From positions 1-38,037 of IMG/VR virus record IMGVR_UViG_3300031228_000018: DNA of 38,037 nt. One strand, 5' to 3'. The notes below the pieces were generated by a model. It had not been told where the DNA came from, ran no database searches, and was given only the letters and a program-made list of their open reading frames with translations. Position numbers and translations under genes: made by a program. Shown in pieces: positions 1-38,037 of this stretch (its first letter is position 1; the number at the start of each line of letters is the position of its first letter). This DNA comes from a virus. Taxonomy: Duplodnaviria; Caudoviricetes.

Positions 1-330
1 TGTGGCGAGGGTTTCACCTACGGCTGCTCGTGGGACTGGCAGTGCGACACCTGGGATGGTGATTCCTGTCTCTGCACGCGCCCCTGCGAATGGTGCCAGC
101 CCCGCAGGCCTGACCCGGCACTACAACAGGTTTTAGCCGAGGCCCTCGCCGCTTGCCTCGCGCCGGGATGCGAGCGGCCGCGCGGCTCTATTTGCACCCG
201 CACCCTTTGTCATGGGCGAGGCTATGGCCAGCACCTTTATGCGAAAGGGATCGAAGCGGGAACCGATGAGACGCCGCAGGCGGCTCAGCCCGAAGGGCAA
301 GAGCCCGGTGCCGGAGGCATTCGCCCATGA
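1..330 (+). CDS. 3' part of a Cys-rich protein spanning the circular junction (begins at 37755)
   Basis: Manual translation across the junction: ...DCSNCGGEGFTYGCSWDWQCDTWDGDSCLCTRPCEWCQP...AGGIRP*; its stop overlaps the next ATG (ATGA 327-330). Confidence 0.75.
   Translation, partial: CGEGFTYGCSWDWQCDTWDGDSCLCTRPCEWCQPRRPDPALQQVLAEALAACLAPGCERPRGSICTRTLCHGRGYGQHLYAKGIEAGTDETPQAAQPEGQEPGAGGIRP
2..127. repeat. Terminal direct repeat (assembly overlap), copy 1
   Basis: 2-127 is identical to 37912-38037; position 1 (t) differs from 37911 (g). The length fits a k=127 assembly overlap of a circular or permuted genome. Confidence 0.95.
241..326 (+). repeat. Structured dispersed element, copy A
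   Basis: GCGAA-A-GGGATC-GAAG-CGG(GAA)CCG-A-TGAGAC-GCC(GCA)GGC-GGCTCA-GCCC(GAA)GGGC-AA-GAGCCC-GG-TGCC(GGA)GGCA-TTCGC-CC; aligns with six other copies. Confidence 0.9.
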
Positions 331-479
331 TCTGGCCCTTTCGTCGCCCGAACGCATCGGACGCCGCCCGCATCCTGAATACCCATCGAGCCAACCGTCA
401 ACGGGCCAAGATACACGCCCGCGTCGATCAGATGCGCCGCGACATTACGAAGCAGCCGGCGGTGAGGTGGAAGCGGTGA
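327..479 (+). CDS. Small basic hypothetical protein (50 aa)
   Basis: MIWPFRRPNASDAARILN...VRWKR*; coupled by ATGA and GTGA overlaps at both ends. Confidence 0.65.
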   Translation: MIWPFRRPNASDAARILNTHRANRQRAKIHARVDQMRRDITKQPAVRWKR

Positions 480-1090
480 GCGTGTTCGGCGATCTTCCGC
501 GCGGGCACTTCAAGGCGATCTACGCCGACCCGCCGTGGCGGTGGGAAAGCTGGGGCAAGTATCGCGGCCAGCGTGCGGGCCTCGCTCCGCAGGGCGATAG
601 GTCCGCCGACAAGCATTATGACACCGCAGAGGCCCCCGACATTCAGCAGATGCCCGTCGCCGATCTGGCGGCTGAGGATTGCGTCCTGTTCATGTGGGCA
701 ACGTGGCCGATGCTCCCGGAAGCATTGGACACCATCGGGGCTTGGGGATTCGATTACAAGACCTGCGCATTCGCGTGGACAAAGGCTGATGCCCGGCAGA
801 CCGAGTTCTTCCAGGATGACGTGAAGCCCTACATGGGCCTTGGTTATTGGACGCGCGCCAATAGCGAGGTTTGCCTGCTCGCCACGCGCGGCAAGCCGAA
901 GCGCCTCAACGCCGATGTGCGGCAAGCCATCATCGAGCCGAGGCGCGAACACAGCCGCAAGCCTGACTGCGTTCCGGCCCGCATCGAGCGCCTTGTTGAA
1001 GGCCCGTATCTGGAGCTTTTCGCGCGCACGACCCGGCCCGGTTGGACCGTCTGGGGAAATCAGACCGACAAATTCGCGGAGGCAGCATGA
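476..1090 (+). CDS. MT-A70 family adenine methyltransferase
   Basis: IYADPPW catalytic motif, LFMWAT, WGFDYKT, GYWTRANSE, HSRKP, YLELFAR. GTG start at 476 chosen from the GTGA overlap rather than 212. Confidence 0.9.
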   Translation: MSVFGDLPRGHFKAIYADPPWRWESWGKYRGQRAGLAPQGDRSADKHYDTAEAPDIQQMPVADLAAEDCVLFMWATWPMLPEALDTIGAWGFDYKTCAFAWTKADARQTEFFQDDVKPYMGLGYWTRANSEVCLLATRGKPKRLNADVRQAIIEPRREHSRKPDCVPARIERLVEGPYLELFARTTRPGWTVWGNQTDKFAEAA

Positions 1091-1135
1091 CCTTCATCCT
1101 GGATAACGACTGCACCAAAGCCGGGGAGGGGCGGC

Positions 1136-1528
1136 ATGGCCTCTGACCTGCCGGAAATGCGCCACGACAGTTCGCTCGGCATGGCGCGCGTGCTCACCCA
1201 ATACATGGACTGCCCGCACGCGGTCCTGACGCGCATCCGCGAGGACTTCGACCGGCCGCCCACGCTAAGCACGATCCGCCGGCTGCGGGCTGAACACCTC
1301 GCACCCCGCCCACAGCCCGCAGAGGCGCCGTTCAAGGCCTATGAGGGCTATCGGCCTGACGAAGTATCGCGGAATGCCATCCTCGCCAACGAGCGGTTCC
1401 TCGACGCCCTGAAATGGGAACGGCATAACTCTGCGGCGCTGCGCAGCACGTTCCTGGAACGGCCCGAGCTGGTCAACGCCCGTTGGGATCGAACGGTTGC
1501 GGACGCCAAGCGGGATGTGGCCGCATGA
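1136..1528 (+). CDS. Hypothetical protein
   Basis: 130 aa ORF with a GGAGG ribosome-binding site, coupled to the next gene. Confidence 0.7.
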   Translation: MASDLPEMRHDSSLGMARVLTQYMDCPHAVLTRIREDFDRPPTLSTIRRLRAEHLAPRPQPAEAPFKAYEGYRPDEVSRNAILANERFLDALKWERHNSAALRSTFLERPELVNARWDRTVADAKRDVAA

Positions 1529-2172
1529 GGTGCGAGACGATTGGGCGCGCCACGCTGTATCTGGGCGATTGCCGGGACATTCTCCCGACTCTCGGCGGGC
1601 GCCACTGCGTTCTGACTGATCCTCCCTACGGCATCGGAAAAGACGGACAGGTTCGTACCACAGGCGGCAACGGCGGGCGCAAGGCATACGACTTCATGGG
1701 ATGGGACGCCGAGCGCCCCGACAAGGAGATATTCGACCGCATCCTCGCCTTGTCCGATGACGTGATAATATGGGGCGGCAACTACTTCGCGGACTGCCTT
1801 CCCGCAACCGGCAAGTGGCTAGTCTGGGACAAAGGTCAGCGCATCAATCAGTCCGATGGCGAGCTTGCATGGACCAGCTACAGCGGCGCCCTTCGAATCA
1901 AGGTTCTTAACCGCGTTGAACTGATGACGGACGGCGCGGAACACCCGACGCAAAAGCCCATCCGGTTAATGCGATGGTGCATCACGCAGCTTCGCAGCGA
2001 TGACCCGATATTAGACCCGTTCATGGGGAGCGGAAGCACCGGAGTGGCGGCCACCGAAATGGGCCGCCAGTTCATCGGCATTGAGCGCGAGCCGTCATAC
2101 TTCGACATCGCCTGCCACCGCATCGAGGACGCCCAGCGCCAAGGTGACATGTTCATCGGAGAGGCCGCATGA
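1525..2172 (+). CDS. N6-adenine/N4-cytosine DNA methyltransferase (beta class)
   Basis: LYLGDC, TDPPYG, HPTQKP, ILDPFMGSGSTG and FIGIE motifs; ATGA-coupled start. Confidence 0.93.
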   Translation: MRCETIGRATLYLGDCRDILPTLGGRHCVLTDPPYGIGKDGQVRTTGGNGGRKAYDFMGWDAERPDKEIFDRILALSDDVIIWGGNYFADCLPATGKWLVWDKGQRINQSDGELAWTSYSGALRIKVLNRVELMTDGAEHPTQKPIRLMRWCITQLRSDDPILDPFMGSGSTGVAATEMGRQFIGIEREPSYFDIACHRIEDAQRQGDMFIGEAA

Positions 2173-2549
2173 TTCCCGCAATCGCCGATATGGAAGCCGA
2201 AGCGGCTGAGACGCGCAACAAGTACGGCGCCAAGCGGACGGCCTGCGCCCACGGCCACAGCCACGCCAGCAAGCGGGAAGCCAAGCGCTGCGGGGAACTG
2301 CACCTGCTGCTGCGCGCCGGGGCGATCGACGGGCTGGTTATCGAGCCGACGTATGAGTTGAGCCTCGACGGCAAGCATATCAAAATGGGGAACGGCCACA
2401 CGGCCAAATACCGTCCCGACTTCACCTATCTCGAAAAGGGCAAGGTGATCGCGGAGGACGTGAAGGGCTTCATCGTGCGGGACTTCCCGCTGCGGGCAGC
2501 GCTATTTCGGCACTGTTATCCAGAAATAGAGCTGAGGGTGCTGAAATGA
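2169..2549 (+). CDS. DUF1064 family PD-(D/E)xK nuclease-like protein
   Basis: NKYGAK, SKREAKR, YRPDFTY and EDVKG motifs. Confidence 0.85.
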   Translation: MIPAIADMEAEAAETRNKYGAKRTACAHGHSHASKREAKRCGELHLLLRAGAIDGLVIEPTYELSLDGKHIKMGNGHTAKYRPDFTYLEKGKVIAEDVKGFIVRDFPLRAALFRHCYPEIELRVLK

Positions 2550-3340
2550 AGCGCAAGGGTCTCTCGAAAAAGACGCGCTTTGAGGTTTTCAAGCGCGACA
2601 GCTTCACATGCCAGTATTGCGGCGGCCAGGCGCCCGATGTTGTCCTGCGCGTCGATCACATCAACCCTGTTGCCGGCGGCGGCGATAACGACATCCTCAA
2701 TCTCATTACGTCCTGCGAGCCCTGCAACCAGGGCAAGGGTGCGCGCACTCTCGACGACAACAGCGTCATCACCAAGCAGAAGGCCCAGCTTGACGAACTG
2801 AACAAGCGCCGGGAGCAGCTTGAGATGATGCTGCAATGGCGTGAGGCGCTGGCCACTCTGGACGCCGACTATGTGGCTGCGATCGAGGATAGATTTAAGG
2901 ATGAAACAGGCTGCCACCTGACTGAAAGCGGTCGGTCCACGGTAAAGCGGTGGCTCAAGCGATTCCCGCTCAGTGAAATCCTCTCGGCGCTCGATGATGC
3001 CTTGGGGAGCTACTACAAGGGCGGCGACCCCGAGGATGGCGAGCGCAACAACGAGCTGGCAGGGAAATCATTCAGCATGGTCCCCCGGATCATCGGGGCG
3101 AAGAAGCGGAATGCCGATAAGCCGTGGATGAAGGATCTGTTCTACGTCCGCGCGATCGTCCGCAACAGGATGTATTGCAACGAGCGGGTGGCCATAGACC
3201 TGATTGAGCGGGTCTATGATCTCGGCGGCGACATTGAGGACATGAAGGATTGGGCGAAGCAAGCCCGGAACTGGACCAACTGGCGCAACGAGATGGAGGT
3301 CTGGATAGAGGACCTCGAAGCGAACGGCGGTGAGCAGTGA
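2546..3340 (+). CDS. HNH endonuclease domain protein with helical C-terminal region
   Basis: RFEVFKRDSFTCQYCG...VDHINPVAGGG...NLITSCEPCNQGK. Confidence 0.9.
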   Translation: MKRKGLSKKTRFEVFKRDSFTCQYCGGQAPDVVLRVDHINPVAGGGDNDILNLITSCEPCNQGKGARTLDDNSVITKQKAQLDELNKRREQLEMMLQWREALATLDADYVAAIEDRFKDETGCHLTESGRSTVKRWLKRFPLSEILSALDDALGSYYKGGDPEDGERNNELAGKSFSMVPRIIGAKKRNADKPWMKDLFYVRAIVRNRMYCNERVAIDLIERVYDLGGDIEDMKDWAKQARNWTNWRNEMEVWIEDLEANGGEQ

Positions 3341-4101
3341 GCCGCATTCGTTCGATCCACCCTGGCCTCTGGACCGATGAAGATTTCGTCTCGCTCACGC
3401 CCATGGCCCGGCTACTGCTGATCGGCATATGGAACGAGTGCGACGACAAAGGGATATTTGTCTGGTCGCCGCTCCAACTCAAGATGCGGATACTTCCGGC
3501 CGATAATGCGGACGCGGCTGCCCTACTTGGGGAGATCGCGGCTGCCGGCTTCGTCATGCGCTATGAGATTGCGGGCAAGGTCTATGGCGCGGTTCGCAAT
3601 TTCGCCAAGTTCCAACGGCCCAAGAAGCCGAACAGCGTCCACCCATCAACCGCAGAAGTCCTTACTTTTGCGGGGCATAGTGACGAACCATGCCCCACTA
3701 GTGGGGAAGAGGTTCCGAACTCGTTCCCCACTCCTTCCGAAATCGTCCCGCAGATGGAGGAGGGAGGAGGAAGGATGGAGGAGGATGAAGAATTAGCATC
3801 TAACGATGCTTGTTCATCTGGCGATGAACCCGCCCTCAAGCCTGAACACATTCGAGATGAGTGGAACAAGCTCGCTGCTAAGCTCGGGAAGCCGCAAGTT
3901 AGGGACCTGACGCCCGAGCGCAAGCAGCTCCTGCGCGCCCGCATCCGGCAGTACTCAATCGACGATTTCCTGGACGTATTCGGGAAGATTGAGAGGTCGC
4001 CGTTCCTCCGAGGCGACACCGGATGGCAGCGATGTAGCTTCGACTGGATTTTCAAGAAGGCCAATTTTCAGAAGGCTTTGGAGGGTAATTATGACCAATA
4101 A
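3337..4101 (+). CDS. Phage replication initiator protein
   Basis: MSRIRSIHPGLWTDEDF N-terminus, low-complexity linker and C-terminal FDWIFKKANFQKALEGNY, typical of phage initiators; lies in the replication position. Confidence 0.8.
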   Translation: MSRIRSIHPGLWTDEDFVSLTPMARLLLIGIWNECDDKGIFVWSPLQLKMRILPADNADAAALLGEIAAAGFVMRYEIAGKVYGAVRNFAKFQRPKKPNSVHPSTAEVLTFAGHSDEPCPTSGEEVPNSFPTPSEIVPQMEEGGGRMEEDEELASNDACSSGDEPALKPEHIRDEWNKLAAKLGKPQVRDLTPERKQLLRARIRQYSIDDFLDVFGKIERSPFLRGDTGWQRCSFDWIFKKANFQKALEGNYDQ

Positions 4102-4453
4102 TCCCCTATCTGCCCGCCGCGAAGAACAGGGCGGCAGCGGCGAACTCAAGCCCGGCGAAACCCGCACAATCCTGGCCAAGGACAAGCAGGGCAACATCCT
4201 CAAGACGATGACGCTCTACCGCACGTCTCGTGAGTACGTTTACGACCTCTGCGATTGCTACAACGAGCACCGCACGAACGACGCCAAGGAACGCGGCGTC
4301 GAGTGGTACGTGACCCCTGCCGGCGAACTGAAGATCGGGGACAACGCGGCCTGGTCGAAGCACCACGCCCGTGAGATCGCGGCCCGCACCGAAACCGAGC
4401 GCAGCCGCTTCATCCGGCACCAGCTCGAGAACGCCCGAGGACAGGACGCATGA
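4091..4453 (+). CDS. Hypothetical protein
   Basis: ORF overlapping both neighbours; ATG at 4091 follows GGAGGG. Confidence 0.7.
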   Translation: MTNNPLSARREEQGGSGELKPGETRTILAKDKQGNILKTMTLYRTSREYVYDLCDCYNEHRTNDAKERGVEWYVTPAGELKIGDNAAWSKHHAREIAARTETERSRFIRHQLENARGQDA

Positions 4454-5088
4454 CCCCCTTTTCCCGCCTGACCAACGAAACAAGCCTGGAGCACAAGCTC
4501 CGCTGCGCCCGGATGAAGGCGGATGCTCGGGACCGCGCCCAGCCGATCATCACGGCGGAAGCCCGGCGCCACTACGCCGAGGCGGACGTGATGCACGTCG
4601 AGACCGGAACGCGGGCCGTTACCTTCCGCCGCCGGAGCATTTCGTCGCTGGTCCGGATGCACCAGCTCGGCAGCATCGATAACGCGCAATACGAGGCGGC
4701 CCTACGCATTGCGCGGATAGCCGAGCGGATCGAACGCGACGTGGGCGTTCGCGGCTCTGCAGCGGAAGCGCGAGTGGACTGTTCGGGCACATCCCGCGAT
4801 GCACTGGTGGAGCGGCTGAACCAGGTACGCGATGAAATGACCTACACCCGCTGGCGCCGGCTCATCCCCCTGCCGCGCCGGATGATCCTCGACATGATCC
4901 TGTGCGACCGTCCGCTGGCGGCGACGGCGAGCATTCACGGCAAGCGGTGGGAGACGCGCAACGGCAAGCCGGGCGCGCGGGACTTGTTCATCGGCGCGCT
5001 GGACCTGTGGTGCGATCTGCGCGAGCGGATCGGCAAGGATGTGGATGAACGCGATTTGCACTGTGCCCATGCCCGCATCGCCGCTTGA
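4450..5088 (+). CDS. Putative late-transcription activator/antiterminator (Q-like)
   Basis: Last gene of the early-right operon, followed by a promoter-like non-coding region; LGSIDNAQYEAA segment and a C-terminal HTH-like region. Confidence 0.55.
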   Translation: MTPFSRLTNETSLEHKLRCARMKADARDRAQPIITAEARRHYAEADVMHVETGTRAVTFRRRSISSLVRMHQLGSIDNAQYEAALRIARIAERIERDVGVRGSAAEARVDCSGTSRDALVERLNQVRDEMTYTRWRRLIPLPRRMILDMILCDRPLAATASIHGKRWETRNGKPGARDLFIGALDLWCDLRERIGKDVDERDLHCAHARIAA

Positions 5089-5113
5089 CTTTGGGAATGA
5101 GAATGGCATGTTC
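5085..5113 (+). promoter_or_regulatory. Candidate late promoter (pR'-like)
   Basis: TTGACT at 5085-5090 overlapping the stop of the Q-like gene, with a weak -10 (CATGTT) 16 nt downstream. Confidence 0.4.
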
Positions 5114-5426
5114 CAGTTACAGCGCATTAGTGCGCCGACGAAATACAGAAAGCCCGCCACGCCTCTCAACGATGCGCACCATGGCGGGCTGCTGATTCCA
5201 GATTGCTGCGGGGCGTGTTCTTTGCATCCCCGATACCCACCGGATCGAGGATGAGCCTACCCGGAAGGATGGCTGCCGTTCCCGCAGCAACCCCATTGGC
5301 CCGAGCGCACCCCTACGCTCCGCCAAGCCCGCGCCAAACCCGGATCGCACTCGCATCGCTCGGCAGCCTTTCCCTGGGCACAACCCGCCGACCGCTCAAG
5401 TCCGGATGATTGCGCGCGGGCTGAAG

Positions 5427-5618
5427 TTAGAAGAATCGGTTGGGCAATTCGCCAGCGTCCATCATTTCGAGGACAATCGACGCGGGACCGCTGATAGGCA
5501 CCTCGCCCTTTTCCCAACGGCGGATAGTGCGCAGGTCCGAGATACGCAGCAACGCGGCCAACTCCGTTTGGGAGAGGCCGTATCGCTGGCGAATGGATTT
5601 GATTTCAGCGGGGGTCAC
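5427..5618 (-). CDS. XRE-family helix-turn-helix regulator
   Basis: IKSIRQRYGLSQTELAALLRISDLRTIRRWEKGEVPI. Confidence 0.9.
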   Translation of the reverse strand: MTPAEIKSIRQRYGLSQTELAALLRISDLRTIRRWEKGEVPISGPASIVLEMMDAGELPNRFF

Positions 5619-5751
5619 GTCGGAAGCCTATCGCCTCCGCAGCCTCAACGACAGCATTTTCGCCCGCTTGGTTGGAATTCTCGGCAGCGTCGATCGCGCG
5701 CTTCAAGAAGGCAATGGCGCGATCAGCTTCTTGCTCGGTTGCGTTTCTCAT
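5605..5751 (-). CDS. Small hypothetical protein (48 aa)
   Basis: MRNATEQEADRAIAFLKRAIDAAE...RRDPR*; ATGA-coupled to the upstream gene. Confidence 0.65.
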   Translation of the reverse strand: MRNATEQEADRAIAFLKRAIDAAENSNQAGENAVVEAAEAIGFRRDPR

Positions 5752-5906
5752 GCGGTTTCACTCCAGATTGCGCGGCGGGTGCAAACGACAGCGCCGTAGG
5801 CCCGGTCCATGCGGTCCATCGCCTTCGAAGCGGCGGCGGAAGTCTTGTAGACCGAAACCTTGCCTGTGATGCGGTTGCTAACTTCGTAGCGGATCGGCTT
5901 TTCCAT
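5748..5906 (-). CDS. Small hypothetical protein (52 aa)
   Basis: MEKPIRYEVSNRITGKVSVYKTSAAASKAMDRMDRAYGAVVCTRRAIWSETA*; AAGGGAG ribosome-binding site upstream. Confidence 0.7.
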   Translation of the reverse strand: MEKPIRYEVSNRITGKVSVYKTSAAASKAMDRMDRAYGAVVCTRRAIWSETA

Positions 5907-5954
5907 CTCACATTCTCCCTTGTCAGGTGGGGCATTGCCCCGTTCGATGAATAC

Positions 5955-5983
5955 TGGATAGGGCAGAATGTCCTAGCTGTCAA
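5955..5983 (-). promoter_or_regulatory. Sigma70-type promoter with overlapping operator palindrome
   Basis: TTGACA-17 nt-TATCCA on the minus strand; imperfect palindrome TAGGGCA-GAA-TGTCCTA at 5959-5975. Confidence 0.7.
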
Positions 5984-6024
5984 CGGAAAAGCGCGCGTTT
6001 CGCAAATTATTTTAGGAGGTCTCC

Positions 6025-6210
6025 ATGCCCCTCATCGAACTAATCATCGTCCTGGTGCTCATCGGAGCCGCAATGTGGGCGATCAACAATTACATCCCGA
6101 TGTCCGCCGGCATGAAGAAGCTGCTCAACATCGTGGTGATAATCGCGGTCGTGCTGTGGCTTCTCACCGTGTTCGGCCTGCTCGACAGCATCAGCACGGT
6201 CACGGTGTGA
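6025..6210 (+). CDS. Small two-TM membrane protein (Thivi_2564-like)
   Basis: LIIVLVLIGAAMWAINNYIPM...KKLLNIVVIIAVVLWLL; strong AGGAGG ribosome-binding site. Confidence 0.85.
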   Translation: MPLIELIIVLVLIGAAMWAINNYIPMSAGMKKLLNIVVIIAVVLWLLTVFGLLDSISTVTV

Positions 6211-6392
6211 TGGCAGCCGCTCCGCTTCCCATCACATACGCAGCCGACGAGCAAATGCGGATAGAGGCACTGCGCGCTGCAGTCACCATGCAGGCCGCAC
6301 TCGTCGCCGCGGGTAGACTTGGGGGCTTGAGCGCGCTGGAGTTGGCCGACCAATACCTCGCATGGCTGCTCGATGAGAATGCGCAGCCATGA
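6210..6392 (+). CDS. Hypothetical protein
   Basis: TGATG-coupled; MAAAPLPITYAADEQMRIEALRAA...ELADQYLAWL. Confidence 0.65.
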   Translation: MAAAPLPITYAADEQMRIEALRAAVTMQAALVAAGRLGGLSALELADQYLAWLLDENAQP

Positions 6393-6422
6393 AAAACTTT
6401 CGACAATTCAAGTGAGGTTCTG

Positions 6423-6704
6423 ATGGCACATGGCGGCGCTCGTCCCGGCGCCGGTCGCAAAGCCGGTGGGGCGAACAAGCTATCCCGAGAGGCTTACGAG
6501 CGCGCCCAGGAAGGCGGCGAGTTGCCGCTCGACTTCCTGCTGCGGGTTATGCGCGATGACAATTCGGACGAAGCCAGACGGATCGACTGCGCCAAAGCGG
6601 CGGCGCCGTATGTTCACCCCAAGCGTGCGCCGATCGATGGCGACGGAAACGAGGCTGGGTTAGTGCTCACGGTTATGACCGGCGTGCCGCGTGGCGACGA
6701 TTGA
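6423..6704 (+). CDS. Terminase small subunit (putative)
   Basis: GGARPGAGRKAG and PLDFLLRVMRD...RIDCAKAAAPYVHPK motifs; directly upstream of TerL. Confidence 0.75.
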   Translation: MAHGGARPGAGRKAGGANKLSREAYERAQEGGELPLDFLLRVMRDDNSDEARRIDCAKAAAPYVHPKRAPIDGDGNEAGLVLTVMTGVPRGDD

Positions 6705-7989
6705 GCTGGGCTATCATGCCCGCGAGCCATTCATTCCACTCCACAGGCGCAAGCAACGTTTCGGCTGCATCGTTGCCCACCGGAGAGCGGGCAAGACCGT
6801 AGCGAGCATCCTGGACCTGATCGACGCTGCCCTGAGGTGCACGAAGCCCGATCCTCGGTTCGCCTACATCGCCCCGTACTACGCCCAGGCCAAGGACGTG
6901 GTCTGGGGTTACGTCAAGCACTACGCCGGGGCCATTCCTGGCACCACGATCAACGAAAGCGAGCTGCGGGTCGATTTCCCCAACGGGGCGAGACTCAGGC
7001 TCTACGGCGCCGACAACTACGACCGGATGCGCGGCATCTATCTCGACGGGGTGGTGCTGGACGAGTTCGCGGACCAGCCACCGCAAGCATGGCGCGAGGT
7101 CATCCGGCCGGCGCTTTCTGACAGGCAGGGCTGGGCGCTGTTCATCGGTACACCGAAGGGCAGGAACGCATTCTTCGATGTTTACCAGCAAGCGGTCGCG
7201 TCGCCCGAGTGGTTCGACCTGAAGCTCAAGGCTTCGGAAACCGGCTTGATCCCCGCCAACGAACTCGAGGCTCTGAAAACCGACATGAGCCGCAACGAGT
7301 ACGACCGGGAAATGGAGTGTGACTTCGACGCAGCGATTGAAGGGGCCTACTTCGCCGAAGGAATGACGAAGGCCAAGGCGGATGGCCGGATCAGCCACGT
7401 CGCTGCTGACCCTCTGCTTGCGCTCCGGGCTTATTGCGACATCGGCGGGCCGGGCGCGAAAGCCGACGCCTTCGCGATGTGGATTTGCCAGTTCGTCGGC
7501 CGCGAAATCCGCGTGCTGGATTATTACGAGGCCCAGGGACAGCCGCTCGCAGAACACGTCACATGGCTGCGGGATCGCGGATACGCCAAGGCCGAGATAT
7601 TTCTGCCGCATGACGGGTTGACCGAGAACGGGCCGAACCCAGGCAGTTTTGAGAGCGCGTTCGCCAGCGCCGGTTTCAGCGCCACCACGCTGCGCGGCGA
7701 AGGTTCGGGCGCCTCGGGTGCCAAGACAGTGCGGATCGCGGCTGTGCGGCGCTTGCTGCCCTCTGTGTGGTTCAATGAGGTCACAACCGCAGCCGGCAGG
7801 GATGCACTGATCGCTTACCATGAAAAGCGGGACGAAAAGCGCGGGATCGGACTTGGGCCGAACCATGACTGGGCCTCGCATGGGGCCGACGCCTTCGGGC
7901 TGATGGCGGTCGCTTACGAAGAACCACGAGTGAAGCGCGAAGGCCCCAGGCAGCGGGGCATGGTTTCCGGGGGGTGGATGGGCGCATGA
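6691..7989 (+). CDS. terL: Terminase large subunit
   Basis: Walker A AHRRAGKT, Walker B VVLDE, FIGTPKG coupling motif, C-terminal nuclease HDWASHGADAF. Confidence 0.95.
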   Translation: MATIELGYHAREPFIPLHRRKQRFGCIVAHRRAGKTVASILDLIDAALRCTKPDPRFAYIAPYYAQAKDVVWGYVKHYAGAIPGTTINESELRVDFPNGARLRLYGADNYDRMRGIYLDGVVLDEFADQPPQAWREVIRPALSDRQGWALFIGTPKGRNAFFDVYQQAVASPEWFDLKLKASETGLIPANELEALKTDMSRNEYDREMECDFDAAIEGAYFAEGMTKAKADGRISHVAADPLLALRAYCDIGGPGAKADAFAMWICQFVGREIRVLDYYEAQGQPLAEHVTWLRDRGYAKAEIFLPHDGLTENGPNPGSFESAFASAGFSATTLRGEGSGASGAKTVRIAAVRRLLPSVWFNEVTTAAGRDALIAYHEKRDEKRGIGLGPNHDWASHGADAFGLMAVAYEEPRVKREGPRQRGMVSGGWMGA

Positions 7990-8005
7990 CGAGGATTAGC
8001 TCCTG

Positions 8006-10000
8006 ATGGCCCGCAAGAAGCCTTCTCCCGAGACAACCGAGACCGATGCCGATGACGTCATCCTCAAGGCCCGCAAGGCCTATGAGCGGTGCCGTGACTA
8101 CTGGAAGGAGAACCAGGCAGAAGCCGAGGACGATCTGCAGTTCGCCCGCATGGGTCGCCAGTGGCCGGAGAGGATCGAGCGCGAACGCGAGACCGCCGGT
8201 CGCCCCTGCCTCACCTTCAACAAGATGCCGTCGTTCATTCGCCAGGTCGTCAACGACGCGCGGCAGAACAAACCGTCGATCAAGGTCCACCCGCAGGACA
8301 GCACCGCCGACCCGCAGGTTGCGGAGATCATGAACGGCCTCATTCGCAACATCGAGACCGCTTCTGACGCTGATGTGGCTTACGACACGGCGGTTGAACA
8401 CGCGGTTGGGCAGGGCTTCGGCTTCTGGCGCATCGATACGGCCTATACGTGCGACGACACGTTCGAGCAGGACATCGTCATCAAGCGGGTGTCGAATCCG
8501 TTCACGATCTACGGCGATCCATCATCGACCGCGGGCGATACATCGGACTGGAACGTGGCCTTCGTCGCCACGACGATGACGCACGACGAGTTCGAGGCGG
8601 AATATCCCGAGGCCGAAAAGGTCGATTGGGCATTCGACTACAAGGATTGCCCGACTGGGCTGGGCGCCGAAAACGACACCGTCGTGGTTGCCGAATATTG
8701 GACGCGGGAGAAGGTCAAGGGCGAGATCGTCGCGCTGTCTGACGGTTCTGTGGTCAAGGTCGAGGATGTCGAGCGGCGCCAGGAAGAACTGGGCACGGCC
8801 GGCATTACCATCGTCGGCGAGCCGCGCGAGATCGAGACGTACAAGGTCACGCAGCGGGTTATCACCGGGGCCGAGGTGCTGAAGACGGTCGAATGGGCCG
8901 GGCGGTACATCCCGATCGTCGGGGTTTATGGCGACGAGGTGATCGACGAGAAAGGCCAGCGGCATTTTCGTTCGCTGATCCGCGATGCCAAGTCGGCGCA
9001 GCAAATGCTCAACTACTGGCGCACCACGACGACCGAGCTGGTGGCCTTGGCCCCCAAGGCGCCGTGGATCATGGAAGATGGCGCGATCGAGATCGACGCG
9101 GAAGAGGCCAGCAAGTGGAACACGGCCAACACCGATAACCACCCTTACCTGCTGTACAAGAAGGGCTCCAGCCTGCCTCAGCGCCAGCCGTTTGCAGGCG
9201 TGCCGGCCGGGGCATTGCAGGAAGCCCTCAACGCCGCCGACGACATGAAGTCGATCATCGGGATTTACGATGCCAGCCTGGGCGCCCGAAGCAACGAGAC
9301 TTCAGGTCGAGCGATCATGGCTCGCCAACGGGAAGGTGATGTTTCAACTTTCCATTTCATCGACAACCTATCGAGAGCTATCCGCCACTGCGGGAGAATA
9401 CTTCTGGACCTTATCCCCAAGGTCTACACTACCGCCCGCATGATCCGCGTGCTGGGCGAGGACATGCAGCCTTCGTCCGTTCCAACGGCGCCCCAGGGCG
9501 AGCCGGTCCCGCCCGACTTCGCCCGGTTCGAGCGGGTCTATGATTTGACGGCCGGCAAGTACGACCTCACCGTCAAGGCCGGGCCTTCGTACACCTCCAT
9601 GCGCGAGGAAAACCGCCTGATGATGACGGAGGCGATGCAGGCCGGTGGACCGGACGTTGCGGCGGTGTTGATGCCGCGCGTCGCCAAATTGATGGATTTG
9701 CCCGATGCGGACGAGATCGCGGCGGAGATTCAGCAACGCATCAACCCGCAGCAACAGGGTTTGCCGCCCGAGGCCGCACAGATGATGCAGGAGGGCATGG
9801 CGCGCATCCAGCAGCTCGAGGGCGAGAACCAGCAGCTCAAGGCCGCGCAGGCGGAGAAGCAGGCTGAGATCGCGTTGAAGTTCAAGGCGGCCGAGCAAAA
9901 GGACCGCGAGCTGGAGATCAAGGCATTTGAGGCTGATACGGCGCGCATCCAGGCGCAGCAGCCGACGTTCGTGCGCGCGCCATCGCAGCAGGCAATGTAA
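8006..10000 (+). CDS. Portal protein (P22 gp1-like)
   Basis: 664 aa after TerL; GRPCLTFNK, SNETSGRAIMARQ, C-terminal coiled-coil barrel. Confidence 0.93.
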   Translation: MARKKPSPETTETDADDVILKARKAYERCRDYWKENQAEAEDDLQFARMGRQWPERIERERETAGRPCLTFNKMPSFIRQVVNDARQNKPSIKVHPQDSTADPQVAEIMNGLIRNIETASDADVAYDTAVEHAVGQGFGFWRIDTAYTCDDTFEQDIVIKRVSNPFTIYGDPSSTAGDTSDWNVAFVATTMTHDEFEAEYPEAEKVDWAFDYKDCPTGLGAENDTVVVAEYWTREKVKGEIVALSDGSVVKVEDVERRQEELGTAGITIVGEPREIETYKVTQRVITGAEVLKTVEWAGRYIPIVGVYGDEVIDEKGQRHFRSLIRDAKSAQQMLNYWRTTTTELVALAPKAPWIMEDGAIEIDAEEASKWNTANTDNHPYLLYKKGSSLPQRQPFAGVPAGALQEALNAADDMKSIIGIYDASLGARSNETSGRAIMARQREGDVSTFHFIDNLSRAIRHCGRILLDLIPKVYTTARMIRVLGEDMQPSSVPTAPQGEPVPPDFARFERVYDLTAGKYDLTVKAGPSYTSMREENRLMMTEAMQAGGPDVAAVLMPRVAKLMDLPDADEIAAEIQQRINPQQQGLPPEAAQMMQEGMARIQQLEGENQQLKAAQAEKQAEIALKFKAAEQKDRELEIKAFEADTARIQAQQPTFVRAPSQQAM

Positions 10001-10033
10001 TCGCCGCCAAGCCATAAGGGCAGCGGCTTGAAG

Positions 10034-10048
10034 CGCGTCGTGAGACGC
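10034..10048 (+). promoter_or_regulatory. Leader hairpin CGCGTC-GTGA-GACGC, copy 1 (before scaffold gene)
   Basis: 15 nt identical to 10988-11002; 5-bp stem with a GNRA loop. Confidence 0.7.
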
Positions 10049-10071
10049 TAAATCCCAGAGAAGGAGCGATA

Positions 10072-10974
10072 ATGGACACCGACACGACCAACCTGGTCGA
10101 GGGTGGCGATACGTCTACGGACACCGCCGCCGCCGATACGGGAGTCGAACCTCAGGCCCCTGAGAGCACTGAACCTCAGTTCGATGACGACGGCAATCCG
10201 ATCGAGGAACCGGAAGAGGACGAAGAGGTCGAGCTTGACGAGGACCTGAAGCTCAAGGTTCCAAAGACGCAGGCGCAGAAGGTCAAGGAGGCCTTGCTGC
10301 GCCAGGCCGACTACACCCGCAAGACGCAGGAACTGGCGGAACAGCGCAAGGCATTGACGGCCGAGCATGAAACGCTGGTGAACACGTCCAATGCGGAGTT
10401 CACGGCCTTTGCCCGCGTGCAAACCATCGGCGAGCAGCTTCAGTCGTACCAGAAGGTAAACTGGGAAGCCGAGCTGGCCGCCGCGCAGGCGAACTATGAC
10501 GACGACCGCGAAAAATATATCAATCGCGAGTATATGAAATTCCAGCAGCTCAAGGACACCTACAACGGGTCTTTGGGCGAACTCTCCCGCCTCAGGAACG
10601 AACGTCTCTCCACCGCGCAGCAGGAAACCGCCAAGCGCATGGAGGAAGGGCGCGCCGTCCTGACCAAGGAGATCGGTTGGAACGACGACCTCAAGGCCAA
10701 GCTGTTGGGCTTTGCCGCGGAATTTGGCTTCAGTCGCGACGACCTCGACGACCTTGAAGCCGATCCCCGCGCCGCCAGGGTTCTCCATGCAGCCTATGAA
10801 GGTCTCGATGCCAAGCGAAAAGCAGCAGCGGCGAACAAGCACGTTCAGGACCAGCAGGTGACCCCCTCGGCCCAGGTGAAGGCGAACACTCCGCCTCCGC
10901 AAGGGCTTTCGGATCGCCTGTCGGCCGATGAATGGGTCAAGCGCCGCAACGACCAGCTCCGCAAGCGGGGCTGA
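10072..10974 (+). CDS. Scaffolding protein
   Basis: Acidic N-terminus, LRQADYTRKTQELAEQRK motif, located between portal and coat. Confidence 0.88.
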   Translation: MDTDTTNLVEGGDTSTDTAAADTGVEPQAPESTEPQFDDDGNPIEEPEEDEEVELDEDLKLKVPKTQAQKVKEALLRQADYTRKTQELAEQRKALTAEHETLVNTSNAEFTAFARVQTIGEQLQSYQKVNWEAELAAAQANYDDDREKYINREYMKFQQLKDTYNGSLGELSRLRNERLSTAQQETAKRMEEGRAVLTKEIGWNDDLKAKLLGFAAEFGFSRDDLDDLEADPRAARVLHAAYEGLDAKRKAAAANKHVQDQQVTPSAQVKANTPPPQGLSDRLSADEWVKRRNDQLRKRG

Positions 10975-10987
10975 ACAACCCCTGACC

Positions 10988-11002
10988 CGCGTCGTGAGAC
11001 GC
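10988..11002 (+). promoter_or_regulatory. Leader hairpin CGCGTC-GTGA-GACGC, copy 2 (before coat gene)
   Basis: Identical to 10034-10048. Confidence 0.7.
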
Positions 11003-11030
11003 CGGCCTTCCCCCAGATGGAACTTTCACC

Positions 11031-12260
11031 ATGGCTAATTCTCTCCTTACTCCCACGGCGGTGACGCGCGAAGCGCTCCGCATTCTCCACCAGAAGCTGA
11101 ACTTCATCGGCACCATCAACCGCCAGTATGACGACTCGTTCGCTCAATCCGGCGCGAAGATCGGCGATTCGCTGAAGATCCGGCTTCCCAACCAGTACAC
11201 CGTCCGCACCGGCAAGACCCTGGATGTCCAGGACACTGCCGAGTCGAGCGTCACGCTTCAGGTCGCCACCCAGAAAGGTGTGGACGTGAACTTCAGCTCG
11301 GCCGACCTCACCTTGAGCCTGGACGACTTCTCCAGTCGCATTCTCGATCCGGCAATGAGCGTGCTCGCCGCCAACGTCGAGAGCGATGCGATGTCCATGT
11401 ACAAGGACATCGCGAACGAGATTTCGGACGTTGGCGCCTCGGCGACTACCGCCCTGGTGCTGAAGGTCGCGAAACGGTTGACTGACAGCCTCGCCCCAAT
11501 TTCGGGGCGCTGCCTGAACCTCTCCACGACCGCCAATGCGGACCTGGTAGAGGCGCTGAAGGGCCTGTTCAACGATCCCGCCAAGCTCTCGAAAAACTAC
11601 CGCGAGGGCATGGTTGCCAACGACTTCCTGGGCTTTTCCCAGGTGTTTCAGAACACTCTCTGGCCGATCCACACCACCGGCACAGATGACGGCACAGGCG
11701 ACTACCTGACCGACATCGCGTCGGCGGAAGCGGACGGCTCGGCGGGTGAACTGAACATCGATACCGGCGCGGGCTCGTTCGAGGCTGGCGATGTCATCCA
11801 GATCGAGAGCATCTTCGACGTGCATCCCGAGACCAAGGCCTCAACCGGCGTGCTGAAGCGGTTCGTCGTGACCGCCGACGCTACTCCCGGTGCCAGCGGC
11901 GGTAGTATCTTCATCAGCCCGAGCATCGTCTCGTCCGGCGCCAAGCAGAACGTCAGCGCCGCCGCAGCCGATGGCAAGAAGATATGGAAGCGTGAGTCGG
12001 ACGATTCGACGGCGGTCGGCAACGCGGCCGACTACGGCATTTCCATGGGCTATCACAAGGACGCTTTCGCCTTCGCGACGGCCGATCTTGTCATGCCCAA
12101 GGGTGTCGATTTCTCGGCTCGCGAGGTGATCGACGGACTCTCGGTGCGCATCATCCGGGACTACGACATCAACAACGACAACCTGCCCTGCCGCATCGAC
12201 ATTCTGTACGGATACAAGACGCTCCGTGCGGACCTCGCTTGCCGCCTTGGCCTCAACTAA
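11031..12260 (+). CDS. Major capsid protein (P22 gp5-like coat)
   Basis: MANSLLT...GAKIGDSLKIRLP...YHKDAFAFATADL...CRIDILYG pattern. Confidence 0.93.
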   Translation: MANSLLTPTAVTREALRILHQKLNFIGTINRQYDDSFAQSGAKIGDSLKIRLPNQYTVRTGKTLDVQDTAESSVTLQVATQKGVDVNFSSADLTLSLDDFSSRILDPAMSVLAANVESDAMSMYKDIANEISDVGASATTALVLKVAKRLTDSLAPISGRCLNLSTTANADLVEALKGLFNDPAKLSKNYREGMVANDFLGFSQVFQNTLWPIHTTGTDDGTGDYLTDIASAEADGSAGELNIDTGAGSFEAGDVIQIESIFDVHPETKASTGVLKRFVVTADATPGASGGSIFISPSIVSSGAKQNVSAAAADGKKIWKRESDDSTAVGNAADYGISMGYHKDAFAFATADLVMPKGVDFSAREVIDGLSVRIIRDYDINNDNLPCRIDILYGYKTLRADLACRLGLN

Positions 12261-12263
12261 CTG

Positions 12264-12297
12264 AGGGGGGAGGGCTAGCACCTCCCCCTTCCTTATT
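12264..12297 (+). terminator. Rho-independent terminator after the coat gene
   Basis: GGGGGAGG/CCTCCCCC stem followed by TTCCTTATT. Confidence 0.65.
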
Positions 12298-12314
12298 CGG
12301 AAAGGACTACTCCA

Positions 12315-12533
12315 ATGGCAGTTGAATATCTCGGCACGGGCAACGACGACGGTGTGAACTTCGGGCGTGCCAGCACGGACAAGATCGGCTTTTACGGTCT
12401 TACCACTCCGATCGTGCGGCCGTTCGTCACGGTCGTCGGCACCACCACTGCGACCACGGCGCTCAATGAGACGAAGATAGCCCGCCTGACAGCGGCGCTG
12501 GAAGCGTTGGGCCTGATTGCGACGACTACCTGA
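12315..12533 (+). CDS. Small Thr-rich virion protein (putative capsid decoration)
   Basis: KIGFYGLTTP...GTTTATT...LEALGLIA; immediately after the coat gene. Confidence 0.65.
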   Translation: MAVEYLGTGNDDGVNFGRASTDKIGFYGLTTPIVRPFVTVVGTTTATTALNETKIARLTAALEALGLIATTT

Positions 12534-13808
12534 ATGTCGGCGCATTTCTATGATGAGGGACCGCCGGCAACGGGCCGCAAGGTCATGCTGGCGGTCCCCA
12601 CCTATGACGACCCCTCGGCTGCGCTCGCCTTCGCTCTGGCGCGCAGCCGAGAGGCTCTTCAGGTTCCGTCTTCCCTGCTGATTCTGGCTGGGAATTGTCA
12701 CGTTGACGACAGCAGGAACGCAATCGTTCGCGACTTCCTGGAAAGCGACTGCACCGAGCTGGTTTTTCTGGACGCGGACGTGTCGTTTGAACCTTCGGAC
12801 CTGGCGCAGCTTTGCTCGCGCGATGTGGATATCGTGGGGGGCGTCTATCCCTACCGCCGCGACGGGCAGGGCGAGACGATGCCGGTTCGGCTGATGTCCG
12901 GCGCAGAACCGGTGGGCGGGCTCAGGGAGGTTCTCGGCCTGCCGACCGGCTTCATGAAGATCAAGCGAAGCGTTTTCGAGAAGATGGCGCCGACAAGGCC
13001 GTGGTTCTACGCGCGGACCGACCCGACGATTCTGTTTTTCGACCGCCCTTGCCCAGGCGAAGACCATATACGCTGGGGCGGGGACATCGATTTTTGCAAC
13101 CGCTGGCGCGAGATGGGCGGCAAGCTCTACGCTGACGAGGAACTGAGGTTAGGGCATGTCGCCAAGACCATCGTTCGCGACAGCCTCGCCGCCAGTATCC
13201 GCCGGGCGACGGGGACGACGCTCAGGGATTTGATCCCGAAGTTCCGCGAGGGGGCGGAGACCGGGAACGACCTGGATGAGGTGTTCAAGTTCGCCGGCAG
13301 CCTCTACGCCGCCGACCCGTTCTCGCTTGCTCTGATGGTGGGGCTGGCGCGTAAATGCACCGGGCCGATCATCGAGACGGGCTCCGGCATGTCGTCTGTG
13401 CTGATGGCGGCGGTGACCGGGCAGCAGATTTATTCCCTGGAACATCTGGAACATTATGCCGGGCAGACGCACGGCTGGGCGAAGGATGCCGGGGTTTCCG
13501 GGCTCAATATCTGCTTTGCACCAGCCACGGACGAGCTTTGGTATGACGTGGAAAAGTTCGAACTCCCGAACAGGTTTTCGCTCGGTTTCTGCGACGGCCC
13601 ACCCCGGCTTTACGGCACGCGGATGCGGTTTTTCGAGACGTTCGGCGACCGATGCACGGTCATCGTTGCGGACGATGTGAAGTCCGACCTCGGTTACGCG
13701 CGCAAGGTCCAGGAATGGGCCGCCGCGAACGGGCGCAGCTTCACCATGTTGGGGCGCTGTGCGCTGCTGACCAAGCCCGAACCCCTCAAACTCGCAAAGG
13801 TGGCTTGA
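12534..13808 (+). CDS. GT-A glycosyltransferase-like domain fused to a class I SAM methyltransferase-like domain
   Basis: N-terminal VMLAVPTYD, SRNAIVRDFL, FLDAD (DxD), TGFMKIKRSVFE, GGDIDFC...LGH; C-terminal IIETGSGMSS, YSLEH, FCDGPP, IVADD. Confidence 0.8.
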   Translation: MSAHFYDEGPPATGRKVMLAVPTYDDPSAALAFALARSREALQVPSSLLILAGNCHVDDSRNAIVRDFLESDCTELVFLDADVSFEPSDLAQLCSRDVDIVGGVYPYRRDGQGETMPVRLMSGAEPVGGLREVLGLPTGFMKIKRSVFEKMAPTRPWFYARTDPTILFFDRPCPGEDHIRWGGDIDFCNRWREMGGKLYADEELRLGHVAKTIVRDSLAASIRRATGTTLRDLIPKFREGAETGNDLDEVFKFAGSLYAADPFSLALMVGLARKCTGPIIETGSGMSSVLMAAVTGQQIYSLEHLEHYAGQTHGWAKDAGVSGLNICFAPATDELWYDVEKFELPNRFSLGFCDGPPRLYGTRMRFFETFGDRCTVIVADDVKSDLGYARKVQEWAAANGRSFTMLGRCALLTKPEPLKLAKVA

Positions 13809-13809
13809 A

Positions 13810-14073
13810 ATGACCACAGAAAGCTCCCCAAGCTGGTGGCGGCGCGATGGCCTCGTCATGCGGTTCAAGCAACAGCCGCCCAAGGGCTGGGAACGGCTCG
13901 GGCCGGGCCATTACGACCGCTATACCGAGCAATGGGTTGATGAGCCGGCCGAAGACACGGACGAAGAGACGGAAGGCGACATCAAGGCCGCCCGCGCCGC
14001 CTATCAGGCCAAGTTCGGCAAGAAGCCCTATCACGGGTGGGACGCCGCGACCCTGCTTGAAAAGCTCGGCTGA
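13810..14073 (+). CDS. Small hypothetical protein
   Basis: C-terminal ARAAYQAKFGKKPYHGWDAATLLEKL motif, seen in small phage head-region proteins. Confidence 0.7.
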   Translation: MTTESSPSWWRRDGLVMRFKQQPPKGWERLGPGHYDRYTEQWVDEPAEDTDEETEGDIKAARAAYQAKFGKKPYHGWDAATLLEKLG

Positions 14074-14708
14074 TGGCCACCCTGACCGAAATGTACACCC
14101 GGATCATCCTCAACCTCGACCGGGACGACATGGGGTCCGGCGGGGCGATGGAACAGGCGAAGATCGACGCCGTGACGGACGCGATCGATCACTACAAGAC
14201 GGAGCAGTTCTGGTTCAACCGCGCATCGGGTTCCGGCGCGACCACGGCGAGCGATGCCACCCTGACGATGCCGTCGGGCGTCTATGTGCCCAAGTCCGTG
14301 GCGTACAGCGGCGAGACGCTCGAGCGCGTTCCGCTGGCTGAAATCGAATACCGGACCGAAACGGGCCTGCCCCACATGTGGGCGGAGAACGAGGAAACGA
14401 TCCAGCTCTGGCCGATCCCGGATGCCGCTTACACGATCTATGTGTACGGCACGGCGGACGTGGACGCTCCCGCTGCCGGGGCGGCGAACATCTGGACCAC
14501 CGAAGCTTATGCGCTGATCCTGGCGCGGGCGAAAAAGATACTGTGCCGGGATAGCTTGCGCGATACCGAGGGGGCGAGCCTTGCGCAGATCGCCGAGGAT
14601 GAGGCCCTGTCACGGCTGCGGCGCGAGACCATCCGGCGCGGGGCCTCCCGGCTCCACACCGAAGTCCCGCAGCGCTACCGGACGTTCAATATCAACCGTG
14701 GCTGGTAG
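14073..14708 (+). CDS. Head-to-tail adaptor protein
   Basis: Position, 211 aa length, IQLWPIPDAAYTI motif. Confidence 0.75.
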   Translation: MATLTEMYTRIILNLDRDDMGSGGAMEQAKIDAVTDAIDHYKTEQFWFNRASGSGATTASDATLTMPSGVYVPKSVAYSGETLERVPLAEIEYRTETGLPHMWAENEETIQLWPIPDAAYTIYVYGTADVDAPAAGAANIWTTEAYALILARAKKILCRDSLRDTEGASLAQIAEDEALSRLRRETIRRGASRLHTEVPQRYRTFNINRGW

Positions 14709-14710
14709 GT

Positions 14711-15442
14711 GTGCGCGACTTCTTTAAGCCGGCGGACGGCCCGTTCTGGCTGACCAGGGTTCTTGCATCGATCAGGAGCGCTTTGGGCGACGAATGGTTC
14801 GCCCCGCTGAAGGTCAAGCAATTCGCAACGTCCGAGCTGCCCAACGCCGCAAGCTATGTCGGCGCGATCGTTTACGACGAGACCGAGCAACAGTTCAAAT
14901 TCTCCAACGGCACGGCGTGGGTGTCGTTCCTCTCGTCTTCCGGTTCGACCGGGTATGAGAGCCACCTGATCGACATTGGCGACGAAACGACCGCGCTTAC
15001 TACAGGCATCAAGAAGACGTTCCGGATGCCTTATGCATTCGAGCTGGAGCACCCGGAAGGAACCCCGCTGATCGGGGTCAGGGCGTCTCTTACCACGGCG
15101 TCATCGTCGGGCGCGGTGACAATCGACGTGTTGAAGGGCGGCGTTTCGATCTTCTCCACCACCCTGACCATCGATGAGAGCGAGACCACGTCCGTTGACG
15201 CCGCGACTGCGGGGGTCATCGCCACCAGCACGCTGGCCGATGATGACGAGATGGACATCGAAATTCTCGGGGCGGGGACGAACGCGGCCGGCCTCAAGGT
15301 CTGGCTGATCGGGGCCAGGATTGGCGGGGATAGCTTCGGCATCCTCATGGAAGGCGACGAGAGCGACACGCCGAGCGACGTGGAAGCGCTCGAAGGGGAC
15401 ATGACCGATGGCGACGACACCTTGCTGCAGGAAGGCGCATAA
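14711..15442 (+). CDS. Tail-associated structural protein
   Basis: Beta-rich, S/T-rich protein (GAIVYDETEQQFKFSNGTAW; AGLKVWLIG) with an acidic C-terminus, in the tail module. Confidence 0.6.
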   Translation: MRDFFKPADGPFWLTRVLASIRSALGDEWFAPLKVKQFATSELPNAASYVGAIVYDETEQQFKFSNGTAWVSFLSSSGSTGYESHLIDIGDETTALTTGIKKTFRMPYAFELEHPEGTPLIGVRASLTTASSSGAVTIDVLKGGVSIFSTTLTIDESETTSVDAATAGVIATSTLADDDEMDIEILGAGTNAAGLKVWLIGARIGGDSFGILMEGDESDTPSDVEALEGDMTDGDDTLLQEGA

Positions 15443-16470
15443 TGGCGAATAAGGGACCAACAAGCCTGACCGCTGCGTCGGCGCTGGGCGGGACGGAACT
15501 CGGCCACTTCATCCAGGGCGGCAACTCCCGCAAGGTGACGGTAAACCAGGCCAAGACCTACATTCTCACGCCGTTCGCCGCGAACGGAATTGCCGTGCGG
15601 ACGGCGGCGGAGACCTTCTCCGCGCGGACCATCACCGGCACCGCTGCGGAGATCACCGTCGCGGATGGAAACGGGGTCTCGGGCAATCCAACACTCTCCC
15701 TGCCGGCCGCCCTGACCTTCACCGGGAAAACCGTCACCGGCGGAACATTCAACGGCTCTCAGGTTGACCAGATCGAGGTAGGCCACGCCTCGGATACCAC
15801 GTTAGCGCGTGCAAGCGCCGGCAATCTCTCCATCGAGGGGAACGTGATCTACCGGGCCGGGGGAACCGATGTTCCCTTGGCGGATGGGGGCACCGGGGCG
15901 AGCCTTGCCGACCCGGGCGCGGATCGGGTCATGTTCTGGGATGACAGCGCGGGGGTCGTGACGTGGCTTTCGCTCGACCCTGGCCTTGAAATCAGCGGGA
16001 CGACCCTGCGGACTGCTCGCGGGACGAGCTTCCCCGGGACTCCCGCCAGTGGAGACAGGTTCCTCAGGACCGACCGGAACATCGAATATTACTACGACGG
16101 CACACAATGGCTTTCGACAACGCAATACTCGTTTGAGCTTCGTAATACCGATGCGCTGATGCCATTCTCGGCCACCAATACCTATCGCGCCACCCACCCA
16201 TTCAATGACGATCACGATATCTACATCGAAAAGTTTTTCGGCAATTACTTCATCACCACGACGACCGCGTCCAATTATTTTGTTGCGACCTTTGCGGGTG
16301 TATCGTTGAGTTCGCAGGGGATCACGCAAAATACATGGACGAAGGTCTCGGGGGTCGCATCATACCTCATGGCGAAGGACCAGCCGTCTGCGATTGGGCC
16401 GGTCGTTACCGAAACCGGGACCTGTTCCGGTTATTGCTTGTTCGCGGCAACCTACCGGCTTGTCGGCTAG
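15442..16470 (+). CDS. Tail fibre / receptor-binding protein
   Basis: G/T/A-rich fibre segments (VPLADGGTGAS, ITVADGNGVSGNPT) and a compositionally distinct C-terminal domain. Confidence 0.75.
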   Translation: MANKGPTSLTAASALGGTELGHFIQGGNSRKVTVNQAKTYILTPFAANGIAVRTAAETFSARTITGTAAEITVADGNGVSGNPTLSLPAALTFTGKTVTGGTFNGSQVDQIEVGHASDTTLARASAGNLSIEGNVIYRAGGTDVPLADGGTGASLADPGADRVMFWDDSAGVVTWLSLDPGLEISGTTLRTARGTSFPGTPASGDRFLRTDRNIEYYYDGTQWLSTTQYSFELRNTDALMPFSATNTYRATHPFNDDHDIYIEKFFGNYFITTTTASNYFVATFAGVSLSSQGITQNTWTKVSGVASYLMAKDQPSAIGPVVTETGTCSGYCLFAATYRLVG

Positions 16471-16478
16471 TCCAGATA

Positions 16479-17954
16479 ATGCGCATCCCCTTCTCCCCGC
16501 CGCCCGGCATCAACAGCGACGACACCACCTTTGCGGCTGAGGGGCAGTGGGCGGACGGGAACAACGTCCGGTTCCGGCAGGGGAAGCCCGAGACCATCAA
16601 ATGGTGGGCCAAGCCGCAGTTCACCGGCGGCGGGGACATCACCCTGACCCTGACCGGGACGTGCCGCAAGATCATCGAGTGGCGCGACGGATCGACCACC
16701 CTCATAGGGTTCGGAACCACCACCAAGCTGCAGTCGTGGGATGGTTCGGGCGGGCTGGACGACATCACACCATCAGGCTTCACATCGGCGGATACGTGGT
16801 GCCTCGATACGTGGGGGACCGACCTTCTCGCCGCGCCTGGTTCAGGCACCCTGTACGTGTGGGCCGGAACCGGGCTGGCCACCGAAGTCACGCAGGCGCC
16901 GGATGTCATCATCCAGATGCTGGTCACAGAACAGCGCCAGGTCATGGCGCTCGGAACCAACGAGGAAAGCTCGGGCACCTTCAACCACCAGTGCATCCGC
17001 TGGTCCGACCTGGAAGATTACACCGACTGGACCACGACCTCCACGAACAATGCCGGCGAGCAGATTCTCGACACGCAGGGCGTCATCTATGCCGCGCGGA
17101 GGGTTGGACCCTACATCGCCGTGTGGACCTCGCTGGACCTGTGGCTGGGGGAATTTATCGGCGACCCGGCGCAGACCTACCGCTTCCAGAAGGTGGCGGG
17201 AGACTGCGGCATTCTCGGCCCTAACGCGGTGGAGGTGGTGGGGCAGACGGCCTATTGGACCGGGTTTGACAAGCGGTTCTATAGCTGGACGGTCGGGTCC
17301 GTTCCCCAGGCCATCCCCTGCCCGATCTGGAAGGATTTTCTCGACAACGCCGACAGCGCGGTCCCGTCCTATGACCTGTTCGCCTGTCAGATTCCGCAGC
17401 ATCAGGAGGTACGGTTCTTCTACCAGGACGAACGCGACGGGACCAGCGAGGTAAGCCGGCACGTCACCTACTGCGTCGGGGAATCGCTCTCCGCCCAGCG
17501 CCATGTCTGGTACAGGGGACAACTGGCTTTTTCGGCATGGCTCCCGGCCTCTGATCCACGGTTCTATGGCGGGATCATCGCGGTCGATACGTCCGACCGC
17601 CTGATGGCGCCCGAGAACGGCAACAACGCCAACGCCGCCGCGCCGACATGGTTCATTCAATCCGCTGACCAGTATATCGATGAAGGCGGGCGCGAGATGG
17701 AAATCCAGCGGATCGTCCCGGATTCCGAGGACCAGACCGGGAGCGTCAACCTCACCCTGTACGTGCGGCAGAGGCCCAAATCGTCCGCCACGACCAAGGG
17801 GCCGCATGTCCTCACCACGACGACGACGAAAAAGGACTTTCGCGCGTCGGGGAACCTCGTCTCCGTCAAGTTCGAGGATGCCGATGCAACGAACAGCTTC
17901 TGGCGCATGGGCAAGCCGGTTTTCACCGGAGTTGCGAAGGGCGCACGGGGGTGA
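16479..17954 (+). CDS. Tail hub/nozzle (packaged-DNA stabilization, gp10-like)
   Basis: WADGNNVRF, IRWSDLEDYTDW, CGILGPNA; beta-propeller-like, about 491 aa. ATG 16479 chosen over the upstream start that overlaps the fibre gene. Confidence 0.8.
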   Translation: MRIPFSPPPGINSDDTTFAAEGQWADGNNVRFRQGKPETIKWWAKPQFTGGGDITLTLTGTCRKIIEWRDGSTTLIGFGTTTKLQSWDGSGGLDDITPSGFTSADTWCLDTWGTDLLAAPGSGTLYVWAGTGLATEVTQAPDVIIQMLVTEQRQVMALGTNEESSGTFNHQCIRWSDLEDYTDWTTTSTNNAGEQILDTQGVIYAARRVGPYIAVWTSLDLWLGEFIGDPAQTYRFQKVAGDCGILGPNAVEVVGQTAYWTGFDKRFYSWTVGSVPQAIPCPIWKDFLDNADSAVPSYDLFACQIPQHQEVRFFYQDERDGTSEVSRHVTYCVGESLSAQRHVWYRGQLAFSAWLPASDPRFYGGIIAVDTSDRLMAPENGNNANAAAPTWFIQSADQYIDEGGREMEIQRIVPDSEDQTGSVNLTLYVRQRPKSSATTKGPHVLTTTTTKKDFRASGNLVSVKFEDADATNSFWRMGKPVFTGVAKGARG

Positions 17955-18322
17955 ACAGCTCCGATTGGGCTGGCTACCTCCATTTTAGGGACAAGTTTCG
18001 GGAAGCAACCGACCCGGCGTTCTACCCGACCGAATGGCTGGACGACCAGATACGCCGGGGGTTTGCACAGCCGATCGTCGGGGAAAATGCGGCGCTGGTC
18101 GTTGAAGTGCGGGTTTATCCCGGCGGCGCGCGGGCGGCGCACGGCCTGATCGCGGCCGGCGACGTCGGGGAAATTGTCGGCGTGCTCATCCCGGCTGCGG
18201 AGCAATGGGGGCGGGACAATGGCTGCACCATCGGGCTCATCGAGAGCCGGGAAGGCTGGTCGAAAGTGCTGAAATCACACGGCTGGAATCCCCATCAAGT
18301 ATCCCTGCGGAAGGAACTGTAA
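17951..18322 (+). CDS. Hypothetical protein (GNAT-like fold possible)
   Basis: AEQWGRDNGC...IESREGWSKVLK; usual slot between hub and ejection genes. Confidence 0.65.
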   Translation: MNSSDWAGYLHFRDKFREATDPAFYPTEWLDDQIRRGFAQPIVGENAALVVEVRVYPGGARAAHGLIAAGDVGEIVGVLIPAAEQWGRDNGCTIGLIESREGWSKVLKSHGWNPHQVSLRKEL

Positions 18323-19701
18323 TGGGCCTGTCAACGTCAAAGTCGAAAACGACCACGGACCAGACGCAAAACTCGACCTCGAACGCCACGCAGACGCCGA
18401 TTACGCCGTCGTGGATACAGGAAGGTGCGCAGGACTATTACGGGCGCATCGCCGACTTCGGCGAGGTGAACCCGCAATCGCTCGTCGCCGGGGCTTCGCC
18501 GCTGCAGCAACAGGCGTGGCGGGGAGCGCAGAACCTCGGGGGCTATCAGGCCGGGCTTTCCCAGGCCGCCGGCATGGCAAGCACAGCCGGGGGGATGGGC
18601 GCGAACACCTACAACGCACCGAACCTTGGCGCGGCGGCCCAATTTTCCGGGGCGCAGCTTCCGGGTTCACAGGGCTATTCCGCAGCCCAGCTTGGCGACC
18701 CTTCGACCATCGCGGCGAACATGGGCGCCTATAAAAACCCGTATGAGCAGGACGTGGTAAACCGCACCCTTGCCGGCATGGACGCCAACGCGGGGCAGGT
18801 GCGGGCGCAGCAGGCGGCGCAGGGCGCCCGGGCCGGCGCGTTCGGCGGTTCAAGGTTCGGCATCAGGGAGGCGCAAACGGAAGCCGAACTGGGCAGGGCA
18901 AGGGGCGATGCGGAAGCGGGGCTTCGTGCGCAGGGCTTCCGCGAAGCGGCGAGCCTGGGCGCGCAGGACGCATCGGCAAGGAACCAGTTCGGGCTTACGC
19001 AGGCGGGGTTCAACAACGAGGCCTCCCGCTACGGCGCCGACATGGCCAACCAGTTCGGCCTTACGCAGGCCGCCCTGCAGCAGCAGGCAGGCCTGGCCAA
19101 CCAAGGGGCAACCAACCAGTTCCAACTGGCACAGGCGGGCCTCACGTCCGACGCGGGCCGGTTCAACGCCCAGCAGGGCGACGTGGCGGCCAACCGGGGG
19201 CTGCAGGCCGCGCAGTTGCTTGGCGGGCTCTCCGGGCAGGCCGGGGAAGGCCAGCGGGCCGACCTTGCGGCTATGACGGCACTGGGCGAGCAGCAGCGGC
19301 AGATCGAGCAGCAGCAGGCGCTTGCCCCCTTGGCGCAGCTTCAGGCTGAGGGATCGCTCTACGGCATGACCCCATATGAGGCGCTGATCGGGCGCCAGAT
19401 GCAGGGCACCGAAAGCGGGACCATGACCGGGACGAACGTGACAAAGTCAAGCCCGTCGCTGTTCGACTCGCTCATTGCGGGCGGGCAGCTCGCAGGCACC
19501 CTGTTTTCCGACCGCCGCCTCAAGACCAAGATTAAACGGGTGGGCACATTGAACGACGGCCTCGGCATTTATGAGTTTGACTACATCTGGGGCGGGGAGC
19601 GCCAGCGGGGTGTGATGGCCGATGAAGTTGCGACCCTCCGTCCGCACGCGCTCGGCCCGACTGTCGGCGGATACGCAACCGTTAACTACGGAGCGCTGTA
19701 A
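18322..19701 (+). CDS. DNA ejection/pilot protein with C-terminal Peptidase_S74-like chaperone domain
   Basis: Q/A/G-rich, YKNPYEQDVV, GAFGGSRFGI, NQFGLTQA repeats; ends SDRRLKTKIKRVG...GVMADEV...VNYGAL. Confidence 0.8.
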   Translation: MGLSTSKSKTTTDQTQNSTSNATQTPITPSWIQEGAQDYYGRIADFGEVNPQSLVAGASPLQQQAWRGAQNLGGYQAGLSQAAGMASTAGGMGANTYNAPNLGAAAQFSGAQLPGSQGYSAAQLGDPSTIAANMGAYKNPYEQDVVNRTLAGMDANAGQVRAQQAAQGARAGAFGGSRFGIREAQTEAELGRARGDAEAGLRAQGFREAASLGAQDASARNQFGLTQAGFNNEASRYGADMANQFGLTQAALQQQAGLANQGATNQFQLAQAGLTSDAGRFNAQQGDVAANRGLQAAQLLGGLSGQAGEGQRADLAAMTALGEQQRQIEQQQALAPLAQLQAEGSLYGMTPYEALIGRQMQGTESGTMTGTNVTKSSPSLFDSLIAGGQLAGTLFSDRRLKTKIKRVGTLNDGLGIYEFDYIWGGERQRGVMADEVATLRPHALGPTVGGYATVNYGAL

Positions 19702-20366
19702 TGGGATTGTTCGGCGGATTGGGCAGAACGCTCAAGGGCATCGATTGGGACCGCGTTTCAACCGGCCTTTCTGCGGCCGGCGCTTCGGCGCATGGCGACC
19801 ACGGCACAGCAGCGCAAATCCGCTCGCTCAGCCAAAAGCAGCGCACCGACCGCGCCGAACAGGAGGCCAAGGCGCAAGCGGCCCAGGCGGCGGTTGCCGC
19901 GCTCGTGCGGCAGGGCATCCCCGAAGAGGATGCGAAGGTGCTGGTGCAGTCGGGCGCGGCGGATACGGTGCTGTCGGGCCGGTACGGGCAACAGGCGGAT
20001 AGCGAGTTCGTCCGCACGCTCAAGATGGCGGGGATCGATCCCGCTTCGCCCGAGGCGCAGCAGCTTGCCCGCCAGCGCGCGACCACCATGGCCAGCCCCG
20101 CGCCGCAGATGATCGGCAGTCCGGAAACCGGCTACAGATGGGTAACGCCGCCGCCGATGACATCTGCCGGTTGGCCGCAGCCGGGCGAGGCACGGCCACC
20201 CGCACAGAGCGGCGGTCCGCCAACGGTTTCCGACGAAGCGGGTTACAACGCGCTTCCACCGGGCACGCAATATCGCGACCCGCAGGGCACCATCCGCACC
20301 AAAGGAGGCGGTGGCGGCAACGCCACCGGCGGCTTTCGCTCCGGGGGGCCGAGTTTCCCATTCTGA
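19701..20366 (+). CDS. Putative ejection (internal virion) protein
   Basis: MGLFGGLG start, A/Q-rich, C-terminal YNALPPGTQYRDPQGTIRTK motif. Confidence 0.7.
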   Translation: MGLFGGLGRTLKGIDWDRVSTGLSAAGASAHGDHGTAAQIRSLSQKQRTDRAEQEAKAQAAQAAVAALVRQGIPEEDAKVLVQSGAADTVLSGRYGQQADSEFVRTLKMAGIDPASPEAQQLARQRATTMASPAPQMIGSPETGYRWVTPPPMTSAGWPQPGEARPPAQSGGPPTVSDEAGYNALPPGTQYRDPQGTIRTKGGGGGNATGGFRSGGPSFPF

Positions 20367-20739
20367 CATCAACCAGATCACGGGACAGGCCGAAAGTGGC
20401 AACCGTGACTACTCCGGCGCAGGCTCGCCGGTCGTCTCCCCCAGGGGAGCACGGTTCCGAATGCAAGTAATGCCTGAAACGGCCCGCGATCCGGGCTTCG
20501 GCATCTCGCCCGCTCGCGATGACTCCCCGACCGAATATAACCGGGTAGGCGAGGAATACACCGGCGCCATGCTCAATCGGTACGGCGGCGACCCGGCCAA
20601 GATGTGGGGTGCTTACAATTGGGGGCCGGGCAATCTCGACCGCGCCCTGCAAAACTATGGCGACCGCTGGCTTGACCATGCGCCCGCCGAAACTCGCAAC
20701 TACGTCAACCGCAATTTGCGCGCGCTAAGGGGTTATTGA
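20311..20739 (+). CDS. Lytic transglycosylase (SLT) domain protein
   Basis: AESGN (catalytic Glu), SPRGARFRMQVMPETA, AYNWGPGN, ETRNYV; start codon uncertain. Confidence 0.85.
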   Translation: MAATPPAAFAPGGRVSHSDINQITGQAESGNRDYSGAGSPVVSPRGARFRMQVMPETARDPGFGISPARDDSPTEYNRVGEEYTGAMLNRYGGDPAKMWGAYNWGPGNLDRALQNYGDRWLDHAPAETRNYVNRNLRALRGY

Positions 20740-23700
20740 TGACACAGCCTTGGCTAAACGATCCTATCTTTCAGCCGCAGCCGGCGGCTCAAAACCCCTA
20801 CCACATCGCGCCCGATCCGATCCTTGCCCAGCGCGCGGCTGCGGAGGAAGCGCGCCGGCAGGAGGACCAACGAAGCCAGCAACGGGGCGATGTCCGCGCG
20901 GACATTGGCACCGGCATTCAGCAGCGCGGCGAGGATCGCCAGCAGGGCAATGATCAGTTCAACCAAATAGACACGCTCCGCCAGCGATACGACAAAATGC
21001 CGGCGATTGTGGAATACCGTACGACGCTGCCACAGCTTATGGCGGGTCTGAAGGCGCCCGACGATGGCACGGGCGACAGCTCGCTTGTCTACGCATGGGC
21101 GAAGGTCATGGACCCGATGGGCTCGGTTCGCGAAGGCGACGTCGAGATGGCGGGTTCTGGCTCGTCAACGCTGTCCGCGCAGGCGGCCAAGTTGCGCAGG
21201 GAGTTCAATCTCGACGGCGGCGGCGTGCTGCCCCCCGAGGTCCGCTCCGGTCTCAAGCGCGACATGAACACAAAGGCTGTCGAAACAAGCCGGTCCTATC
21301 TTCTCCAGCGCAAGCGCTTTGAGGATGAAGCCACCGCCATGGGTTTCGACCCGGAGCGAGTAGTCGGCCCGCATGACAGCCTCCCCTTCCGAGACGATTA
21401 TTATGAGACCACCGGGCAGATTTGGGGCGAGGGAGCGCCCGTTCGGCCGGGCATGGAGCGCGAACGCGGGGACATCCCCGGCATTCGCGAGCCGACCCAG
21501 AAGGAAGTCTTCTCCGGCGGCGTGCAATGGGGCAGCGACACGCCCGAGATGCAGGACAGCGCCGCGTCCTATCTGGAGAAGAATTACGGTCTCAAGCCGG
21601 GCGGCGAAGCCGAGATCAACGCTTTCTGGAACGCCAACCGGGGCAACCCTGACCTGACCATCGACGGGGTGCGTGAATGGTACAGCCGGCGCGGAATGCG
21701 CGTCAACGACGCCGACATTTCCGCTGCGCTGACCAACGCGCAGAAGCCCGGTGTCAATTTCACGGGTTCGGGTGCTGAAGCAGCGGAGCAATCGTATTAC
21801 AACCAGCTCGACCAAGTGCTTCAGCAGCGCGGCGCTGACCCCGAAAGCCTCTCTGGCGCAGCGGGCATAGGCGCGGCGCAGGGCTTCACGCTGAGCGGGA
21901 TAGACGAAGCCGGCGGTATCGGCGGGGCGGTCAATGCCACATTCCAAGGGCAGAATCCGATTGCCGGTTATCAAGCCGAGCGCGATCTGATCCGCAGAGA
22001 ACATGACCGAGCGGGTCAGGCGCATCCCTATGTCGCAGGGGGCGCGGAGTTGCTGGGTTCACTGCCGACCGCCGGCTTGGGTTTCGCCCGTGCGGGCCGC
22101 CTCGGTGGCCTTACGCGGCAGGCCACCACCATCGGCGATACGGCGCGGGCATCGCAGCTCGGCCGTGCGGCCATCGGGGCGACCGTGCGCCCCGGCGCAA
22201 CGGCAGGCGGGATTTACGGTTTCAACGCGGGCGAAGGCCCGAGCGGCAGCCTGACCGGCGCCGCAACGGGCGCCGCCATCGGCGCGGCAGTGTCGCCGGC
22301 CATGCAATGGGCAGCGCCCCATATCGGCAACGCGGCGCAGATGGTGACAAGCCGCTTCGGCCGGCAACCGAACCTCGCGCCGCGCGCACGTGACCTGGCT
22401 AATGCGGGCCAGGCTGAGCGGGTGACGGTCAACCGCGCGATGGTCGATCCTTCGCTGGCCAACCGCGTGTCTGGCGTTGACGCCACTCTGACCGGCGGCC
22501 CGCGTCTCCAGCGCGGCATGACGGACATAGAGGGCCAGATCGAGGGCCGCGTCAACCAGCTTGGCGGGCGCGGGCGGGCGATGAACGAAGTGACCGGCGG
22601 GCAGATGGTCGAACGTGCGGGGCGCCGCGCGATCGAGAAGACCGGCAAGTCCGCGCAACTCAAATATAACCGGGCTGAACGCTTGGCCGGCAACGCGCGG
22701 GTTGAACCTCGTGAAAGCCTTAGCCGCGTAGAATCTATGATTGCGGACCTCAGCGAAACGGCCAGCACCAACGCCGACGAAATCGCATATCTGCAAACCG
22801 TCCGCGAGGATCTAACCAAAAACCTCTCTGTGGGTGCCCTGCGCCGGATGCGAACCAAACTGCGGAAGAAGATCAGTAAAGGTGATCTGGTATTTGGCGA
22901 AGACGAGGCGCGGGTCTTGGCGATCATGGACGGCGCAGCGGACGACATCCGCGCCGGGCTGACGCAGCTAGGCAAGGCGGCGGCTGCCCGCGCGTTCGAC
23001 ACGGCCGACAAAGCCTATCGCGCCCGCATGGAATACATCGGGGGGACTGTTCAGACGCTCCTCGGCAAGCGCCAGGCTAACGTCCCTGCCGAGAAAATGT
23101 GGACGCGCTTCCAGGCGATGGCTTCGAACAGAGGCGATGCGGTAGGGCTCCGCAAGTTTTACGCCAGCCTGGCCCCAGATGAGCGGTCCGACGTGGCCGC
23201 CACGTTCGCGAGCGAGCTGGGCCGCAACAATGCCGGCGAGTTCTCCGTCGCGCATTTCCTCAGCCAGTCCGAGAACCTGTCCGAAGACGCGCTCCGCACC
23301 GTCTTTGGTCCGCAGGGGGCGGAATCGATCCGCAACCTTCGTATGCTCGGAACGGAGGTTAAGCGTGTTACCTCCGCCATGAACAGCCGCACTAGTAAGT
23401 CAGGCGTGGCATTGGGGTGGCGCTCGCGGCTCACCGATCTTCTGCTCGGCGGCGGGCTGGGCGGGGCGGCGGGCTTGGCAAGCGGCGGCACGGGCACGAC
23501 GCTCGGGGCTGTCGCCGGGGCCGCCGTTGTCGGCGGCGCGAATGCGGGCCGCAATTACCTTTCCGCCCGCGCCCTCATGTCGCCGGACCTGACGCGGTGG
23601 CTGCGGCAAACCCCGCAGTCGAGCAACCCACAGGCGATGCAGGCGCACATGCGGCGTCTTGGCGCGATTGCGCGAGCTGAGCCGATGTTGGCTGGCGACA

Positions 23701-23801
23701 TCGACATCCTCACCCGCGCGATCAACGACAACCTTCCTGTGGCCGCTCAATCAGCCGCCGAAGAGGGTGATCGTAACCAGCGAAATGGATACGCCCGCTA
23801 G
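20736..23801 (+). CDS. Large DNA ejection protein
   Basis: 1021 aa, A/G-rich and helical, KVMDPMGSVREGD motif, last gene of the virion module. Confidence 0.78.
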   Translation: MMTQPWLNDPIFQPQPAAQNPYHIAPDPILAQRAAAEEARRQEDQRSQQRGDVRADIGTGIQQRGEDRQQGNDQFNQIDTLRQRYDKMPAIVEYRTTLPQLMAGLKAPDDGTGDSSLVYAWAKVMDPMGSVREGDVEMAGSGSSTLSAQAAKLRREFNLDGGGVLPPEVRSGLKRDMNTKAVETSRSYLLQRKRFEDEATAMGFDPERVVGPHDSLPFRDDYYETTGQIWGEGAPVRPGMERERGDIPGIREPTQKEVFSGGVQWGSDTPEMQDSAASYLEKNYGLKPGGEAEINAFWNANRGNPDLTIDGVREWYSRRGMRVNDADISAALTNAQKPGVNFTGSGAEAAEQSYYNQLDQVLQQRGADPESLSGAAGIGAAQGFTLSGIDEAGGIGGAVNATFQGQNPIAGYQAERDLIRREHDRAGQAHPYVAGGAELLGSLPTAGLGFARAGRLGGLTRQATTIGDTARASQLGRAAIGATVRPGATAGGIYGFNAGEGPSGSLTGAATGAAIGAAVSPAMQWAAPHIGNAAQMVTSRFGRQPNLAPRARDLANAGQAERVTVNRAMVDPSLANRVSGVDATLTGGPRLQRGMTDIEGQIEGRVNQLGGRGRAMNEVTGGQMVERAGRRAIEKTGKSAQLKYNRAERLAGNARVEPRESLSRVESMIADLSETASTNADEIAYLQTVREDLTKNLSVGALRRMRTKLRKKISKGDLVFGEDEARVLAIMDGAADDIRAGLTQLGKAAAARAFDTADKAYRARMEYIGGTVQTLLGKRQANVPAEKMWTRFQAMASNRGDAVGLRKFYASLAPDERSDVAATFASELGRNNAGEFSVAHFLSQSENLSEDALRTVFGPQGAESIRNLRMLGTEVKRVTSAMNSRTSKSGVALGWRSRLTDLLLGGGLGGAAGLASGGTGTTLGAVAGAAVVGGANAGRNYLSARALMSPDLTRWLRQTPQSSNPQAMQAHMRRLGAIARAEPMLAGDIDILTRAINDNLPVAAQSAAEEGDRNQRNGYAR

Positions 23802-23870
23802 AAACGGGCCGTACCAAAACGCCAGAACGAACCAGACCGGCCAGTAAGGCCAGCGCGTGAGCTTTTGCAC
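23751..23870 (-). CDS. Small antisense membrane protein (39 aa)
   Basis: MQKLTRWPYWPVWFVLAFWYGPFLAGVSISLVTITLFGG*; too short for the supplied ORF track. Confidence 0.5.
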   Translation of the reverse strand: MQKLTRWPYWPVWFVLAFWYGPFLAGVSISLVTITLFGG

Positions 23871-23899
23871 ACCGCCCGCATACCACAAGCGGAGGGACT

Positions 23900-24016
23900 G
23901 TGGGAACACCGCTGACGATCCTCGCCATCATCACCTTGCTGGTGCTCGCAGCCCTGTGGTGGATTCAACGACAACACGAGCAATTCATGAAGGACCGAGA
24001 CGATGAGCGCCTGTGA
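23900..24016 (+). CDS. Small single-TM protein (38 aa)
   Basis: GGAGG then GTG; MGTPLTILAIITLLVLAALWWIQRQHEQFMKDRDDERL*. Confidence 0.5.
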   Translation: MGTPLTILAIITLLVLAALWWIQRQHEQFMKDRDDERL

Positions 24017-24164
24017 AAGACTGGCCGAACTGCTCGCCGAATTTGAGGCGTCCGGCAACGAGGAAGCAGCGGCGGGCATCCGCGCCGCGATGGAAGCGGC
24101 TGGCTGCGGTGTGACCGCTGAAGGCGGCGGCACAGGCGATGGCCCGCCGCCCAATAACCCCTGA
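24003..24164 (+). CDS. Small acidic peptide with GGGTGDGPPPNNP tail (53 aa)
   Basis: AAGGA ribosome-binding site; TGATG-coupled to the next gene. Confidence 0.65.
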   Translation: MSACERLAELLAEFEASGNEEAAAGIRAAMEAAGCGVTAEGGGTGDGPPPNNP

Positions 24165-24631
24165 TGCACTGGACGCTTGCCGTCCTGATCGCGCTGTGCG
24201 GGCTGTGCGCGCTGCTGAACCTGTTTCAGTTCGCGTTCACCCGCACGGTTCGCGGCGCCGGGCTGCTGATATGCGGCGCGTGGGCGGTGCAGCAAAGCTA
24301 CTGGTGGACGACGGGCGGGGACAGCTTCGCGCTGATTGCCGCCTGCGATGCGGGGATCATCGGGTGGTTCGTCTGGCGACTCTACCGTGGCCGGACCTTC
24401 GACCTCGGCGAGCGGATGATAGCCGCGACGATCCCCCTGACGACCGCACTGGTAGCGTTCGCCTGGTTGAATGGTGGGGCCACAACCGAAAGCTGGTGGG
24501 CGAACTGGTGGATCGTCGCGGGGCAGATGACCGCCGGACTGCCCTTCCTGGGCGTGGCCTATCGACGGGCGCGGGACACGACCCGTGAGTTCGATCCGTG
24601 GAAGCATTTCGACTGGATGGAAAAAGCATGA
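24164..24631 (+). CDS. Multi-pass membrane protein
   Basis: About five hydrophobic Trp-rich segments in 155 aa. Confidence 0.75.
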   Translation: MHWTLAVLIALCGLCALLNLFQFAFTRTVRGAGLLICGAWAVQQSYWWTTGGDSFALIAACDAGIIGWFVWRLYRGRTFDLGERMIAATIPLTTALVAFAWLNGGATTESWWANWWIVAGQMTAGLPFLGVAYRRARDTTREFDPWKHFDWMEKA

Positions 24632-24640
24632 GGGGCGAGC

Positions 24641-25015
24641 ATGATCGAGGGGGGAATAACGCTTGCGACTGCGGTTTATACTGGCGTCGGGGGCCTCAGT
24701 TTCGGTCTTTCTTTCCTTTTCGTCCGTTGGCTGGCCGACTTCATCGCTGGCCGCGTGGACCGCAAGGAAGCCCGCGTGGATGCTGGAATGCGCGAGCTTC
24801 TGGACGATCTGCGCCAAGAGATCGACCGCCTGAAAGAGGAGTGCGTGGCCATGCGTGCGGCGCTGGCGGAATGCGAACGCAAGCACGCCGAATCGGAGGC
24901 CAGGGTTCTCGGGCTAGAGGCCGAAATGCAGGGCTACGGCAACGTACGCAACGAGGTGCAGCGCAGGGTCGCAGCGGAGCGGCTGGCCGACAAGGATAGG
25001 GAGGGCAAGGAATGA
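24641..25015 (+). CDS. Membrane-anchored coiled-coil protein (lysis module, possible holin)
   Basis: N-terminal TM segment then heptad repeats; directly before the endolysin. Confidence 0.65.
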   Translation: MIEGGITLATAVYTGVGGLSFGLSFLFVRWLADFIAGRVDRKEARVDAGMRELLDDLRQEIDRLKEECVAMRAALAECERKHAESEARVLGLEAEMQGYGNVRNEVQRRVAAERLADKDREGKE

Positions 25016-25728
25016 CAACGCTCGCGCAGATACAGGCCCACGTCGGCATTCCGGCCGATGGTAAGCTCGGCCCCGTGACGCTGGCGGCGATTGCCAAGGC
25101 GCTGGGGATGCCGAAGGATGGCGGGGCGGTGAAGGCCCACACGCTCGGCGATAACGCCAAGTTCTTCGCCGCCGTCCGCAAGATCGCAGGCCCGCTGGAC
25201 GAAGTGCAGGTCGATACGATCAACCGCCTGCTCGTCGCCGCTTCCCGCTGGCCGTTGAGCTGGATTGCCTACGCCTTCGCAACCGCATGGCACGAGGCCC
25301 GGCTGAAGCCGATCAAGGAAATGGGCAGCGATGCCTACCTCGACAAATACGACACCGGCAAACTGGCCGCCGCGCTGGGCAACACGCCCGAGGATGACGA
25401 TGACGGCATTCTTTACGCCGGGCGCGGCCTCGTGCAGCTTACGGGCAGGCGCAACTATTCCAGCGCGGGGCAGTTTCTTGGCCTCGATCTGCTCAAGAAT
25501 CCAGACCTCGCGCTCGCCCCGGAAGTCGCCACGAAGATACTCGTGTGGGGCATGGAAGGCGGCAAGTTCACCGGGCGCGGGTTGGACGACTGCCTGCCTG
25601 ATCGCCGCGGCACGCACGCGCAGTTCATGCAAGCCCGGCGGATCATCAACGGGACCGATCGCGCCGTATTGATCGCGGGCCACGCGGAGAAGTTCCAGGC
25701 AGCGCTTGAGGCCGGAGGGTGGGCGTGA
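25012..25728 (+). CDS. Endolysin, GH19 family, with N-terminal peptidoglycan-binding segment
   Basis: ADGKLGPVT; AYAFATAWHE; YAGRGLVQLTGRRNY; ARRIING. Confidence 0.92.
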   Translation: MTTLAQIQAHVGIPADGKLGPVTLAAIAKALGMPKDGGAVKAHTLGDNAKFFAAVRKIAGPLDEVQVDTINRLLVAASRWPLSWIAYAFATAWHEARLKPIKEMGSDAYLDKYDTGKLAAALGNTPEDDDDGILYAGRGLVQLTGRRNYSSAGQFLGLDLLKNPDLALAPEVATKILVWGMEGGKFTGRGLDDCLPDRRGTHAQFMQARRIINGTDRAVLIAGHAEKFQAALEAGGWA

Positions 25729-26063
25729 GCGAAGGCCGCTCGACCTTCCGCTACACGGTCGGCATGATCGCCATCATGGGCGGGCTGGCCGGGTTGCTGT
25801 GCCTGTATTGGGTCGAGATACCCGGCGGCAACCGTGACGCGGTGATGCTGGCGCTCGGCATTGTGCTGGGGTGGGGATCGAGCGTCATCAACGGCGAATG
25901 GGGCAGCTCGCCCGCTGGCCGCCGTGTAGCAGAGGCGGGTGTGGAAGCGAGCCGCAAATCTGCGGAAGGCCCGTCCGGAACCAAGGACGACCCGCTGGCG
26001 GTGGAAGGTGCACCGCCGGGGAACGAACCCGTGACGACAAAGCCGGCGAAGCGCGGTGAATGA
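25725..26063 (+). CDS. Putative holin (two TM)
   Basis: Two TM segments around EIPGGNRDAV, then WGSS; follows the endolysin. Confidence 0.7.
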   Translation: MSEGRSTFRYTVGMIAIMGGLAGLLCLYWVEIPGGNRDAVMLALGIVLGWGSSVINGEWGSSPAGRRVAEAGVEASRKSAEGPSGTKDDPLAVEGAPPGNEPVTTKPAKRGE

Positions 26064-26307
26064 CGAGCACGTCCCCCTGCGCGAGCATTTCGAGGAGCTG
26101 CGGAAGGCCGACGAGGCGGCGGTGAATGTCGCGCTCAAAGCCGCCGACGAGAAATCCAAGTCGCACAACGATATTCTCAGCGAGCTACGGCATCAACAAT
26201 CCACCTACGTTACCAAAGAGCAGGTTCGTTGGGCCTTCACCGCCATGCTCGCCGGGGGAGCCTTAGTGGTCGCGATCTTCGCCGCAATTAGCGGGGCCGG
26301 GGTATGA
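26056..26307 (+). CDS. Small protein with C-terminal TM segment
   Basis: Helical N-terminus and hydrophobic C-terminus; coupled to its neighbours. Confidence 0.7.
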   Translation: MNDEHVPLREHFEELRKADEAAVNVALKAADEKSKSHNDILSELRHQQSTYVTKEQVRWAFTAMLAGGALVVAIFAAISGAGV

Positions 26308-27035
26308 TCGAACTGCTGATCGTCGCCGTGCTCGCGCTCGCCGTGCTGGCCGTGCTTGCCTACCGCCGCGCAGAACGGCGAAAGCGCACCGCCTCGACCT
26401 GCGGCCAGGCGCCGCACCCCGGCGGCACGCTGGACCCGGCGGCCTGGCATATCGGCCCGCGCCTGCCCGGCGATTGGGGCAACCGCTCGCCGGGGATGCC
26501 CGAACACCCCGCGCCGGCCCCGGACGGTTGGCAGATAGACTTGCCCATCGGCGTCGACCTCCCGCTCGGCGAAGGCCCCAAGGTCGGTTATCTCACGTTC
26601 CGCCACGGGCCGCTGACCGGCAAGCGCCGCATCCGGATGCGCTACCGGCTCGAGATGGACCCCGACGTCCGCGTGCTCGCCGTCCCGGAGATAGACCCGG
26701 CCTCGCATATCCCGGCGCGGCTGACGCTGTATTTCCAGCGCGAAGGCGACGACTGGAGCGGGCGGGGCGAGTTCGAAGCCTATCGCTGGTGGCACACCGC
26801 CGCGATTCATTACCTGGCCGAGGGCGAGCATGAGATCGTCGCCCCGCTCGGCAGCGGGTGGAGCGCGGTGGAAACCTCGACCCTCGCAAGCAATTGGCCG
26901 GGCTTCCTTGCCGCCATAGACGAGACCTGTTGCGTGGGGTTCGTGCTGGGCGGCAACGAGATCGGCCTGGGCCACGGCGCGCGGGCGACGGGCAAGGCGC
27001 GGATGACCGTTACCCATTTCCAGGTGGAGGACTGA
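26304..27035 (+). CDS. Membrane-anchored exported protein of unknown function
   Basis: N-terminal TM segment followed by a Trp/Gly-rich beta domain (LYFQREGDDWSG...YRWW...VGFVLGG). Confidence 0.75.
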   Translation: MIELLIVAVLALAVLAVLAYRRAERRKRTASTCGQAPHPGGTLDPAAWHIGPRLPGDWGNRSPGMPEHPAPAPDGWQIDLPIGVDLPLGEGPKVGYLTFRHGPLTGKRRIRMRYRLEMDPDVRVLAVPEIDPASHIPARLTLYFQREGDDWSGRGEFEAYRWWHTAAIHYLAEGEHEIVAPLGSGWSAVETSTLASNWPGFLAAIDETCCVGFVLGGNEIGLGHGARATGKARMTVTHFQVED

Positions 27036-27038
27036 GCC

Positions 27039-27302
27039 GTGACGAAATTGGCCGCCGTCGAGACGCTATACGAAACGAACTGCCGTTCAATCCCTGACAT
27101 GCTCCGGCAATCGGCCGACAGCATCGAATCCGAGGCTGGCGAAGGCTACTCGCCAACGACCGCCATGGTGGCCGTGCAGCTCGCGGAGAATGGCAGCGTC
27201 CAGATTTATTGCTGGGGCGATACCGACGATCAGCGCGCGCTCGGCTTGCTCATGCGCGGACAGCACCACTTGCTCGAAATTCTGGCGGGATACGGCGCAT
27301 GA
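27039..27302 (+). CDS. Hypothetical protein
   Basis: 87 aa ORF with GGAGG upstream, coupled to the next gene. Confidence 0.7.
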   Translation: MTKLAAVETLYETNCRSIPDMLRQSADSIESEAGEGYSPTTAMVAVQLAENGSVQIYCWGDTDDQRALGLLMRGQHHLLEILAGYGA

Positions 27303-27655
27303 TCCCGACCCTCAAGCCGATAGTCTGGGCCGCCATCGTTGTGGCCCTGCTGCTTGGCCTGTGGCTTGGTTACAGGGCGCTGACGGCAGATTCCCGAACA
27401 GAGGCCCGCCTAGCCCGCAATCAGGCTGAGAGCGCCTTAGAATCGGGCAGGGACGCGGTCGATACTGTCGGGAAGGCCAGTGACCGCGAGGCCGCCAGCG
27501 ACGCACTGACGCGCGACAACGATAGGAGCATACGCGATGCCGAAGGTGCCGACGATGAAGTGGGCTCTGCTGTCAACGACGCTGGCCTGCGCAGCTTGTG
27601 TCGCAGGAGGGCCTATCGTAGCGACCCCCGGTGCGTGCAGTTCGCTAATCCCTGA
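27299..27655 (+). CDS. Inner-membrane spanin (Rz-like)
   Basis: N-terminal TM, Ala-rich helical periplasmic region, C-terminal cysteines; overlaps a lipoprotein ORF. Confidence 0.75.
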   Translation: MIPTLKPIVWAAIVVALLLGLWLGYRALTADSRTEARLARNQAESALESGRDAVDTVGKASDREAASDALTRDNDRSIRDAEGADDEVGSAVNDAGLRSLCRRRAYRSDPRCVQFANP

Positions 27656-27857
27656 TGGATGGCGCTTGGGAGTGGAAGGTGCAGAGTTTCCCGCTGGGTC
27701 CACCGTGGGCGATTGGATCGCCTTCGCCGATGCTCAGACCGGACGGCTCGACGTCGCCAACGGGCGCACGGCGGACAGTATCGCGATCATCGAGCGGTGC
27801 GAAGAGCGGGACAAGCAGGCCGTGAAGGCAAGCCGCAGGGGCTTCCTCGGGCTCTAA
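27555..27857 (+). CDS. Outer-membrane spanin lipoprotein (Rz1-like)
   Basis: MKWALLSTTLACAAC lipobox-like signal, overlapping the Rz-like gene in another frame. Confidence 0.72.
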   Translation: MKWALLSTTLACAACVAGGPIVATPGACSSLIPDGWRLGVEGAEFPAGSTVGDWIAFADAQTGRLDVANGRTADSIAIIERCEERDKQAVKASRRGFLGL

Positions 27858-28033
27858 CCCCGCCGATCAACCTCGCTGTCGAGCACCATGCACCCGTCGC
27901 CCATCATCGCCTCAAGCCGGCGCCTGAGATCGGCCAGCTCGGCGATGTCGCGGCATCCCTCGGCCGAGCGCCGCGAGCCGGGCACTTCCTCGCCGGTTTC
28001 GTCCACGATGTAGAGGTAGCCGGATAGTTTCAT
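27854..28033 (-). CDS. Hypothetical protein
   Basis: MKLSGYLYIVDETGEEVPGSRR...; TAATG-coupled; last gene of the leftward operon. Confidence 0.65.
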   Translation of the reverse strand: MKLSGYLYIVDETGEEVPGSRRSAEGCRDIAELADLRRRLEAMMGDGCMVLDSEVDRRG

Positions 28034-28236
28034 TACGGGGCGCGGCGGGCCGATGCCTCGACCACCCGCTGCATCTGCGCCCTGGAAATGCCGGTGATGG
28101 TTTCCCATTCCGTAGGCCGCCAGAACGCCCACCACGGCTTCGGCTTCGGCGCCTGATACACCGGCACGGCCTCGGGGTCTCCGCTATAAGAGGCGCTCCA
28201 GATAGCCACCCGCGCACGTTCTTTCCAATCCATCAT
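28033..28236 (-). CDS. Hypothetical protein
   Basis: GAGGAG ribosome-binding site; KPKPWWAFWR motif. Confidence 0.65.
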   Translation of the reverse strand: MMDWKERARVAIWSASYSGDPEAVPVYQAPKPKPWWAFWRPTEWETITGISRAQMQRVVEASARRAP

Positions 28237-28243
28237 CAACTCC

Positions 28244-28321
28244 TCACACGCTTACGATAATCACAGCGGCCAGAATAGCCAGCGCGCCCCAAAAGCCAAT
28301 CTGGAAGCGGCGCTCGCTCAT
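28244..28321 (-). CDS. Very small membrane peptide (25 aa)
   Basis: AGGAG upstream; MSERRFQIGFWGALAILAAVIIVSV*. Confidence 0.45.
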   Translation of the reverse strand: MSERRFQIGFWGALAILAAVIIVSV

Positions 28322-28393
28322 TCCATTACTCCTGCACTGGGGGAGGGGGTAGGTTAGCCATCTGCCTCGATTGACGAAAGCGGGCGGGGGCTG

Positions 28394-28786
28394 TCATGGC
28401 GTGGCGTTCATCCGGTTGAACGCTTCAGTCATGCCCTTAAGGGCCTCAAGGTCCGCCAGGCGCTTTTCTTCGTTCGCTATCTCGTCGGCAATGCGTTGGC
28501 AAATTCGGCCGCCCTTAGTGTCGCGCTTGAACACCACAACCTGCCCCGCCATCAGGTGATAACGCCAGCCCTCCATGCGGAATGAGACGCCACTGTCCTT
28601 GTGCGAACAAGTGACGCCATGACGCTCCCATGCCCACGTTTCCAGCGCCAGTTCGCGGAGCATGTCGAGCAGTATCTTGCGCTCGCGTGTGTTGCGTTCA
28701 ACCAGCCACGGCATCTCGATAAAGATGAAGGCAATCACCAGAAGCCATACAGGCGTGGTCATTATCAGGATTCCCCACCACGGCAT
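28394..28786 (-). CDS. Membrane-anchored hypothetical protein
   Basis: MPWWGILIMTTPVWLLVIAFIFI TM segment followed by a soluble domain. Confidence 0.7.
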   Translation of the reverse strand: MPWWGILIMTTPVWLLVIAFIFIEMPWLVERNTRERKILLDMLRELALETWAWERHGVTCSHKDSGVSFRMEGWRYHLMAGQVVVFKRDTKGGRICQRIADEIANEEKRLADLEALKGMTEAFNRMNATP

Positions 28787-28798
28787 CAGATGGCGCCC

Positions 28799-28882
28799 GC
28801 GATAGCGATGGAAGCGGCGAAGCCGACGAGACACGTAGTGGCTCGGCCCGAAGGGCGACAGCGCGGGCCGTAAGGCATCGCC
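28799..28882 (+). repeat. Structured dispersed element, copy B
   Basis: GCGAT-A-GCGATG-GAAG-CGGC(GAA)GCCG-A-CGAGAC-AC(GTA)GT-GGCTCG-GCCC(GAA)GGGC-GA-CAGCGC-GG-GCC(GTAA)GGC-ATCGC-C. Confidence 0.9.
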
Positions 28883-28903
28883 AAAACCTCTCCTAAACCC
28901 TTA

Positions 28904-29647
28904 TTATTCATGGTCCTCATCCCCCTCAGGAGCGGCGGAGAGCGCACGGATGGCGGCGGCGATGCTAATCGGATGCCGCTTGTGATTGCTTACCAGGAAG
29001 ATCGCTGTTCTCTCTGCCACTTTCGCAGCCGCTTCGACCCCCTCCCTCCACCCCTGTTGGGCGGGGAGCGTGGCAAGGGCGGCGCGGGCGAGAGTTCGCG
29101 ACCTATCTCGACCATCAAAACCTCCTGGGTTTCGTTCGACGTTACGAGCCCAATCATCCCATGAAGTGCCGCCCGGATACTCCACGCTCCACAGCGCCTT
29201 CGCCGCCCGCTCAACAAGCGCGTCGTCGGCCACCGCTTCCACCTGTCCCTCACTGGCTGGGACAGATGTGCGGAGGGCGGCGGAATTGTGTTCGCGCATC
29301 GATTTAACGAAGGCCTCGCTCCCGTTTTGAACAGTTTCCGGGTCAACATTGAGGCCGTGAGCAAACGCCCGCAAAAGGCTTGCTCCGATGTGAGTTAGCC
29401 GCTCCAACTCCCCCGCGAGGGTATGTCCCTCATCACCGGGGGGAGAGGATGCGCGGGTGTTCCATGCGGCGCCGGCTTCGGCTTCCTTCGCCATCCGAGC
29501 GCGAGCGTGAGCCTTGCAGACAGAGCAGCGAACCTGCCAGCGCTCGTAAGGCCAATCCCACGAGCGCATTTCTGCCGATCCACCGCAGAACGGGCAGGAT
29601 AGCAGGCCATATCTGTGGGCCACCATGTCAGGGGTGTTAGCGGTCAT
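28904..29647 (-). CDS. Lar-family (restriction alleviation) zinc-finger domain protein with mosaic C-terminus
   Basis: LLSCPFCGG...VRCSVC...AAWNTRA. Confidence 0.75.
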   Translation of the reverse strand: MTANTPDMVAHRYGLLSCPFCGGSAEMRSWDWPYERWQVRCSVCKAHARARMAKEAEAGAAWNTRASSPPGDEGHTLAGELERLTHIGASLLRAFAHGLNVDPETVQNGSEAFVKSMREHNSAALRTSVPASEGQVEAVADDALVERAAKALWSVEYPGGTSWDDWARNVERNPGGFDGRDRSRTLARAALATLPAQQGWREGVEAAAKVAERTAIFLVSNHKRHPISIAAAIRALSAAPEGDEDHE

Positions 29648-29828
29648 GGGCGGGGCCTTTGATAGCGACGATCAGAGCCCCATCGCGCGTCAGGTTTGCG
29701 GGGTTTTCGCAGGGCCACGAGACGGCCTCGGCGGGTAGGTTCTCGGCCCCGCACTTGAAGCAAGTGCCGATGAACTTTTGGCCTTTGCCTTTGGGGCTTG
29801 TGCGAGAGAGCGCATGTGTATCAACCAC
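29637..29828 (-). CDS. Small Cys-containing hypothetical protein
   Basis: HALSRTSPKGKGQKFIGTCFKCGAENL...PCEN. Confidence 0.65.
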   Translation of the reverse strand: MVDTHALSRTSPKGKGQKFIGTCFKCGAENLPAEAVSWPCENPANLTRDGALIVAIKGPAHDR

Positions 29829-30051
29829 GATCAGCCTCCTGTGATGCGAGGATGCGGCACTCACGAAGGACCTCAACTCCAAGATCGTTCGGAAGGCACC
29901 AAAACGGGATCAGCTTGCCGCCGTTAGGTTCCGGCTCGATGTGCCAAAGCTCAACCGGCGTTTCATCCCAGCGATAGGCAATGACCGCTTCACGCTGCGC
30001 CTCACTCAGCCCCTTGGCGATCATTTCAGCGCGGGTGTCGGGTGGGGTCAT
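29821..30051 (-). CDS. Hypothetical protein
   Basis: MTPPDTRAEMIAKGLSEAQREA...; ATGA-coupled. Confidence 0.65.
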   Translation of the reverse strand: MTPPDTRAEMIAKGLSEAQREAVIAYRWDETPVELWHIEPEPNGGKLIPFWCLPNDLGVEVLRECRILASQEADRG

Positions 30052-30319
30052 GGCTCGATAACCTCCGCCCCACACCGGGGGCAGTTTTCCAACTTGCGAC
30101 TGTATTGGAGCCTGTTGACCGCGCAGCCGCAGCAGTCGGTAAAGCGTGTGCTGTTGTTTGGTCCCGAAACGTGCGTCTGTGTGGGAACGGGGGGTTTGGT
30201 CTGCTTTGGCCCGAAGTTCGAAGCGCCTTCAGACAGGGTGCTTCCGCGCCATGGTTCACTCATCACTTCTCTCCCTTCACGGTGCGCCATTGGGCAGGCG
30301 GGTGTCGGGTGGGGTCATG
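30031..30319. repeat. 22-bp direct repeat R2 (30031-30052 and 30298-30319)
   Basis: gcgggtgtcgggtggggtcatg occurs twice. Confidence 0.9.
30048..30263 (-). CDS. Small zinc-ribbon protein
   Basis: FTDCCGCAV...CPRCGAEV. Confidence 0.65.
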   Translation of the reverse strand: MSEPWRGSTLSEGASNFGPKQTKPPVPTQTHVSGPNNSTRFTDCCGCAVNRLQYSRKLENCPRCGAEVIEP

Positions 30320-30528
30320 CCCACCTCCCGTCACGTTTTGCTTGGGCTATCCGCGCCTTCACGTCGCGGCGGCCAACCTCAATGCAGTCGCAAATCACCG
30401 ACGCTTGGTAGTAGCTTGCGGGATGAGGCGGCACCCAAAGCGGCCCGCCACACGCCGGGCACTTCGGGTCGGCAGTTGCCATCAGGTCGCTCACACTCCC
30501 TCTCCCTTCACGGTGCGCCATTGGGCAG
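30269..30528. repeat. 29-bp direct repeat R1 (30269-30297 and 30500-30528)
   Basis: ctctcccttcacggtgcgccattgggcag occurs twice. Confidence 0.9.
30315..30494 (-). CDS. Small zinc-ribbon protein
   Basis: CPACGG...ICDC; GTGA-coupled. Confidence 0.65.
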   Translation of the reverse strand: MSDLMATADPKCPACGGPLWVPPHPASYYQASVICDCIEVGRRDVKARIAQAKRDGRWA

Positions 30529-30922
30529 CGGCGGCCTCTATTTCATCAACATCGACCACAAGCCCGCCTGAAATGCGCCCGAAGATCACCGCCATCGCGT
30601 CCCCTGCTGCGAGTAGGCGGGCCTCGTCATTTTCGACACCCGCCAAAGTGTCCACTGTTTGATGCAACTGTTCTCTGAGTTCGTCACGCTCTGCGAGTAG
30701 GTGGGCGATCATGTCGAGAAGTTCGGGAGCCGCTGAGATTAGGAGGGCGTCCGGCTCGCCGTCCTCGCTGTCGGCCCACGCCATTTCGGCGATGTGCTTG
30801 CGCGGGTTGCCATTGTCGTCTCGGGTCAGAATGACCATCGTGCCATCCGGGCGCTTCACGATTGACCACGGCCCCGGTGTGTGGCCCCGCAGCCGCTCGA
30901 TCAGGTCTGCTGGTTCGGTCAT
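30491..30922 (-). CDS. Hypothetical phage protein (HTPGPW family)
   Basis: GHTPGPW...DALLISAAPELL motif. Confidence 0.75.
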   Translation of the reverse strand: MTEPADLIERLRGHTPGPWSIVKRPDGTMVILTRDDNGNPRKHIAEMAWADSEDGEPDALLISAAPELLDMIAHLLAERDELREQLHQTVDTLAGVENDEARLLAAGDAMAVIFGRISGGLVVDVDEIEAAAAQWRTVKGEGV

Positions 30923-31227
30923 GCGGAAGGGCCTTGGGCGATGCCGCTTTCAGCGGCCCGCGCTCTATCGGCTTCGCCGACGGAGCCTGTAGTCTCCGCC
31001 CCTACGGGGTAACGATCGCTATCGCGGAGAGCTGCGGCAGCCTTCTGCGCCCTTTGGATGTCATCGCAGAGCCGCCACCACGCATAAGCGCCCGGCTTAA
31101 CCCAGCTTCGCAGTGCGCGCAGATAAAGGCATTGTGCTACCGCATGACCGCGCGGGGTGTCGCTGAGTTCGCGACCGAAGCCGAATAGAGCTCCGACTCG
31201 CTGCTGTTCGTTGGTCAGGTCGGTCAT
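30919..31227 (-). CDS. Hypothetical protein whose C-terminus is encoded by element copy C
   Basis: ATGA-coupled at both ends; ends RDSDRYPVGAETTGSVGEADRARAAESGIAQGPSA. Confidence 0.65.
   Translation of the reverse strand: MTDLTNEQQRVGALFGFGRELSDTPRGHAVAQCLYLRALRSWVKPGAYAWWRLCDDIQRAQKAAAALRDSDRYPVGAETTGSVGEADRARAAESGIAQGPSA
30936..31025 (-). repeat. Structured dispersed element, copy C
   Basis: Minus strand: GCGAT-A-GCGATC-GTTA-CCCC(GTA)GGGG-CGGAGAC(TACA)GGCTCCG-TCGGC(GAA)GCCGA-TA-GAGCGC-GG-GCCGC(TGAAA)GCGGC-ATCGC-CC. Confidence 0.9.
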
Positions 31228-31616
31228 GCGGCTTGGCTCCTGGGTTCGGACCACACGACGCCATTCTCAGCGCCGTACTTGTAAAGCAGTTCGAGCAGCC
31301 CGGCGAATTGCTCCACCGTCAGTTCAGACGAGCGGTGCCCCACGGGGAACATGCCCTGGCCCTCAAGCTTGGGCAGGAAGCGCAGTTCAGAGCCGAGGGC
31401 GTCCATGAATCGCAGCTTGGCGTCTTCGGCGCTGTAGGGCGCCATATCGGGCACCTGGCGCTGTATATCGGCGATCATCGGCCAGAGCTTGCGGTTCTGC
31501 GCATCCCGGCGCGTTTCCTTCGCCAGCTTCATGACGTGATCGGCCGGCGCGTTGTCGATCAGACGCTTGGCGTAATCGCGCTGCGTCGGGCCAATGAGGC
31601 GAACGGTGGCGCTCAC
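31224..31616 (-). CDS. ninB: NinB/Orf family recombination protein
   Basis: RRDAQNRKLWPMIADI...G.RSSELTVEQFAGLLELLYKYGAENGVVWSE. Confidence 0.88.
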   Translation of the reverse strand: MSATVRLIGPTQRDYAKRLIDNAPADHVMKLAKETRRDAQNRKLWPMIADIQRQVPDMAPYSAEDAKLRFMDALGSELRFLPKLEGQGMFPVGHRSSELTVEQFAGLLELLYKYGAENGVVWSEPRSQAA

Positions 31617-31930
31617 AGCACGTTGGCCTTGATCGCCGCAGCCCGGCATAGCCACGCCTCGGCAGCAAAATCCACGTCGCTGAACAGGCTTTCCTTGCCC
31701 ATCGCGTGAAGCGCCCGGTGGCAGTGGTCGGTCATCGGAACCACGAACTCGTGATCGCGCCGCCAGCGCTGCGCGGGGTGGCGGGTGAGCGGATGATGCA
31801 CCACCGTTGACGCCTCGCCGCAGCCGCACGCGCAGGGATGCTGGGCCATCAGCAACAGGTGATACTCGCGCTCCCGCTTGGTCGGGACCGGGTTGTATTT
31901 CGCCTTGATGTGGCCGGTTGGCGCGTTCAT
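31613..31930 (-). CDS. HNH-like zinc-binding protein (DUF968/Ref-like)
   Basis: PCACGCG...VVHH...RDHEFVVPMTDHCHRALH. Confidence 0.65.
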   Translation of the reverse strand: MNAPTGHIKAKYNPVPTKREREYHLLLMAQHPCACGCGEASTVVHHPLTRHPAQRWRRDHEFVVPMTDHCHRALHAMGKESLFSDVDFAAEAWLCRAAAIKANVL

Positions 31931-32091
31931 GTGTGCATCCGCCGCCAATAGCTGCGAGCGGCTGCGCGGTTGCACTCGCGGCAGTAGCGCCAGCCCTCGC
32001 CGTTCAGGAGGGTGTTCTCTGGCGTGTAGGCATGGCCTCGGCAGCAATGCGTCGTGGCCGCTCGCCGCCAGTTCTTGCCGGCGCGGGTCAT
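31927..32091 (-). CDS. Stand-alone small zinc-binding domain protein (54 aa)
   Basis: THCCRGHAYTPENT...RYCRECNR; ATGA-coupled to the next gene; not in the supplied ORF track. Confidence 0.75.
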   Translation of the reverse strand: MTRAGKNWRRAATTHCCRGHAYTPENTLLNGEGWRYCRECNRAAARSYWRRMHT

Positions 32092-32131
32092 TGCGCCCTG
32101 TCGCTATAGGTGAGGAAGCGAGGGAGGGGCA

Positions 32132-32758
32132 CTATGCCGCCTCCCTCAGGTAGCGGCTCTCCAGGTCCGCCACGGTTGCAGCGACTTCGGCGAGGAACTT
32201 GCGAACCTCGCCTTCGATTTCGTCAATCAGTGCGTCGTCGCGCTGAACGCGCTCGACGTGCAACTGCATTTCAAGCGGGAGACGCGGATCGAAGCTGGCG
32301 AAGTCGCACCACTGGCGTTCGGTGCAGGCGATTTGCCACTGCATTTGCAGGAGATACTTGCGGTCGATCCCCGCGCCGGTGAGGGTGGCGATATGGGTTG
32401 CCGAGTTCGGGCACTTCACCTCTAGCAGCCCCAGGCCGCCCACAAGGCCGTCAGGAGACGCGCCGGACATGACGATGGACGGGTGCGGGTGAAAGCCCGT
32501 TTCCTCGACCTCGACCCCGGCGTTGAACGAATACATGGCGCGCGCTTGCGGCTCGGTTTCAGTGCCCCACTGCATCGCCGCGTTGCTGAAGCTTTCGGCC
32601 ACGGTGCCGGTCAGGCGTTCGGTAACGAGCTGGGCATGATAGTTCGCCCGGTCGGCCCCGTAGCCGGTCTTGGTTTTCGCCATCACCTTGTGGATGCACG
32701 AAGCCGTGACCTTGCCGAGCCTTTCGGCGAACCATTCTGGCGAGCGCTGGTCAACCAT
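32132..32758 (-). CDS. YqaJ/lambda-exonuclease family protein
   Basis: QRSPEWFAERLGKVTAS, AMQWGTETEP, GASPDGLV, EVKCP, QMQWQ. Confidence 0.95.
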   Translation of the reverse strand: MVDQRSPEWFAERLGKVTASCIHKVMAKTKTGYGADRANYHAQLVTERLTGTVAESFSNAAMQWGTETEPQARAMYSFNAGVEVEETGFHPHPSIVMSGASPDGLVGGLGLLEVKCPNSATHIATLTGAGIDRKYLLQMQWQIACTERQWCDFASFDPRLPLEMQLHVERVQRDDALIDEIEGEVRKFLAEVAATVADLESRYLREAA

Positions 32759-33536
32759 TGGCCACCGCCTTTGCGTTCGTCTCAGCTTTAGCCGCTTCAG
32801 CGACTTGATCCTTCAGCCGATTGAGCGCGGCCTTCGCCTGCGTTGCCGTCAGGTCGGGGATCGCGTCCACCTTGTAGGCGGCGAGCAAGGCGGACAGCTT
32901 GTTCCCGCCGAGCGCTTGGCAATACTGCTGGACCAGGACGACATCGGCATCCGAGATTAGCTCCGGGGCTTTCTGCTGGCGCCCTACGTTGCCGTCGTCA
33001 TCCTCTTCGCCCACCGCGACGTTCCAGATGCCCTTAAGCAGGTAGCGCGCGCCGTAGGAGCCTGCGGCCCCGGCGGCGTGCGTCTTGGTCATCACGTCGC
33101 CGCCCTTCGCGCCCTTGCCGTCGGCCGGCATGTCGCGGTGATAGGTGCGGGTGTGGCCGCTGACGTGCGACAGGTAGCACAGCACGCGGACGTGCTCGGG
33201 CTTCGGGGAATCGCCTTCGTCAAAGCTATGCGAGAAGCCGTGCGCCGTGTAGATTGGGCGCAGCACCCTATCGAGCTTGTCGAAGGTCGCGTAGCGGCTC
33301 CGGGTTTGCGGGTTGGAAGCGTTCGCCGCGATGGGCCGCATTTCAGCCTGCGCCGCGTTCATCGCGATGTTGAAAGCCATCTCGGCATCGCGAGCCTGAA
33401 TGCGCTCTTGCATCGCGATCAGCCGCTCCATCTTATCGATGTCAACGGCGGGATCGCTGGCAGCTCGGGCAATAACCTCCATGAGGCTAGAACCGAACTG
33501 GACGGGCGGTTCTTCAATCTTGGCAACGGCGCTCAC
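32751..33536 (-). CDS. erf: ERF family single-strand annealing protein
   Basis: DIDKMERL, SRYATFD, GAAGSYGARYLL, EEDDDG motifs; GTG start at 33536. Confidence 0.88.
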   Translation of the reverse strand: MSAVAKIEEPPVQFGSSLMEVIARAASDPAVDIDKMERLIAMQERIQARDAEMAFNIAMNAAQAEMRPIAANASNPQTRSRYATFDKLDRVLRPIYTAHGFSHSFDEGDSPKPEHVRVLCYLSHVSGHTRTYHRDMPADGKGAKGGDVMTKTHAAGAAGSYGARYLLKGIWNVAVGEEDDDGNVGRQQKAPELISDADVVLVQQYCQALGGNKLSALLAAYKVDAIPDLTATQAKAALNRLKDQVAEAAKAETNAKAVANG

Positions 33537-33676
33537 CGCTTGTCTCCCTTGTTCGAGGACTGTTTTCTTGTGTGGAAGAGCTTCCAGAACTGGCGGTCCA
33601 GCTCGGCCATCGGGAGGATGCCTAGGCGCTGCTCCGTGGGGTTCGAGGATGCGAAGATGCGCGGAGAGGTTTTCAT
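33533..33676 (-). CDS. Small hypothetical protein (47 aa)
   Basis: Coupled at both ends; MKTSPRIFASSNP...GILPMAE. Confidence 0.55.
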   Translation of the reverse strand: MKTSPRIFASSNPTEQRLGILPMAELDRQFWKLFHTRKQSSNKGDKR

Positions 33677-34068
33677 GACGCATTCCCTTCGGGAACCGCG
33701 CTCTCGTGAACGGAACCCGTGCCGGTTTCCGCCCTGCGGGCTTCGATCGCTTGCGCGGCAGGCCAGTGCTTGCCGTTCTCAATTTGCTCGGAAACCCAGC
33801 GGATCGCGCCATTCCGAGCATCGTCGTGTTCCTCGTCGTGCGGGTTCCAACCAGAGTAGGACGGTTCCAGTTCGCGCAGCCAAGTGGCGATGGCCTTCTC
33901 GCGCCGGTTCACATATCCCGCGCTCGCCATCCCAAGACTGCAAACACCGCAGGGCATACCCGCACCACAGTCGCAGGCGTCGTCGCGGTTGGAAGTGCCA
34001 TCCCAAGGGCGATCGGCGTGGTTCTCACAGACCCACCCTTCGCCGCCGCAGTTGAGACATTCCGTCAT
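33673..34068 (-). CDS. Cys-rich protein whose C-terminus is encoded by element copy D
   Basis: CLNCGGEGWVCENHADRPW...CDCGAGMPCGVC; ends AQAIEARRAETGTGSVHESAVPEGNAS. Confidence 0.75.
   Translation of the reverse strand: MTECLNCGGEGWVCENHADRPWDGTSNRDDACDCGAGMPCGVCSLGMASAGYVNRREKAIATWLRELEPSYSGWNPHDEEHDDARNGAIRWVSEQIENGKHWPAAQAIEARRAETGTGSVHESAVPEGNAS
33677..33756 (-). repeat. Structured dispersed element, copy D
   Basis: Minus strand: GCGCA-A-GCGATC-GAAG-CCC(GCA)GGG-CGGAAAC-CG(GCA)CG-GGTTCCG-TTCACGA-GAGCGC-GG-TTCCC(GAA)GGGAA-TGCGT-C. Confidence 0.88.
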
Positions 34069-34265
34069 GCTGACACCTGCGCATCGAGTACGGCTTCAGC
34101 CAATTTGCGGAAGTCGTCCCAAGTCATCGTGGCAGTGCATGGCAGGCGAAGGCGGCAAATGGCGGCTGCGCCAGCCTCGATCTGCGCATCGCGGAACATG
34201 CCGTCCAACGCGGCCTTCTCGCGCTCGATCTGTTCCCAAGCGAGTTCGGATTTTACGCGGCCCAT
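34065..34265 (-). CDS. Hypothetical protein
   Basis: AGGAG ribosome-binding site; MGRVKSELAWEQ... Confidence 0.65.
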   Translation of the reverse strand: MGRVKSELAWEQIEREKAALDGMFRDAQIEAGAAAICRLRLPCTATMTWDDFRKLAEAVLDAQVSA

Positions 34266-34462
34266 CAGCGTTCTCCTGCGATAGTGGATCGAAGCCCGTC
34301 AGGGCCAAGACCCGAAGGGGCTTGGTTCACGAGAGCCACGGTGGCGCCGAAGGCGGCAATCGCCCAAACGACGATGACAGCAGCCCTCAAAGCTTCCTCC
34401 ACCTCCCTAGCCAAAGCCCATCCCCCATACTCAAGACGAAAGGCGGTTATGGTGCGGATCAT
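34265..34462 (-). CDS. Small hypothetical protein reading through element copy E in antisense
   Basis: Coupled at both ends (ATGA and TGATG). Confidence 0.55.
   Translation of the reverse strand: MIRTITAFRLEYGGWALAREVEEALRAAVIVVWAIAAFGATVALVNQAPSGLGPDGLRSTIAGER
34278..34365 (+). repeat. Structured dispersed element, copy E
   Basis: GCGAT-A-GTGGATC-GAAG-CCC(GTCA)GGG-CCAAGAC-CC(GAA)GG-GGCTTGG-TTCACGA-GAGCCAC-GG-TGGCGCC(GAA)GGCGGCA-ATCGC-CC. Confidence 0.88.
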
Positions 34463-34842
34463 TTCGCCAGCTCCATTCCACGCTTGAGGGCGGCGAGGGC
34501 GATCTTCACTTCGGGCGTGCTGTCGTTCTGGCCAGATTGCAGCATTCGGTCAGTTGCCGCCGACCAGTGGACTGTGCATTCGACCAGCTTCCGCGCCTCG
34601 ATCAGCAGCGGGTCCACCGGATCGGGGAGGATGAAGGCGTAGAGCTTTGCCCACTCTTTCGAGCTGTCGCCGTAGTGGCGGGCGTGTTCCTTCGCCGCAT
34701 CGGATACATCCTGGATGAAATGAGAGAATGCATTCAGGACGAGATCGCCACGAATGAAATCGCTGGTCGAAACCGGCTCACGGCATTCTGCATCTAGCAG
34801 CTCACACGCCTTCGCCATCGCCGCCTCTGAAACCTCAGCCAT
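34459..34842 (-). CDS. Hypothetical protein
   Basis: FILPDPVDPLLIEAR...ALAALKRGMEL; coupled to its neighbours. Confidence 0.7.
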   Translation of the reverse strand: MAEVSEAAMAKACELLDAECREPVSTSDFIRGDLVLNAFSHFIQDVSDAAKEHARHYGDSSKEWAKLYAFILPDPVDPLLIEARKLVECTVHWSAATDRMLQSGQNDSTPEVKIALAALKRGMELAK

Positions 34843-35006
34843 CACGAATGCTCCTCAAGAAATGCAGCGACACGATCACCCGATGCCTTGAGGTCAGCCT
34901 TGTGCTGTTCATGGCGGGATTGGAGATCGGCCAGGCACAGGTCATGGGCTGTAAGCCATGTGTTCAGGGCGGCATCGAAGGTGTCGAGGCGGGGACGGTA
35001 GGTCAA
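34842..35006 (-). CDS. Small hypothetical protein (54 aa)
   Basis: TTG start in a TTGA overlap; MTYRPRLDTFDAALNTWL...FLEEHS*. Confidence 0.55.
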   Translation of the reverse strand: MTYRPRLDTFDAALNTWLTAHDLCLADLQSRHEQHKADLKASGDRVAAFLEEHS

Positions 35007-35275
35007 AGCCGGTTCTCCCGATTGAACTTGCGATGACCCTTTGCCAGCCCGAGCATCTCGTCATCGGACAGCAGCACGCGGGCCACGTCATCGGCGGGCG
35101 TCTCTGCCGGGCGGGAAAGGGCCTCTGCCCATACCTTCGCGGTTTCGGCGGGATCGCCATCAACCAGCTTGGCAAGGCGCTGGCACCGTTCGGCGGGCCA
35201 TTGCGTGCGGAAGCGGGCGAGCGCTTCCTCGGCGGCATCCTCGCGATTGAGGGGAATGCGAACGGGTATACTCAT
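35003..35275 (-). CDS. Hypothetical protein
   Basis: 90 aa ORF coupled to its neighbours. Confidence 0.65.
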   Translation of the reverse strand: MSIPVRIPLNREDAAEEALARFRTQWPAERCQRLAKLVDGDPAETAKVWAEALSRPAETPADDVARVLLSDDEMLGLAKGHRKFNRENRL

Positions 35276-35613
35276 GACTGCCCCCGCGCTTTGGCGATGG
35301 CCGCGCGCATTCGTCTGGTCAGCGGCGCCCCCGGATTGGGGAAGTAGCCATTGGGACCAAGGTGCGAGACAAACGCCTCACTCACTTCCAGAAGCTCGCT
35401 GGCGGTCATTGCGAGCGGCACCCGTTTGAGCGCGGCGTAAACCTTGCACGTGATCTCGGTGGGGATGCTCAGGTCTTTATCGAGTTCCGTCATGATGAGA
35501 GCCGGCAACGGCGTATGCCCCGCGATAGGGATGCTGCTCTGCTGAGACTGCGCAGCAGGCTCAGGCCGTAGGCCAGCAGCCCGGACCTCCGAAGGAGGTA
35601 TCGCCCCCTTCAT
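35272..35613 (-). CDS. Hypothetical protein whose N-terminus is encoded by element copy F (antisense)
   Basis: ATGA-coupled start; ends ...RAAIAKARG. Confidence 0.65.
   Translation of the reverse strand: MKGAIPPSEVRAAGLRPEPAAQSQQSSIPIAGHTPLPALIMTELDKDLSIPTEITCKVYAALKRVPLAMTASELLEVSEAFVSHLGPNGYFPNPGAPLTRRMRAAIAKARGQS
35522..35606 (+). repeat. Structured dispersed element, copy F
   Basis: GCGAT-A-GGGATGCT-GCTCTG-CTGAGAC-TGC(GCA)GCA-GGCTCA-GGCC(GTA)GGCC-AGCAGCCC-GG-ACCTCC(GAA)GGAGGT-ATCGC-CC. Confidence 0.88.
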
Positions 35614-35693
35614 GCCACACCGCCCAGCAGCATCACGCCACCTATCACGATGAACGCGAGAACAATCGCGTGGGGGAGGTGGTATTTGATCAT
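35610..35693 (-). CDS. Very small membrane peptide (27 aa)
   Basis: MIKYHLPHAIVLAFIVIGGVMLLGGVA*; ATGA overlaps at both ends. Confidence 0.6.
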   Translation of the reverse strand: MIKYHLPHAIVLAFIVIGGVMLLGGVA

Positions 35694-36163
35694 AGGATGT
35701 GTCTCCAAGTATTCCGGGCGCGAACAAGGCGGATGCACTTCCGAGAAACACCGTAGTGCTTCGCGGCAGCGTATACGCTTAGTCCGCCTGTGCGGATTTC
35801 ACGCACTTTGGGCGTCGTTAGTTTGGCCTGACCGTGAGTTTCGCCGAAGCTGCCTCGCCCCTTCGCCAGCATATCGGCGGTGTTGTCTTTCGCGCTACCA
35901 GCGAACAGATGGGCGGGATTGACGCAGCTCGGGTTATCGCAAGAGTGGCAGACCAGCAGTGCGCCGGGGTGCTTCCCTTCGAACATCTCGTAAGCGACAC
36001 GGTGGGCGCGGTAACCGGCGCCCTGGATGTAGAAGTTCCCGTAGCCCTTGGCGTCACGGTAGCCCTGCCACAGCCAGCAGCCATTCTCGGCTACCAGTAC
36101 GCGGCGCATGAACCGCTGGCGGTCCTTGTCGGTCGGCGTGAATGAGGGGCGGGGCGATCTCAT
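35690..36163 (-). CDS. HNH homing-type endonuclease
   Basis: GCWLWQG...AHRVAYE...VCHSCDNPSCVNPAHLFAGSAKDN plus a C-terminal HTH; start probably ATG 36163. Confidence 0.92.
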   Translation of the reverse strand: MRSPRPSFTPTDKDRQRFMRRVLVAENGCWLWQGYRDAKGYGNFYIQGAGYRAHRVAYEMFEGKHPGALLVCHSCDNPSCVNPAHLFAGSAKDNTADMLAKGRGSFGETHGQAKLTTPKVREIRTGGLSVYAAAKHYGVSRKCIRLVRARNTWRHIL

Positions 36164-36171
36164 GCCCCTTA

Positions 36172-36254
36172 TTCGCACATGGCGAAAGGTATTGCAACAC
36201 CTAATTTCGCCCCGCGCGAAAAAAGAGGTTGCGGACGGGTTCGGGCTGTGCGAA
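36172..36254. promoter_or_regulatory. Divergent promoter region with three TTCGC-N5-GCGAA operators
   Basis: TTCGCACATGGCGAA 36172-36186, TTCGCCCCGCGCGAA 36206-36220, TTCGGGCTGTGCGAA 36240-36254; starts exactly 34 bp apart. Confidence 0.82.
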
Positions 36255-36262
36255 AAGACGGC

Positions 36263-36463
36263 ATGGCCAAACCCCTAACATATCCGGAACTCGCTAAGGC
36301 GGCTGGTATCAGCCAATCCTACGCCTTCGAGATCATCAATGACAAGCGCCGCCCGTCTTTGACGATGGCCCTGCAAATCTACGATGCGACCGGCCTGCAA
36401 TACGGCCCGCTCGATGGCCTCAACAAGCGCGACATAGACGCAGCACGAAAGATGGCAGCATGA
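36263..36463 (+). CDS. Cro-like HTH regulator
   Basis: LTYPELAKAAGISQSYAFEIINDKRRPSLTMALQIYDATG; first gene of the rightward operon. Confidence 0.88.
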   Translation: MAKPLTYPELAKAAGISQSYAFEIINDKRRPSLTMALQIYDATGLQYGPLDGLNKRDIDAARKMAA

Positions 36464-36548
36464 CCGACCGCCTCGCGTGGGTAATGCTCCTTCGCTGGCG
36501 TGCCCGAAAGCTGCGCATCGCGGGTTGGTCGCTGTTCCGGTGCCAAGC

Positions 36549-36671
36549 ATGACTCGCGCGTTTCTTGCCGCGATCAAGGTTCGCTCCATACTCCGGATCA
36601 ACGCGCGTCATTGGTGCGTGTCCGTGCCCGAGGCGGCGAACGACACGGCCGAACCGTGGAGTGCGGCATAG
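36549..36671 (+). CDS. Small hypothetical protein
   Basis: ATGA-coupled to a 30-aa ORF at 36460-36552 and abutting the next gene. Confidence 0.45.
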   Translation: MTRAFLAAIKVRSILRINARHWCVSVPEAANDTAEPWSAA

Positions 36672-37325
36672 GTGACTGTCGCGGCGCTCTATGTTGAGAC
36701 TGGCGGTTGCTACTTCGGCCTGCCCGATGTGGAGCCGTGGGATGAAGCCCGCGATGCTCGCGAGTACGCCGGCCCGCATCCCGTTGTCGCGCATCCGCCC
36801 TGCCAGCGGTGGGGCAAGTTGTGGGCCGGGCAACCGCTGTTCATCAAGCGCACTGGCGAGCGGAAAACCAAAGGCGACGACGGCGGCTGTTTCAAGAGCG
36901 CCCTCCGCACTATCCGCAAGTTCGGCGGCGTGATCGAACACCCGTGGGGATCGCACGCCTGGCCGCACTTCGGCTTCAACGTGCCACCGCGCTCCGGTGG
37001 CTGGATACGAGCCCATTGGCAGGGTTACTGGACCTGTTGCGTCGAGCAGGGACGCTACGGCCACTATGCCCGCAAGCCCACACTGCTGCTGGTCTATGGG
37101 GTCTCTCATAGAGACTTGCCCGAGCTGGATTGGGGCATCGGCGAGCGCCAGCTTGACCCGGCTGTTGTCGAGCGGATGGGCCTCAAGCGCGCCATCCGCC
37201 TCGGTGAGGTTGGCGGACGCGGCGGCGGGACCGACAGCGCCCCGCGCATCGGCACTCCGGAGCCCTTCCGCGATCTCCTGCTGAGCATAGCTCGCTCGGC
37301 TACCCGGCAAGCGGAGGCGGCATGA
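36672..37325 (+). CDS. Atypical C5-cytosine methyltransferase-like phage protein
   Basis: VVAHPPC (motif IV-like), VIEHP (ENV-like), RKPTLL; lacks a canonical FxGxG. Confidence 0.6.
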   Translation: MTVAALYVETGGCYFGLPDVEPWDEARDAREYAGPHPVVAHPPCQRWGKLWAGQPLFIKRTGERKTKGDDGGCFKSALRTIRKFGGVIEHPWGSHAWPHFGFNVPPRSGGWIRAHWQGYWTCCVEQGRYGHYARKPTLLLVYGVSHRDLPELDWGIGERQLDPAVVERMGLKRAIRLGEVGGRGGGTDSAPRIGTPEPFRDLLLSIARSATRQAEAA

Positions 37326-37612
37326 TTGGCCTCTCGCACTGCATAACTTGTGGTGAATCCTGGCACGGCGGCTTCGTCACCGGGCCGTGTGCATGGAGCG
37401 GCTGTCCCCTCGCGCATCACAACGACCCCGCGCGCCCCTATGATCCCGTAGCGCGGGAACCTCGTCACCGGGGCGCTCTGCCTCCCGGCTCTGCCCCGGT
37501 GGCGCTTTCCTCCAATTCGAATCACGCAAGCCCCTTTGCTGCGCAATCCACAGTTCGCAACGGCACTGCCGGGCTTGTGCCGCTGCGGGACAACTCTTGG
37601 AGGTGGGCATGA
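37322..37612 (+). CDS. Hypothetical protein
   Basis: CITC...C...C N-terminus; ATGA-coupled at both ends. Confidence 0.55.
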   Translation: MIGLSHCITCGESWHGGFVTGPCAWSGCPLAHHNDPARPYDPVAREPRHRGALPPGSAPVALSSNSNHASPFAAQSTVRNGTAGLVPLRDNSWRWA

Positions 37613-37758
37613 GACCCCTGGACGACCCCCTCTGGACCGATCCCGAGGACATCCAGCGCATGGAGGAAGCTCCCGACAGTGCGTCCGCAGCTCTTGTATG
37701 TGGAGGTATTGCTGTGTTGCTTGTTGGCGCCGGGTTGCTGGCGGCGGTGATCCGGTGA
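37609..37758 (+). CDS. Small membrane protein (49 aa)
   Basis: GGAGG ribosome-binding site; C-terminal hydrophobic segment ALVCGGIAVLLVGAGLLAAVIR. Confidence 0.6.
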   Translation: MRPLDDPLWTDPEDIQRMEEAPDSASAALVCGGIAVLLVGAGLLAAVIR

Positions 37759-38037
37759 GCGGGGCGCATCAGCCTTCGGCTGACCGGGCTGGCGGTCCTT
37801 CGGACCTGAGCCTCGCAAGCGAGTCTCAGCCAAAGGCGCTCATCCCTTGCGCGGACGATTACGAGCCCGAGTACGGCGACGATTATGACTTGGGCGACTG
37901 CTCGAATTGCGGTGGCGAGGGTTTCACCTACGGCTGCTCGTGGGACTGGCAGTGCGACACCTGGGATGGTGATTCCTGTCTCTGCACGCGCCCCTGCGAA
38001 TGGTGCCAGCCCCGCAGGCCTGACCCGGCACTACAAC
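37755..38037 (+). CDS. 5' part of the Cys-rich protein that continues at position 128 and stops at 330
   Basis: GTG in a GTGA overlap; the frame stays open through the terminal repeat. Confidence 0.75.
   Translation, partial: MSGAHQPSADRAGGPSDLSLASESQPKALIPCADDYEPEYGDDYDLGDCSNCGGEGFTYGCSWDWQCDTWDGDSCLCTRPCEWCQPRRPDPALQ
37762..37852 (-). repeat. Structured dispersed element, copy G
   Basis: Minus strand: GCGCA-A-GGGATG-AGC-GCC(TTT)GG-CTGAGAC-TCGCTTGCGA-GGCTCA-GGTCC(GAA)GGACC-GC-CAGCCC-GG-TCAGCC(GAA)GGCTGA-TGCGC-CC. Confidence 0.88.
37912..38037. repeat. Terminal direct repeat (assembly overlap), copy 2
   Basis: Identical to 2-127. Confidence 0.95.

Follow-up and report, generated by a model that had tools for sequence, protein, structure and literature searches.

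What are the seven folded repeats dispersed through the accessory genes of this phage, and why do some of them stand in pairs round single small genes? To our knowledge, how phages gain or swap single accessory genes with clean borders and without visible homology is a long-standing question. A first-pass annotation of the window (the whole 38,037-nt stretch analysed) had described seven copies of one multi-branched fold, with none among the virion genes. Covariance model R1, built from 67 sequences including these seven, returns seven matches of 54-79 bits in an unfiltered search of the window and nothing else above 14.1 bits, so that the described copies stand, with ends shifted by one base in two of them (28799-28883 and 33676-33756). 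A strict structural descriptor recovers six of the seven, missing the copy at 34278, which has a mismatch in its last hairpin; its background is a mean of 0.125 matches in 40 block-wise dinucleotide shuffles. The virion and lysis block (~6.4-27.9 kb) is indeed free of copies. Four copies form two inverted pairs round small genes, here called cassettes A and B, and three have no partner (Table 1). The cargo ORFs of cassette A have no Pfam match. The window copies lie on both strands and the GC skew is flat, with no lagging-strand polarity about the replication gene.

Table 1. Element copies, cassettes and neighbouring features of the window
Feature	Position	Strand	R1 score (bits)	Description
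Copy 1	241-326	+	78	closes cassette B on the right; outer stem GCGAA; overlapped in sense by the 3' end of the cassette B cargo ORF, whose frame stays open throughout
Copy 2	28799-28883	+	79	unpaired; on the opposite strand, a 30-codon ORF (28786-28878) that TGATG couples to the following gene
Copy 3	30936-31025	-	58	unpaired; overlapped in sense by the 3' end of ORF 30919-31254
Recombination module	31224-33537	-		NinB-like, Ref/DUF968-like nuclease (31616-31930), RecE/YqaJ-type exonuclease, Erf annealase (PHROGs)
Copy 4	33676-33756	-	64	closes cassette A on the left; outer stem GCGCA/TGCGT; overlapped in sense by the 3' end of ORF 33673-34068
Cassette A cargo, 521 nt	33757-34277	-		131-aa CxxC ORF and 66-aa ORF
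Copy 5	34278-34365	+	57	closes cassette A on the right; outer stem GCGAT; antisense within 65-aa ORF 34265-34462
Copy 6	35522-35606	+	54	unpaired; antisense at the 5' end of ORF 35272-35613
Copy 7	37762-37852	-	60	closes cassette B on the left; outer stem GCGCA; overlapped in antisense by the 5' end of the cassette B cargo ORF (ORF from 37755)
Cassette B cargo	37853-38037, then 128-240 across the circle join	+		161-aa ORF with CxxC motifs, open across the join; its stop (328-330) overlaps an ATG at 327
Terminal repeat, 126 nt	2-127 = 37912-38037	+		contig closes as a circle

The element is 75-100 bases long, and its fold, predicted on single-stranded DNA, has a 5-bp outer stem, a second stem interrupted by an A.G pair and a terminal hairpin meeting in a three-way junction; above this sits a variable head that contains another A.G stem. 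In 120 distinct copies picked out by a sequence-only pattern that does not impose pairing, the outer and second stems have six unconstrained positions, and these are 96-98% Watson-Crick paired, which bears out the covariation reported at first pass. In alignment A1, 17 of 22 pairs vary on both sides and the score is reached by none of 500 shuffles, in a test that is partly circular because its rows were picked by structure. RNAalifold finds the same stems in 16 mixed copies from phages, plasmids and chromosomes. The GG linker, once thought invariant, is kept in 126 of 142 distinct rows across the family and so is not fully invariant; its pairing with the CC tail has no covariation. C-GNA-G triloops, also claimed at first pass, number 353 on the folded strand versus 3 on the complement in 184 copies. 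Wobble is nearly absent, the last hairpin having 419 Watson-Crick pairs versus one G-T pair; the outer stem of the copy at 33676 contains a G-T pair. The 3' tail is poor in G, which occupies position -1 in one of 130 copies. Mean pair probability of the outer stem is 0.26 with DNA parameters, versus 0.11-0.15 with RNA parameters and 0.08-0.12 on the reverse strand, thermodynamic support that is modest because folding programs do not score A.G pairs. The element is gene-sense in ssDNA phages but antisense in plasmid leading regions, and thus follows the strand that is single-stranded, not the transcript. It is a strand-specific fold, predicted only when its own strand is single-stranded, and strand specificity, near-zero G-T content and orientation together support the ssDNA function that had been suggested. 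The family also still lacks a name: Rfam 15 gives no match for the window at E up to 5 or for five other loci at E up to 0.5, and no description was met in the literature searched, with limited coverage of subscription papers.

How far does the family extend? It is much wider than the window phage, and includes ssDNA phages, conjugative plasmids and genomes of several Gram-negative phyla. In 13 ssDNA-phage lineages the packaged strand, which is gene-sense, carries the element, with a further lineage ambiguous; tiny ssDNA genomes have a single copy, often near Rep or between Zot and Rep, and Pseudomonas Pf prophages also carry it. In plasmids it occupies the transferred strand, as deduced from gene layout and from the accessible part of 10.1101/2023.02.15.528439, with two copies in F, three in R46, seven in an IncN plasmid and two in an Agrobacterium plasmid. 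This strand of the leading region carries it in F, R46 and loci L363 and L364, and in F (559-nt repeat) and R46 (655-nt repeat) it forms the outer edge of repeated leading-region modules. The element is present, without annotation, next to Frpo in F, in IncN CUP repeats, in Pf prophages and in 2276 of 5426 complete E. coli genomes; in E. coli 4870 places are on plasmids versus 60 on chromosomes. In a pattern scan of genomes, 121 loci yielded 36 model matches at the thresholds applied, one locus contributing two, and most of the pattern hits are chance. Copies on invading strands adjoin anti-restriction, SSB and SOS-inhibition genes; the neighbours of chromosomal copies are mixed.

The arrangement of cassettes A and B recurs in other dsDNA phages. 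Among neighbouring copies within 1 kb, 41 of 63 stand minus-then-plus (mean 18.6, maximum 30 in 5000 strand shuffles) and 9 are in direct orientation. Previously unused loci give 14 of 21 (shuffle mean 6.7, maximum 13), and in 14 whole genomes, a set that overlaps the first pair set, 66 of 100 copies are paired; the phage pairs in these counts are not fully independent. The pairs enclose one small gene, with the 5' ends of the elements facing it. Partners lie 130-860 nt apart and are on average 64% identical, and they share the same outer-stem pentamer in only one of 52 pairs (9.9 expected) and in none of 14 new pairs. No target-site duplication was seen in 41 pairs. The reading frame of the cargo continues without a stop through 49 of 56 copies read in sense and 60 of 67 read antisense, and DNA methyltransferases account for 3 of 56 scanned cassette ORFs from other phages.

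Comparison of related copies reveals a sharp 5' boundary. In 123 of 125 copy pairs at least 84% identical, homology on the 5' side stops within 5 nt of the first G, and the other two pairs share both flanks; similarity below ~90% may reflect constraint rather than recent descent. Among 19 pairs at least 92% identical, five, representing about three independent events, retain 45-63 nt of 3' flank but 0-2 nt of 5' flank. Copy 6 recurs with 72 nt of its 3' flank in L087, and L264 and L265 are 100% identical copies with unrelated flanks on one contig. Whole units are exchanged as well, and their homology resumes 3-20 nt beyond the 3' ends: L043 and L054 have common outer flanks round different cargo at two sites, and a gene junction that is empty in L043 holds a whole unit in L054. 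The L043 cargo is present in L054 without elements and with GCG at both junction positions; a junction GCG is clear in one comparison and absent or unclear in three others. Loss of elements would also explain this element-free cargo. Pf4-type phages have 52 additional nt, positioned precisely at the 5' boundary that L004 and L041 show, and in Pf1 an AT-rich segment occupies the slot of the element, a replacement and not an empty site. No simple empty site was found for a single copy, and the source-sample contigs, a weak test as contigs only, gave no clean example of an excision or inversion joint; a single joint connects two copies (33756 to 35520), most simply explained as a copy from another organism.

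Based on these observations, we propose that the element is a folded-ssDNA joining site served by a putative, probably host-encoded enzyme, a reading to which we assign a probability of roughly 45%. In the window phage and its kin, the paired elements likely mark the joint at which single optional genes are captured and swapped. The enzyme would act at the foot of the outer stem, where the first G of the element would receive the 3' end of foreign DNA. With a joint of this kind on each of the two strands, a small gene would be caught between them as a cassette, so that one polar chemistry used twice would yield the minus-then-plus geometry. Single strands might be supplied by Erf/exonuclease recombination, rolling-circle replication, conjugation or the virion; the recombination module of the window would expose them. 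Partners may differ in their outer stems so that each can fold despite the complement of its partner on the same strand or, alternatively, so that the two are kept from reacting with each other. The outer ends would be resolved less precisely, via short homology in the 3' tails. Translation of the host operon would be maintained by read-through ORFs and by overlaps of stop and start codons. We advance more hesitantly, as an unlikely extension, an integrase-free gene-capture system common to Gram-negative mobile elements, in which one conserved host enzyme recognises the folded junction and attaches foreign DNA at its first G, phages trap and swap genes in frame with two mismatched copies, and F-like and IncN plasmids rebuild their anti-defence leading regions during transfer.

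Which protein might serve such a site? No recombinase or transposase is common to the 14 element-rich genomes and the window, and this, together with the mixed chromosomal neighbours, counts against a joining site. No integrase is present among the 77 window ORFs scanned, a tyrosine recombinase is near 2 of 14 genome loci scanned, and no HUH transposase was found beside elements. The Ref/DUF968-like nuclease of the window matches its family profile at E 2.5e-7, and relatives match PF16786 and PF06147. Close Erf relatives have this nuclease in the vicinity of Erf in 5 of 5 cases with elements versus 4 of 35 without; for distant Erf relatives the counts are 1 of 3 with and 6 of 30 without. It may be only a lineage marker. 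Also counting against a joining site are the lone copy near Rep in tiny ssDNA genomes, which looks like an origin, the junction GCG that is clear once only, and the three unpaired copies of the window.

That resemblance belongs to the main rival, which we regard as doubtful: the element would be a single-strand initiation signal, at whose unstructured 3' tail a conserved host factor, whether DnaG, RNA polymerase or the PriA primosome, begins synthesis of the complementary strand. One copy would convert ssDNA phage genomes or transferred strands, and two convergent copies would turn the enclosed gene into a small self-copying amplicon, inserted elsewhere by Erf-type recombination. Such a signal fits the strand occupied in the 13 ssDNA-phage lineages and, as deduced, in the F, R46, IncN and Agrobacterium plasmids, the G-poor tail with its near-absent G at -1, the resumption of whole-unit homology just outside the 3' ends and the segment in Pf1, as if origin had been swapped for origin. 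A 14-nt motif that matches the 3' motif of the F-G intergenic region of phiX174 fully or with a single mismatch precedes all three R46 copies, but is ahead of 0 of 187 dsDNA-phage copies. R1 has no match in phiX174, G4, ColE1, Pf1 or a pIGMS31-like plasmid (best 11 bits versus 49-63 for true copies), and CTG in the 3' tail is at background (25 versus 30 control windows of 184). In F, the published ssiD record ends ~95 nt short of the element, rifampicin abolishes early conversion next to the Frpo copies, and a locus beyond the ssb-proximal copy converts late (10.64898/2026.01.09.698686). Priming alone, unless a trimming step is added, also leaves the sharp 5' boundary unpredicted. If it were nevertheless true, the element would be a new class of single-strand origin across several phyla, less novel overall.

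A shield, roadblock or decoy is improbable in our estimate. The fold would block exonucleases or SSB/RecA loading, or titrate a host sensor of invading ssDNA, and the boundary would be a by-product of polymerase or nuclease stalling. Its position on invading strands beside anti-restriction, SSB and SOS-inhibition genes, the methyltransferases among the cassette cargo and a neighbouring F hairpin that is a proven roadblock (10.64898/2026.01.09.698686) are consistent with this, but minus-then-plus pairing, mismatched partners and identical copies at unrelated sites are left unexplained. Of the options raised at first pass, recombination or mobility is thus best supported, priming is the main rival and a protein decoy is weaker. 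More improbable still is a passive repeat that offers short homologies for Erf/RecA recombination, its pairs and boundaries a residue of selection that keeps reading frames intact. The window has Erf and exonuclease genes, the Ref/DUF968-like nuclease accompanies elements in close relatives, and the accessible part of PMC3490853 reports recombination between IncN CUP repeats; against this, partners are poorly identical, structure is kept and not sequence, and inoviruses and plasmids maintain the single-strand orientation without Erf/exonuclease genes. A structured RNA or conserved peptide tag, suggested by the sense orientation in ssDNA phages and frequent translation within ORFs, is very improbable given antisense copies in plasmids, copies on both strands in dsDNA phages and in several reading frames with no one frame throughout, almost no G-T pairs, 353 GNA triloops versus 51 GNRA and 4 UNCG, and no Rfam match.

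What are the implications of a folded joining site? A defined structure marks the borders, and its joint is precise to the base, so that clean gene exchange becomes a question testable with oligonucleotides and a marker cassette. As the element is found in F, E. coli genomes, IncN CUP repeats and Pf prophages, its binding partner, whatever it is, matters for how plasmids become established and for the biology of filamentous phages, in laboratory systems that are well studied. According to the accessible part of Weinberg et al. (PMC5737381), ssDNA structure beyond a hairpin would be rare.

Among known systems, the element resembles pas, G4 and RSF1010 ssi sites in its viral or displaced strand, GNA mini-hairpins and G.A pairs, and the IncN copies resemble phiX174 in their adjoining motif. 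RSF1010 ssiA and ssiB form an inverted pair on opposite strands; we know of no report that the phiX174, G4 or RSF1010 origins bracket swappable genes. GAAGCGG, the heptamer of phiX174/ColE1-type primosome assembly sites, occurs in 38 of 184 copies, and the lack of R1 matches set aside these origins as well as the pIGMS31-like ssi and Pf1. G4-type primase sites have a CTG start triplet 3' of hairpins, which is not enriched here, and the DnaA box in a hairpin stem that defines the A site of the ABC primosome is present in 0 of 184 copies. ColIb-P9, the plasmid of ssi1-3, gave no copy of the element in the stretch searched (25-60 kb). Like Frpo/ssiD (ssp1) of F and IncN CUP, it lies within the same repeated leading-region modules on the deduced transferred strand, but its fold is distinct and placed beyond the ssiD record, and phages without Frpo have it too. 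Frpo/ssp promoters rebuild -10/-35 boxes in a long hairpin; the element lacks such boxes, a hexamer within one mismatch occurring in 12 of 184 copies, and it is absent from the F ssiD and ssiE records in the supplement of PMC11541004. Like the element, REP/REPIN (with RAYT) and IS200/IS605 ends are short units of folded ssDNA; they spread with no target duplication, and inverted doublets can occur among them. The REP/REPIN hairpin foot is a conserved GTAG/GGAG/CAGA tetranucleotide, seen in 0 of 184 copies, and element partners, unlike REPINs, are dissimilar, 130-860 nt apart and mostly in mobile elements; as for IS200/IS605, single copies have both ends on one strand, pairs do not, and no HUH transposase was seen. 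PeSL motifs of T4-like phages are described as early-promoter stem-loops at the borders of exchangeable accessory genes, a likeness in place; compared by description, the element differs in being GC-rich, in inverted pairs and without promoter boxes. The attC sites of integron cassettes carry RYYYAAC and GTTRRRY boxes at their ends, found in 1 of 184 copies, and stand one per gene in direct orientation as hairpins, whereas the element is multi-branched and its sites are inverted on opposite strands. With attC it shares a folded single strand, conserved mismatches, structure kept over sequence and single genes mobile as units, and the crossover we propose would likewise fall at the foot of the stem.

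Based on comparison of the element, a repeat of 75-100 bases with a predicted multi-branched fold on single-stranded DNA, across phages, plasmids and bacterial genomes, we propose a model in which a foreign 3' end would be joined to the first G of the folded element, making it a polar joint that would be used once per strand. We place the probability of this reading, whose chemistry we infer throughout, at about 45%. The element itself is real, widespread and structurally unusual. It opens with an outer stem of 5 bp (GCGNN), followed by one A and a second stem interrupted by an A.G mismatch. The variable head carries the third stem, also A.G-mismatched, along with one or two small hairpins; then come GG, a terminal hairpin, the partner strand of the outer stem and CC. 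All seven copies that the first-pass annotation had placed in the window were present on re-check: a structural descriptor recovered six of them, against an average of 0.125 matches in shuffles, and R1, a covariance model of 67 sequences whose training set included these seven, scored them at 54-79 bits, with the next best match at 14 bits. The stem covariation and the unnamed status of the family, claimed in the same annotation, stood as well, with 96-98% Watson-Crick pairing at six free stem positions (120 distinct copies, pairing not imposed) and no Rfam match on the copies. Among 184 copies, the folded strand has 353 C-GNA-G triloops and the opposite strand 3, with 51 GNRA and 4 UNCG loops in the same set. 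The terminal hairpins of 116 copies contain 419 Watson-Crick pairs and 1 G-T, and G-U pairs are usually far more numerous in RNA helices. These counts favour a DNA fold over an RNA one. Copies from Bacteroidota (loci L172, L214, L241, L245 and L251) keep the three-way base and carry a long purine-rich zipper as head; they are a second subfamily.

The 43 dsDNA-phage records, picked for having a copy, contain 1-15 copies each, and 55-99% of the circle is left copy-free in 14 fetched genomes. Counting dsDNA-phage copies plus the window, 41 of 63 neighbours within 1 kb are minus-then-plus (mean 18.6 and maximum 30 in 5000 shuffles), with 5' ends inward and tails outward. The same order was found in 14 of 21 close neighbours from loci new to the analysis (shuffle mean 6.7, maximum 13) and in 33 of 49 close neighbours from the 14 genomes, after 5 of 105 rows (three duplicates, two weak) had been dropped. 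Such a pair and its cargo form a cassette, in which the enclosed stretch of 130-860 nt usually holds one ORF reading through both copies; 10 of 56 scanned cassette ORFs from other phages have a Pfam match (three methyltransferases, HNH, RNA ligase, Fic, ATP-grasp and three DUFs). Partners show no excess likeness (identity 0.643 versus 0.638 between random copies), and they have the outer-stem pentamer in common in 1 of 52 pairs, where 9.9 were expected; they differ beyond expectation at two linked positions too, and not at a third. Rather than a code confined to the outer stem, this mismatch may reflect the pairing of two subfamilies. The cassette architecture is evident from comparison of the sequences.

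How would a polar joint shape such units? A joint used once per strand would yield the pair geometry, a sharp 5' edge and looser outer edges. In 123 of 125 copy pairs that are at least 84% identical, homology ends no more than 5 nt from the first G, and in such pairs 3' flank homology sometimes extends for 23-63 nt. One contig carries two identical copies with unrelated flanks. Between the contigs L043 and L054 both outer flanks are kept and the cargo is different at two sites, and at a third a whole unit in L054 corresponds to a bare stop-start overlap in L043. One L043 cargo is found in L054 without elements, at 87% identity and with GCG at both junction positions, a feature not evident in the other comparisons. 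The same cargo occurs with differing elements and flanks in two pairs of loci (L075/L062 and L077/L072), and no target duplication was found among the pairs examined. No cognate enzyme was identified: the 14 genomes and the window have no recombinase or transposase in common, and the genes beside chromosomal copies are mixed. Putative candidates are type IA topoisomerases, XerCD, PriA and the Ref-like nuclease.

The joint model also predicts one-way facing of copies in ssDNA phages and on transferred strands. Pattern scans of IMG/VR gave at least 123 and at least 133 loci, and the totals are estimated at about 260 and 430 stretches. The ssDNA phages have one copy each, or two in L026. The element lies on the gene-sense strand in Pf4-type prophages and in L001, L002, L004, L020/L076, L026, L028, L031, L041, L050, L071, L373, L413 and the microvirus L018. 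These make 14 groups, or 13 lineages when L004 and L041, both Pf-like, are counted together; L373 is assigned by Rep match only, and L396 is ambiguous. On the basis of Ff and phiX174, the packaged strand is taken to be the gene-sense one. L396 is an odd composite of resolvase, ParB-like, Zot (+) and inovirus-like coat (-) genes, and its copy is on the same strand as the coat genes. Pf-type inoviruses have several different hairpin modules directly abutting one another ahead of the ssb gene, and modules are acquired or substituted at a single junction.

Both copies in plasmid F lie at the outer edge of a 559-nt repeat containing Frpo, the single-strand promoter of the leading region, ~95 nt past the end of the ssiD record in supplement rows of PMC11541004. 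R46 has three copies, two of which edge a repeat of 655 nt in the CUP-controlled region. One IncN plasmid carries seven, all on one strand, an Agrobacterium plasmid carries two, and the stretch of ColIb-P9 searched has none. Gene layout and a passage of 10.1101/2023.02.15.528439 suggest that plasmid copies are on the transferred strand. Directly 5' of IncN copies is a 14-nt motif that matches the 3' motif of the phiX174 F-G intergenic region exactly or with one base changed. Among 5426 E. coli genomes, 2276 carry the F-type copy, which also has matches in 4462 plasmid records. In bacterial genomes the family extends to Alpha-, Beta- and Gammaproteobacteria, Nitrospiraceae, Acidobacteriaceae, Phycisphaerae and Bacteroidota, and copies there frequently have relaxase, integrase, ssb, ardC or defence genes nearby; 16 of 18 genomes, all picked for having a hit, contain 1-17 matches each. 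A type III Thoeris operon directly follows one copy (L183), and a QatC-like gene lies near a second one (L182). Across phages, plasmids and genomes, the element tracks the single-stranded strand, not the transcript.

The pair geometry would also arise if the element were a complementary-strand priming signal, a role that suits single copies in small genomes. However, the known origins scanned give no R1 match and the F data, in the passages available from 10.64898/2026.01.09.698686, show no rifampicin-resistant priming at the element; we consider priming less likely than the joint, and the main alternative to it. A possible hybrid under priming would combine priming, trimming to the stem and an Erf-assisted template switch at GCG. 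If priming is true, the element would fall among single-strand origins, as a variant of them. Conservation at the peptide level, an alternative raised in the first-pass annotation, was not borne out: among sense copies in cassettes the frame offset is 0 in 39 cases, 1 in 16 and 2 in 1, and among antisense copies the corresponding numbers are 28, 31 and 8, so that there is no single conserved peptide.

A 126-nt terminal repeat at the contig ends, together with an ORF open across the join, indicates that the window is a complete circle of ~37.9 kb; its record is classed as linear and 47% complete. Besides virion and lysis genes, it encodes a recombination module (Erf, exonuclease, NinB), methyltransferases and HNH genes. 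The small ORFs of both window cassettes carry a CxxCGGEG motif, and the one on the minus strand has no Pfam match. The window also has a match to the abiF RNA family (Rfam RF03085), scoring 50 bits against a 37-bit cut-off, which may be a lone antitoxin-mimic RNA; none of the ORFs scanned beside it has a PHROGs family match. Relatives of a small nuclease were found in 14 of 14 fetched element-rich phage genomes. A perfect direct repeat flanking a small ORF is a second, element-free means of bounding an accessory gene.

Positions of features in the window and in other element-bearing sequences
Sequence	Position	Strand	Feature
Window	about 6.4-27.9 kb		Terminase, portal, capsid, ejection, lysis genes
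Window	33676/34278	-/+	Cassette
Window	37762/241	-/+	Cassette; single 161-aa ORF read across circle join
Window	33673-34068	-	Small cassette ORF
Window	37755-38037 plus 128-330	+	Small cassette ORF
Window	5153-5189	+	abiF RNA motif
Window	31616-31930	-	Small Zn/His nuclease, Ref/DUF968 type
Window	30269-30297; 30500-30528		29-nt direct repeat
Plasmid F	58091-58172; 63479-63560	antisense to leading genes	Element copies
L365 (R46)	upstream of 22080, 23791, 26296		phiX174-like 14-nt motif
L363 (IncN plasmid)	upstream of 15167, 15797		phiX174-like 14-nt motif
L015	5480-5783		Pf-type stacked hairpin modules
L004; L041; L129			Pf-type stacked hairpin modules
L183	5001-6892		Element copy and type III Thoeris operon

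No published description of the fold was found in the literature searched. The passages available from PMC5778457, 10.1101/2022.12.05.519187, PMC9849209, PMC7736820, PMC11541004, PMC12672017, 10.1101/2023.02.15.528439, PMC3490853, 10.1101/2023.12.30.573655, PMC5737381 and PMC6289460 do not describe it, and PMC5371602 and PMC10085688 contain none of the terms sought. Nomura 1991, Masai and Arai 1997 and Delver and Belogurov 1997 could contain part of the element sequence under another name, and the supplements of PMC5737381 and the bioRxiv papers may bear on its novelty. The named regions that the element overlaps are the Frpo repeats and the CUP region. As identities for the element, attC, pas, the G site, the A site, Frpo and REP each failed their defining tests. 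Among known systems, the element is most alike to attC in logic and to single-strand origins in location.
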